Source: Chloroflexota bacterium
GTDB lineage: Bacteria; Chloroflexota; Dehalococcoidia; Lucifugimonadales; JACQTT01
Direction: 5' to 3'
NCBI GenBank assembly: GCA_016210665.1
Contig: JACQTT010000078.1
Coordinates: forward strand, 1-47,572
DNA length: 47,572 bases
Under the pieces are notes generated by a model. That model saw only the letters and a list, made by a program, of their open reading frames with translations, was not told where the DNA came from and ran no database searches. A program made the translations under genes and the position numbers. Positions 1 to 47,572 of this stretch are shown in pieces (position 1 is the first letter of the stretch; the number at the start of each line of letters is the position of its first letter).

Positions 1-477
1 CCATAATGTGACCTGATCAAGCGCAAGGCCTATAGCCAATCCCAGCGTGGTTACCAGAATCACTAGCTGGACTCCCATCAAGACTGTTCGCCGGTTCATG
101 CGATCTGCCACCACGCCGGCCAAGGGTGCCAGGAAGAGCATGGGAATAGCCCTTACGCCGTTCATCGCGCCCAACAGGGTGCCCGAGCCTGTCAGATCAT
201 AGACTAACCACCCCATGGTAGCCATCTGGATCCACATACCGGTACTGCTGAATAGGGTACTAATCCAGAGCAGGCGGAAGTTTCTGATCCCCAAGGCATG
301 GAAGGTGCCGATCTTCTTAGTGCCCTCCAGGGACTCCTTAGGCATGGAGGCGCTAGGAGCGCCATTGTCGTTGCCGCTGAGCGGCGCTGGCCTATCAACG
401 CCAAGGCTTACGCCTCCGTTTTCAGATCCCGCCCGCGGCCCGGCGCCCGCTCGAACATCTTTAGGATTGTTTGGCAT
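1..477 (-). CDS. MFS transporter, N-terminal portion (gene runs off the window start)
   Basis: The minus-strand frame is open from ATG at 477 to base 1 (159 codons, checked triplet by triplet). It is absent from the ORF track because it has no stop in the window. Translation MPNNPKDV...IRNFRLLWISTLFSSTGMWIQMATMGWLVYDLTGSG...PLAGVVADRMNRR parallels the N-terminus of the MFS gene at 36746..38047 (VRNFSLLWCSSIFSG...SLADRLPRRN). Confidence 0.6.
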   Translation of the reverse strand, partial: MPNNPKDVRAGAGPRAGSENGGVSLGVDRPAPLSGNDNGAPSASMPKESLEGTKKIGTFHALGIRNFRLLWISTLFSSTGMWIQMATMGWLVYDLTGSGTLLGAMNGVRAIPMLFLAPLAGVVADRMNRRTVLMGVQLVILVTTLGLAIGLALDQVTLW

Positions 478-580
478 AAAGTTTTTTCTTAACCCTTTCT
501 AGTTAATGTAATCTCTCAAATTGAATGTGGTCGCTTCCAAAGAGACGTCAGAGCAACGCATGACCTAATGCCGACTACCT

Positions 581-934
581 CTAAGGTGCGTGGACACCGG
601 ACCAGTTAACCTCATGTTCCGCACACGAGGCCGACCGTAGAAAGATTATAACTGCCAATGAGGCGCAGTTTAAGCCCATAACGGCCACCATCCTGGGCGC
701 ACCCAACATGTCGGCACCGACCCCTGCTATGAAGGTGCCCAGGGGAAGCAGTCCCTGGTCCAACATGTAGATGCTGGTGATGCGTCCCCGGAACTCGTCG
801 GGGATGTTCATCTGAAGCAGCGTTTGGTTTGTGGTCATGAATATCATCGAGCTAAAGGCGCTCAGCACCAAAAAAGCGCCCCAGCCCACCTGTGGATGCC
901 TTCTCAGTTTGGAAGTCAGACCGCATGGATTCAT
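581..934 (-). pseudogene. C-terminal remnant of an MFS transporter (about the last 100 aa only)
   Basis: The 117-aa ORF ...NQTLLQMNIPDEFRGRITSIYMLDQGLLPLGTFIAGVGADMLGAP... aligns by eye with the C-terminal TM9-12 region of the 433-aa MFS at 36746..38047 (...LLRESDPEFRGRVIGLRSAAITPLALSSLYGGALAELLGTP...). Only about 100 nt separate it from the upstream MATE stop, so the N-terminal ~300 aa are missing. Confidence 0.45.
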
Positions 935-1036
935 CTTCGTCAGATATTCCCTTCTCCAAGTACAACAAAGCTCTTTTGTCCTGGAATGGAAAAACCTTCC
1001 CCTCCACAGCCCTCGTTTTTCGCCATAAGGGACCTT

Positions 1037-2566
1037 TTAGAGAACCTTAATCCTGAGCCATCGCCCCCAGAAAAAGTAGGGCACGTAAAACACCGCCCGG
1101 ATTCCCATGCCGACGATGGCGGCGTAGCCAATGCCCAGGGGACCCATCCCCAGGCTTCGACTGAACAACCAGGCCAGGGGCAACTCGACTCCCCAAACGG
1201 CCACCAGGGTAATGACCATGGGAGCCAGGGTGTCTCCCGCAGTGTTAAACGACTGCATGAAAACCATGTGTATTGCCAAGAAGACAGAGGCAATCACCTG
1301 AATGCGAAACCAGACCGAAGCAAGGGCCACTACATCGGCCTCCTTGGTAAACAACGTAACAACGGTCACCACGAATACAAAGAGAAGGCCACCAAGTACC
1401 AGCTGCATTGCGATAGCGTATACTAAGCCCCATACCACAGATTGCCGCGCCCTATCAGGCCGTCGGGCCCCCAGGTTTTGACCTACCAGAATGCCAGAGG
1501 CCTTTCCCAGACCCATGGTCCCAAAGTTAGTCAACATCTCCGCTCGTCTGGTCAACGCATAGGCCGCCAGAGCCACATCGCCAAAGCGCGCCGCCAACCC
1601 CAAGAGCACCAGCTGAGCCACGGCCCGCTCCATGCCTGTCATAGATGCTGGCACTCCGATCTTCAGTATCCTCCCTAGCACAGGATAGTCCACTCGGTAT
1701 CCCCGCAGCGTCAAATGTAAGCGGGACTTACCTGTGAAAAGGGCGTAAAAGTTAATGGCACCTCCGGCGAGCTGGCCTATGAGATTGGCCCAGGCAGCGC
1801 CCGGCAGGCCCAGGTCAGGAAACCACCACCAACCGAATATCAGAAAGGGACTCAAGATAATATGGAGCACTCGCGCTACAGTGGAGGCCTTGAAGGGAAT
1901 AATCACTTCACCCGAGGCCTGAAGCGCCTCAGCGCTGGCGTGGGCATAAGACATGGCCGCCACGCCAACAAATTGGACCCTCATGTACATGGCCGTTTCA
2001 GCTTGCACTGCTGCGCTGGCGCCGATCAATCTGAGAAAGACTTCGGTAAGAAAAAGACCTGTAGCTATCATCAGCAGTGAATAGATGGCGGTCAGGGTAA
2101 GGCCTTGAAGGGCGATATGATTGGCTAAGGGGATGTTTCCCGTACCCACGGCCCGGGAGATCATAGCTCGCGTGGCGTTGTCCAAACCCATCCTGGCCAT
2201 CATGCCGAACTGGGTAAAGGTCTGGCCAACTCCCACCCCAGCGATGGCGCGGAACCCTCCTGGCAGCCGGCCAGCCCAAACTAGATCTATCAGCTGATCC
2301 AAGACCCGGAGCACGCCTTCGCCAATCTGGGGCCAGGCCAGGTGTGCGAGATTCTTGGGAATGCTGCCGGTAGTCAGGTCGCGGCGGGCGGGGCGAACCC
2401 GCCTGCCGTCCCCATCTCTCCGCAAGCCTTCAGCGACGGCAGTGGTAGTTTTGTCCAACCGTGTCGCCTCCTCGCCGCTCACCGTTTTGCCTTTAGGGAG
2501 AGGGCTCCCTTGAGAGGAGGCAGGGCTGGAATCCGTCGTGATTGGGAGGTCCGACTCACTAGGCAC
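1037..2566 (-). CDS. MATE family efflux transporter with an ~70-aa hydrophilic N-terminal extension
   Basis: 509-aa ORF, polytopic and hydrophobic, with MATE-like N-terminal motif LAWPQIGEGVLRVLDQLIDLVWAGRL. GTG start at 2566 is preceded by AAGGAGGA and overlaps the marR-like stop (GTGCCTAG), indicating an operon. Confidence 0.85.
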   Translation of the reverse strand: MPSESDLPITTDSSPASSQGSPLPKGKTVSGEEATRLDKTTTAVAEGLRRDGDGRRVRPARRDLTTGSIPKNLAHLAWPQIGEGVLRVLDQLIDLVWAGRLPGGFRAIAGVGVGQTFTQFGMMARMGLDNATRAMISRAVGTGNIPLANHIALQGLTLTAIYSLLMIATGLFLTEVFLRLIGASAAVQAETAMYMRVQFVGVAAMSYAHASAEALQASGEVIIPFKASTVARVLHIILSPFLIFGWWWFPDLGLPGAAWANLIGQLAGGAINFYALFTGKSRLHLTLRGYRVDYPVLGRILKIGVPASMTGMERAVAQLVLLGLAARFGDVALAAYALTRRAEMLTNFGTMGLGKASGILVGQNLGARRPDRARQSVVWGLVYAIAMQLVLGGLLFVFVVTVVTLFTKEADVVALASVWFRIQVIASVFLAIHMVFMQSFNTAGDTLAPMVITLVAVWGVELPLAWLFSRSLGMGPLGIGYAAIVGMGIRAVFYVPYFFWGRWLRIKVL

Positions 2567-3122
2567 GGATATCCTCCTTTTCAGCCAGGGGGGCCCGCTG
2601 GGAAGAATCGGTGTGGTCCATCCAGAACTCTGCCTTCAGGGCTAGGAGAAGCAGCCCCTTGACAAAAGCTTCAGCTTCCATGGGTGAGAGGTGCCGTAAC
2701 ACATCCCCGACAACGACCTTACGATAAGAAAGCACTCGAGAGGCCGCGGCTTCGGCCTCGGGAGTCAGACTCACCACCACCTGGCGGCGATCTGCCTGGG
2801 GACGGTGTTTCAAGATGCGACCTCGCCCTTCCAAGGCGGCGACACATTCGGTGGCCGCCGAGCAAGAGATGCCCAGGCCGTGGGCCAACTGACCCATGGT
2901 CAGAGGACCGCGCTGATAAAGGTGAATCAACACGCGAACGTGGCTTAAAGGAAGAGGGACGATGCCCTCTTGTCGTGGTGCCTTAGGCACGGAGCGGAGC
3001 AGCCATCGCCTGAGGGTTGGCAGCACTTCCAGCACCTGATCCATCTGCTGCCGAGATAACGTTTCGGTCTCCGAAGCAACCTGCATGGGTCTAATTGTAG
3101 TCGTCACCTGATGGCATGTCAA
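2559..3122 (-). CDS. MarR family transcriptional regulator
   Basis: 187-aa ORF with a winged-helix core (LSHVRVLIHLYQRGPLTMGQLAHGLGISCSAATECVAALEGRGRILKHRPQADRRQVVVSLT). It is translationally coupled to the MATE gene. The start is ambiguous (TTG 3122 or ATG 3086). Confidence 0.85.
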   Translation of the reverse strand: MTCHQVTTTIRPMQVASETETLSRQQMDQVLEVLPTLRRWLLRSVPKAPRQEGIVPLPLSHVRVLIHLYQRGPLTMGQLAHGLGISCSAATECVAALEGRGRILKHRPQADRRQVVVSLTPEAEAAASRVLSYRKVVVGDVLRHLSPMEAEAFVKGLLLLALKAEFWMDHTDSSQRAPLAEKEDIRA

Positions 3123-3137
3123 TAAGCAGAGGCTTTT

Positions 3138-3150
3138 GATATAGCATATC
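3138..3150. promoter_or_regulatory. Small palindrome GATAT-AGC-ATATC just upstream of the marR-like gene; candidate MarR operator
   Basis: Inverted 5-bp arms with a 3-bp spacer lie 16 nt upstream of the TTG start. MarR proteins commonly autoregulate through palindromes in their own promoter. The element is short, so it could occur by chance. Confidence 0.25.
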
Positions 3151-3316
3151 GCCGAAGCCTTGGTTCACCTCTGGTAAGATAATTCTGCTACAATTAGGCA
3201 ACTAATGAATCGCAGATAGGTCTAAGGTGTCTATCGTTGGAGATCAGGTGGCTGAGTGAGAACCGCTCCCCTTTTATGATAGGCTCTCAGTGAGTAACCC
3301 ACGGGTTACAATTTGT

Positions 3317-3391
3317 GCCAGCGTAGCTCAGTGGTAGAGCAGCGGTTTCGTAAACCGCAGGCCGTGGGTTCGAATCCCTCCGCTGGCTCCA
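3317..3391 (+). tRNA. tRNA-Thr (anticodon CGU), CCA encoded
   Basis: The cloverleaf was folded by hand: acceptor GCCAGCG/CGCTGGC, D arm GCTC-AGTGGTA-GAGC, anticodon arm GCGGT-TTCGTAA-ACCGC (anticodon CGT), variable loop AGGCC, T arm GTGGG-TTCGAAT-CCCTC (one 50:64 mismatch), discriminator T, CCA. Confidence 0.9.
3347..3391 (+). repeat. attL: 45-bp direct repeat (3' half of tRNA-Thr)
   Basis: TTCGTAAACCGCAGGCCGTGGGTTCGAATCCC[T]CCGCTGGCTCCA recurs at 12752..12796 with one mismatch (T3379 versus C12784). Confidence 0.85.
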
Positions 3392-3408
3392 GAACTTAGG
3401 CACAAAAT

Positions 3409-3436
3409 GAGGCCCCTGGGACTTTCCAGGGGCCTC
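3409..3436 (-). terminator. Hairpin terminator downstream of the integrase gene
   Basis: Perfect 11-bp stem GAGGCCCCTGG / CCAGGGGCCTC with a 6-nt loop. On the minus strand it is followed by ATTTTGTG. It lies between the tRNA 3' end and the integrase stop. Confidence 0.55.
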
Positions 3437-3446
3437 AGAGTTCCTA

Positions 3447-3468
3447 AATGGTCACGGAATGGTCACGG
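3447..3468 (+). repeat. Tandem AATGGTCACGG x2; candidate arm-type integrase binding sites (left arm)
   Basis: Two abutting 11-bp units lie 56 nt inside attL and overlap the integrase stop codon. The same motif pair recurs near attR at 12624..12646. Confidence 0.45.
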
Positions 3469-4617
3469 AACTTCTGATAGGGCAGTTTCCCCACGCCTGG
3501 CGAGCTGTCTTTCCAGCCCTTCCGCGGCGGCGGCTTGAATGTTGGGCAATAAATGGGAGTATATGTTAAGAGTAGTGGACACCTTGCTATGGCCCAGGCG
3601 CTCACTGATGGCCTTGATATTGGTTCCGTCGGCCAGTAGCAAGGATGCATGACAATGGCGCAGGTCGTGGAAACGGATGTGGGGGAGCATGGCCTTCTTG
3701 ATCACCTTTGCAAATTCCTTGCTTACACGGTCTGAGTCGATGGGAGCACCGAGAGCGTCTGTGAATACATAGCCTGCGTTGTTCCTGTATAGGTCGCTGT
3801 ACTCTAGCTGCATTTCCAACTGCTTGCTACGTATGCGGTTAAGAATGGTCATAGCTTTCTGTCCAAGGGCGATGCTTCGTCTGCTGCTCTTGGTCTTGGG
3901 CGGTCCTTCTACCAAGCCCATCCCTGTTACCCTCTGAAGAGTGCCTGTGACCCGGAGGCCATTCCCTTCAAAGTCTACTCCCCCCCACCTTAGCCCGGTA
4001 ATCTCGCTCCTTCTCATGCCTGTGAGCAGGGTTATTGTAAACAGGTCTTGGAATGGATGCCCTTCAATAACATCGAGGAATCTCTGGATAATGGGTAGAG
4101 ACCAGATTTCAAGTTCTTGTTCCTCCGGCTTGGGAGGCGAGACAGCTTGGACGGGGTTTCTGGCTAGAATACCCCACGACATAGCGTGTTTCAAAGCCTC
4201 GCTCAAGACCCTGTGGGCGTGGAGTACCGTCCGCTTACTCAGGCCACTAGAAAGCATCTGGGCGTGGAAGTCCTGAATGTGCCGAGGAGTAAGGCTCTGG
4301 ATGGGGACATGGCCGAGTAAAGGTACAATGTAAAGCTTGATATGGGTTCGATAGCCCATGACAGTACGAGGTTGGCAATGGGTGACGGCGTAGTTGTCGA
4401 GCCATGACTGCATGAACTGAGCTAAGGTTTCCTTGGACTTCTCGACATGCGTCCCAGCTTCTAATGATGCAAGGCGTTCTCTCAACACCTTCTCAGCTAT
4501 ATGTTTTGGGCCATGCACCGTCTCTGTGGCCTGCTTCCTCACGCTTGGGTCTGTAGTGGGCAGGTCGTATCTAATGCGCCAGACATTCTTACCACGTGGA
4601 CTTACTGAGCCTTTCAT
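3463..4617 (-). CDS. int: Tyrosine-type site-specific integrase
   Basis: 384 aa. The N-terminus has an arm-binding-like segment (KNVWRIRYDLP) and a SAM-like core-binding region. Catalytic signatures are TGMRRSE (Arg), HDLRHCHASLLL (His-x-x-Arg) and LGHSKVSTTLNIYSH (His/Tyr). Confidence 0.95.
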   Translation of the reverse strand: MKGSVSPRGKNVWRIRYDLPTTDPSVRKQATETVHGPKHIAEKVLRERLASLEAGTHVEKSKETLAQFMQSWLDNYAVTHCQPRTVMGYRTHIKLYIVPLLGHVPIQSLTPRHIQDFHAQMLSSGLSKRTVLHAHRVLSEALKHAMSWGILARNPVQAVSPPKPEEQELEIWSLPIIQRFLDVIEGHPFQDLFTITLLTGMRRSEITGLRWGGVDFEGNGLRVTGTLQRVTGMGLVEGPPKTKSSRRSIALGQKAMTILNRIRSKQLEMQLEYSDLYRNNAGYVFTDALGAPIDSDRVSKEFAKVIKKAMLPHIRFHDLRHCHASLLLADGTNIKAISERLGHSKVSTTLNIYSHLLPNIQAAAAEGLERQLARRGETALSEVP

Positions 4618-5641
4618 TTTTACCTCCTTGTTGTCCTTGGTCTTCTCGAAAAATCGTATGGTCTATATATTCGATTGTGGCGTCGTGGTTCAGTGGGAAC
4701 ATACGTACGAAGCCATCACCGTCGGGGTCATTAGCCCAAAAATCTTCGAGGCCGCGTTCGTATATGCGCCTCCTGACTTCATCCTCGTCGAATCCTTGGA
4801 GCCGTAAGTGTTCTTTCATCACTAATAGCGAGAACAACCATTGTTCCATTGGGGTTCTCACTTGCGCTTTCTTTCGAATATAGCGTCTAGCGGCTTCGGT
4901 ATAGGCTACCCACTCTGACGGGAGTACTGGAAAGTCGTCCTTGTCCATCACAATTTCAGGCAGGGACGTAAAGGCATCTAAGTCCAGGTCTTCACCTCCG
5001 ATTACCCTGTCAATTAACTCCATGTCCAGGTCTAAGCTCTTGCTCTGGAGAGCGGGGATTAAGTGTTGCTGAATGGCCTCTAAGTATTCGGACTTGGCTT
5101 CATTGCTGGCCCAGGGGCGAAAAGCGAGGTATGCGAATAGGTCGTCGAAGTCGGGATCGTGTCCTAACACCTCACTTTTGATTTCCCTGATTGCAAAGTT
5201 GTCTCCCCATATCGCAATGTCAAGGTAACCTGGCAGCTTCTCATCTTTCTTGTCAGTAGCAGAGACGGACTTGTAAACCCTCCACCACCATCGGACTTGC
5301 CTAACAGTTGGATGAGGGGACGCTCGACGTTCGGCTTCGTAGAGAGGAGCCATCGCTGTGATATATGCCTTCCAGGTTAGGAGCATCCTGCCGCTTGCTT
5401 CCCAGGATATTCCGTATTCCTCCATTCGATGCCAAGCGAAGGGCTGGTCTAGGTCTGTGGATAGCTTCTTGAATTCTGCGATCCACTTTTTGACTGTATC
5501 TATGCTTACTGGCTTGCGCGTCCCTTTGCCTGTGAATTCTTCTTGAAGAGCCTCATGTATGGCTGTGGGGCCAAACTTAAGAGTGGCCCACAACTTATAT
5601 GCGCGCACCTTCTGTCTATCCGTAGATTTGGGCTTTGCCAT
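4589..5641 (-). CDS. Hypothetical protein (350 aa), upstream of and overlapping the integrase gene
   Basis: Long ORF with coding-like composition, ATG at 5641 and a 29-nt overlap with the int start. No family was recognised. The basic N-terminus (KPKSTDRQKVRAYKLW...SIDTVKKWI) could be DNA-binding. Confidence 0.65.
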   Translation of the reverse strand: MAKPKSTDRQKVRAYKLWATLKFGPTAIHEALQEEFTGKGTRKPVSIDTVKKWIAEFKKLSTDLDQPFAWHRMEEYGISWEASGRMLLTWKAYITAMAPLYEAERRASPHPTVRQVRWWWRVYKSVSATDKKDEKLPGYLDIAIWGDNFAIREIKSEVLGHDPDFDDLFAYLAFRPWASNEAKSEYLEAIQQHLIPALQSKSLDLDMELIDRVIGGEDLDLDAFTSLPEIVMDKDDFPVLPSEWVAYTEAARRYIRKKAQVRTPMEQWLFSLLVMKEHLRLQGFDEDEVRRRIYERGLEDFWANDPDGDGFVRMFPLNHDATIEYIDHTIFREDQGQQGGKNERLSKSTW

Positions 5642-5642
5642 T

Positions 5643-5717
5643 TTTACACTAATGCGCTGGAATGATTTACACTTAGAGCGTTCAACGTGCCACTATTATA
5701 TCACAGAATTTTACACC
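5643..5717. promoter_or_regulatory. Three direct TTTACAC(T/C) repeats in the divergent control region of the element
   Basis: TTTACACT occurs at 5643 and 5666, and TTTACACC at 5710. Spacings of 23 and 44 bp put the sites on roughly the same helical face. They lie between the divergent ORFs 4589..5641 (-) and 5766..5969 (+). Confidence 0.35.
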
Positions 5718-5765
5718 CGTCTATAAAAGGATTACGATGAATACAGAATTTCCAGGAGGACATGT

Positions 5766-5969
5766 ATGAACACTCAGTTATCCAAGCCTACACAGGAAGG
5801 GGCTAGTATTCGGGAGCTAGCCAGACGGTTCGGGGTGAGCGCGCCGGTGCTCTACGAGCTTGCCAGACAGGACAGGCTACCTGGCTGCCGACGGATTGGC
5901 GAGAAGCGGTTCGTCGTCCATGTCCCTTCGTTTCAGCAGTGGTTGGAGAGCGGTGGAAGGGCTGAGTAA
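5766..5969 (+). CDS. Excisionase-family / MerR-like helix-turn-helix DNA-binding protein
   Basis: 67 aa with IRELARRFGVSAPVLYELARQDRLPGCRRIGEKRFVV, the typical excisionase-family HTH pattern. AGGAGG lies 6 nt upstream of the ATG. Confidence 0.75.
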   Translation: MNTQLSKPTQEGASIRELARRFGVSAPVLYELARQDRLPGCRRIGEKRFVVHVPSFQQWLESGGRAE

Positions 5970-5972
5970 GCG

Positions 5973-6098
5973 ATGGAACCCCTGAAGTTTTCGAAGGCCA
6001 TTCCCAGCCTCACCATAGGACGCTGCCAGCTGGTCCTGAAGGCGCACCTGGACGCCTACCTACAAGAGCGCCTGACTGAGGCCGAGGCGGGACGGTAA
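5973..6098 (+). CDS. Possible small ORF (41 aa) coupled to the replication gene
   Basis: ATG at 5973 lies 4 nt after the preceding stop. Its TAA abuts the ATG of the next gene (TAAATG). It is below the ORF-track size cutoff and has no recognised motif. Confidence 0.3.
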   Translation: MEPLKFSKAIPSLTIGRCQLVLKAHLDAYLQERLTEAEAGR

Positions 6099-8246
6099 AT
6101 GGCAACAGGCGTAAAGCTCTCCGTCAGCATCAATCGGCTATACCCAGGGCAGAAGCTCGTGCCTGGCGACAAGCGATGGGATAGGTTCAATGGTGACTTC
6201 AACACCGAGGAGCATACCCCGGAGAGCCTATTCGAGGAAGTGGCAAAGAATGGCAATGCGTTCTGTTGCGCCCTGAAGGGATACCGAAAGACTGAGAACT
6301 TCGTCAGTGCTCAAACTCTGGGCCTGGACTTTGATAAAGGTGCAGTTAGCCTTGAAGCGTTGCTAGGCGATTCGTTCATAGTGACGTACGCCAGCTTCAT
6401 TTACAGCACCCTCAGTCACACACCTGAACACCCACGATGGCGCGTTGTTTTCGTCCTCACCGAAGCAATTGCTAACGCTGAGACGTATCGCAAGGCGCAG
6501 ACGGCCTTCCTAGCCAAGTACGGCACAACCGACCAGTCCATCAAAGACCCTGCTAGGCTGCTCTTTGGCTCCAATCCTACAAACGGCGTGTGGCACTACC
6601 TGGGGAACCTGCTGCCTATGGCCGAAGTCTTGGAGCTTGTCAGTGAGTATGAGGACAAACGCCGAGTGCTGGAACGCGAGATAGGCCGGCGGCAACTGCC
6701 TGCGATTGACTCGTCCAGGATCAGGGGCAGCACACCTGACGAAAGGTATGTGGGTAGGGCGATTGAAGAAGAATCGAACTGGCTGGCCTCCAGAGTGAAA
6801 GGCACAGGCGACCGACATAGCGGGCTTATCGTCGTGGCTGCGAGACTGGAGAGCCTGCGCCTCAGCGAGTGGCTAACGCCAGAGTCCAGGGCGACGATTA
6901 ACCCGTACGAGGTTGCATTAGAAGCAGCTATTTCGAATGGCTACGTCGCCGAATACGGTGAAGAGGATGCCTGTCGAGCGATAGCCTGGGGGATTGGAGT
7001 CGCAGAACCACGTCCCATACCTTCTGACTGGGGACGGCAGCACGGGGATGGAGGCAGGGAAGGTCAAGTTGGACCGAGCGTCGGCGTGGGATCGGACAGC
7101 ATGCCCCAATCGCTCCTCTTCAGAACAGCCAGGGAAGTGTCCGTTCTCACCCCGGAGCGCCCCAATTGGATTGTGGATAAGCTCATAGCGGAGGGGGCTA
7201 TTACGGAGTTGGATGCGAAGGTGAAAGTGGGCAAGACCACTTTCATTCTCGCAATGGTTGCTGCGCTGCTTCAGGGCGAGGAGTTCCTTGAATTTTCGAC
7301 ACAGTCAACACCAATAGTTTATCTCACGGAGGAGAGGCCGCCGAGTTTCAGGGCGGTTTTGGACCGCGTGGGCCTAACAGATGAGGAGAAGCTACATATT
7401 GTGTTCAAATCGGAGGTGCGAAATTTGGAATGGCCTATAGTGGTAAGTTTGGCTGTCCGACGTGCGAAGGAAGTTGGTGCGGGGCTTCTAGTAGTGGATA
7501 CGCTAGCGCGCTGGGCGGGGCTGAAGGACGATTCTGAAAACAACTCGGGTGCTGCTATGGAGGCAATGGCTCCCTTGGAGGAAGCGGCGGCACAGGGGCT
7601 GGCGGTGCTAATTTCTCGCCACGATAGGAAAAGTGGCGGGGAGATAGGCGACAGTGGTCGCGGTTCGTCGGCATTTAGTGGAATCAGCGACATAATAATA
7701 ACGCTCCGGCGGGCGGACACAAAGGGGCATCCCTCTAGGAGACAGATAACAGGCGTAGGGCGATTCGATGGCATCCCTGAAAGCCTGGTGGTGGAGTGGA
7801 AGGACGGGAAGTACTTAGCCTTGGGTGATAGGATCGACGTAGAACGCATCGAGGCGCGGGAGAAGCTGCTGGCCGGTTTGCCAGGTTCAGACGATGCACC
7901 GGGGCCAATACTTGACAAACTAGTCGAAAGCACAGGCTGCAAACGTGCCACACTGGGGCGGGCGCTGAAGGAGTTGGAGGAGGAGGGTCTTATCAAGAGA
8001 CACCCTGACGCTGGAAAGACAAAGCGAGGTTTCGGATACACGCTGGCGGAAAAGCGAGAGTCCACCTATAGGGAGGACCCTGGAATGTTCCCTTTTGATC
8101 ACGTCCCTCACGAGGACGTGCCAAAGGCAGAGTCCAGGGTACGTACCCCTGGACATAAGCCTTTAGAAAGCAGTGTGTCCAGCCCTCAATCCTTTACTGG
8201 ATACACCATTTACCCCAATGGCGAGGAGAAGGAATGGACGGGGTAG
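6099..8246 (+). CDS. Replication protein: primase-polymerase-like N-terminal domain, RecA/AAA_25-like P-loop ATPase and C-terminal winged helix
   Basis: 715 aa. The N-terminal region has an acidic LGLDFDKG motif and HPRWRVVFVL (primase/prim-pol-like, from recall). The central region has Walker A DAKVKVGKTTF and Walker B LLVVDTLARW. The C-terminus has an HTH (CKRATLGRALKELEEEGLIKR). Confidence 0.8.
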   Translation: MATGVKLSVSINRLYPGQKLVPGDKRWDRFNGDFNTEEHTPESLFEEVAKNGNAFCCALKGYRKTENFVSAQTLGLDFDKGAVSLEALLGDSFIVTYASFIYSTLSHTPEHPRWRVVFVLTEAIANAETYRKAQTAFLAKYGTTDQSIKDPARLLFGSNPTNGVWHYLGNLLPMAEVLELVSEYEDKRRVLEREIGRRQLPAIDSSRIRGSTPDERYVGRAIEEESNWLASRVKGTGDRHSGLIVVAARLESLRLSEWLTPESRATINPYEVALEAAISNGYVAEYGEEDACRAIAWGIGVAEPRPIPSDWGRQHGDGGREGQVGPSVGVGSDSMPQSLLFRTAREVSVLTPERPNWIVDKLIAEGAITELDAKVKVGKTTFILAMVAALLQGEEFLEFSTQSTPIVYLTEERPPSFRAVLDRVGLTDEEKLHIVFKSEVRNLEWPIVVSLAVRRAKEVGAGLLVVDTLARWAGLKDDSENNSGAAMEAMAPLEEAAAQGLAVLISRHDRKSGGEIGDSGRGSSAFSGISDIIITLRRADTKGHPSRRQITGVGRFDGIPESLVVEWKDGKYLALGDRIDVERIEAREKLLAGLPGSDDAPGPILDKLVESTGCKRATLGRALKELEEEGLIKRHPDAGKTKRGFGYTLAEKRESTYREDPGMFPFDHVPHEDVPKAESRVRTPGHKPLESSVSSPQSFTGYTIYPNGEEKEWTG

Positions 8247-8686
8247 CGCTGCTAGAGAAGGCCAGAACCGCTGGATTAAAGGTCTGGAGCCAAGGCGACA
8301 AATTGGTGATAAGGGGGCCGAAGGCAGCAGAGCCTCTGGCACTTAGGTTGATTGAGCGCAAACCTGAGATTATGGCGGCCCTGAGAAAGCCCCGGCTTAA
8401 AGAAGGCCCCCATCTGTGGCACGCCAAAGAGGTTGAAAGTTTGGTCCTGAAGGAGGGCTATTGCATCTTCTGGTCTGATTTGTTTCAAGAGCCAGTAGCG
8501 TTCATCTTAGATAAATCCTTCCGAAGCAAAGTGCCCGCCAACATTGTCTGCTATGATACGCAGGAAATCTCACTGTTGTTCCCAGGCGACGGGGGCGAGG
8601 TCAATGACCGCGGGCTTCGCCTGCTGCATCAGGCAAAGAAACATGGCGGCGGTCGAGTAACTGACGTCACGCGTCAAGAGGAGTAG
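8234..8686 (+). CDS. Hypothetical protein (150 aa)
   Basis: It overlaps the preceding gene by 13 nt, with GGAGAAGG just before the ATG. The N-terminus LLEKARTAGLKVWSQGDKLVIRGPKAAEPLALRLIERKPEIMAAL resembles a TubC_N-like docking motif seen in phage and element proteins (from recall, unverified). Confidence 0.6.
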   Translation: MDGVALLEKARTAGLKVWSQGDKLVIRGPKAAEPLALRLIERKPEIMAALRKPRLKEGPHLWHAKEVESLVLKEGYCIFWSDLFQEPVAFILDKSFRSKVPANIVCYDTQEISLLFPGDGGEVNDRGLRLLHQAKKHGGGRVTDVTRQEE

Positions 8687-8743
8687 TATTGGAGGTCATG
8701 TTCCTTGAGGGCGTTGACCATCCCACAGGAGGAGGTTTAACGA

Positions 8744-8947
8744 GTGAAGCGTGAAAATCGCCTGGGGGCCTGCCCCGCATGTGGGAGACGACGTCCAGGA
8801 CGGCCCAGGGCCGAAGTGCCTGTCCAAAACGTTTCGGACAGCCTAGCAAAAGGCATGACAGTGGCAGTGGTGGCGAGGAGATATGGAATATCGCGGGCCA
8901 GCGTGTACAGAGTACGGAATGCTTCTGTCATTCAGTTAACCTCTTAG
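8744..8947 (+). CDS. Small HTH DNA-binding protein with N-terminal CxxC
   Basis: 67 aa, GTG start, with CPACG followed by a resolvase/Hin-type HTH (MTVAVVARRYGISRASVYRVRN). It sits immediately upstream of the terS-like gene. Confidence 0.55.
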   Translation: MKRENRLGACPACGRRRPGRPRAEVPVQNVSDSLAKGMTVAVVARRYGISRASVYRVRNASVIQLTS

Positions 8948-9016
8948 CAGGCCAGAGTGCAAAGGAAACTAATACCGGACTTGATTTCGCACCGCTCCCT
9001 GTTCTATCCTGTTCCT

Positions 9017-9460
9017 ATGGCTGCTATCCAAAAAAAGTGGAAACCTCTTAACCCAAGCCAGCTAGAGTTCGCTCGCCTCTATTGCATCTCCGGTAACGCT
9101 TCCCAAGCTCATCGCCAAGCCTGGCCCCGCTCCAGATACTGGAAGGAAACCTCTCTCAATACTCGTGCCACTCGCTGCTTAGATAATGCTTTGATACAAG
9201 CGGAGATACAACGCCTCCAAGACTTAGCTACCGGTTCGACTATCGCTACCATCATAGAACGCAAGGCGCGACTTACAAAGATTCTCCGCAACACCGAAGA
9301 GGGGCCGTACCCCGTCTCGGCTGGGCTTAGCGCGTCTGACCAGTTGAACCGCATGGAACGAAAATATGGCGAACAGCCCCCAGCGGGAACCACCAACATA
9401 ACGGAAATTGTTATCAATGTGGTGAAGAGAGAGGACGAGGGACAGAGTAGGGCACGGTAG
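9017..9460 (+). CDS. terS: Phage terminase small subunit (Terminase_2-like)
   Basis: LNPSQLEFARLYCISGNASQAHRQAW...LNTRATRCLDNALIQAEIQRLQD matches the conserved N-terminal pattern of small terminase subunits (L-x-p-x-q-x-x-F-x-x-x-Y-x-x-x-gNa-x-qA). The ORF track starts at GTG 8957, but ATG 9017 is preferred. No clear SD precedes either start. Confidence 0.7.
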   Translation: MAAIQKKWKPLNPSQLEFARLYCISGNASQAHRQAWPRSRYWKETSLNTRATRCLDNALIQAEIQRLQDLATGSTIATIIERKARLTKILRNTEEGPYPVSAGLSASDQLNRMERKYGEQPPAGTTNITEIVINVVKREDEGQSRAR

Positions 9461-9694
9461 TGACCAAGTGTGTTCATGGCTCTGGCCTATGTTATGGTAG
9501 TTCGCTGGCGGTACTCACAACCTTGCAGTCAATGCCAAGCGCATCCTTGAAGTGATGTTCACCTCAGATGACCTTGCGCTCCTCATTCGGCCGAAGCCCT
9601 TGTGGGGCCAGCCTTGCCAGATGTTAAGGACAGCGAGCTGAGGTAGCGCTAGCAGAGAGAATGTACTTGATTCTTTCTTGGTAACTTATGGAAA

Positions 9695-9955
9695 TTATCG
9701 AACATCAACGTCAACTGTGTCCCGAACAGAGCCTACATCCACTTCCCCTTCAACCTTAACGGGGAGCAGGCGGCGTTTCGGATCCAGTTGGCCCTTCTTA
9801 AGCATATCAAGCATAAGTTGGTGTTGGGCTAGATTAGGCCCGTGAATCCACAGGCCCTCAGTGCGTATCTTTCTCAACTCAAGCAAGTTGGCCAGAAGCA
9901 GAGCCACTATTGCGACTGTAGCCAGCCCCAGCAGGGTCCGAAAGATAATGTTCAT
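9695..9955 (-). CDS. Small membrane-anchored protein (86 aa)
   Basis: It has an N-terminal TM helix (LLGLATVAIVALLLANLL) and is the last gene of the minus-strand cargo operon. No family was recognised. Confidence 0.45.
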   Translation of the reverse strand: MNIIFRTLLGLATVAIVALLLANLLELRKIRTEGLWIHGPNLAQHQLMLDMLKKGQLDPKRRLLPVKVEGEVDVGSVRDTVDVDVR

Positions 9956-10218
9956 GAATAACCCCCTTTACTATCGTCTAGTATAAGCCAGCGTCTGCCA
10001 GTATCGAGTTTCTATCGTCAAGCCCCGCAAGCTGCCAGGCTCCATACTCAGGAGCACCACATCCGAGAAGCAAGAGGACTATTAGTAAGGGCACAACTTA
10101 TGTGACTCATTCCTACCACCATAGCCTTCAAGGATTCGTGTTACCAGGTACACTTACCCCTTCCGCCACTTCTCCCCTCCCTGGTGCTTCTTTTCAGTTG
10201 AACTGGTGTTTAGTGAGG

Positions 10219-10749
10219 CTATCCATTGCATGCACACCCAGGCCCTACGTGACAAGTATAACTACGTGAGATGCAGGTGTCGCCACATGCTTTTCCTTTG
10301 ACACAAATCTTGCAACAGGACCTGGAGATTGTCGTGGGTGTGGGCAGACGAGTAGCTGTAGGTGTAGGCGATAGCCTGGGTATAGCGGTAGGTGTCAGTG
10401 TGGAGATTGGCGCTGACCTCGGTGTAGGAGTTAGTGTTGGAAGAGGGGTAACGGTGGGTGTGGGCAGAGGTGGCCTTGGCGTGTTGGTAGGCGTTGGTTT
10501 TGGTGGTACAGGCGTACTGGTCGCAGTCGGGGTAAGAGGCACCCCCATTAGGGTTTGTGTGGGCGTCGGCAGAGGCGTGGGCGTCAAGAGCGTGCGTAGG
10601 CGTACCCTCCCCACCGTAGGAGTAGCAGCGGCCGGTGGCAGAGGCGTGGCGGTGGAATATGAGGTATAGGTCGGCTGCATTGTGGTTTGAGTTAGCAAGC
10701 CGCACCCAGTCAATAGGAGCGCTAGACCCAGCGCAAGTGCCAATTTCAT
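10219..10749 (-). CDS. Lipoprotein with a Pro/Thr-rich linker and a Cys-rich C-terminal module
   Basis: A lipobox signal MKLALALGLALLLTGC is followed by ~120 aa of PT-rich low complexity. The C-terminus is SCCKICVKGKACGDTCISRSYTCHVGPGCACNG (9 Cys in 33 aa). This frame was chosen over two overlapping low-complexity ORFs because of the signal peptide. Confidence 0.65.
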   Translation of the reverse strand: MKLALALGLALLLTGCGLLTQTTMQPTYTSYSTATPLPPAAATPTVGRVRLRTLLTPTPLPTPTQTLMGVPLTPTATSTPVPPKPTPTNTPRPPLPTPTVTPLPTLTPTPRSAPISTLTPTAIPRLSPTPTATRLPTPTTISRSCCKICVKGKACGDTCISRSYTCHVGPGCACNG

Positions 10750-10770
10750 GTCGCACTCCCCTCTACAACA

Positions 10771-11268
10771 CTAAGGCTGACATGTCTGCCATAGACCACG
10801 TTTTGTCTCTCTAGCAGCACGCTCTAATTGCAGCAACGTTTGATAGAGGCTCGGATTATCTCCATAAGAGCGGGCGTAGGCATACCCTCCCCACACAAGG
10901 TCGCCATTGACGAAAGTGCCATCAACAAACACATATCGGAGTAGGCGGCCATAAGCGTCACGGTCGGGTCCGTCACGTAGTAGGCTTACCACCTTCCCCT
11001 CTACCAATGCCTTGTTGCGCTCGGAAGCCTCTGAGCCATAACACTGCACGGGCTTCTCAGGATGGACAGTTTCAGGCGTGTCTATTCCCAGGTAGCGCAC
11101 ACGCTCCCCATTCTCTAGCTCTACTGTGTCCCCGTCTATGACTCTCGCCACTGTCGCTACCTCAAAAGGCGTGAACGTAGCAGTCGACGTAGGCTTGGCC
11201 TGCCCTTGGCACCCAACTATCACCAGAGCACAAGGCAAGAATGTGACGAACCTAACGAGCGAGAACAA
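10771..11268 (-). CDS. Secreted thermonuclease (staphylococcal nuclease, SNase family)
   Basis: The signal/lipobox is LPCALVIVGC. SNase motifs are VIDGDTVEL...VRYLGIDTPE...YGSEASERNKALVEGK...DAYGRLLRYVFVDG...NGDLVWGGYA...RAARETKRGLW. Confidence 0.9.
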   Translation of the reverse strand: MFSLVRFVTFLPCALVIVGCQGQAKPTSTATFTPFEVATVARVIDGDTVELENGERVRYLGIDTPETVHPEKPVQCYGSEASERNKALVEGKVVSLLRDGPDRDAYGRLLRYVFVDGTFVNGDLVWGGYAYARSYGDNPSLYQTLLQLERAARETKRGLWQTCQP

Positions 11269-11683
11269 GTTGGCTCCCGGTCTTGGCGATTATCTCCGGC
11301 TTGCCCTGGTAGCTCTCAATGAGGCCCGTGGCGCATACTTGCTTCCCCTTGTAGTAGCTTTCAGGATTGCTAGGGAAGTTTCCCCTGTCGCTCTCCCATA
11401 TCAAGACTACGAATGTGTGATTGGGATAAGGTCGGTCGAAGTTCAAGAAAGTCGGTCTGCCTTTGCTACCTGTGGCGTATCGAGTGTCCACTACGGGGCC
11501 ACAAACCGTCGCTCGCTCCCCCATGTGGGCTGCTGCCTGAGTTGATGGTATGGCTGTTGAGGCCGCAGGTTCCGAGGGAACGGTTCGGGTCGGAGTAGAA
11601 GTCGGCATCTGGCCACACGCTGCCAAGACCAAGATGGAAACGGCGGCGAGGAATGGGAGAACGAGGAACGCTGTTGTTCGCAT
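11252..11683 (-). CDS. Lipoprotein with a probable OB-fold nucleic-acid-binding domain
   Basis: The preferred start is ATG 11683 (GAGG 7 nt upstream), which gives MRTTAFLVLPFLAAVSILVLAAC. The C-terminal domain is ATVCGPVVDTRY...RPTFLNFDRPYPNHTFVVLIW...YKGKQVCATGLIESYQGKPEI, a pattern I recall next to nucleases. It overlaps the SNase start by 17 nt. Confidence 0.6.
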   Translation of the reverse strand: MRTTAFLVLPFLAAVSILVLAACGQMPTSTPTRTVPSEPAASTAIPSTQAAAHMGERATVCGPVVDTRYATGSKGRPTFLNFDRPYPNHTFVVLIWESDRGNFPSNPESYYKGKQVCATGLIESYQGKPEIIAKTGSQLVLAR

Positions 11684-11904
11684 AGCAAGCCTCGTTTTTG
11701 CTTGTCCCTTTTCCGGCCAGACAAACTCTGTGCGGGGATGGACATCTTGAATGTCAGCCATAGCGTCCTCTGTTCCCTGTCGCTGTAGTAATAAAGCTAA
11801 AGAATTATATCAATATCTATCTATTATCGTCTAGTCTCGTCTGTATGTGTCTAGTTCCAGCAGCCCAGCTAATCTGAAAGCAAAAAGGGGCTAGGTACAT
11901 CAAC

Positions 11905-12096
11905 ATGGGGACTGAGAAAGATGCGGGGCAGAACACTGAGCGGGTCGTTCTTACTTTTCAGGAGGCCCAGGAGTTCCTGCGGGTAAGCCACCAGACCCTA
12001 TACAACCTGATGCGTCAGGGACTGCCTTCACATAAGATTGGCAAGAAGCGCATGTTCTTGAGAGAGGAGTTAATCCAGTGGATCAAGGAGCGGTAG
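11905..12096 (+). CDS. Excisionase-family helix-turn-helix protein (second copy in the element)
   Basis: 63 aa with LTFQEAQEFLRVSHQTLYNLMRQGLPSHKIGKKRMFLREELIQWIKE, a classic excisionase-family HTH. Confidence 0.75.
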   Translation: MGTEKDAGQNTERVVLTFQEAQEFLRVSHQTLYNLMRQGLPSHKIGKKRMFLREELIQWIKER

Positions 12097-12623
12097 CACT
12101 GGGGGCGCACGGTGCTGGCTCCTCGATGACCAGGGAGACATAACGATGTTATGTCTAGGCGGGCGAGGGAACCCCGACAGCATCCCGCAGAGGCATGGCT
12201 GGAGGGGTATTTTGCCCTATGGCCATAGGGCGAAGTACCGAAGCCCGCCGACCTGGACCCCTGCCAGCACGGTGCGTGGGAATGGCCTGGTTGGTGATCT
12301 CAGGGGGTTGGAAGCCCCCACTGTGGCCTGGGGTGGTGTTGGGAGTTGGCCTGTGGCCTCTGTGGGGCTTAGAGATGGCGTTAGGCGTGGGATCATTGGC
12401 GGGGCGAAATTCGGCGCTTCATAAATGGCCGAGAAGGGGCCTCTGGGGGTGTGGTGTGACCTGTAACACCCCCTATTCAGGCGTGGGGCTGGCTGGTATG
12501 TCATGCTTAGGCTTCCTTCTTGGCTTAGCGGGGTGCGCTCCTGAGTATGGCCAAGCTGTCCCGTTAGAGGAGTCGCTTTGTGATAGTATACTAAGCTGAG
12601 TTGTAGCTAATTCTGGCTTGCGG

Positions 12624-12646
12624 AATGGTCACGAAAATGGTCACGG
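12624..12646 (+). repeat. AATGGTCACGA-A-AATGGTCACGG; candidate arm-type integrase sites (right arm)
   Basis: This is the same 11-bp motif pair as at 3447..3468, in the same orientation, ending 105 nt before the attR core. Confidence 0.45.
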
Positions 12647-12751
12647 ACTATCTTATACCAGACTTGCATAACAATGCATAACTGGTCATTCTAGGCGTGG
12701 TAGTATAACATACTTATATATGAAAACACGTAGTTTATGGGTAACTTCAAA

Positions 12752-12796
12752 TTCGTAAACCGCAGGCCGTGGGTTCGAATCCCCCCGCTGGCTCCA
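12752..12796 (+). repeat. attR: displaced copy of the 3' half of tRNA-Thr
   Basis: 44 of 45 nt are identical to 3347..3391. There is no 5' tRNA half upstream, so this is not a tRNA gene. Confidence 0.85.
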
Positions 12797-12870
12797 CTTT
12801 CAAAGCTAAGAGATGCGCCAAAGTAGGACTGAGCGAGAACTCGACTATTACATGTGAGGCATACGAGCAC

Positions 12871-14826
12871 ATGACCGACACCAAGAGCACACCCAGGGGA
12901 GCGGGTCGGACGGTTCGGCATGGCGTTATCCCCCTAACAGACCAGGACCTTTATCTATTCAATGAGGGCAGCCATTTCCGGCTGTACGAGAAGCTCGGGG
13001 CACATGCTTATACTTGGCACGGTGAGGAAGGTACTTACTTTGCAGTATGGGCTCCCAACGCAGAGGCAGTCTACGTGATGGGCGATTTCAACGCCTGGGA
13101 CAGCAGGTCCCATCCGCTGCGGGCCCGGGGCCAGTCTGGCATCTGGGAAGGTTTCGTGACTGGCGTGGGGAACGGGATCATATACAAGTACCATCTGGTA
13201 TCCCGACACGGCGGCTACCATGTGGACAAGGCCGACCCCTTCGGTTTTTACCACGAGACGCCACCCAAAACGGCCTCCAGGGTGTGGGATCTCGATTATG
13301 ATTGGGGTGACCAGGAATGGATGCAAGAGCGCAGCCGCCACAATGCCTTGGACGCCCCTATATCTACGTACGAGGTACATCTGGGATCGTGGATGCGTGC
13401 GCCCGAGGAGGGCGACCGTTCCCTGACCTACCGTGAGTTGGCCCCGAGGCTAGCAGAGCACGTGAAGCGGATGGGCTTCACCCACGTGGAGTTCCTTCCA
13501 GTCATGGAGCACCCGTTCTACGGGTCATGGGGCTACCAGACCACGGGCTATTTCGCCCCAACCAGCCGCTACGGCAGTCCGCAGGACCTCATGTATCTCA
13601 TCGACTACTTGCACCAGCAAGGAATCGGCGTCCTCTTGGACTGGGTCCCATCTCACTTTCCTAACGATGAGCACGGCCTTGGTTACTTTGATGGAACCCA
13701 CCTTTACGAGCACGCGGACCCTCGGAAAGGGATCCATCCCGACTGGAACAGTTTAATCTTCAACTACGGGCGCCACGAGGTGCGTAGCTTTCTCATCAGC
13801 AGCGCCCTGTTCTGGCTGGACAAGTATCACGCAGATGGGCTACGTGTGGACGCGGTGGCCTCAATGCTCTATCTGGACTACTCCCGCCAACAAGGTGCCT
13901 GGATTCCCAACGAGCACGGAGGTCGTGAGAACTTGGATGCCATCTCTTTTCTGCGCAGCTTTAATGAGGAGGTTCTTAGAAGCTACCCAGATGTCCTGAC
14001 GATAGCCGAAGAGTCAACAGCCTGGCCTATGGTTTCTCGCCCAAGCTATGTAGGCGGTCTGGGGTTCGTCTTGAAATGGGACTTGGGATGGATGCACGAC
14101 ACCCTTCACTATATGGGACGCGATCCTATATACCGGACCTACCATCACAATCAGCTCACCTTCCGCATGATCTACGCATTCCACGAGAACTTCGTCCTTC
14201 CTCTTTCTCATGATGAGGTGGTGCACGGCAAGAGATCGCTCCTAGGGAACATGCCCGGAGACAACTGGCAGAAATTCGCCAACCTGCGGCTTTTGTACGG
14301 GTACATGTATGGGCAGCCAGCCAAGAAGCTTCTGTTTATGGGAGGGGAGTTCGGCCAATGGCAGGAGTGGAGCCACGATGCGAGCCTGGACTGGCACCTG
14401 GTACAGTACCAGCCGCATGCTGGACTCACGAGATGGCTGGAGGACCTTAACCGCCTCTACCGGAGCGAGCCCGCGCTCCATGAGTTGGACTTCGATCCCA
14501 GAGGCTTCGAGTGGGTGGATGCCAACGACTCCCAGAACAGCGTTCTCACCTTCCTGCGGCGGGGCCTCTCAACTCATGACGTGATCCTTGTCGTCTGCAA
14601 CTTCACGCCTGTGCAGCGACCGAACTACCGGGTGGGGGTACCCAGCAGCGGCTTTTGGCGAGAGGTTCTCAACGGCGACGCCACTGAGTATTTCGGCAGT
14701 GGCCAGGGAAGCCTCGGTGAAGTTGAAGCCGTCCCAGCACCATGGCATGGGCAACCCTTCTCTTTAACAATTACCTTGCCGCCCCTGGCAGTGGTGTTTT
14801 TCAAGAGCACAAGCGGGAACGAATAA
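12871..14826 (+). CDS. glgB: 1,4-alpha-glucan branching enzyme
   Basis: GH13 branching-enzyme motifs: [76 protein letters not shown]. The ORF-track start at 12769 reads through the attR tRNA fragment. ATG 12871 is preferred. Confidence 0.95.
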
Positions 14827-14984
14827 GCCGCGATGTATGTTTGGCCTGGAGCAGCCATGTCTGCTCACTGCTAGTCTGAAGAGGCCGGGTTGCAGCAAGG
14901 TCCGGCTACCTCCGCCAGTCCTTACCGTGATGCTCCGACAGCACACAAACACACCAACACTAATGCATTTGCACCTATTAAGGA

Positions 14985-15013
14985 TTGACGCTTAGCAGAC
15001 TCCACGATATGAT
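14985..15013 (+). promoter_or_regulatory. Sigma70-like promoter TTGACG-17-TATGAT for the signalling operon
   Basis: The -35 is at 14985..14990 and the -10 at 15008..15013, with a 17-nt spacer. GAGGAGGG (RBS) and ATG 15038 follow. Confidence 0.45.
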
Positions 15014-15037
15014 TGGCCGTATGAGGAGGGCAAGCAG

Positions 15038-16696
15038 ATGGCCAAGCCAGTAATCGTTGCTGTTGATGATGACCGCACGGTGCTGAATGCTGTCGAGCGA
15101 GATCTACGGCAAAAATACGGCCGCGAATACCGCATAGTGAAAGCAGACTCCGGCGCAGCGACGCTAGAGGTCCTAAGACAGCTCCAGCAACGCAACGAGA
15201 CCGTGGCGCTGCTCGTTGTTGACCAGCGTATGCCCCAGATGACTGGCGTGCAGCTTCTCGAAGAGGCCAGAGCCGTCTACCCCGAGGCGAAGAAGGTATT
15301 GCTGACCGCCTACGCAGACACTGAGGCAGCCATCAACTCCATTAACCGGGTGGGTCTGGACTACTATTTGATGAAGCCCTGGGACCCACCAGAAGAGCAC
15401 CTTTATCCGGTGCTCGATGACTTGCTGGAGGAATGGAAAGCCAACATTCGAATGCCCTTTGAGGGCATACGTGTAGCCGGAGCCCTCTGGTCGCCTCAAT
15501 CCCACGTGGTCAAGGACTTTTTGGCACGGCACCTGATCCCTTATCAGTGGCTCGATGTGGATAAGGATGCGAAAGCCTCTGCCATGGTGGATGGCCGCAG
15601 CCAAGGTTCAATCGGCTTGCCCACTATCTATTTTCCTGACGGCACAGTCATGGTCGAACCCTCCCTTCGAGAGCTGGCCGATAAGGTTGGCATGCAGACA
15701 CAGGCTTCGTCGCCCTTCTATGACCTTATTATCGTTGGGGCCGGTCCAGCAGGTCTGGCCGCAGCAGTATATGGAGCCTCTGAAGGCTCACGAGTTCTTG
15801 TAATAGAACGTCATGCCCCCGGCGGCCAGGCCGGCAACAGTCCGAAGATCGAAAACTATCTGGGCTTCCCCCAGGGACTATCGGGAATGGACCTGGCACG
15901 GCGCGCCATTTCCCAGGCCAGGAAGTTCGGAGCAGAGATCCTTTCAGCCCAAGAGGCCATGCGGGTGCGATGCCAAGACCAGTATCGCGTAGTCACTCTA
16001 TCTGACGGCTCGGAGGTCTCATCCCATGCTATGCTGCTCTCCACTGGAGCGGCCTTCAGGCGGCTGGAAGCGCCGGGAGTGGCAAAGCTGACGGGAGCAG
16101 GCGTTTATTATGGTGCAGCCTATACAGAAGCGCTGTATTACAAAGACCAGCCTGTCTTCGTCGTCGGAGGCGCCAATTCGGCCGGACAGGGAGCCATGTT
16201 CTTAAGCCGCTTTGCCAGCAAGGTAACCATGCTGATTCGTGGGCCAGAACAGCACTCCTCCCGGTATCTGGTGGACTCTCTGTCCCACAACGAAAAGATA
16301 GTGAGACTCCTCAACACGGAAACTGTGGAGGTTCATGGCCAGCCAGGCAAATTGCAAGAGGTTGTCGTCCGAAACAGCCTGGCAGGACGCGTGGAGACTC
16401 TTCCCGGCGCAGCTATGTTCATCTTCATCGGGGCACAACCTCAAAGTAATCTGGTAAGAGACCTAGTGTTGTGCGATGAAAAAGGGTATATCCTAACCGG
16501 CCCAGACCTCCTTCGAGATGGCAAACGCCCCAAAGGCTGGCCCCTAGACCGCGACCCGCTGATGCTGGAAACCAGCGTTCCTGGCATATTCGCGGCGGGC
16601 GATGTGCGCCTAGGCACCAATCACCGGGTAGCCTCGGCGACGGGCGAAGGTGGCATTGCCATCGCCGCCATACAGGAGTACTTGAAAACCCTATGA
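15038..16696 (+). CDS. Fused response regulator / thioredoxin-reductase-like flavoprotein (no redox CxxC)
   Basis: The REC domain has DDD at 10-12, VVDQRMPQMTG, LLTAY and MKPW. A thioredoxin-fold-like middle segment has no CxxC. The FAD/NAD(P) domain has DLIIVGAGPAGLAAAVYG, VVGGANSAGQGAMFL and GIFAAGDV. The canonical CAxC position reads GAAYTEA. Confidence 0.9.
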   Translation: MAKPVIVAVDDDRTVLNAVERDLRQKYGREYRIVKADSGAATLEVLRQLQQRNETVALLVVDQRMPQMTGVQLLEEARAVYPEAKKVLLTAYADTEAAINSINRVGLDYYLMKPWDPPEEHLYPVLDDLLEEWKANIRMPFEGIRVAGALWSPQSHVVKDFLARHLIPYQWLDVDKDAKASAMVDGRSQGSIGLPTIYFPDGTVMVEPSLRELADKVGMQTQASSPFYDLIIVGAGPAGLAAAVYGASEGSRVLVIERHAPGGQAGNSPKIENYLGFPQGLSGMDLARRAISQARKFGAEILSAQEAMRVRCQDQYRVVTLSDGSEVSSHAMLLSTGAAFRRLEAPGVAKLTGAGVYYGAAYTEALYYKDQPVFVVGGANSAGQGAMFLSRFASKVTMLIRGPEQHSSRYLVDSLSHNEKIVRLLNTETVEVHGQPGKLQEVVVRNSLAGRVETLPGAAMFIFIGAQPQSNLVRDLVLCDEKGYILTGPDLLRDGKRPKGWPLDRDPLMLETSVPGIFAAGDVRLGTNHRVASATGEGGIAIAAIQEYLKTL

Positions 16697-18096
16697 AGGC
16701 AGAATCCCTGCGTCGTTCGCTATTTTTCGACGGCCTGCCAGAGGAGGACCTAAACTGGCTGCTGAGCAAGACGGAGGAGGTCTCAGTCCAGGCAGGCACA
16801 CTGTTGATGGAGGAAGGCACCCCTGGCGACGCCCTTTATCTTGTTCTGGACGGAGAGTTCGAAATAACCAAGCGCTCAGGCGGGCAGGAAGTGGTACTAG
16901 CAGCAAGAGGGCCAAGCGAGCTGCTCGGCGAGTTGGCTTTGCTTGAGCAGGCACCTAGGTCTGCATCGGTGCGTGCCTTGAAGGACGGACGCTTATTGAA
17001 GATCGGCGGGGCCGATTTTCAGAAGCTGCTCTCCTCCAGTCCCTCGGCAGCGCTGGCAATATTGCATACCGTAACCTCTCGTCTCAGAAACACCGAGTCA
17101 ATGTTGAGGCAGCATGAAAAGATGGCCGCTCTAGGTACCTTGGCTGCGGGAGTAGCCCACGAATTGAACAACCCGGCGGCTGCGGTACGACGCAGTAGCG
17201 CGCAACTGAGGGAGATTCTAGGCAGATACCAACGCCTGGATACTGAACTCTCTTCTCTAGCGGTATCCTTAAGCCAACGAGAGGTGCTGAGCAGTGTATC
17301 AGAGGCGCTCATGAAAGGCGAATCTCCAGAGTGGAGACTTGACCCTCTTACACGCAGTGACCAAGAGGGAAATCTACAATCGTGGCTTGAGGAGATGGGG
17401 GTTGACCAGGCATGGGAACTGGCGCCGCCGCTGGTGTCCTTTGGATTGAGCGCAGAAAAGCTGGGTAACTTATCCAGGGATTTCTCACCAGAACAGTTTC
17501 ACTCGATGGTGCAATGGATAGGAGCTAGATGCTCTGCTTATGCTCTTCTGAAAGAGATAGGCGAAGGCGCTGAGCGGATCTCCGAGATCGTCAAAGCTGT
17601 AAAGAGCTACTCATATCTCGACCAGGCACCGATACAAGAGATAGACGTGCATGACGGTTTGGAAAATACCCTTGTTCTGCTGCGACACAAGATTAAGCAT
17701 GGGGTCCACGTCATCCGGCAATACGCTCCAGATTTACCCCACATAGAGGCTTATGCCAGCGAGTTGAATCAGGTCTGGACCAATATCATAGATAATGCCC
17801 TGGACGCCATGGAAGAGCAGGGCGAACTCATTCTTAGAACCTTTGGCCAGAAGGGTCAAATAACGGTGGAAATCTGCGATACCGGCCCAGGCATTCCTAT
17901 TGAAATTCAGCCACGAATCTTCGATCCCTTTTTTACCACCAAACCGCCAGGTGTTGGCACAGGCTTGGGTCTTCATATCAGCTACAACATAGTGGTGCAC
18001 AAACATCACGGAGAGATCAAGGTCGCTTCCAGACCAGGCGGGACCTGCTTCCAGGTGACGCTGCCAGAACAGATGATGAGGGATCAGCACCCATGA
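16693..18096 (+). CDS. Cyclic-nucleotide-binding domain sensor histidine kinase
   Basis: The N-terminal cNMP-binding fold has LMEEGTPGDALYLVLDGEFEI...GELALL...PRSASVRA. The H-box is AAGVAHELNNPAAAV. HATPase motifs are NIIDNALDA, DTGPGIP and GVGTGLGLHISYNIV. ATGA overlaps the upstream gene. Confidence 0.9.
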   Translation: MKAESLRRSLFFDGLPEEDLNWLLSKTEEVSVQAGTLLMEEGTPGDALYLVLDGEFEITKRSGGQEVVLAARGPSELLGELALLEQAPRSASVRALKDGRLLKIGGADFQKLLSSSPSAALAILHTVTSRLRNTESMLRQHEKMAALGTLAAGVAHELNNPAAAVRRSSAQLREILGRYQRLDTELSSLAVSLSQREVLSSVSEALMKGESPEWRLDPLTRSDQEGNLQSWLEEMGVDQAWELAPPLVSFGLSAEKLGNLSRDFSPEQFHSMVQWIGARCSAYALLKEIGEGAERISEIVKAVKSYSYLDQAPIQEIDVHDGLENTLVLLRHKIKHGVHVIRQYAPDLPHIEAYASELNQVWTNIIDNALDAMEEQGELILRTFGQKGQITVEICDTGPGIPIEIQPRIFDPFFTTKPPGVGTGLGLHISYNIVVHKHHGEIKVASRPGGTCFQVTLPEQMMRDQHP

Positions 18097-18497
18097 ATGA
18101 CGGACAGATCAAGGCTATATTACAAACGAGCCGCACCATCGCCTCCGTTGGACTGTCGCCTAATCCCGAGAGGCCCAGCTTAGGCGTCGCCTACTATCTC
18201 AAATCCCAGGGCTATCGCATAATCCCTGTCAATCCCAACGCGGACAGAGTTCTTGATGAGAAGTCATATGCGGATCTACCCTCAGTGCCTGAAAAGGTGG
18301 ATGTGGTTCAGATATTCCGACGTCCCGAGGATGTGCCACCCATAGTGGAGCAGGCGATCCAAATAGGTGCTAAAGTGGTTTGGATGCAGGAGGGGATTTC
18401 CAATGAGGAGGCGGCGAATAGGGCAGAGGCCGCCGGCCTGCAGGTTGTAATGAATCGGTGTATGATGCAGGAGCATCGCCGCCTCTTCGGCAGATGA
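18093..18497 (+). CDS. CoA-binding domain protein (YccU/YneT-like)
   Basis: 134 aa with TIASVGLSPNPERPSLGVAYYLKSQGYRIIPVNP...VDVVQIFRRPEDVPPIVEQAIQIGAKVVWMQ. A 4-nt overlap with the kinase gene indicates the same operon. Confidence 0.85.
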   Translation: MNDGQIKAILQTSRTIASVGLSPNPERPSLGVAYYLKSQGYRIIPVNPNADRVLDEKSYADLPSVPEKVDVVQIFRRPEDVPPIVEQAIQIGAKVVWMQEGISNEEAANRAEAAGLQVVMNRCMMQEHRRLFGR

Positions 18498-18522
18498 GTC
18501 TTCCTAGAGAGGGGGATTAAAC

Positions 18523-21500
18523 ATGAAATGCCTTCAGTGTGCACACGAGAATTCGGGCGACGCGAGATTCTGTGAGGAGTGTGGCCGGCCGCTAGAGCAG
18601 ACCTGCCCCAACTGTAGCCAAGGGGTTTCCATCAAAGCCAAGTTCTGTAGGAACTGTGGCTACGACCTGGGCAAGGTAAGCGAACCGGTGGCAGCTACTC
18701 GACTAATCAGTCTCCAACAGGCTGCACCTGCCGCTATACATGAGAAGATCCTCTCTTCCCGAGCTCATATCGAAGGCGAGCGAAAACAGGTTACCGTTCT
18801 CTTTACCGATATCGTTGGTTCGACGGGCCTGGCTGAGAGACTAGACCCAGAAGAATGGGGTGAGATCGTCTCAGGCGCACACCAACGCGTAAGCGAGGCC
18901 GTCTATCGCTACGAAGGAACCATTGCCCAGCTTTTAGGGGACGGTGTGCTCGCCTTCTTCGGAGCGCCACTGACTCATGAGGATGACGCGGAGCGGGCAG
19001 TCCGAGCGGCATTGGATATTAGTAGGGCGATTGTTGACTATTCGCGAGAACTTGCTGCCAAGAAAGGAATTCAGAATTTTCAGATGCGGATGGGGCTCAA
19101 CACGGGACTGGTAGTGGTAGGGAGCATTGGCAGCAATTTGCACATGGAATACCTTGCTATCGGCGACGCAGTGAACCTGGCGGCCCGGATGGAGCAGACC
19201 GCTGGGCCAGACACCGTTCAAATGGCTGAAAACACCTACAAGCTGGTGGCGCCTCTCTTTGACTGCGAAGGCCCCTTTGCCCTAGAGCTCAAAGGCAAGA
19301 GCGAGCAGGTACAAGCGTACAGAGTTCTGCGCCCCAAGGATGAACGTGGTTCACTGCGTGGCATAGAGGGACTCGGTGCCCCCCTTATCGGGCGCGAAAA
19401 AGAAATGGGCCTGCTGCGCGAAGCCATCAATGGCCTGCTGCAGGGACGTGGCCAGCTCGTGTCCGTCATGGGAGAGGCTGGCCTAGGAAAATCCCGGCTC
19501 ATGACGGAACTGCGCAAGGCGCTGGTCTTCGATGGCCTGTTGCCGGGGCCCACTGATGAAGCAGACATAGCCAGCGTTGGGAACAGCCAATTTCTATGGT
19601 TTGAAGGGCGCTCTTTCTCTTACGAGTCTTCCACGGGGTATGCTCCCTTCAATAGGTTGCTCACTAGCCTCTTTGGGCTGCGCCAAGGGGAGACCGACGC
19701 AGAAAAGTATGAGAAGGTGAGGGATCAGGTGGCCCAAGTTCTACCTGAGCAGCTCTTAGACGTGGCGCCCTACATCGCCGCGATGCTGGGGGTTCAACTT
19801 ACAGGCGAGGCATGGGAACGGGTCCGCTACCTTCAACCCCCGCAGGTACGAGAGCGGGTCTTCAGAGCAGTACAGCTTTATTTGGAGCGTGTAGCAACGA
19901 ATAAACCCCTAGTTTTGGTGTTCGAAGACCTCCACTGGGCTGACCCTATTTCCCTGGATCTAGTCCAGCAATTGATGCCCCTGACTGATCGAGTTCCCTT
20001 ACTGCTAATTGGGGTCTTTCGCCCGGCGCGTCAAGAGCCTTCCTGGCGTGTCCATGAGGTCGCCAACAGGGATTACCCCCATCGCTATATTCCCTTGCTC
20101 CTAGAACCCCTGACGGAGAGCGACACTCGTACATTGGTCGCGAACCTCCTCTACATCGAAGACCTTCCTGAGCGTGTGCACAACCTGATTCTGACCAAGG
20201 CTGAAGGGAACCCCTTCTTCGTCGAGGAGGTCATTCGTTCCCTCCTTGATGCTCATTTGATTGTGCGGGATGACTCTCACTGGCGTGCTACGAAGGAAAT
20301 TGAAAACATCGCCGTGCCCAACACCCTTGCCGGCGTCATCCTGTCCCGCTTGGACAGACTGGATGAGACGTCGAAACAGGTGCTCCAAGCTGCCTCAGTA
20401 ATCGGCCGGGAGTTTTCATTAGAGGCACTAACAGCGATCTCTGAGAGAGGGGAGTCCTTGGAAAAGGCATTAGCGGATCTGGAGCGACGGGAGCTAGTCA
20501 GAGAGAGGGGCCGTCGCCCCCAGCGTGTTTACATTTTTAAGCACGTCTTAACCCAGGAGACGGCGTATGGCTCTCTGTTGCTTAGCACATGCCGGGAACT
20601 CCACCGCCGCACGGCAGAGTTCCTAGAGCAGACAATTCCAGACGGCGCCAGCGAGATCGCGCGGCACTTTCTGGCGGCAAGGGAGGAGGTCCGAGCCTTG
20701 CCCTATCTAGTGCAGGCTGGTGAGCGGGCCTCCTTCGCCCATTCACTCAAGGAGGCCATCACCTTTTTCAGAAAAGCCGTGGACATTCTGGAATCGGTGC
20801 GGGATGCGTCCCTGGCCCGGCGGGCCTTTGAAGGTCTCGGAGGGGGCCTCGCCCTTTCCTTCGACGTTCCCGGAGCTGTGGACACCTTTCACCGGATGAT
20901 CCACGTGGCGGAAACCTACGAGAATCTTCCCATGAAGGTCTCGGCTCTCAACAAGCTGGCCCGCGTCACGGCCTTGATGCAGGGCCGGTTCCCAGAGGCC
21001 GAAGTGCATCTAGGTGAAGCGGAGCGTCTGGCGCTGCTATGTGAGGACCTGCCGGGGCTGACAGAGCTACACATGAGCTACTGCTCCATTAGGAGCATCT
21101 CCGGAGATATAGATGGCGCTCTAGCACACCAGCGCACCGCCATCCAAATCGGGAAAGAAAAGATCGCCACGGAGCTCAAGCTCTTTGGCATGAGCCACTG
21201 CGCCAACAGCCTCACCTTTATGACCCATTTTGACGAGGCGTTACAGCAGGCCGATGATGCCATAACTGCAGCGGAAAAAGAGGGGAATCGTCTCCACAAG
21301 ACCTGGGCTATGGTTATGCCTGTTACCTGGTACCATCTGCGTCTGGGAGACCTGGAGACAGCGCGGCGGGAGGGCCAAAGGGGCATAGATTCGGCAACGC
21401 AAATAGGCGCCGAGGATGCCGAAAGCGCGGGAGATTTCCTGCTGGGCCACATTGCCCGACTCCAGGGCCGCTATGAAGAGGCCATTGCCTGGCAGAGGCG

Positions 21501-22197
21501 CGCTACAAATGCTGCCCGGGCTTCAGGATTCCTTTTTGTTGAAGCGGGAGCCCTCTGTGCTTTGGGCTCTTTATACTGGGAGATCAGCGACAAGAACCGT
21601 GAGCAGGCGGAGGAGTTCTACTCCCAATCTCTCAAGATGATGGAGAGCCCATTTGGCTTGGTTTTGGCGGCGCAAAGCTGGACAGACATGGGCTATTATG
21701 CCCTGGCCCGAGGCCAGGTAGATAAAGCCTGGGAGGTGTTCCAAAAGGCCTTGACCGAACGTTCTACCTTCAGATACCTGCTGCGGCCCGCGGCTTTGGT
21801 GGGGTCGGCCATGGCATCAGTGGCTCAGGGAGATTTGGAGGAAGCTGCTCGCTTGTCAAAGGAGGCGTGGGCTTTTGCCGAAGAGCGGACTATGCGTCTC
21901 TACTACCCCATCATAGCCCGAGGCAATGCCCACATCGCCGCAGCTAAGGGTGACACCGAAATGGCGTTGGAGAGCTATGACCAGGCAGAAAGCTTGGCAC
22001 TAGATATGGGCATGCGTCCCTTGGTCTGGCAGGTCAGGTCTGATACTGCCCGTCTGCTATCCAGGAGTGGGCGCAATGACGAAGCGGAGGTGCTAAGGCG
22101 CAAAGCGCAGGAGATGAGTGACGAGATTGCCGCTCTGTTCAAGGACACATCTCTCCGCGCAGAGTTTGTTCACAGCGCGATGAATATGAGAGCCTAG
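18523..22197 (+). CDS. Class III adenylate/guanylate cyclase fused to zinc ribbons, a STAND/AAA_16 ATPase and TPR repeats
   Basis: 1224 aa. The N-terminus has a double zinc ribbon (CxxC x4). The cyclase domain has VTVLFTDIVGSTGLAERL...GDGVLAFFGAP...IGDAVNLAARME. The P-loop is MGEAGLGKSRL with Walker B LVLVFEDLHWAD. A long TPR-like helical tail follows. Confidence 0.9.
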   Translation: MKCLQCAHENSGDARFCEECGRPLEQTCPNCSQGVSIKAKFCRNCGYDLGKVSEPVAATRLISLQQAAPAAIHEKILSSRAHIEGERKQVTVLFTDIVGSTGLAERLDPEEWGEIVSGAHQRVSEAVYRYEGTIAQLLGDGVLAFFGAPLTHEDDAERAVRAALDISRAIVDYSRELAAKKGIQNFQMRMGLNTGLVVVGSIGSNLHMEYLAIGDAVNLAARMEQTAGPDTVQMAENTYKLVAPLFDCEGPFALELKGKSEQVQAYRVLRPKDERGSLRGIEGLGAPLIGREKEMGLLREAINGLLQGRGQLVSVMGEAGLGKSRLMTELRKALVFDGLLPGPTDEADIASVGNSQFLWFEGRSFSYESSTGYAPFNRLLTSLFGLRQGETDAEKYEKVRDQVAQVLPEQLLDVAPYIAAMLGVQLTGEAWERVRYLQPPQVRERVFRAVQLYLERVATNKPLVLVFEDLHWADPISLDLVQQLMPLTDRVPLLLIGVFRPARQEPSWRVHEVANRDYPHRYIPLLLEPLTESDTRTLVANLLYIEDLPERVHNLILTKAEGNPFFVEEVIRSLLDAHLIVRDDSHWRATKEIENIAVPNTLAGVILSRLDRLDETSKQVLQAASVIGREFSLEALTAISERGESLEKALADLERRELVRERGRRPQRVYIFKHVLTQETAYGSLLLSTCRELHRRTAEFLEQTIPDGASEIARHFLAAREEVRALPYLVQAGERASFAHSLKEAITFFRKAVDILESVRDASLARRAFEGLGGGLALSFDVPGAVDTFHRMIHVAETYENLPMKVSALNKLARVTALMQGRFPEAEVHLGEAERLALLCEDLPGLTELHMSYCSIRSISGDIDGALAHQRTAIQIGKEKIATELKLFGMSHCANSLTFMTHFDEALQQADDAITAAEKEGNRLHKTWAMVMPVTWYHLRLGDLETARREGQRGIDSATQIGAEDAESAGDFLLGHIARLQGRYEEAIAWQRRATNAARASGFLFVEAGALCALGSLYWEISDKNREQAEEFYSQSLKMMESPFGLVLAAQSWTDMGYYALARGQVDKAWEVFQKALTERSTFRYLLRPAALVGSAMASVAQGDLEEAARLSKEAWAFAEERTMRLYYPIIARGNAHIAAAKGDTEMALESYDQAESLALDMGMRPLVWQVRSDTARLLSRSGRNDEAEVLRRKAQEMSDEIAALFKDTSLRAEFVHSAMNMRA

Positions 22198-22232
22198 CCT
22201 TTCATCCAAGAATACAGACAATCGCGCGTAGC

Positions 22233-23006
22233 CTACTCCACGAGCATATCTTCTTGCCCGGGCTTCAGTTCTATTCCCAACCTATCGGCCTCGGCCGACA
22301 ATTCCATGGCTAGCTCTTCATGGTATTGCAATCCTAAATGGACCGGCACAATTCTTGGTAGCTTCACTCCTATGTCGAGGGCATGGCGAAGCTGCTGAGC
22401 CAACAAAGCGGGGGTCAGATGCCCTACGAGCTCCGCGAGGCTCTTAAGACGATTGGGAAAGTTCACATCAACAAACAGCACTCGCGGGGCATGTGGGTCT
22501 TGAAAAAACGGCAGTAGATCGCCACTCGTGTCGCCCGTGTAGGCCATTGACATCCCATCCTTGTTCCAGATGATGTACCCAACCGCCGGCACAGGGTGCC
22601 GTGCTGGGATAGCCCTGATATGATAATCAAGCACCGGAATGGGCTGCATTGCCTTCACTGGATGGAACTGGTATCTGGCCGACGCATCTCGAAGAGCCTT
22701 GGTGAGGTCTGGATAAACAATCCCGTCCATGAGATGCGTACGGACACTCTCTAAGGTCTCCTGCAATCCGTACACATCTATCTGATGGGAACGCTCCACT
22801 ATTGCCAAGCCAATAGTTGGCAGATCGCGACAGTGGTCAAAATGGGCGTGGGTGAGCAGTATGGCCCGTATTTTGGCGAGTTCGGTTTGGGGCAATGAGG
22901 TCGCAAGGCTGCCTGCATCTACAGCCAGTACACCGTCTACGAGAAAACATGTATGTCGGGTGTTCGCCGTCTCCAGATTGTGAACACCGATGACACGAAT
23001 TTTCAT
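22233..23006 (-). CDS. MBL-fold metallo-hydrolase; candidate class II cyclic-nucleotide phosphodiesterase
   Basis: The preferred start ATG 23006 (AGAGG RBS) gives MKIRVIGVHNLETANTRHTCFLVDGVLAVDAGS...ILLTHAHFDHCRDLP (HxHxDH). The N-terminal pattern resembles the class II cNMP-PDE branch of the MBL fold (from recall). The ORF-track extension to 23138 was rejected. Confidence 0.75.
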   Translation of the reverse strand: MKIRVIGVHNLETANTRHTCFLVDGVLAVDAGSLATSLPQTELAKIRAILLTHAHFDHCRDLPTIGLAIVERSHQIDVYGLQETLESVRTHLMDGIVYPDLTKALRDASARYQFHPVKAMQPIPVLDYHIRAIPARHPVPAVGYIIWNKDGMSMAYTGDTSGDLLPFFQDPHAPRVLFVDVNFPNRLKSLAELVGHLTPALLAQQLRHALDIGVKLPRIVPVHLGLQYHEELAMELSAEADRLGIELKPGQEDMLVE

Positions 23007-23194
23007 AAAAACCTCTTGCTGGCCTACAGTTATACTCTGCCAAATACCACGCGGTGCATTATACCATGAGAGTCTCAATGCCCTGCCCGATCCCAATACA
23101 GATAAGGGAATTGATGGAAGTATAGACATCAATGCCACTTTGAGAGTAAACTCAGAGCGGCTTTCATGAGTCTTGTGAGGACAGGAGAGAAAAT

Positions 23195-24190
23195 TTGCCC
23201 AGTATAGACGTCTTCATGATGCAGGACCTAGAGTATCAAGCCTACATGGAGTCTGCCAAGCTAGCGGAGAAGAGCGGCTTTGAGAACTTTTGGCTGATAG
23301 ACTCCACCGATGCCTACACCGACTACTGCGCCTGGGATAGTCTGATAGCAGTCAACACCTCTCGGATCAGGATAGGCCCAGGGGTAACCAACCCCATAAC
23401 TCGCCACCCTCGGGTTACTGCCAACCACATGCTCACTCTAAATGAGCTCTCTAAGGGCCGTGCGATACTGGGGCTGGGAACTGGCGACAACGCCGTGCGG
23501 AGCATGGGATGGAGCCCAGTCTCTCATTCGGTTATGCGGGAGGCGATGGAAATCATTCGGAACAAGTTTCGGGAGAGAAGGGCGGACATTCCCATATACG
23601 TTGCAATCGGCGGGCCGTTGAACACCAAAATGGCTCTACAGTTGGCCGACGGTGTTATCGGTGGAGTCGGACTCCGCGAGGGGCCTGATGGACTGATAAG
23701 GGGCCTAGAGCGCCTCAAGGCCGCAGCTAAGGAAGCTGGCAGAGATTTTTCCAATCTTCCAGTCAAGCTCAACTATGGTTTTGCCATATCACACAATAGG
23801 AAAGAAGCCATAGAAGAGATGAGGTGGAGTGTATCCACATTAATGAGGGGTATTTTTGTGAGGGGAACCTCTGCCCTTCCGACACATTTGGAGCGCTTCC
23901 GAGAAGAGGCCAAAAGAATTGGCGAGTCTTACGATTACTTCAACCACATGCGTACCCATACCCTGGGCGGCCAGCTGGCCCGCCATTCTCTCGCGAGCGA
24001 CGAGTTGGTCGAGGCGGTGGGTCTCCCTGCCGGAACACCTGAGGACTTCTTACCCAGATTCAAGTCCCTATGGCAGGCGATATCTCCAATGCCTAATGTG
24101 GGCTTCTTCTTGGTCCCTCATGGAGACAAAGGAGGTAGAAAGAGGACATTGGAGCTATTTGTGCGAGAGGTATTGCCAAAGCTCGGCTAA
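23195..24190 (+). CDS. LLM-class (luciferase-like) flavin/F420-dependent oxidoreductase, paralogue 1
   Basis: 331 aa. The TTG start is supported by alignment with the paralogue at 26639..27682 (MPSIDVFMMQD... versus MPKIGVFMFQD...). Identity is about 70% by eye along the full length. The layout is LLM-like TIM barrel (GFENFWLIDS, RHPRVTANHMLTLNELSKGRAILGLGTG). Confidence 0.8.
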   Translation: MPSIDVFMMQDLEYQAYMESAKLAEKSGFENFWLIDSTDAYTDYCAWDSLIAVNTSRIRIGPGVTNPITRHPRVTANHMLTLNELSKGRAILGLGTGDNAVRSMGWSPVSHSVMREAMEIIRNKFRERRADIPIYVAIGGPLNTKMALQLADGVIGGVGLREGPDGLIRGLERLKAAAKEAGRDFSNLPVKLNYGFAISHNRKEAIEEMRWSVSTLMRGIFVRGTSALPTHLERFREEAKRIGESYDYFNHMRTHTLGGQLARHSLASDELVEAVGLPAGTPEDFLPRFKSLWQAISPMPNVGFFLVPHGDKGGRKRTLELFVREVLPKLG

Positions 24191-24222
24191 AGCGAGGGAA
24201 GAAGAATCAGGGTAAATAAAAC

Positions 24223-24298
24223 TGGCGCGCCCGGCAGGATTCGAACCCGCGACCCTCGGTTCCGAAGACCGATGCTCTATCCCCTGAGCTACGGGCGC
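24223..24298 (-). tRNA. tRNA-Arg (anticodon UCG), CCA encoded
   Basis: Hand fold of the reverse complement: GCGCCCG-TA-GCTC-AGGGGATA-GAGC-A-TCGGT-CTTCGGA-ACCGA-GGGTC-GCGGG-TTCGAAT-CCTGC-CGGGCGC-G-CCA. The anticodon is TCG. Confidence 0.9.
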
Positions 24299-24384
24299 AT
24301 GCCCTATTTGTATCTAAGATAACCCCTTATGCGGTAGGTAAACAGGCGCATCGTGAAAAACTCTAACTGGTCGCTAACCACCTC

Positions 24385-24615
24385 TCACAGCAGACTAACT
24401 CTTAATCGCATTATAGGTGGTGGTAAATGCCTAGTCAAAGCTTTGGCCAGGGCTTTCTGAGGCTCCGGGGCAACATCGCTATAGCCGTCCAACGTCACGA
24501 CGATATTGACATGATTTAGCAGCTTCTGAACTATCTCAGGAGGCGAATCTACAAAGCCCAACTTGCATTGATGAGTATCATGAGTATGTAGATGGCCTGT
24601 CAGGAAAAGAAACCG
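24385..24615 (-). pseudogene. Relic of the C-terminal end of a tyrosine integrase
   Basis: This startless 76-codon frame reads RFLFLTGHLHTHDTHQCKLGFVDSPPEIVQKLLNHVNIVVTLDGYSDVAPEPQKALAKAL... It parallels the integrase C-terminal consensus RFHDLRHT...aGV..k.VQe.LGHssi.vTLDtYSHv with several catalytic positions mutated. It lies next to tRNA-Arg. Confidence 0.45.
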
Positions 24616-24689
24616 CTAATGCCAGCAATGATGGAAATTGAGGCTACCCACCGTAGCTGAAAGGATTCGTGAGCAAGCGGCTTACAACA

Positions 24690-24720
24690 GAGTCGGCCTG
24701 AGAAATTCTCAGGCCGACTC
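24690..24720 (-). terminator. Hairpin terminator after the first SBP gene
   Basis: Perfect 13-bp stem GAGTCGGCCTGAG / CTCAGGCCGACTC with a 5-nt loop, 25 nt downstream of the stop at 24745. On the minus strand it is followed by TGTTGT. Confidence 0.55.
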
Positions 24721-24744
24721 TCATTTCACACCACCTTGCCCCCT

Positions 24745-26622
24745 TTAGTTCTTGAACCAGGCGGTTTCCGTGGACCTGCCGGCGAAGGAGTTGTGCCAGG
24801 GGTAAAGGCCGGAGTTGGCGTTCTCTAGCCTCGTGCTCCACAGGGTGAAGATATAGGCCTGTATCAGGTCTAAACGGTAGGTGTTCTCCTCAATCAGGTC
24901 GAATATCTGCTTGTAGATCTTGCGCTGCTCCGCCAGATTGAAGGTGGTGCGCTGGGCTACCGTCAACCTGTCTATCTCCGGGTCGTTAATGGAGTACCAG
25001 TTCCCGACAGACTTGGAGTTCATGGTGCCAAAGGTGTAGGAGTCCCAGTTGCTGGAGGGGCTAATACATCCGACCTGGGTCATCGCCTCGTACTTTCTTG
25101 AGTACAGGTTGCCGTTCAAAGTTAGGGCCTCTAGAGGCTTCAAGGTAGCCTCTACCCCCAGATTCTGCTTCCACTGAAACGGGACCGTCTCTATTAGATT
25201 TTGTGTCCACCCTGATTGTGCAGAGCTGATCTCTATGGAGGTCTTGAAGCCGTTGGGATAGCCCGCCTCGGCCAGGAGTCTCTTGGCTTCTGCAGGATTA
25301 AACTGGAGGTACTTGCCCCTCTCTGCGAGGAATGGAGGGGTGTCCCACCCCAGGGCGTCTATGGGGACGAACTGGGAAGCGTAGCCCGCCCCCTGTAATG
25401 CGGTATCTATGATGGCCTGGCGGTCAATGCTCATGGAGAGGGCGCGGCGCACCCGGACGTCGTTGAGGGGTGGCGTGTCCAGGCGCAGGGCGAGGTGGTT
25501 ATTGCAGCCGGGATGATTGGGATGCGCCATCCCTGCAAGGGTAGCTCCTCCTGTGCTCAGAGTCTTCTCGGCGTCGCCTATGCCGAAGATGATAAGAGCG
25601 GTGATTTTACCAGATATGAAGGCAGCTATTTGGGTGGCTGCATCGGGGAAGGGGACGACCTCCACCCGATCGAAGAAGGGAAGCTGCATGTCTTTATATA
25701 CGCCCGTGTGGCCCTTGACGTGGTACTTGGGGTGCCTCTCCAGAGCCCAAGGGCCGTTGGACTCCCAGGCGACCAGCTGGAAGGGGCCGAAGCCTACGCA
25801 CCAGGTCTTGGCTCCGCCGGGCTCCTTATCCATCTCCGGGGCGGTGAACACGTGGCTATTCCCGGCGAGTAGGTTAAGCATGTGGGCGTAGGGCTCGCTG
25901 GTCTTGATGACAATGGTCTGGGGGTCCTTGATCTGGACCTCCTTCAGGAGATTGAAAGCGCCGGCGTATATGCTGTTATCCCTGAGCTGCTCTATGCCCC
26001 ACTTCACGTCCTCGGCCGTCACCCTGCGGCCGTTGACGGGGGCCTTATTGTGCCAGTAGGCGTTGGGATAGAGCTTGAACTCCCAGGTTAGGGCATCCAA
26101 CTGCTTCCAGGACTCGGCGGCGTCGGGGAGGGGGACGGGGGTGATGCGACTGTTGTAACGGTCGGAGACGTAACGCAAGAGGCCACCGTAGCACATGCCG
26201 CCGCCTGATCCGATAGTCGGGTAGGAAGTTCGGGCGTCCCAGTGGGGGATGGCACCCGTCGAACCCGCGCTAGCGCCGCTTCGCACGTAGGTACCGCCGT
26301 ACTTGGGCTGGGTGGTGGGTAGGGCCAGCTCAGTGTACCACTTCACGTTCGGGAACTTGGTCAATAAGGTCTTTATCTGATTGGGTACCTTCAACGCTGC
26401 TAAGGGAGCCGTAGTTGCCGTGGGAGCCACGGTGGGAGCTGGAGCTATCGTGGCTGCAGGCGCTGGGGCCACCGTTGGCGCGGGGGCTATAGTGGGTGCC
26501 GGTGCTTTAGTAGGAGTCGGCGGCACGGGGGTCGCCGTGGGTGCGGCGGCCCGGCAAGCCATCAAGAACAATAGAGTCCCCAGCCCCACAATCAGAAATA
26601 GAATCCTAACTCTGGAAAACAT
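24745..26622 (-). CDS. ABC transporter substrate-binding lipoprotein, family 5 (peptide/nickel type), paralogue 1
   Basis: 625 aa. The lipobox is FLMAC, followed by a Pro/Ala/Thr linker and an SBP_bac_5-like core (LPDAAESWK...WEFKL..., RVRRALSMSIDRQAIID). A strong RBS AGGAGGTG precedes the start. Confidence 0.9.
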   Translation of the reverse strand: MFSRVRILFLIVGLGTLLFLMACRAAAPTATPVPPTPTKAPAPTIAPAPTVAPAPAATIAPAPTVAPTATTAPLAALKVPNQIKTLLTKFPNVKWYTELALPTTQPKYGGTYVRSGASAGSTGAIPHWDARTSYPTIGSGGGMCYGGLLRYVSDRYNSRITPVPLPDAAESWKQLDALTWEFKLYPNAYWHNKAPVNGRRVTAEDVKWGIEQLRDNSIYAGAFNLLKEVQIKDPQTIVIKTSEPYAHMLNLLAGNSHVFTAPEMDKEPGGAKTWCVGFGPFQLVAWESNGPWALERHPKYHVKGHTGVYKDMQLPFFDRVEVVPFPDAATQIAAFISGKITALIIFGIGDAEKTLSTGGATLAGMAHPNHPGCNNHLALRLDTPPLNDVRVRRALSMSIDRQAIIDTALQGAGYASQFVPIDALGWDTPPFLAERGKYLQFNPAEAKRLLAEAGYPNGFKTSIEISSAQSGWTQNLIETVPFQWKQNLGVEATLKPLEALTLNGNLYSRKYEAMTQVGCISPSSNWDSYTFGTMNSKSVGNWYSINDPEIDRLTVAQRTTFNLAEQRKIYKQIFDLIEENTYRLDLIQAYIFTLWSTRLENANSGLYPWHNSFAGRSTETAWFKN

Positions 26623-26638
26623 GTTTCACCTCCTAATC

Positions 26639-27682
26639 CTATTTGTGTAATAGCCTCTGGGAACGTAGCTTGGGCAGTATCTCCTTCACAAACAGGTCGA
26701 AGCTCCTCTTTCTACCGCCTTTGCTCCCATGAGGCTGAATGATCATGCCAACATTAGGCATGGAGGATGCTGCCTGCCACAATGTCTTGAATCTCGGTAA
26801 CACTTCTGCGGGCGTTCCCGCTAACAAGCCCACTGCCTCGACTAGCTCGTCGCTCGCTTGGGCGTGGCGTGCCAGTTGGCCATTTGGAGAATGGGACCTC
26901 ATGTGGTCAAACCAATCGTAGGCCTCGCCCACTCTTCTGGCCTCCTCTCGGAAGTGTTCTAGGTCAGGAGGAAGGGTAGAGGGCTGAATAGTAGAACGCC
27001 GCTCGCGCTCGACAAATATGCCCCTCATCATGCTGGACACGCTCCACTTCATCTCTTCAATAGCCTCTTTTCTGTTGTGAGAGATAGCAAAACCCACCTG
27101 AAACTTGATCGAGAGGGTATTAAAGTCTCGTCCCACCTCCTTGGCCATAGCCTTAAGGTGCTCTATCCCTGCCAGTACCCCTTCAGCAGAAGAGTGTATT
27201 CCACCTACGCCTGCGCCAATGATTCCATCGGCCATCTGCATTGCCATCTTGGTATTCAGCGGCCCCCCAGTGCCCACGTATATGGGAATATCGGCCTTCT
27301 TCTCCTTGAATTTGTTTCGAAAGGTCTCCATAGCCTCCCGCATGACGGAATGTTTGGCTGGCTCCCACCCCAGGGTTCGTACGGCGTTGGCACCCGTTCC
27401 CAGCCCCAGGACAGCCCGACCTCGCGACAGCTCATGGATGGTCAGCATGTGGTTGGCAGTCACCCTGGGATGGCGAGTCAAGGGATTGGTTACCCAGGGG
27501 CCTACCAGTATCTTGGAGGTGTCGACGGCCACCAGGCCTGCCCACGGGCAATAGTCCGAGTAGGCATCGGTGGAGTCTATGAGGCCAAAGATGTCAAAGC
27601 CGCTCTCCTCGGCCAGCCTGGCCGACTCCATGTAGGCTGGATAGCCGAAGTCCTGGAACATGAAAACGCCTATTTTGGGCAT
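26639..27682 (-). CDS. LLM-class flavin/F420-dependent oxidoreductase, paralogue 2
   Basis: 347 aa, a paralogue of 23195..24190. It is sandwiched 16-18 nt from the flanking SBP genes, indicating an operon. Confidence 0.8.
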   Translation of the reverse strand: MPKIGVFMFQDFGYPAYMESARLAEESGFDIFGLIDSTDAYSDYCPWAGLVAVDTSKILVGPWVTNPLTRHPRVTANHMLTIHELSRGRAVLGLGTGANAVRTLGWEPAKHSVMREAMETFRNKFKEKKADIPIYVGTGGPLNTKMAMQMADGIIGAGVGGIHSSAEGVLAGIEHLKAMAKEVGRDFNTLSIKFQVGFAISHNRKEAIEEMKWSVSSMMRGIFVERERRSTIQPSTLPPDLEHFREEARRVGEAYDWFDHMRSHSPNGQLARHAQASDELVEAVGLLAGTPAEVLPRFKTLWQAASSMPNVGMIIQPHGSKGGRKRSFDLFVKEILPKLRSQRLLHK

Positions 27683-27700
27683 AGCTCTCCTCTTAAAGCT

Positions 27701-29527
27701 TTAATCCCTGAACCACCCGCTTTCCAGAGAACGGGCAGCAAAGGAGTAGATCCATGCGTACAGGCTAGGGTTAACGTTCTCTGTCTTCGCCGGCACGATG
27801 GCGAAAGTATAGCCCGTGATTAGATTAAGTCTAAAGATGTTCTCGTCATCCAGATCGAACAACTTCTTATACGCCTCCCGCTGCTTAATAGGGTCGAAGG
27901 TGGTTCTTTGAGCCACGGCCCACTTGTCCACCTCCGGATCGTTGATAAAATAGATGTTGTTGGGGGACTTGGAGTACATGGCCCCATAGGCATAGGCGTC
28001 CCAGCTGGAGGGCGGGATGGTAATGACCAGCCAGGTCATGGCCTCGTAGCTCCTGCCTAGGTAGGCAGCGGCATAGGCCACACTCTCTAGGGGTTTGAGG
28101 GCGATATCTACGTTCAGGTTCTGCTTCAATTGAAATTGGATCGTCTCGACCTCCGATAGTTGAACACCGCCAAGAGTGGAGGACATGTTCATGGTCGTAG
28201 CAAAGCCGTTGGGGTATCCGGCCTCGGCCAAGAGCTTCTTAGCTTCCGGCACGTTGAACTGAAAGTACTTTCCCCGCTGGGTCAGAGAAGGAGGGATATC
28301 CCATTCCAGGGAATCCGGTGGGATCTGCATAGATACGTAACCCGCCCCCTTGAATGTGCTATCGAGTAAGGCCTGGCGATTGAAGCCCATGGACAGGGCT
28401 CTGCGAACTCGAACGTCGTTGAAGGGCGGCTTGTCCAATCGCATGGCAATCTGCCAGTCGAAGCCGGCACCGGGATGAATCATAACCTGGCAGGTGGGGC
28501 ATTGCTGTATGGCGCGCTCCGCGTCTCCTACACCAGTATTAACCTCCAGGAAGGAGGTTTTCCCGGTTATGAAGGAGGCGAATGTAGTGGCGAAGTCAGC
28601 TAGAGCTACTGAAGAAACTTTTTCGAAGTAAGGAAGCTGCAGGCCGGTGTGGCCCTTGAGGTGATACTTAGCATGTCTCTCTAAGACCGAGCGTTCACGA
28701 CTCACATAATCCACCAGCTTGAAGGGTCCATAGCCAATGCACCAGGCCTTGATGCCCCCGGGCTCTTGCTCCATCTCCGGGGCGGTGAACTGGAGGCCTG
28801 CGCCAGCCATCAGACTTATAAGATGAGCGTAGGGCTCGGTGGTCTTGATGATGAGAGTAGTTGGGTCTTTGATGGTGACTTCACTGATAATTTTGAAGGA
28901 GCCAGAGTATATGCTCTTTTCCCTGTACTGCTCTATATTCCACTTGAGGTCTTCAGCGGTGACTCTGCGTCCGTTGACGGGCGGTCGGTCATGCCAGAAG
29001 ACGTTGGGGTTGAGCTTGAACTCATAGGTCGTCTCGTCCAGACGCTTCCAGGACTCGGCGGCGTCGGGCAGGGGAACGGGAGCAGTGCGCCCCTGGAACC
29101 TGTCCACATTAGTCCGCAGCAAACCGCCGTAGCAGAGTCCGGTGCCAGAGCTCGCCACTTGGCTTGTCCTGACATCCCAAAGGGCCACGCCTCCGGTGCC
29201 CCCTCTGGAAAATGTGCCGCCGTACTTGGGCTGGGTGGTAGGCAGGGGGAGGTCGGTGTAATACTTAACTTGTGGGTACTTGGCAAGAAAGGCGCTCATT
29301 CCTTCCGTCCACTCTCTTTTTCCCACTGGAACGGCTGTTGCCAGGGGAGCTGTGGTTGCGACAGGCGCAGGCGCTATTGTCGGCGCTGGCGCTACCGTGG
29401 GTGCCGGTGCTTTAGTAGGAGTCGGCGGCACGGGGGTCGCCGTGGGGGCGGCGGCCCGGCAACCCAATATGATGAGCGCTACGCAAAGGGATACAACAGT
29501 AAACCAGAAGCGGATGTTCCTCTGCAT
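27701..29527 (-). CDS. ABC transporter substrate-binding lipoprotein, family 5, paralogue 2
   Basis: The preferred start is ATG 29527 (AAGGAGG 6 nt upstream; the ORF track uses TTG 29554). The signal peptide is MQRNIRFWFTVVSLCVALIILGC, with the same PT-rich linker and SBP_bac_5 core. Confidence 0.9.
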   Translation of the reverse strand: MQRNIRFWFTVVSLCVALIILGCRAAAPTATPVPPTPTKAPAPTVAPAPTIAPAPVATTAPLATAVPVGKREWTEGMSAFLAKYPQVKYYTDLPLPTTQPKYGGTFSRGGTGGVALWDVRTSQVASSGTGLCYGGLLRTNVDRFQGRTAPVPLPDAAESWKRLDETTYEFKLNPNVFWHDRPPVNGRRVTAEDLKWNIEQYREKSIYSGSFKIISEVTIKDPTTLIIKTTEPYAHLISLMAGAGLQFTAPEMEQEPGGIKAWCIGYGPFKLVDYVSRERSVLERHAKYHLKGHTGLQLPYFEKVSSVALADFATTFASFITGKTSFLEVNTGVGDAERAIQQCPTCQVMIHPGAGFDWQIAMRLDKPPFNDVRVRRALSMGFNRQALLDSTFKGAGYVSMQIPPDSLEWDIPPSLTQRGKYFQFNVPEAKKLLAEAGYPNGFATTMNMSSTLGGVQLSEVETIQFQLKQNLNVDIALKPLESVAYAAAYLGRSYEAMTWLVITIPPSSWDAYAYGAMYSKSPNNIYFINDPEVDKWAVAQRTTFDPIKQREAYKKLFDLDDENIFRLNLITGYTFAIVPAKTENVNPSLYAWIYSFAARSLESGWFRD

Positions 29528-29625
29528 CGTCTCCCTCCTTGTGCTTCGGATCAATTTTTTCTACACAATCGTGCCTTAGCTCACGCTACCATGGCCGTAA
29601 CGCGATTCAGTTGTCAGGTTCCTTG

Positions 29626-31524
29626 CTAGTCCTTGAGCCAGAAGACCTCTGCGGAGCGGCTGGCGAAGGAGTTAAGCCAGGGGTAGAGGCCGCTGTTGGC
29701 ATTTTGCAGATTGACGTTCCACATAGTAAAGATGTAGGCAGTGAGCGTGTTTATGCGATAGATGTTCTCCTCCGCCAGGCCGAAGATCTTCTGGTAGGCC
29801 TCTCGCTGCTTCGCCCGGTCGGTGGTGGTACGCTGGGCTACGGTCCACTTGTCCACCTCCGGATCGTTGATGAAGAACAAGGGGGTGGCGGACTTGGAGT
29901 TCATCATGCCGAAGGTGAAGTCGTCCCAGTTGCTGGAGGGGCTGACGCAGCTTTGCAGCGTCATAGCCTCGAACTTTCCCTGGCGCCAGTTGAGCTCAAG
30001 GGTGAGAGCCTCCAGAGGCTTGAAGGCGGCCTCGACTCCCAAGTTCTGCTTCCACTGGAACTGAGCCATCTCTTGTATCACCACGCCATATCCTGCGGCA
30101 GTAGCATTGATCTCTATGGAGGTCTTGAAGCCGTTGGGATAGCCTGCCTCGGCCAGGAGCCTCTTGGCCTCGGTGGGGTTGTACTGATAGTATTTTCCCC
30201 GCTCCGCCAGTGAAGGAGGGGTGTCCCACCCCAGGGCATCTATAGGTACCTCCTGAGTTGGGTAGCCTGCCCCCTGCAGGGCGGTGTCCAGCATGGCCTG
30301 GCGGTCCAACCCCATAGAAAGGGCACGGCGCACTCTCACGTCGTTAAAGGGGGCCTTGTCCTGGCGCATGGTGAAGTTGGTCTGGCATCCGGGATGTTGG
30401 GGGGCTATCATCCCCTCAACATTGGGTCCGGCGCTGTCCAGGGTCTTGGACACGGGGCCTATGCCGAAGACTATCAGGGAGTGGAGCTTGCCTGATACGA
30501 AGGCGGCTATCTGGGTGGCAGAGTCGGGGAAGGGAACAACCTCCACCCGGTCGAAGAAGGGGAGCTGCTTGCCTGCAATGGCCCCAATGTCTCCCTTGAG
30601 ATGGTACTTGGGGTTTCTCTCCACGGTCCAGGGGCCGTTGGACTCCCACTTCACCAACTGAAAGGGGCCCCATCCTATGCCCCAGGGCTTGGCCCCTCCG
30701 GGCTCCTTGTCCACCTCCGGCGCGATAAACAAATGAGCATTGGCGGCGAAGAGCTCCAGCATGTGGGCGTAGGGCTGGCCAGTTTTGATCACAATAGTCT
30801 GGGGGTCTTTGATGGTGACGTCGCTGATCGTCTTGAAGACGCCGGCGTAGATGCTGTTGTCCCGGAGCTGCTCGATGCCATACTTCAAGTCCTCGGCCGT
30901 CACCCGCCGTCCGTTGACGGGGGGCCGGTTGTGCCAGTAAACGTTGGGGGAGAGCTTGAACTCCCAGGTGAGCTCGTCTATCTGCCTCCAGGACTCGGCG
31001 GCGTCGGGAAGGATGGAGGGTCTAATCACGCTGTGGAACCGGTCGGTGATGGTCCGCAGGAGGCCGCCGTAAACCATGCCGGAGCCAGAGCTAGTGTTCG
31101 CAAATGCCTGACGGGTGTCCCAGTGGGGAACGAAGCCTGTAGAGCCGGCGCTGGCGCCGCTTCGAAAGTAGGTACCCCCGTACCTGGGATCGCTCGTGGG
31201 CTTAGGCAGCTCCGTGTACCACTTCATTTTGGGGTACTTGGCCATGAAGGCTGTAATGGCCTGGGGCAGCTTCAGCTCAGCCAGTGGACGCGGTGTTGGA
31301 AAGGGAGTCGGCGTTGCGGGCCGGGCGGGTGCTACCGTAGCAGCCGGGGCCACGGTGGCCGCAGGAGCTATTGTCGGCGCTGGCGCCACTGTCGGCACAA
31401 GAGCTTTCGTCGGAGCAGGCGGCACGGGCGTAGCCGTAGGCGCCGCCGCCCGGCAGCCAATAATAGTCAACAATGCTACAAGCAGCAGTAATATTGGAAA
31501 TATGAACCATCTATACTTCACCAT
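29626..31524 (-). CDS. ABC transporter substrate-binding lipoprotein, family 5, paralogue 3
   Basis: 632 aa with lipobox LTIIGC and a PT/A-rich linker. The core is about 70% identical by eye to paralogue 1. Confidence 0.9.
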   Translation of the reverse strand: MVKYRWFIFPILLLLVALLTIIGCRAAAPTATPVPPAPTKALVPTVAPAPTIAPAATVAPAATVAPARPATPTPFPTPRPLAELKLPQAITAFMAKYPKMKWYTELPKPTSDPRYGGTYFRSGASAGSTGFVPHWDTRQAFANTSSGSGMVYGGLLRTITDRFHSVIRPSILPDAAESWRQIDELTWEFKLSPNVYWHNRPPVNGRRVTAEDLKYGIEQLRDNSIYAGVFKTISDVTIKDPQTIVIKTGQPYAHMLELFAANAHLFIAPEVDKEPGGAKPWGIGWGPFQLVKWESNGPWTVERNPKYHLKGDIGAIAGKQLPFFDRVEVVPFPDSATQIAAFVSGKLHSLIVFGIGPVSKTLDSAGPNVEGMIAPQHPGCQTNFTMRQDKAPFNDVRVRRALSMGLDRQAMLDTALQGAGYPTQEVPIDALGWDTPPSLAERGKYYQYNPTEAKRLLAEAGYPNGFKTSIEINATAAGYGVVIQEMAQFQWKQNLGVEAAFKPLEALTLELNWRQGKFEAMTLQSCVSPSSNWDDFTFGMMNSKSATPLFFINDPEVDKWTVAQRTTTDRAKQREAYQKIFGLAEENIYRINTLTAYIFTMWNVNLQNANSGLYPWLNSFASRSAEVFWLKD

Positions 31525-31858
31525 CGCTTACCCCCTTACTTTTACGCTTTCTGCCGACGGTTAAGGTGCCCCACATATAGCACAAAAATTTGGATTTGTC
31601 AACAATGCACTATAATGCACAATCATATACAAGCCATAGAAAACTTGTTGCGCTGTAAAAAGCCGATATGCGCCCACAAAACTACGAATTGCGTAACAGA
31701 CTGCAATGCTTCAACTCCTCAAGGGATACTTACCATAAAAGCAATAGGATAGCGTAATATCTGTGATATGAAACATCAATGCTTTTTATATTGTGGCTCT
31801 TGTGACGCCTCTCTATAGTTAAAGGCAGCGCAAGCTACGGGGAGCAGGCTGATGAGAG

Positions 31859-33265
31859 ATGTTTAATAAAGTCCTAATTGCCAACCGAGGCGAAATCGCC
31901 TGCCGGATCATGCGCACCTGCAGGCGGCTAGGAATTAAGAGTGTTGCCATTTACTCCGACGCCGATGTGGAATCGCCCCATGTCAAGCTGGCCGATGAAG
32001 CTCATCACATCGGCTCCTCACCCGCCGCAGAAAGCTATTTGAACATGGACAGTATCATCTCTGTTGCCAAGATGTCGGGACCAGACGCGGTTCATCCCGG
32101 CTACGGGTTTCTTTCAGAAAACCCCCGCTTTGCAGAGAAGGTAGCTGAAGCAGGCTTGATATTCATTGGTCCCACGCCTGAAAGCATGATCGCTATTGGC
32201 AACAAGGCCAACGCCCGCCGTCTCCTATCTGGAAGCACCGTGCCATTAATTCCATGGGCTGAAATTACCGTCGGCAAATCCGATGAGGCCCAGGTAGTCG
32301 CTCAAAAGCTGGGCCTTCCTCTTCTGGTAAAACCATCCAACGCGGGCGGGGGTAAGGGCACCTTTTTAGTCCACGCCGAAGGAGAGTTGAGTAGCGCGGT
32401 TGAGAGTGCTGCCAAAGTGGCTATGAGTTCCTTTGGCACAGCATCAGTCCATCTAGAGAGATACCTCAAAAACGTGCGCCATATCGAAATTCAGGTCGTG
32501 GCGGACCAATATGGGAACGCAATCCATCTGCTGGAAAGAGACTGCTCCTGGCAGAGAAGGTACCAGAAGATAATAGAAGAGTCGCCGTCTATGGCCGTAT
32601 CGCCACTATTGAGGCAGAGGTTGGCAGAGGCTGCTTTGACCGTTATGAAGACGGCGCGTTATGTCAACGCTGGAACAGTCGAGTTCCTGGTGGATGGGCA
32701 GAACAATTTCTATTTTCTTGAAACCAACTGCCGCATTCAGGTGGAGCATCCCGTCACCGAACTAATTACGGGCGTTGACATTGTAGAGCTCCAACTAAAA
32801 ATCGCCTCTGGGCAAAAGCTAGGCATCTCCCAGAGTGTTATCGTGGGGCGCGGCCACGCAATTGAAGCGAGGATTTACGCCGAGGACCCGGATACTCTTC
32901 TTCCCTCCGGCGGAATCATTGCGGAGTACCGGGAACCTTCTGGAGCAGGTGTGCGAGTGGACAGCGGGGTTTGTCAAGACTATGAAGTAACTCTCTACTA
33001 CGACCCGATCCTCGCTAAACTAATTGTATGGAGTGAGACTAGAGAAGAGGCCATTGCCAAGATGCGGGACGCCCTTCACGAGTTTGTCATTGGAGGCCTG
33101 ATCACCAATATACCCCTCTTATCTAAAATCCTGTCGCATCCTTATTTTGAAAGCGGGGAATATGATGTTTCCTCAATCACTCCCGAATTTATCAAGACGA
33201 AAATTCCTTTGAAGCCTGGCGGTCAGGGAGTTGGAATCTGGGAGTACTGGCGGTGGGGGAGGTAG
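31859..33265 (+). CDS. accC: Biotin carboxylase (ATP-grasp) subunit of a biotin-dependent carboxylase
   Basis: MFNKVLIANRGEIACRIMRTCRRLGIKSVAIYSDAD...HPGYGFLSEN...EIQVVADQYGN...LERDCSWQRRYQKIIEESP...GTVEFLVD...FYFLETNCRIQVEHPVTE are canonical biotin-carboxylase motifs. Confidence 0.9.
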   Translation: MFNKVLIANRGEIACRIMRTCRRLGIKSVAIYSDADVESPHVKLADEAHHIGSSPAAESYLNMDSIISVAKMSGPDAVHPGYGFLSENPRFAEKVAEAGLIFIGPTPESMIAIGNKANARRLLSGSTVPLIPWAEITVGKSDEAQVVAQKLGLPLLVKPSNAGGGKGTFLVHAEGELSSAVESAAKVAMSSFGTASVHLERYLKNVRHIEIQVVADQYGNAIHLLERDCSWQRRYQKIIEESPSMAVSPLLRQRLAEAALTVMKTARYVNAGTVEFLVDGQNNFYFLETNCRIQVEHPVTELITGVDIVELQLKIASGQKLGISQSVIVGRGHAIEARIYAEDPDTLLPSGGIIAEYREPSGAGVRVDSGVCQDYEVTLYYDPILAKLIVWSETREEAIAKMRDALHEFVIGGLITNIPLLSKILSHPYFESGEYDVSSITPEFIKTKIPLKPGGQGVGIWEYWRWGR

Positions 33266-33622
33266 TGGCCGAGGCGTGCTAATTGTTCACACACCTACCT
33301 ATATTAGGAGATGCAACCAGGCCCGCCATATCAATCTTATGAGCGACGAGCTCGCAGAAGGGTTGGGGCTGGCTGGAAAACCTGATGAACTCACGCTCAG
33401 CTTCAGGACCCTCTCGCAGGCAGTACTCCTTATGTCCAATATAGGCTTGAGCTATTCCCCACGGAAGCAAGAAGAGGAGGGGAAATTTGCATTGAGTTGT
33501 TTGTGGGAGAAGTTCTTCCCACGTTTAGGGGCGTATAAGGACTAGGAAAAGAACCCTTGAAAGACCAGAATAGACTGGAAGAAAAGGTTACCAGGATGAG
33601 ATTCGTATAGGTCTCTTGGGCG

Positions 33623-34804
33623 CTATTGAGGCTTGGGACTAGAGTCGGCATCATCTGTAGCAGGCGTTATGCCCTCTTTGACCTCTTGAACCTTGGTCTC
33701 CAGTATAGTCTCCAAGCTCGTGGACAGATCTGAGGCGTTTTGTGGTGAGACCACCAGTTTTCTGACAGGGTAGTTGATCTCGATTCCCTCCTTCGCAAAC
33801 CTAGCGTGTAGCCGCTTCACAAGCTCGTGAGTGAGTTTGAATGTGCTCCCCCGATTCCTCGCCCTCAATCCTACCCAAAAGTTGATGTTGGAATCGCCAA
33901 ATCCAGAAAACAAAAAGAAGGGTTCGAAATCTTTTGCAACGACAGTGTCTGGTAAGACGTGGAGCAGTTGCCGCGCCTCCTCAAGGGCTATCTGTTCCAC
34001 GTGGCCCAGGTCGCTTTCGTAGGAAACACCACACTCGACAAAGATTGTAACCTCGGGGTTTTGGGCCGTGAAGTTGGTTACCACGCTATCGGCCAGCTTG
34101 CCGTTGGGGATGATAACCAGGTTGTTGATAGGCGTTCGTATCTTTGTGCTCCGCCAACCGATGTCCAACACAGTCCCACTTGGCCCGTTTTGTACTTCAA
34201 TAAAATCTCCTACGGTGATCATGCCGTCAGCCACCATGTAGGCACTGGCGATGACGCTGCTTAGGGTTGGCTGGATGGCAAGGGCTACTGCCAGGCCACC
34301 GATACCCAGGCCAGCCAGGAGGGGGCTTAGCCTGATGCCCAAGTTGTCCAGAATCAGGAGACCGCCCACAGCGTATAGGACTACCGTAAGAAAGCGTCTC
34401 ACCAGGGGTATGAGCTTATCATCGAGTTTGCCACGCGTCCTGGAGGTTATCTCTGTCCCATACCATTGCACAAAGGCGTTTGATATTCGCTGGACACCGT
34501 AAAGAGTTGTGCCTCCTGCAAAAACGACCCAAGCCTTGTTCACGTAATCCTGCCAGCGGTCGAGGTAGGATACAGTAGTCAATGCTAAGAAGACACCCTG
34601 CACGACTATAAAGATAAACAAGGGTCTGCTGATGGCCTCTAGCAGCAGGTCGTCCAGCGTGGTTTTAGTCTTCTGGGTGGCATACTTGACCACTCTGGTC
34701 AGCGCCGGGTGAAGTGCTAGGGCAATAACTAAGGAAGCGCCCAGAACACTGGCAGCAAAGAGAGCTTCCAAGAGTGGGGATCCTCTTGCGAAATCTGGAA
34801 TCAT
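33623..34804 (-). CDS. Mechanosensitive ion channel family protein (MscS-like)
   Basis: 393 aa with N-terminal TM helices and an MscS beta-domain motif: ITVGDFIEVQNGPSGTVLDIGWRSTKIRTPINNLVIIPNGKLADSVVTNF. Confidence 0.9.
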   Translation of the reverse strand: MIPDFARGSPLLEALFAASVLGASLVIALALHPALTRVVKYATQKTKTTLDDLLLEAISRPLFIFIVVQGVFLALTTVSYLDRWQDYVNKAWVVFAGGTTLYGVQRISNAFVQWYGTEITSRTRGKLDDKLIPLVRRFLTVVLYAVGGLLILDNLGIRLSPLLAGLGIGGLAVALAIQPTLSSVIASAYMVADGMITVGDFIEVQNGPSGTVLDIGWRSTKIRTPINNLVIIPNGKLADSVVTNFTAQNPEVTIFVECGVSYESDLGHVEQIALEEARQLLHVLPDTVVAKDFEPFFLFSGFGDSNINFWVGLRARNRGSTFKLTHELVKRLHARFAKEGIEINYPVRKLVVSPQNASDLSTSLETILETKVQEVKEGITPATDDADSSPKPQ

Positions 34805-34862
34805 GACGGCTTCTCTTTAGACCTCACTTAACAGCATTGAATATTCAGTGACCCTTGAAGTT

Positions 34863-34891
34863 ATTATAAAAAATGAGTAAAGCCTGTTCAA
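34863..34891 (-). promoter_or_regulatory. Sigma70-like promoter TTGAAC-17-TATAAT upstream of the MscS-like gene
   Basis: On the minus strand the -35 is the complement of 34886..34891 and the -10 the complement of 34863..34868. The spacer is exactly 17 nt, and the promoter lies ~60 nt upstream of ATG 34804. Confidence 0.5.
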
Positions 34892-35074
34892 CACCTGGCT
34901 AGGCGATTGTCTTACGTTATGTCAATGGGAAAAACTACCGCAGTAAGCCTGCCATCTTCTCCGATTATGGCAAGCCCTCGGCACCAACACATCAGGACTC
35001 AAGACAGGCTTGCCGGACAGTGAGCGCCCATAGACTCGGGTTTTCAGAATAGCTCCTGGACAGGATTGAGAGAG

Positions 35075-35620
35075 CTAGACGTTGGGGTCAGAAAACTTAT
35101 CCTGCTCTGGATCCTGGAGACCAGCCTCCTTGAATAGCTGACCGTTGCGATGGTAGTGTTTGGCTACGCCTTCAATCATTTGAAGGTGGCGTTCCGTAGT
35201 CTGGCTGCGGACCTCCGCAGGCGCTCCCACGACAAAGGAGTTGGCAGGAATCTCCTTGCGCTCCAGAACCACCGACCCAGCAGCTACTATGGAGTGGTGG
35301 CCAATCACGGCGTCGCCGTTGACCACGGCACCGTTCCCAATCAGCGAGTGGTCTTCGACAGTCTTGGCGTGGCAGATGACGTGATGCCCCAGGGTAACGT
35401 AGTCACCGTAGTATGCTGGGCTGTCGGAATGCACCACGCAGTTATCCTGAATGTCAACGAACTTGCCTATCTTGATCTTATTGACGTTCCCTCTAAGGAT
35501 GGTGCCAGGCCAAATACTTGACCCCTCGCCAATCTCCACGTCCCCTACCACATAAGCGGCTTCACTGACGAAGGCAGTGGGATGAATTCTGGGCGACTTC
35601 CCTCCAAAGCTACGAATCAA
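35075..35620 (-). CDS. Gamma-carbonic-anhydrase-family / hexapeptide-repeat protein (PaaY/YrdA-like)
   Basis: 181 aa, TTG start with AAAGGAGGAG RBS. The protein shows a left-handed beta-helix hexapeptide pattern and the N-terminal signature PRIHPTAFVSEAAYVVGDVEIGEGSSIWPGTILRGNVNKIKIG. Confidence 0.85.
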   Translation of the reverse strand: MIRSFGGKSPRIHPTAFVSEAAYVVGDVEIGEGSSIWPGTILRGNVNKIKIGKFVDIQDNCVVHSDSPAYYGDYVTLGHHVICHAKTVEDHSLIGNGAVVNGDAVIGHHSIVAAGSVVLERKEIPANSFVVGAPAEVRSQTTERHLQMIEGVAKHYHRNGQLFKEAGLQDPEQDKFSDPNV

Positions 35621-35826
35621 GCTCTCCTCCTTTCTTGCTAGGGCCTCTTGCGCAAATCGCCCTTCGGCCTAGAAGAGACCCAGATCTTGTGACCCAATTG
35701 GGTTTACTAAATTGTAGCCACATTTAATGTACCCCTTAACTTATAACACAAAACGTCGGTAAACATAATCATCCTCTGCGCCGATCTACTGTTCCATTCA
35801 ACAGGGAAGTGTAGATCTGTATCTCT

Positions 35827-36147
35827 TTAGTGAGCAGAACTTGGGGTTCTAGCAACTCGCCACCGCCAGCCGCAATCTACGCAGCGACAAGTCCTGAATT
35901 TTAAGAAATGGGCAACTATTAGCAAAGAGGTGGACAGAACATAAGCCAGCAAAGGCAAAAGCCAGACCAACAGTGATCCCATAAGAAGACCGAGGATCAA
36001 CCAAACCAAATATGTAATCCAGATTAGAAGCGCGAGCCGAAGCAGCTGCCTGCGTTGCCTGGAGGATTCTATATCCCAGGGCACACGCACGCGGAGGCTA
36101 TCGCAACGAGGGCAGCTCACGGACAGCTTCTTGGGGAAAGGCTGCAT
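35827..36147 (-). CDS. Small membrane protein with split zinc-ribbon cysteines
   Basis: 106 aa with CPRCDS near the N-terminus and CRCVDCGW near the C-terminus, flanking two TM helices. Its start lies 4 nt after the DUF971 stop, indicating an operon. Confidence 0.5.
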   Translation of the reverse strand: MQPFPKKLSVSCPRCDSLRVRVPWDIESSRQRRQLLRLALLIWITYLVWLILGLLMGSLLVWLLPLLAYVLSTSLLIVAHFLKFRTCRCVDCGWRWRVARTPSSAH

Positions 36148-36150
36148 AAC

Positions 36151-36510
36151 CTAGAAGGTCTCGGCAGGACAATGATCACATTTACAGATGGAACGCAGAT
36201 AGCTATGCGTGTAAATGCCCGTCTTGTGGGCGTCACTAAACAGAAAACGCAGGGCGTACTTACCCTCCATATCGTACGCTACTAGAATGACACCCTGCCT
36301 GGGGACTATCTGGGTTCTATCCAACTTCCTATGATGCCCTTTGCAGACAGCGCAGGGACAGGCGCCGCGCAGGTAATCGAAGGGATAAACGCTCAGGTGG
36401 CCATCATGCCACCGAATATAGAGAGTCCCCTCCTCTTCAGACAGGCGGACGTTTTGAGGCAAGGGCTGCTCATCCTGGGAATAGGCCATCGTCGCTAGGT
36501 AACCCCTCAT
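36151..36510 (-). CDS. DUF971 / gamma-butyrobetaine-hydroxylase-N-terminal-like protein
   Basis: 119 aa with LYIRWHDGHLSVYPFDYLRGACPCAVCKG...ALRFLFSDAHKTGIYTHSYLRSIC, matching the DUF971 pattern. Confidence 0.8.
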   Translation of the reverse strand: MRGYLATMAYSQDEQPLPQNVRLSEEEGTLYIRWHDGHLSVYPFDYLRGACPCAVCKGHHRKLDRTQIVPRQGVILVAYDMEGKYALRFLFSDAHKTGIYTHSYLRSICKCDHCPAETF

Positions 36511-36745
36511 CTATTTTAGCAGCTTCGGGGGATTTGGGCTGCTACTCCCTTCCGACCTCTGGCACCGAAAGGTTTCGACAAATCTTGCGTGCGAGCCGAT
36601 CCGGAATCTCGGGATGCCGAGGTACGGCCTCTACAGCACCGGTGGACATCACCCATAAACGCTTTATTGCTGACCCAGCCATTAGTATAATGCTCTCGGC
36701 AGCTTTATCACAAGGATCGTCACTGATGCCAAAGAAGGGCGGACA

Positions 36746-38047
36746 ATGACTGCTTCACAGATGACAGGTAGCTCCTCCTTGGGGCGCCTGGTTTCCATTC
36801 TCAAGGTGCGCAACTTCTCACTCCTTTGGTGCTCTTCCATTTTTTCAGGCCTATCCGAGAATATGAGCGCCATCATTCTGGCTTGGCTAGTCCTGAAACT
36901 CACCGACTCTCCCTTCTATGTGGGCCTTTGGGCAGCTACTCGCTTCGTCGGAATGCCCCTCGGTATTGTCATCGGCTCTCTGGCTGATCGTTTGCCCAGG
37001 CGGAATCTCCTTCTGGCCGTCAAGGCTCTCATGGTCGCCGTGGCTGCGGGAATGCTCGTCCTTCTTTCAATGGACAAGATAATAATATGGCCCATCTTTG
37101 CCCTCACCTTCATCAAGGGCATATTTACCGCCACCCTGATGCCCGTGCAGCTACCCCTCATAGCGGATGTGGTATCGCCTAAGCAACTGCCCAACGCCCT
37201 GCCTCTGAGCACCATGGGCCAGAACGCCACGTCCCTGTTCGGTCCTTTCCTGGGCGGCCTCCTATTCGCCTTATTAGGCCCTCGTAACTCTTACGCAGTA
37301 GTCCTGGCACTGATCTGCATCGGCATTCTTGCTATTCTGTTGATGCGCCCCGTGGAGCAGCGTTCGGCACCCAGAGGAGAATCCCCTCTGCGAGCAATCT
37401 TAATGGGCATAGCTCACGTCCGTCGCAACGACGTGCTCCTGGGCATTTTGCTCTTGATAGTGGGTTTTAACCTTACTACCTTGATCCTGTCATTTACCCT
37501 AATGCCAGTCTTCGCTAAAGACGTGCTGGGAACCGACGCCAAAGGCCTCGGCTTCCTCATGCTTATGATGGGTGTAGGAGCAATAATAGGGTCCACAGTC
37601 ATGGCCTTTCTCTCCCGAATGCAGTATCTAAGCACAGGTTTCCTTCTCTGGACAAACGTCTTCTGGAATGCGTTAATAATTCTGCTTTCTGTAACCTCGC
37701 TGCTGACCTATTCCTTTGGGCTAGCCGCCTTAATACTTGTCTTCATTGGGCTTTGCCAGAACACCATGATGGTCGGCCCCCATCTTGTGCTGTTGAGGGA
37801 GTCAGACCCCGAGTTCCGAGGAAGGGTAATAGGGCTGCGCAGCGCCGCAATAACCCCTCTAGCCCTCAGCAGCCTCTACGGCGGTGCACTGGCGGAGTTG
37901 TTGGGAACGCCCATGGCACTGATAATTATTTGCCTTGCGGGCATTCTGCTGACGGGTGTTTTAGCCTTTGGTCTTCCCGGTATGTGGAGGCGTATCCCGC
38001 ACCCAGAGACGGGGCGAGCGCAATCGGCTGAGACAACTGTTCCTTAG
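36746..38047 (+). CDS. MFS transporter
   Basis: 433 aa with 12 predicted hydrophobic segments and the MFS loop motif GSLADRLPRRNLL. It belongs to the same family as the fragments at the window start. Confidence 0.9.
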   Translation: MTASQMTGSSSLGRLVSILKVRNFSLLWCSSIFSGLSENMSAIILAWLVLKLTDSPFYVGLWAATRFVGMPLGIVIGSLADRLPRRNLLLAVKALMVAVAAGMLVLLSMDKIIIWPIFALTFIKGIFTATLMPVQLPLIADVVSPKQLPNALPLSTMGQNATSLFGPFLGGLLFALLGPRNSYAVVLALICIGILAILLMRPVEQRSAPRGESPLRAILMGIAHVRRNDVLLGILLLIVGFNLTTLILSFTLMPVFAKDVLGTDAKGLGFLMLMMGVGAIIGSTVMAFLSRMQYLSTGFLLWTNVFWNALIILLSVTSLLTYSFGLAALILVFIGLCQNTMMVGPHLVLLRESDPEFRGRVIGLRSAAITPLALSSLYGGALAELLGTPMALIIICLAGILLTGVLAFGLPGMWRRIPHPETGRAQSAETTVP

Positions 38048-38297
38048 AGTCAGGGGATCAAAGGCGTCATCTGGAGGGATATCTAATGGAGACCAGAAGA
38101 CAGAAACCGAAGGCATCCCGGTTCAGCGCCAAGGCTGTGTTCGAATAGACCGGCAACACCTGGGCCGAGGGGTTTGCCGTTTTCGACGCCCCCGACTTCG
38201 AGGATAAGCGCTTAGGCAGAAAGACTTGAACTCAAAGTGGCACTGGGCAGAAAATTGCTGAAGCTATTCGGAGCCATCCCTAGCTGGGATTGTAAAG

Positions 38298-38327
38298 CTA
38301 CCACTGGACGAACATGGGGATGTATGC
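38298..38327 (-). repeat. dnaN 3'-end repeat, copy E (most distal)
   Basis: CTACCACTGGACGAACATGGGGATGTATGCC. The reverse complement reads ...YIPMFVQW-TAG. Confidence 0.85.
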
Positions 38328-38399
38328 CCAATCATAGCGTTTTACGCGATGATGGCGTGCTGGGTTTCCACGACTCAGTATCGCGTTCGCTGAATCCAT

Positions 38400-38570
38400 T
38401 CAGAAGGCAAGTCCTTGCCACTGCGCTCCTCTGAGGGGAAGGCGCAGTTGGCGGGCCACAGCCTCGGACACGACAGTGAAGGTTGCACCCGTATCCACTA
38501 GGGCTCGGACCGTTAGACTCTGCCCATCAAAGGGGTTGCTAAGCTTTACCTCCACTTCAACGTGTCCCAT
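38400..38570 (-). pseudogene. Truncated retropepsin-like (clan AA) aspartic protease ORF, cassette 4
   Basis: ATG 38570 is preceded by GGAAGGAGA, directly after repeat D. MGHVEVEVKLSNPFDGQSLTVRALVDTGATFTVVSEAVARQLRL carries the DTG active-site motif, but the ORF stops after 56 aa. Proteins of this family that I recall are ~110-130 aa. Confidence 0.5.
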
Positions 38571-38583
38571 GGCTCTCCTTCCC

Positions 38584-38613
38584 CTACCACTGGACAAACA
38601 TGGGGATGTCAGT
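38584..38613 (-). repeat. dnaN 3'-end repeat, copy D
   Basis: CTACCACTGGACAAACATGGGGATGTCAGTG. The reverse complement reads ...DIPMFVQW-TAG. 26 of the first 27 nt are identical to copy E. Confidence 0.85.
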
Positions 38614-38623
38614 GCCTTCGGAG

Positions 38624-39589
38624 TTAGGTTGGAGACTCTGATAAGTTCAATAGATCGGCCAAGCCTACGTTGGCATTTTTGAACTCCTCCATCATGTCAA
38701 ATCCTCTGGGCAATGGCAAATGCTCTCTTAATCTTCCCTGTTCCTTGAGGGTTACATACGTGCCAAAGCGGTCGAGCACAACCCGCGTCAGATAGATGCT
38801 GAACCGCTGCTCCTGGAGCGTAGGCCGTCGAACTTTTTGGGGGTCCTTGACATGCCGAGCAATAGTTATGTTATTAGCGATGGTGAAGAACCGCGTCACA
38901 TGGGATTTCGGGATCATCAGCTCGCGGATCATGACGTCCCTGGAGGTTGTCTTACGAGAGGTAGCCAGACCTGATTGAGACCTTTTGAGGGCATCGAAGT
39001 ATTGCTCCACCCATTCAAGTGACCGCGCACAAAACACAATCGCCTCTTCAGGGATCGAGAGGGCTAGTCGATAGTCCAGCATGGCCAATCTGAAGTGGGG
39101 GGCGATTTCGCTAAGGATCAGGTATGCTCTGCCTTTGCGCAGCTGCTCGGTCGTGATCACAGGAGCATCTCGCCTGGAAACGATTGCCCCGAGTTTTCCC
39201 AATACGTAATTTCGCGAAGCCGGATTGGGGGCGGGCTTATCTTCTATCCATTGGATCGGTTCAAAGTCGTACGGATATCCCACCTGCAAGGTCAATGTGC
39301 TGATTATTGTACGCAGATCCTCTAGCCCCTGCTGGGTCTTGGCGAGCCATTCCTTCGAGTCAGATTCAAACATGATCCACACCAGATCGTCTTTGAAGGA
39401 AAACTGGCAGCGGTCCCCGAGGTTTATCTTGAGGTCGATCTCTCTAAAGGAGCCCTGAGGAAGAAGCCTACAAGTTACAATGAACTGAGAGGGCTTTGCG
39501 TCAGCCGCGCCTTCACCCGCCGCCGGTGTGTCAGAAACGTCCATCATCTGCTGTCCTGCTTGGGATATTTCGTGAGCCAGGATACTCAA
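38624..39589 (-). CDS. Hypothetical protein (321 aa from TTG, 307 aa from ATG 39547), cassette 3
   Basis: This single long ORF fills the cassette between repeats C and D and ends 11 nt before repeat D. No motif was recognised. AGGA lies 6 nt upstream of ATG 39547. Confidence 0.7.
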   Translation of the reverse strand: MSILAHEISQAGQQMMDVSDTPAAGEGAADAKPSQFIVTCRLLPQGSFREIDLKINLGDRCQFSFKDDLVWIMFESDSKEWLAKTQQGLEDLRTIISTLTLQVGYPYDFEPIQWIEDKPAPNPASRNYVLGKLGAIVSRRDAPVITTEQLRKGRAYLILSEIAPHFRLAMLDYRLALSIPEEAIVFCARSLEWVEQYFDALKRSQSGLATSRKTTSRDVMIRELMIPKSHVTRFFTIANNITIARHVKDPQKVRRPTLQEQRFSIYLTRVVLDRFGTYVTLKEQGRLREHLPLPRGFDMMEEFKNANVGLADLLNLSESPT

Positions 39590-39632
39590 CCGGACGTAGC
39601 CTGACCAACTCGCTAAATCTCAAGGCCACGCT

Positions 39633-39662
39633 CTACCACTGCACGAACATGGAAATGACCAC
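39633..39662 (-). repeat. dnaN 3'-end repeat, copy C
   Basis: CTACCACTGCACGAACATGGAAATGACCAC. The reverse complement reads VVISMFVQW-TAG. Confidence 0.85.
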
Positions 39663-39710
39663 GGGTGTGTCGCCCCTGCTCTGTAAAAGAGCAGACAGAA
39701 GACACCCCCT

Positions 39711-39959
39711 TTACCCCACTGCTTCTAGGCGCTGCTCGTTCTGTATGAGAACCTTTGGATTAGCATTTGGCTTGGGAACAGAAAGTCCTCGTTCCTGCAG
39801 AATCGCGATATGCTCCTCTATTCCCCACTTTGCTTGGTAAAGGCAGTCCTCCACCGAATGCCCTATGCCCATGAAGCCCTCGAGGTCAGGGGAGTAGAAC
39901 CCGAAGAACGTCGGGTCTTTAGTCGCTTCTATGACTAACGAGTATTTCAGATCTATCAT
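39711..39959 (-). CDS. hicB: HicB-family antitoxin (UPF0150), cassette 2
   Basis: MIDLKYSLVIEATKDPTFFGFYSPDLEGFMGIGHSVEDCLYQAKWGIEEHIAILQERG is the typical HicB N-terminal fold pattern. Its ATG overlaps the hicA stop (ATGA). Confidence 0.8.
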   Translation of the reverse strand: MIDLKYSLVIEATKDPTFFGFYSPDLEGFMGIGHSVEDCLYQAKWGIEEHIAILQERGLSVPKPNANPKVLIQNEQRLEAVG

Positions 39960-40159
39960 GACCGTCTTCCCCGCCTCTTTATTTCCGCAACCTTCAAAAT
40001 AGCATCGCACATCCCGCTGGGGACTTCCTTGGATCCATGGTAGTCAACCCTGATAATTTTGTCCACTCCCGGTTTGGCGTAGTATCGTATTGACCCCTTT
40101 TCTCTCACGATCGCAAATCCAGCTCGCTCCAACAGCCGGACTAGCTCGTTAAACGTCAA
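39956..40159 (-). CDS. hicA: HicA-family toxin-like protein, cassette 2
   Basis: 67 aa with FNELVRLLERAGFAIVREKGSIRYYAKPG...VDYHGSKEVPSGMCDAILKVAEI (YcfA/HicA pattern). The TTG start lies 10 nt after the repeat-B TAG. The usual GSH histidine reads GSI here. Confidence 0.75.
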   Translation of the reverse strand: MTFNELVRLLERAGFAIVREKGSIRYYAKPGVDKIIRVDYHGSKEVPSGMCDAILKVAEIKRRGRRS

Positions 40160-40168
40160 CTAGCGCCC

Positions 40169-40198
40169 CTACCACTGCACGAACATGGGCATCACGAC
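40169..40198 (-). repeat. dnaN 3'-end repeat, copy B
   Basis: CTACCACTGCACGAACATGGGCATCACGAC. The reverse complement reads VVMPMFVQW-TAG, the same nine residues as the real DnaN C-terminus. Confidence 0.85.
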
Positions 40199-40211
40199 AC
40201 AACTCAACCCG

Positions 40212-40472
40212 TCACAGGTAAGCTTCTCGCCGGTGCTTGATTCGGTACACCCGGACAAGACTTCTCTGATCATCTACAGTATAGAGAATCCTGTAGTCTC
40301 CTATCCTGAGACGCCAGCCCTCCGTCTCTCTGCCTCGCAGTTTCACAGCACCCCTAGGGGTAGGGTCTTCTGCCAGTTGTAGGAGGCGTAGGTCTATCCT
40401 CCGCAACGCTTGCCGAGGTAGCGAGCGTAGCTCCTTCTCTACCCGCCGCTCCAGGAGCACCTTATAGGTCAA
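40212..40472 (-). CDS. relE: RelE/ParE-family type II toxin, cassette 1
   Basis: 86 aa with LERRVEKELRSLPRQALRRIDLRLLQLAEDPTPRGAVKLRG...WRLRIGDYRILYTVDDQRSLVRVYRIKHRREAY, the canonical RelE/ParE pattern. It ends 11 nt before repeat B. Confidence 0.9.
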   Translation of the reverse strand: MTYKVLLERRVEKELRSLPRQALRRIDLRLLQLAEDPTPRGAVKLRGRETEGWRLRIGDYRILYTVDDQRSLVRVYRIKHRREAYL

Positions 40473-40675
40473 AGATTCCCTTTGGCCCTTAGGGCTTTCT
40501 GAATCGTCTGGTAGTCGCGGAAGCCCTTTGCGGTGCGCACAGCCTCGTCCAGGTCCAAGGCGTCTTCCAACTCCTCCAGACGCTTCACAAGCCCCCTGTA
40601 CTCCCGCAGATCTATCACAACGGCCTTCTTACGACCACTTGAATCGGTTAAGTATCTCGTTTTAGCTGTAGCCAC
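40469..40675 (-). CDS. Antitoxin partner of the RelE/ParE toxin (Phd/YefM- or RelB-like), cassette 1
   Basis: It has a 4-nt overlap with the toxin start. The sequence AVVIDLREYRGLVKRLEELEDALDLDEA is antitoxin-like. The preferred GTG start at 40675 lies 8 nt after AGGAG, which itself follows the dnaN TAG. The ORF-track start at 40693 would overlap dnaN. Confidence 0.7.
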   Translation of the reverse strand: MATAKTRYLTDSSGRKKAVVIDLREYRGLVKRLEELEDALDLDEAVRTAKGFRDYQTIQKALRAKGNL

Positions 40676-40686
40676 AGTAGCTGCTC

Positions 40687-40716
40687 CTACCACTGCACAA
40701 ACATCGGCATGACCAC
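40687..40716 (-). repeat. dnaN 3'-end repeat, copy A (authentic gene terminus)
   Basis: CTACCACTGCACAAACATCGGCATGACCAC is the reverse complement of the last nine codons of dnaN plus the stop (VVMPMFVQW-TAG). Confidence 0.9.
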
Positions 40717-41820
40717 ATGGACGTAGTTCTTAGAGCCTACGGGTCTGATAACGCCGGGGCTGGAGGGTGTGCTGGTCTCCAGGGCTACCTCGCCCCTCTC
40801 CAGGACCGATAACACCTCTAGCAGATACCTGCTGTTGAAGGCTATCTTGGCCTCTTCGCCATCTACTTTAGCATCTATCTCTCCCTGGTTGTCCCCCACC
40901 TCCTCGGCACGAGAGGAGATGAGGAGCTTGCCTGCCATAGCCTCGGGCACAGGAGTCATCTGAAGCCTTATGATTCCACTGCCATCCCTGGCAAAGATAG
41001 AAGCGGCACGAGCTGCCCGGGAGAACTCCTGCAGGTCCATGACGGCTCTGGTGCCATACTGTTGGGGGATCAGCTGAGAGTAGTTGGGGAAGGTGCCCTG
41101 AATGAGCTGAGAGACCATCTCCACGTTCTTCAGCCGAAATAGCACCTGGTTCTTGGCAGCAGTCACAGTCATCTCGACCAGCTCCTCCTGATCCCCTATA
41201 AGGCGGTTCAGTTCTTGAAGGGTTCTGGCGGGGACGATGAAGTCCAGAGAATCGGATATTGCCTCCGCCAGAGCGCCAGTATGGACGGCGAGACGGAATC
41301 CATCGGCGGCTGCAAAGGTGAAGGAGTCCCCATTCATCTCTATCTTGACGCCAGTAAGAACAGGGCGAGAATCCTCGGTAGCCGCTGCGAAGACGACCTG
41401 GGATATGGCGGCCTTGAGGTCTTGTGGGGCTACCTTGGCCACTAGGCCCGCCTGGATAGAGGGTATGGGAGGGAACTCCTCGGCGTCAGTGCCGTTGATA
41501 TGAGCCTCGAATCTTGCGCACCGTAGGTGGAGGCCACGGGGACGGGCAGTCATAGCTATGTCTATCTTTTCATTGGGCAGAGAGTTGACAAACTCGGTGA
41601 GCAGCCTTGCCGGCACGGTGACCGCACCCTCCGTCTCCACATCGGCTCCTATCCAGGTACTTATGGCGATCTCAAGGTTGGTGGTCGCTAACTTCAGCCT
41701 TGAATGGTCAGTAGATAAGAGAACGTTCTGGGTTATCGGCAGGGTAGTTCTGGAGGCTACGGCCCTCCCTACTATCCCTAGACCTCGGTTAAGATTTTCT
41801 TGAAGACAGGACAACCGCAT
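40687..41820 (-). CDS. dnaN: DNA polymerase III beta subunit (sliding clamp)
   Basis: 377 aa with MRLSCLQENLNRGLGIVGRAVASRTTLPITQNVLL..., a three-domain clamp length, and C-terminus ...VVMPMFVQW. RBS AAGGGGGG precedes the start. Confidence 0.95.
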   Translation of the reverse strand: MRLSCLQENLNRGLGIVGRAVASRTTLPITQNVLLSTDHSRLKLATTNLEIAISTWIGADVETEGAVTVPARLLTEFVNSLPNEKIDIAMTARPRGLHLRCARFEAHINGTDAEEFPPIPSIQAGLVAKVAPQDLKAAISQVVFAAATEDSRPVLTGVKIEMNGDSFTFAAADGFRLAVHTGALAEAISDSLDFIVPARTLQELNRLIGDQEELVEMTVTAAKNQVLFRLKNVEMVSQLIQGTFPNYSQLIPQQYGTRAVMDLQEFSRAARAASIFARDGSGIIRLQMTPVPEAMAGKLLISSRAEEVGDNQGEIDAKVDGEEAKIAFNSRYLLEVLSVLERGEVALETSTPSSPGVIRPVGSKNYVHVVMPMFVQW

Positions 41821-41847
41821 ATTATTACCCCCCTTCAGTCTGAGGCT

Positions 41848-41876
41848 AGTATAAGATTACAATTAAAGGGCGTCAA
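41848..41876 (-). promoter_or_regulatory. Sigma70-like promoter TTGACG-17-TATACT upstream of dnaN
   Basis: On the minus strand the -35 is the complement of 41871..41876 and the -10 the complement of 41848..41853. The spacer is 17 nt, and the promoter lies ~28 nt upstream of ATG 41820. Confidence 0.5.
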
Positions 41877-41966
41877 TGCCTTGAGGCACTTGCTTCTAAG
41901 AGCTTCGTCAATTTGCCATCACCGGATGAATCATTATATACTAGTGCTTAATTCCGAAAGAAAGTT

Positions 41967-42053
41967 GTCATTCTGAGCCCCGACTCGTCGGGGCGAAGAA
42001 TCTGGGGCTGGGCCTCCCCCCAGACCCTTCGTCGCTCCGCTCCTCAGGGTGAC
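41967..42053. repeat. Structured REP/MITE-like element, family 1
   Basis: GTCATTCTGAGCCCCGACTCGTCGGGGCGAAGAATCTGGGG...CCCCAGACCCTTCG...CTCAGGGTGAC has two imperfectly inverted halves with an internal hairpin. A second copy is at 45630..45720. Confidence 0.7.
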
Positions 42054-42109
42054 GGAAGCAACACGTTTTTTCTGAAACAGAGCACTAGCCTTTCCAATAA
42101 TTAGGGAGG

Positions 42110-42886
42110 ATGGAAATAGATACGCAGCGCCTGGAAAGATTGCTGGAGCAGTTCAGAGTTGGCGAGGTAGGCCTTAAGGAGGTAATTTCTCAACTAAAGG
42201 CTATGCCTTATCAGGACTTGGATTTCGCCAAGGTGGACCACCATCGGGAGCTACGAAGAGGCTTCCCGGAGGTCATCCTTGGGCAGGGCAAGACTCCTGA
42301 ACAGATCTCCGCCATCTCCGAAGCCATCCTAGAGAACAGCGATCGCCTCCTGGTAACCAGGGTTGACCAAGGCGTTTTTGAAGAGGTAAAGAAGAAAGTG
42401 CCCGATGCCTCTTATAGCCCAAGGGCCAAGGCCATTGTGGTTAACCGCAGGAGAGAAGTGGCCATGATAACAGGCATTGTGGTCGTCAGCGGCGGCACCT
42501 CCGACCTACCTGTTGCAGAAGAGGCCGCTTTGACGGCAGAGCTTATGGGCTGCCAGGTAAAACACATTATTGACGTGGGAGTTTCTGGTTTGCATCGCCT
42601 GTTGAGCCACCTACCCAGCTTACAGCACGCCCGGGTAATAGTAGCCGTAGCAGGTATGGAAGGGGCCTTGCCCAGCGTGGTGGCGGGCCTGGTTGCGGCA
42701 CCCGTAATTGCAGTGCCTACAAGCATAGGATACGGAGCAAGTTTCGAGGGTATTGCTCCCCTCTTGACCATGTTGAATAGCTGTGCCCCAGGCGTATCCG
42801 TAGTCAACATTGACAACGGTTTCGGGGCCGGCTACCTGGCCGCCTTGATTAACATGGCGTCAGTTCAAGGTACGGCTGAAAAGTAA
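42110..42886 (+). CDS. larB: Nickel-pincer cofactor biosynthesis protein LarB (AIR-carboxylase-like)
   Basis: 258 aa with YQDLDFAKVDHHRELRRGFPEVILGQGKT...VVSGGTSDLPVAEEAALTAELMG...VAVAGMEGALPSVVAGLVAAPVIAVPTSIGYG...LLTMLNSCAPGVSVVNIDNGFGAG, the LarB signature. Confidence 0.85.
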   Translation: MEIDTQRLERLLEQFRVGEVGLKEVISQLKAMPYQDLDFAKVDHHRELRRGFPEVILGQGKTPEQISAISEAILENSDRLLVTRVDQGVFEEVKKKVPDASYSPRAKAIVVNRRREVAMITGIVVVSGGTSDLPVAEEAALTAELMGCQVKHIIDVGVSGLHRLLSHLPSLQHARVIVAVAGMEGALPSVVAGLVAAPVIAVPTSIGYGASFEGIAPLLTMLNSCAPGVSVVNIDNGFGAGYLAALINMASVQGTAEK

Positions 42887-43013
42887 GGCTGCCCTTCATT
42901 ATGTAAAGAAGCCATAGAGATACTTGGATCTCTCTTGGTAAGTTTCCCTTCAAACCAGGTATCTCTAGTATTCCCTTGCGTAAATCAGCGTACGGAAGGG
43001 CACAGCCTGAGCT

Positions 43014-43095
43014 CCCGCTCATCCTGAGCCGTGTCGGAGGACGTGAGCGGGACTTTCCCACCGCTCGTATGGTTCGACAAGCTCACCACGAGCGG
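43014..43095. repeat. Structured REP-like element, family 2 (two hairpins)
   Basis: Stem CCCGCTCA (43014..43021) pairs with TGAGCGGG (43044..43051). Stem CCGCTCGT (43061..43068) pairs with ACGAGCGG (43088..43095). The element is intergenic between larB and the peptidase gene and contains the GGTTCGACAAGCTCACCACGAGCGG-type motif common in such repeats. Confidence 0.5.
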
Positions 43096-43276
43096 CAACC
43101 ATCGAGACAACTTTTTGCGCATCGCCGCCTCCTATACCTCACCGAACTGATTTCTAGCTCCGTTGGCATCTGGATATGCCAGCTTTCTTAGTGATATACT
43201 TCGCCCTGCCTCGTCTATACGGCTATAATAAGGGCTTTTTGAAGTTACCAGAACAATACTGCCTAGAGGTGTAAGC

Positions 43277-44665
43277 ATGGATCCTCGGGTAAAAGCAGCC
43301 ATTGAAGGCAGCTTGGATGAGAGCATAAGGGACCTGCAACGCCTATGCCATCAGCCCAGTGTGGGGGCACAGAACTGGGGAATACTGGAATGCGCTCAAC
43401 TGATGAGAGACCTGCTACAAGAGGCAGGGGTATCGGCGAGAATATTGCCCACTCCCAATAAGGGAAACCCTGTTGTCTATGGAGAGCTAAAGGGAACCTC
43501 ATCCAATACCTTGATCTTTTATGACCACTATGATGTTCAGCCGGCGGAGCCCCTGGAGCTTTGGGAGACGCCCCCTTTTGAGCCTGCCATCAGGGAGAAC
43601 CGTATGTATGCTCGGGGCATCTCCGATGACAAAGGCCACATCGTGGCACGGCTGGCCGCCATTAAAGCCCTTCTGAGAGTCCAGGGCAGGCTCCCCTGCT
43701 CGGTAAAGTTCTGTATCGAGGGGGCAGAGGAGATGGGAAGCCCCAACTTTGTTCCCTTTGTAGAGCAGAACAAACAGCTCTTAAAGGCGGATGTCTGTAT
43801 CTGGGAAGCCGGCGGAGTCAACTGGGAGGGCCGCCCTACCGTTAACTTGGGCATGAAAGGCATCCTTTACGTAGAGCTGGAGGCCAGGACTGCCAATAGA
43901 GACTCTCACTCCTCCTGGGGTACAGTAGTAGCCAATCCAGCCTGGCGCCTGGCGTGGGCTTTATCTACCCTTAAAGACCAGGATGAAAACCTACTGATTC
44001 CAGGGTTCTATGACGATGTTCGCCCTCCGCTACCCCTAGAGATAGATGCCATATCAAGGATGCCCGACGAGGATGAAGAGCTACGTCAAAGTCTGCAAGT
44101 GGAGGGATTTCTCAAGGGAGTAAGGGGTAAGGAATTCCTCCGACGTCACCTCTTGGAGCCTACGTGTAATATCTGCGGCATTGAGTCCGGCTATACGGGT
44201 TCTGGCACAAAAACGGTGTTGCCCCACTGGGCCAAGGCCAAGATAGATTTCCGTCTGGTGCCTAACCAACGGTATGAGGATATCCTAGATAAGCTCAGAC
44301 GGCATCTGGATAGTAAAAGATTCGCCGATATTAAGATTAACTATTCCGATGGTGAGAATCCCGGCCGAACCCCAATAGATCATCCCTGGGTGCGTTTGGT
44401 AGCCGACGCCGCCATGGAGGTCTATGGCAGCGAGCCAGTGATTATTCCTACCAATGCTGGCAGCGGGCCAATCCACTGTTTCACCGATATCCTTGGCATA
44501 CCCGTTGCTACCTGCGGGATCGGCTATCCGGAGAGCCGAATTCATGCTCCCAATGAGAACATTCAGTTTGACTATTTCACAAAGGGAGTGCTGCATACCG
44601 CAGCAGTCATGGAACGCCTGGGCAACCTGAACAAAACCACTCTTACTGAAAACCTGCATCACTAG
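43277..44665 (+). CDS. M20-family metallopeptidase (dipeptidase / ArgE-DapE-CPG2 type)
   Basis: 462 aa with LIFYDHYDVQPAEP..W..PPFEP, ARGISDDKGHIVA, and EGAEEMGS followed by the dimerisation-domain layout. Confidence 0.85.
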   Translation: MDPRVKAAIEGSLDESIRDLQRLCHQPSVGAQNWGILECAQLMRDLLQEAGVSARILPTPNKGNPVVYGELKGTSSNTLIFYDHYDVQPAEPLELWETPPFEPAIRENRMYARGISDDKGHIVARLAAIKALLRVQGRLPCSVKFCIEGAEEMGSPNFVPFVEQNKQLLKADVCIWEAGGVNWEGRPTVNLGMKGILYVELEARTANRDSHSSWGTVVANPAWRLAWALSTLKDQDENLLIPGFYDDVRPPLPLEIDAISRMPDEDEELRQSLQVEGFLKGVRGKEFLRRHLLEPTCNICGIESGYTGSGTKTVLPHWAKAKIDFRLVPNQRYEDILDKLRRHLDSKRFADIKINYSDGENPGRTPIDHPWVRLVADAAMEVYGSEPVIIPTNAGSGPIHCFTDILGIPVATCGIGYPESRIHAPNENIQFDYFTKGVLHTAAVMERLGNLNKTTLTENLHH

Positions 44666-44677
44666 AAGGGAGGACAT

Positions 44678-45562
44678 ATGAAGTTTGGCATCTGCTTACC
44701 CCACTACAATCTGCCCATAAGGGCCTCCGGTCTGTTGGAGGTTGCCACAAGAGCCGAGGATTTGGGCTTCGATTCCATCTGGGTCACCGATCATATCATC
44801 GTGCCCAAGAGCCTTAACATAGGGTATAGAGAGCATATGCTGGAACCCCTAGCCCTGATGGCCTACCTTGGCGGCGTCACCAAAAAGGTAGCTATAGGAA
44901 GCAGCGTGTTCATTCTCCCTTACCGTAACCCTATCGTGATGGCAAAGGCGGTTGCTACTGCTGATGTACTCTCAGGGGGAAGGATTATTTTCGGCGCTGC
45001 GGTGGGATGGATGGAGGCGGAGTTTCAGGCTCTTGGCGCTCCCTTTGCCGATAGAGGAGCCAGGAGCGATGAATATCTACGCCTTATCAAGCTACTTTGG
45101 AGCGAGGGCGTATCCAGCTTCCAGGGTAGGTACTTCCAGTTTCAGGACATGGCCTTCTCACCTCAACCGGTGCAGAGACCGCATCCGCCCATATGGATAG
45201 GCGGCAGAAGTCGCCGGGCCATTCGTCGCGCCGCCGAGCACGGCGACGCCTGGCACCCGACAGGCATGACCCATGACCAACTGGAGAAAGAGGCATCCTA
45301 TTTCAAGAAGATGTGGGCCGCCAAAGGCAGGACTGGAGAGCCTCAAATCACCATGAGAGGCGGCTTAAATATCACTGACAACGCTCTAGGCTCAGAGCGG
45401 AGGGCCCTCAACGGCTCCGCCTCTCAGATTAGGGAAGATATCCAGAGGTACGCCAGCCTCGATGTTAGCCATATCATAATGGATATGGCAGGTAATAGCT
45501 ACGAGGCCAAAATAAAGAGCATGGAGCGCTTCGTCAAGGAGATAAGGCCACGTTTGTCCTAG
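44678..45562 (+). CDS. LLM-class F420-dependent oxidoreductase (third LLM in the window)
   Basis: 294 aa with MKFGICLPH...AEDLGFDSIWVTDHI...LEPLALMAYLGGVTKKVAIGSSVFILPYRNP...GGRIIFGAAVGW...PHPPIWIGG. Confidence 0.85.
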   Translation: MKFGICLPHYNLPIRASGLLEVATRAEDLGFDSIWVTDHIIVPKSLNIGYREHMLEPLALMAYLGGVTKKVAIGSSVFILPYRNPIVMAKAVATADVLSGGRIIFGAAVGWMEAEFQALGAPFADRGARSDEYLRLIKLLWSEGVSSFQGRYFQFQDMAFSPQPVQRPHPPIWIGGRSRRAIRRAAEHGDAWHPTGMTHDQLEKEASYFKKMWAAKGRTGEPQITMRGGLNITDNALGSERRALNGSASQIREDIQRYASLDVSHIIMDMAGNSYEAKIKSMERFVKEIRPRLS

Positions 45563-45629
45563 AGGCGATTCGACTTAATCCAAATCTTGAGAGAATGAGC
45601 CCTGCGCAGAATGTCGTTGGTATGAAAGT

Positions 45630-45720
45630 GTCATTCCGAGTCCCGATGTGTCGGGACGAAGAATCTGGGGCCGGGTTGTGTGCACCACTGCCCCAGACCC
45701 TTCGCTTTGCTCAGGGTGAC
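45630..45720. repeat. Structured REP/MITE-like element, family 1, second copy
   Basis: GTCATTCCGAGTCCCGATGTGTCGGGACGAAGAATCTGGGG...CCCCAGACCCTTCGCTTTGCTCAGGGTGAC lies between convergent genes. Confidence 0.7.
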
Positions 45721-45757
45721 AGGGCAGAGTTTTTGTACAAAGCTGCAGCGTGGTAAC

Positions 45758-47278
45758 TCATACCAAGGCCTTCATATCCGTCAGCTGGCGCTCCAGCCAA
45801 TGAGTTATATCCTCCCGTTCGATCGCCTGTATCAAGAACTTTTGTCTTCGCTCTCGTTCCTCAAGAGGCATTGCAAGAGCCTGGTATAAAGCCTGAGCCG
45901 TACCGAACAGGTCGGTAGGGGAGACCTCTAAGGCACCCTCCCTAAGCTGCTCGAATCCACCTGCGGATTCCGATAGTATAAGAACGCCCTGCCGAGTATT
46001 GACCACGGGGCCCTCTTTTGCCACCGGGTTCATCCCCTCAATAACAGAGTTAACCATTAGGACATCGTAAAGACGCATTCCAGCTATAGCTTGGGCATAG
46101 TTATTCTCATAAAACACCTTCACAGGTTGCCAACCTTCGTGGCCAAAAGCAGAGTTAATAGAGTTGACCATCTCCTGGATCTCCTCTACATACCGCTGAT
46201 ATTGCCGAATGTGCGAGCGGGAGGGGACCAGAAAGGCGAGGAACTTTACCCGCTCACGGAACTCTGGATATTTCTCCAGGAGAATTTGAAAAGCTCTGAA
46301 ACCTCGGAGTATGTTCTTGCTGGGTTCTATCCTATCTACCCTAACAATGGTCTTCTCACCAGAAAGAGTTGACAGACGCTTTTCATATTCCAGTGCCCGA
46401 GGCGAGTTGGCAATCCGCCTTAACTCCTCAACATCTATAGATATGGGATAGGCCCTGACAGCAACACGACGGTTATCTATTTGAACACAACAATCAGTGT
46501 GGTCCACCTTAGCATCTGGGAGAAAGGCTTCACAGGTCTCCAAAAAGCCTCTGACGTCGCGCATACTCTGGAAGCCAACAATGTCGTTAGCACAAAGACT
46601 ACGACATAAAGCTATTCGCATAATGCTGGGAATAAGCTGCCAATAGGTTGCACCTGGCCAGGGTACGTGGATGAAGTGCTGCATAATGGCCTTTGGAAGC
46701 TTCTGGCGTATGTAGTTTGGAGCTAGATACAAATGGTAGTCATGGAGCATCACAAAGGGAGGTGAATGCCCCTCCTGAGCCTCGGAGATCACTGCCTCTG
46801 CAAAGGCCTGGTTCACAGGGATATACCCCGTCTCCCAGGCATCATACACCGAGTCATCTATATTAGGGGTATAAGGAGCGCTCCACATATAATGCTGGAG
46901 GAACCACAGTAGAGGATTACAAACGATGTTGTAAAACTTGTGATAGGCCCTTCTAGGCGTCACCACGAATCGTACTGAGACTGTTTGCCCAGGAATGGGA
47001 GACTTGAACCGCTTACCCTGGGACGCCTCCGCAGCCTGACGGTCTCCTTCCCCCATTGCACTAGCGATCCAGGTAAAGTCAATGTGTCTGGTCAGGGAAC
47101 TCAACGCGGTAACTACTGCCCCGCTTCCCCTGTGAGCCTGAAGATGGCCGTCCGGAGTGACAAGATAATCCACTGGCCCTCTATTGCTCACAAGAAGGAG
47201 ACGTCGTTCTCTGAGCATCTCCTTGCACAGCTCAACGACTCTTTCACTGCGTCTTTCACCGCTAACGGAAGCCGTCAT
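45758..47278 (-). CDS. otsA: Trehalose-6-phosphate synthase (GT20)
   Basis: LLLVSNRGPV..., HDYHLYLAP, and FIHVPWP followed by the GT20 C-terminal layout (RVDRIEPSKNILRGFRAF..., VMVNSVIEGMNPVAKEG). The preferred start is ATG 47278; the ORF-track extension to 47356 was rejected. Confidence 0.9.
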   Translation of the reverse strand: MTASVSGERRSERVVELCKEMLRERRLLLVSNRGPVDYLVTPDGHLQAHRGSGAVVTALSSLTRHIDFTWIASAMGEGDRQAAEASQGKRFKSPIPGQTVSVRFVVTPRRAYHKFYNIVCNPLLWFLQHYMWSAPYTPNIDDSVYDAWETGYIPVNQAFAEAVISEAQEGHSPPFVMLHDYHLYLAPNYIRQKLPKAIMQHFIHVPWPGATYWQLIPSIMRIALCRSLCANDIVGFQSMRDVRGFLETCEAFLPDAKVDHTDCCVQIDNRRVAVRAYPISIDVEELRRIANSPRALEYEKRLSTLSGEKTIVRVDRIEPSKNILRGFRAFQILLEKYPEFRERVKFLAFLVPSRSHIRQYQRYVEEIQEMVNSINSAFGHEGWQPVKVFYENNYAQAIAGMRLYDVLMVNSVIEGMNPVAKEGPVVNTRQGVLILSESAGGFEQLREGALEVSPTDLFGTAQALYQALAMPLEERERRQKFLIQAIEREDITHWLERQLTDMKALV

Positions 47279-47486
47279 TTTGTTCGGTAGATACCAGATC
47301 AAAGGCGATGGCTTGAGGACAAAAGCAGAGGCAGAATAGATACTCCTTAATCTCAACGCCTACGCCAAGACAGGCCAACTTGCTGCAAATTAGCATCAGG
47401 GATATACCCTTGTCAAGCTTAGCCATGTCCCGGTAGTGGGTCAATTTGAATTTGACAGACAAGCGAATAGTTGGTACGCTAGAGTT

Positions 47487-47572
47487 ATGGCAAAGCGCTC
47501 ACGCAAGACTCCTCAAGACATTAACGCCTTGGCTGCCTATGTGGTAGCAAAAGCCACAGAGGAATTCCAGGA
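47487..47572 (+). CDS. Start of an unidentified ORF running off the window end
   Basis: ATG 47487 opens MAKRSRKTPQDINALAAYVVAKATEEFQ..., which stays open to the window end. It is too short to classify. Confidence 0.25.
   Translation, partial: MAKRSRKTPQDINALAAYVVAKATEEFQ

Follow-up and report, generated by a model that had tools for sequence, protein, structure and literature searches.

The 3' end of dnaN is probably a natural attB for phages and integrative elements of the Dehalococcoidia that encode a large serine recombinase (LSR), and the window, by which we mean the whole 47,572-nt stretch of Chloroflexota DNA analyzed here, probably carries a recombinase-less stack of units built up at that site; the repeats that it contains are attachment-site scars. 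We propose that the attachment site is centered on the CC of the proline codon in ...V-M-P-M-F-V-Q-W-stop, that the attP of an incoming element would be an imperfect palindrome whose right arm copies the last dnaN codons, and that integration would rebuild dnaN and displace the previous tail downstream along with everything behind it. Each further insertion at the site nearest the gene would add a unit to the stack, the newest always lying next to dnaN. In the window the stack consists of four small cassettes, of which two hold toxin-antitoxin pairs, one an unknown gene, and one a gene fragment, and of a fifth unit that is disrupted; all lie on the dnaN strand and are probably transcribed and expressed by read-through from dnaN. 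Because the right arm of attP must encode P-M-F-V-Q-W-stop, attL would stay attB-like and attR attP-like, an arrangement that would permit serial re-use of the same site. By analogy with cis-mobilizable elements, the units of the window may have been moved, now or once, in trans by an LSR encoded elsewhere.

The window has exactly five copies of the core CTACCACTGSACRAACAT, all on one strand, at 38298, 38584, 39633, 40169, and 40687, against a chance expectation of 0 matches (100 shuffles). A repeat search returned a single 35-nt family of five copies with spacings of 286, 1049, 536, and 518 and 66 to 86% identity to the reference copy; the in-frame readings are VVMPMFVQW*, (C)VVMPMFVQW*, VVISMFVQW*, DIPMFVQW*, and YIPMFVQW*. 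An earlier note on this DNA had reported five co-oriented copies of the dnaN terminus bounding four cassettes, and the exact core matches bear this out. The window probably comes from a metagenome assembly, where repeats can be mis-joined, but an assembly artefact or chance repetition has a negligible probability given that shuffling yielded no matches, that no two of the five copies are identical and the cassettes between them are unique, and that the architecture recurs in many independent assemblies, including four (L142 to L145) with a dnaN-hicAB-tail arrangement.

The dnaN gene itself (40687 to 41820, minus strand, as are all the sites and units below) encodes a 377-aa DNA polymerase III beta clamp with all three beta-clamp domains in Pfam and is 52 to 82% identical to Dehalococcoidia dnaN genes; its last 7 codons (P-M-F-V-Q-W-stop) make up the right half of the attachment site. 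Site A (40683 to 40717; GTGGTCATG-CC-G ATGTTTGTGCAGTGGTAG) is the live, attB/attL-like dnaN terminus, with the outer motif TAC GTC CAT 18 nt from CC. Site B (40165 to 40199; GTC GTG ATG CCC ATG TTC GTG CAG TGG TAG) is a dnaN tail that has been displaced and whose left arm is also dnaN-like; its four differences from site A are all synonymous. Site C (39629 to 39663; D-T-P-V-V-I-S-M-F-V-Q-W*), is likewise a displaced dnaN tail but an older one, in which two amino acids are changed and the center is TC instead of CC. The displaced tail at site D (38580 to 38614; cactGACATC-CC-C) has a short element-type left arm, and that at site E (38294 to 38328; AACGCTATGattGGGCATACATC-CC-C) has a decayed element-type (attP-type) left arm, as judged by comparison with the consensus TAYACGCATGnnnGGACARACATC-CC-S. 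The repeats of the window are of two kinds, D and E being LSR-type sites and B and C displaced true dnaN tails, a division that the earlier note did not draw.

Cassette 1 (40187 to 40686) pairs a RelB/Phd-like antitoxin (about 40469 to 40675; Pfam RelB-like, 6e-5; PhdYeFM, 4e-3) with a ParE/RelE-family toxin (40212 to 40472; ParE_toxin, 3e-10), and has GGAG immediately after the dnaN stop codon and a GTG start 11 nt past it. Cassette 2 (39651 to 40168) consists of hicA (39956 to 40159; HicA_toxin, 5.5e-14), with a TTG start 9 nt past the stop of site B, hicB (39711 to 39959; HicB_lk_antitox, 5.6e-5), and a hairpin at 39663 to 39707 located by hairpin search. Cassette 3 (38602 to 39632) opens with a hicA 5' remnant (39598 to 39623) that aligns with the start of cassette 2 at 20 of 26 nt, followed by an ORF (38624 to 39547 or 39589) for a 307- to 321-aa protein; the latter had no match in the local Pfam copy, and its 40 homologues carry the precomputed annotation PF26504 DUF8168_C, the nearest of them (75%) being a chromosomal gene that is remote from dnaN and has no site close to it. 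Cassette 4 (38316 to 38583) holds a truncated retropepsin-like aspartyl protease ORF (38400 to 38570), a 57- to 65-aa fragment that covers only about positions 6 to 38 of 90 in the profiles (gag-asp_proteas, 1.6e-7; Asp_protease_2, 2e-7), with an ATG 13 nt past the stop of site D and GGAGAG before it.

The earlier note had the repeats delimit four units; those four cassettes are confirmed, but the array does not end with them, as it runs on into a fifth, disrupted unit (36539 to 38297) recognized by blastn and alignment against the L141 array. Site E and the 105 nt downstream of it (38322 to 38196) are 77% identical over 129 nt to an L141 cassette leader, the leader of the fifth unit (38297 to 38196) being homologous to that of the third unit of L141, and a HicA-like toxin 3' remnant (36682 to 36542) lies at the far side, where 36644 to 36539 is 93% identical over 106 nt to the end of the same L141 cassette. 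An MFS transporter gene (36746 to 38047, plus strand; Pfam MFS_3/MFS_1) replaces the antitoxin and the 5' part of the toxin, and no sixth site is left in the unit. Since leader and toxin remnant both resemble one L141 cassette, the variable region reaches to about 36539, past 38298. Decay thus has a polarity along the array, from synonymous differences only between A and B, through two replacements in C, to truncation of cassette 4 and disruption of unit 5, which upholds the earlier proposals of serial site-specific insertion at the dnaN 3' end, each incomer bringing a replacement terminus and the oldest lying distal, and of stepwise accretion and decay.

The motif marks at least 120 loci, almost all of them, among the matches listed, in Dehalococcoidia/Chloroflexota; about 90 of the matches listed are dnaN ends, with proteins only 52 to 70% identical to that of the window. 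These loci were chosen by the motif itself, and frequencies drawn from them are biased accordingly. The motif is specific to dnaN ends and element attachment sites and is not a generic dispersed repeat. The only recombinase recurrent at the dnaN site is a large serine recombinase: ORFs with Resolvase, Recombinase, and Zn_ribbon_recom domains abut the dnaN stop codon in L009, L035, L039 (two copies), L103, L122, and L140 (where the LSR is frameshifted), convergent with dnaN and with 3' ends that overlap the motif, the LSR C terminus ..PTTA(Q/R)T(S/W)A* being read from the complement of the dnaN tail, and C-terminal LSR remnants occupy the same position in L093, L045, L112, and L057. PDB searches matched the TP901-1 integrase, the SPbeta integrase, and another 500-aa serine integrase. 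Two elements supply the attP. Contig L146 is an ordinary tailed temperate phage, with genes for a head-tail adaptor, major tail protein, tape-measure protein, CI-like repressor, and serine integrase; at the 3' end of the integrase gene, with no dnaN nearby, it carries CTTAGCGTCATAGTGCAGACATG-CC-GATGTTTGTTCAATGGGGCTAAG, the arms of which are palindromic at 16 of 23 positions. PAYF01000042.1, a 10.4-kb LSR element with terminal redundancy, carries GGACAAACAT-CCCG-ATGTTTGTCCAGTGGTAG; both attP sites are palindromic, and in both the right arm mimics the dnaN tail.

The suggestion in the earlier note that the units are integrase-less stands for the array, as no recombinase lies within about 30 kb of it and an LSR profile search of the whole 47.6-kb window found neither an LSR nor a fragment of one, but does not hold for the system as a whole, in which a co-occurring recombinase, as that note had proposed to look for, is found at other dnaN ends. 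A tyrosine integrase at 3463 to 4617 adjoins tRNA-Thr and belongs to a separate element. The integron, Xer/dif, and tycheposon comparators offered previously do not fit the recurrence of LSRs and the LSR attB/attP anatomy of the site. An integron-like system, in which an IntI-type tyrosine recombinase inserts promoterless cassettes through folded single-stranded attC-like sites, would fit the cassette-sized, toxin-antitoxin-rich units, the co-orientation of 11 of 13 non-LSR cassettes across loci with the upstream gene, and the palindromic element-type sites; it is nevertheless highly improbable, as phmmer with the window's own integrase, a search of limited sensitivity, detected no IntI or tyrosine recombinase beside about 145 loci, the core is GTTYGTS and not GTTRRRY, the sites are compact two-half-site palindromes around a dinucleotide rather than R''-L''...L'-R' with extrahelical bases, and the recombinase that does co-occur is an LSR. 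Equally improbable are Xer-dependent modules (of the dif/pdif type, or IMEX) that hijack host XerC/D: the lack of an integrase in the units and the short bounding repeats, about 28 nt long and built of two inverted arms, are shared features, but the site is unlike dif and lacks an ..ATAA-N6-TTAT.. core, its location is a gene 3' end and not the terminus, every copy is in direct orientation, and LSR genes overlap the site in relatives while the phage has a matching attP beside its serine integrase.

The geometry of the site is that of an LSR target. The CC is conserved in 100 of 100 dnaN ends and 42 of 46 distal sites, the preceding base is G in all 100 dnaN ends and non-G in 27 of the 46 distal sites, and the CC at the center of the site behaves as the probable crossover point. 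In 76 of 85 dnaN arms the outer motif TAY-RYN-CAY lies 18 nt from this CC, against 24 nt in element arms; as in phage serine integrases, where the zinc-ribbon-domain motif of attB is shifted 5 bp towards the center relative to attP (PMC3783163), the dnaN motif is nearer the center (by 6 nt), a spacing expected of LSR attB and attP. The A118/LI, Bxb1, phiC31, TP901-1, and SPbeta integrases share with the dnaN-site LSRs the Resolvase, Recombinase, and zinc ribbon domains and an attP palindrome of about 50 bp around a central dinucleotide; unlike theirs, the attP right arm here must encode P-M-F-V-Q-W-stop, and the integrase reading frame runs across the site.

Several observations count against the LSR model: the lack of an LSR in the window, the right flanks of sites A to D, which are without the GTAA(A/T) that follows the stop codon at 7 of 9 LSR-abutting sites, the ordinary context of the cassette 3 homologue, and the dnaN-type left arms of B and C. 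Such arms span about 12 to 16 nt at site B, about 27 nt at site C, 30 to 69 nt in L088, L017, L047, and L022, and about 75 to 80 nt in L142, and plain LSR exchange between attP and attB does not produce the real-dnaN arms of B, C, L142, L022, and L047. Homology-driven exchange, in which repeated dnaN tails (18 to about 100 nt) serve as portable homology for RecA-type recombination of cassettes, whether by Campbell integration of a circle with a dnaN-tail copy or by double crossover in dnaN and a tail copy, is a possible but doubtful explanation; LSR elements would then only have seeded the first duplications. The variable arm lengths speak for it, as do the distal left arm of L142, which is the host's own dnaN sequence (44 of 45 nt identical next to the center), and the arrays of the window, L141, and L142, near which no recombinase was found. 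On the other side, several sites offer RecA only a very short stretch of homology, exchange of this kind cannot make the element-type arms seen at D, at E, and at many further loci, the switch in identity exactly at CC is left unexplained, and a single homologous crossover accounts poorly for the uneven divergence in L142, whose two 18-nt tails differ at 4 positions while the arm differs at 1 of 45.

Comparison between genomes showed the cassette turnover that the earlier note had anticipated. Synteny with the closest dnaN relatives (82, 77, and 74% identity, none closer than 82%) ends exactly at the dnaN stop codon, cassette presence and order differ between genomes with breakpoints at the repeats, and hicAB, second in the window, is the first cassette after dnaN in L142 to L145; the module also lies beside sites in L141 and L057. 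L141 site 2676 joins the right flank of site E to a left arm that comes from the hicB side and resembles the one at site C; this junction matches the window array minus cassettes 3 and 4. Only the coding regions of hicAB are conserved between the window and L142, and since the flanks are not, recent transfer of an intact unit is unsupported. Arrays with several sites occur in L027 (four), L050, L071, and L141 (three each), and about ten loci with two.

Pure decay, by which the units would be eroded complete LSR elements or prophages and the small cassettes would never have moved alone and would not be mobilizable now, is unlikely. It could draw on the LSR C-terminal remnants and the frameshifted LSR described above, on "empty" units of 74 to 83 bp in L027, L037, and L101, and on the truncation of cassette 4 and disruption of unit 5; yet three of the four window cassettes (1, 2, and 4) have a ribosome-binding site and an ORF start 9 to 13 nt past the repeat stop codon on the dnaN strand, a position filled in intact elements by the convergent LSR gene, the window has no LSR trace, and in four genomes hicAB cassettes are again found beside dnaN tails.

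In keeping with the earlier note, the searchable library contains no paper that treats dnaN as an attachment site. Among known systems the Dehalococcoides ssrA genomic islands (DsiB) come closest, with SCCmec next; the dnaN system is neither an integron nor a Xer system. In the ssrA islands (McMurdie et al. 2011) the gene for the LSR DsiB borders the island and runs convergent with the target gene, its 3' end reaching over attL so that the stop codon falls outside the island; direct repeats of the ssrA 3' end, each distal one with a conserved element-specific motif just upstream, delimit tandem arrays in which the most recent island adjoins the gene, and many islands (15) have no integration module and were interpreted as cis-mobilizable (PMC3146451). 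The bacterial class, the edge LSR over attL, the single-copy essential gene 3' end, its direct repeats with the upstream motif, the tandem arrays, and the units that lack an integration module are shared. The ssrA target, however, is a tmRNA and not a protein-coding end (dnaN, last 7 codons), the islands measure about 10 to 30 kb against 0.07 to 1.6 kb for the dnaN units, and their cargo is reductive dehalogenases rather than toxin-antitoxin and miscellaneous genes; none of the dnaN LSRs examined was accompanied by a DsiA/ParB/Mom-type integration module (in L140 an HTH_17 gene is found instead), and some dnaN distal repeats, unlike those of ssrA, have true dnaN sequence on the left.

The staphylococcal and enterococcal cassette chromosomes (SCCmec, ECC) use serine recombinases (CcrAB at rlmH) and an attB in the last codons of a conserved housekeeping gene, and repeated integration-site sequences bound tandem composite islands that include recombinase-less elements. 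These features are all paralleled at dnaN; SCC differs in target gene, phylum, the use of a CcrA/CcrB pair or CcrC where dnaN has single LSR genes, and units of tens of kilobases. Neither the ssrA islands nor SCC had been named in the earlier note. Chromosomal integron arrays are alike in that cassettes enter at one fixed point behind an expressed gene, the units are small and mostly co-oriented, many being too tightly packed to hold a promoter, toxin-antitoxin modules are among them, palindromic sites lie at the cassette ends, and the order varies between genomes, whereas the dnaN system has no IntI and no attC R'/R'' consensus, relies on a serine and not a tyrosine recombinase, and has sites that repeat a coding terminus. 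ICESt1 and ICESt3, at the 3' end of fda, show accretion and cis-mobilizable elements, with mobilization demonstrated there (as cited in PMC3146451); like the dnaN arrays, they have integrase-less units, flanked by functional-looking att sites, that have accumulated at the 3' end of a gene in tandem with elements that do encode an integrase, and they differ in their tyrosine recombinase and host.

Five copies of the dnaN 3' end lie in one orientation in the window, as the earlier note had held, starting at 40687 (the authentic dnaN terminus), 40169, 39633, 38584 and 38298, and we designate them sites A to E, with site A being the live gene end. The 18-nt dnaN end, ATG TTY GTS CAG TGG TAG on the minus strand, is present in all five, shuffled sequence contained no copy of it, and a repeat search united the copies in one 35-nt family with spacings of 518, 536, 1049 and 286. 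From dnaN outward, they read in frame VVMPMFVQW, VVMPMFVQW, VVISMFVQW, DIPMFVQW and YIPMFVQW, each followed by a stop codon. The compact cassettes that the note had placed on the dnaN strand were recovered in all four intervals: cassette 1 encodes a RelB/Phd-like antitoxin and a ParE/RelE toxin, cassette 2 encodes HicA and HicB (HicB at 39711-39959, 82 aa), cassette 3 encodes a 307-321-aa protein of unknown function, and cassette 4 encodes a retropepsin-like protease fragment. In three of them, the ORF begins just after the repeat stop, again as described, with a gap of 9-13 nt; cassette 3 opens with a 26-nt remnant of the hicA start, 9 nt after the stop codon, as does hicA in cassette 2. The array had been described as free of recombinases, and a Pfam search of the window ORFs placed none near it; a profile search for large serine recombinases (LSRs) across the whole window gave no match. 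The four units are real, but the array is longer than the note had allowed. Site E and the following 105 nt (38322-38196) match, at 77% identity, the opening of a toxin-antitoxin cassette in L141, a locus from another genome, and positions 36644-36539, encoding the C-terminal part of a HicA-like toxin, match the end of this cassette at 93% identity. An MFS transporter gene (36746-38047, plus strand) stands between the two pieces, on the opposite strand from the array, and the pieces therefore mark a fifth, disrupted unit after site E and extend the variable region to approximately 36539-40686. Within this unit, the MFS_3-type gene occupies the place of the antitoxin and of the toxin's 5' region; no sixth repeat survives beyond it. 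Rfam recognized two tRNAs only in the window and thus no known RNA at the repeats, a promoter scan of the array found no convincing internal promoters, and terminator-like hits in the array were no commoner than in shuffles; from their spacing and orientation, the cassettes may be expressed by read-through from dnaN.

A scan for a 24-nt version of the motif, with one genome per species, returned at least 120 loci; among the matches listed, nearly all came from metagenome-assembled genomes (MAGs) of Dehalococcoidia or other Chloroflexota, including Tepidiformaceae, SAR202 and Dehalococcoidaceae. Approximately 90 of these at least 120 loci are dnaN ends whose encoded DnaN is only 52-70% identical to that of the window, and approximately 25-30 matches have no adjacent dnaN, the occurrence of the motif outside the gene being a point that the earlier note had proposed to check. 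At least a dozen loci among the matches listed carry 2-4 copies in a single orientation, 74 bp to 5 kb apart. The scan favors one codon choice, and the census loci were selected by the motif itself; relatives found by protein similarity have synonymous tail variants, such as GTT CAA TGG TGA, and we therefore dropped the notion that the nucleotide sequence of the dnaN tail is universally conserved. Scanning of metagenomes with the window DnaN yielded only approximately 36% identical clamps from other phyla, and no exact database match to this protein is on record.

Clustering of ORFs over the motif loci revealed a single recurrent family directly after dnaN, convergent with it and with its last codons overlapping the motif. 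Its Resolvase, Recombinase and Zn_ribbon_recom Pfam domains identify the family as LSRs, and the closest matches among solved structures are TP901-1, SPbeta and other serine integrases. Profile searches located full LSR copies at the site in L009, L035, L039 (two, in tandem), L103, L122 and L140 and C-terminal remnants against it in L093, L045, L112 and L057; LSR genes also adjoin the attachment site in the viral contig L146 and in PAYF01000042.1, the contig of an LSR element. L122 is an IMG/VR provirus contig that begins inside the dnaN tail and also carries genes for a helicase and a Cas4-like nuclease. In L140, with a dnaN gene 74% identical to that of the window, the LSR gene is frameshifted and is followed by an HTH_17 gene, and no second site marking the far end of the element was found within 10 kb. 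The strand opposite P-M-F-V-Q-W encodes the LSR C terminus, ..PTTA(Q/R)T(S/W)A-stop, with the LSR stop codon placed past the center of the site: the ORFs stop 8 nt beyond the motif inside dnaN, and in L039 and PAYF01000042.1 they run into the arm of the preceding element. No tyrosine recombinase was detected at any of the loci by phmmer with the window's own integrase as the query; a search of viral contigs with LSR peptide patterns, which were too strict, gave no confirmed relatives. Genome loci were taken as fixed 8-kb blocks, with most far ends of elements falling outside. In 66 cases, a dnaN end had 2 kb or more of sequence downstream, and 12 of these have a further site or an abutting LSR or LSR remnant.

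The center of the site is the CC of the proline codon, which is present in 100 of 100 dnaN ends and 42 of 46 distal copies. The base before it is G in all 100 dnaN ends and a base other than G in 27 of the 46 distal copies; sequence ancestry therefore appears to switch at this dinucleotide, as would be expected of the 2-nt crossover of a serine recombinase. Many distal copies possess an element-specific left arm, TAYACGCATG-nnn-GGACARACAT, which is an inverted repeat of the tail, and the element-type consensus GGACARACAT-sCCs-ATGTTYGTCC comprises the two inverted half-sites expected of an LSR site, which spans about 40-50 bp around a conserved, non-palindromic central dinucleotide. An outer motif, TAY-RYN-CAY, lies 24 nt from CC in element-type arms. 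The dnaN gene has this motif too, as the codons Y-V/T-H, and in 76 of 85 dnaN arms its distance from CC is 18 nt. In the sites of serine integrases, the zinc-ribbon-domain motif is 5 bp nearer the center in the host site, attB, than in the element site, attP (PMC3783163). The outer motif at dnaN is likewise nearer the center than its counterpart in the elements, and we suggest that it is a protein contact. The right flank after the stop codon is GTAA(A/T) in seven of nine LSR-abutting sites, and several genomes have, after the final site of their array, a hairpin and T run like that after intact dnaN elsewhere; insertions in these genomes lie between dnaN and its terminator. "Empty" units of 74-83 bp were also seen (L027 at 3414-3514, L037 at 2148-2248 and L101 at 1554-1645, oriented), in which two sites are parted only by a conserved extended arm of approximately 45 nt (..AGGTATTrA..TAYACGCATG..GGACARACAT).

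Two contigs carry what should be the free form of the element site. L146, found by a DNA pattern for the element-type site, is a 25-kb viral contig encoding a head-tail adaptor, a major tail protein, a tape-measure protein, a CI-like repressor and a serine integrase; it has no dnaN, and the 3' end of its integrase gene carries CTTAGCGTCATAGTGCAGACATG-CC-GATGTTTGTTCAATGGGGCTAAG, a site with two 23-nt arms that match as a palindrome at 16 of 23 positions and with a right arm encoding M-F-V-Q-W-G-stop. PAYF01000042.1 (L095 plus L011, 13,605 bp) has a terminal redundancy of 3.2 kb at 99.5% identity, which makes it a 10.4-kb circular or tandem LSR element, and carries GGACAAACAT-CCCG-ATGTTTGTCCAGTGGTAG within the 3' end of its integrase gene. 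Both sites fit the expected appearance of an LSR attP for a dnaN-tail attB. PAYF01000042.1 has a low GC content and is binned in a "Methanobacteriota archaeon" MAG, although its dnaN-tail attP is of the Dehalococcoidia type; mis-binning is the probable cause, the alternative being an element of an unexpected host.

We consider it likely that a site-specific LSR hotspot accounts for the repeats. LSR-encoding phages and integrative elements would take the dnaN end as attB, and attP would bring a replacement tail, so that dnaN survives; the gene-proximal junction would stay attB-like, permitting later elements to enter, and older tails with their cargo would be pushed downstream to decay there. 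Site A is the live end, resembling attB or attL (the junction on the gene side). Site E, reading AACGCTATGattGGGCATACATC-CC-C, and, more weakly, site D, reading GACATC-CC-C, have element-type left arms and are taken as attR-type scars, and because these are the distal boundaries of units 4 and 3, we assign both units to LSR-type events. Sites B and C have dnaN-type left arms and once served as functional dnaN ends: four synonymous changes set B apart from A, whereas in C, M has become I and P has become S, and the outer motif is of the Y-T-H type as opposed to the window's own Y-V-H. Decay grows with distance from dnaN, which fits insertion at the gene-proximal site. A plain LSR exchange between attP and attB does not leave dnaN sequence on the left side of a distal site. 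For the two toxin-antitoxin cassettes, we propose addition by events in which genuine dnaN sequence was carried along or copied. Arms of this kind recur at distal sites in L022, L047, L088, L017 and L142, where they are dnaN-like over approximately 30 to approximately 75-80 nt; they may reflect an attP that reproduces a longer stretch of dnaN, the action of another recombinase that crosses over further upstream, or homologous recombination and gene conversion among the tails. Such arms could stem from an attachment-site copy carried by a phage. Two IMG/VR viral contigs, L121 (5551-6882, oriented) and L123 (1474-2541, oriented), encode beta-clamp homologues of their own (443 and 355 aa), both of which end in ..MPMFVQW-stop with the same nucleotide motif.

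The stack in the window is an integrase-less accretion, and the chances that the small cassettes were themselves moved by an LSR acting in trans seem to us about even. A broader reading, which we put forward only tentatively and regard as doubtful, would make the dnaN terminus a class-wide, integron-like platform with a serine recombinase and a protein-coding attachment site. Small toxin-antitoxin, defense and metabolic units with no space for a promoter would be captured singly behind a constitutively expressed essential gene, transcribed from dnaN to the displaced terminator and stabilized by the toxin-antitoxin modules; LSRs could shuffle, excise and reinsert them in trans, since attL stays attB-like and attR stays attP-like.

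Comparison of the region downstream of dnaN among relatives, another check that had been proposed, shows that its content differs. Of the dnaN relatives available, the nearest three (82, 77 and 74% identity) have the upstream larB-like gene or dnaN itself in common with the window, and all similarity ends exactly at the dnaN stop, after which come, in one each, no recognizable insertion, IS3 elements and an LSR element. A search with HicB retrieved four assemblies (L142-L145) in which dnaN is followed immediately by hicA-hicB, the second cassette in the window, and then by a second dnaN tail, with HicB being 81% identical to that of the window. In L141, the site that comes after hicB (86.6% nucleotide identity) has the window's post-E leader on its right, and this locus looks like the window array minus cassettes 3 and 4, with the apparent breakpoints at the repeats. 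Among the loci compared all against all beside their sites, LSRs, lineage-conserved native neighbors and hicB recurred, and no other cassette was common to them. Cargo at other loci includes genes for a cyclase, a DUF2269 membrane protein, a methyltransferase, a DnaJ-domain protein and a radical-SAM enzyme. We rejected the cassette 3 gene as a cassette-bound gene elsewhere: its nearest homologues (P0002 and P0003) lie in ordinary chromosomal, toxin-antitoxin-rich surroundings without the dnaN-tail motif. The HicB protein of cassette 2 has thousands of relatives at 74-85% identity in Chloroflexi, Nitrospirae, Blastocatellia and Manganitrophaceae, a conservation across phyla that is unusually high for a toxin-antitoxin component. 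In L057 (97-2550, oriented), a contig labeled Desulfonatronospira, probably by mis-binning, a dnaN tail has directly behind it an LSR C-terminal remnant, a 296-aa ORF, a 298-aa reverse-transcriptase-like ORF (YADD) and a hicB relative, a block that looks like a defense-type island at the dnaN hotspot. A 5-kb unit with hydrogenase-like genes lies between two dnaN tails in L097 (1237-6251, oriented); approximately 45 nt after both tails are identical, followed at both by the start of a histidine-phosphatase gene, and the duplication there thus reaches past the tail.

By analogy, the dnaN array would work like the ssrA islands of Dehalococcoides and SCC elements. In the ssrA islands, the 3' end of the integrase gene dsiB overlaps attL and its stop codon is outside the island (McMurdie et al., PMC3146451), and the same arrangement is found in the dnaN LSRs. 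The islands, however, target the 3' end of ssrA (tmRNA), with a 20-bp direct repeat, where the target here is dnaN, and the window contains no tmRNA gene; their integration module includes a second, small serine recombinase, DsiA, with ParB and Mom, and the neighbor of the L140 LSR is HTH_17. Because the target differs and a module of this kind was not seen beside the dnaN LSRs examined, we do not count the array as a member of their family. The likenesses to integrons and to Xer-dependent modules drawn in the earlier note did not hold. No IntI with attI lies by the array, the sole integrase of the window being tRNA-linked, phage type and 35 kb away, and attC has R''(RYYYAAC)...R'(GTTRRRY) and a folded bottom strand with extrahelical bases, whereas the core here is GTTYGTS and the palindrome consists of two compact half-sites. 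Xer/dif modules and IMEX use a 28-bp dif-like site (XerC arm, 6-bp center and XerD arm) that lies close to the terminus or alternates on plasmids, whereas the sites here have no dif-like core, are direct copies at a gene end and are linked to LSR genes. In layout, the array does correspond to cis-mobilizable elements, which are integrase-less, att-bounded units located where integrase-bearing elements insert; in relatives, such integrase-bearing elements occupy the dnaN site. In the literature searched, a Dehalococcoides genome paper included, which did not span all journals, dnaN was nowhere described as an attachment site, either for serine recombinases or in Dehalococcoidia.

Seven codons of an essential replication gene double as an attachment site across a bacterial class, and any element with a matching arm rebuilds dnaN on entry. 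This is a second such case in the class and applies to a new target the logic known from SCCmec and from the ssrA islands of Dehalococcoides, with the addition that such sites can gather integron-sized cassettes as well as large islands. For annotation, short MFVQW-stop pseudo-termini downstream of dnaN can be taken as marks of island boundaries. We know of no genetic system for Dehalococcoidia organisms at present, and a phage-encoded serine integrase whose natural attB is conserved in the class, including Dehalococcoidaceae MAGs, may be a candidate tool. Elsewhere in the window, dnaN is not adjacent to dnaA, and within the 290-nt gap that separates it from a divergent larB-like gene is a GC-rich segment showing inverted symmetry (41860-42110; ..CACCCTGAGGAGCGGAGCGACGAAGGGTCTGGGG..CCCCAGATTCTTCGCCCCGACGAGTCGGGGCTCAGAATGACA..); this segment has no Rfam match, and we rejected it as a dispersed repeat upstream of dnaN on account of its single occurrence in the window. 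A separate integrative element occupies 3317-8246, with a tRNA-Thr gene (3317-3391, plus strand), a phage-type tyrosine integrase gene (3463-4617, minus strand), an unannotated 350-aa ORF and a gene for a 715-aa AAA_25/HTH protein (6099-8246); it has the appearance of a typical island of the tRNA-targeting type, with no relation to the dnaN array, from which 35 kb separate it.
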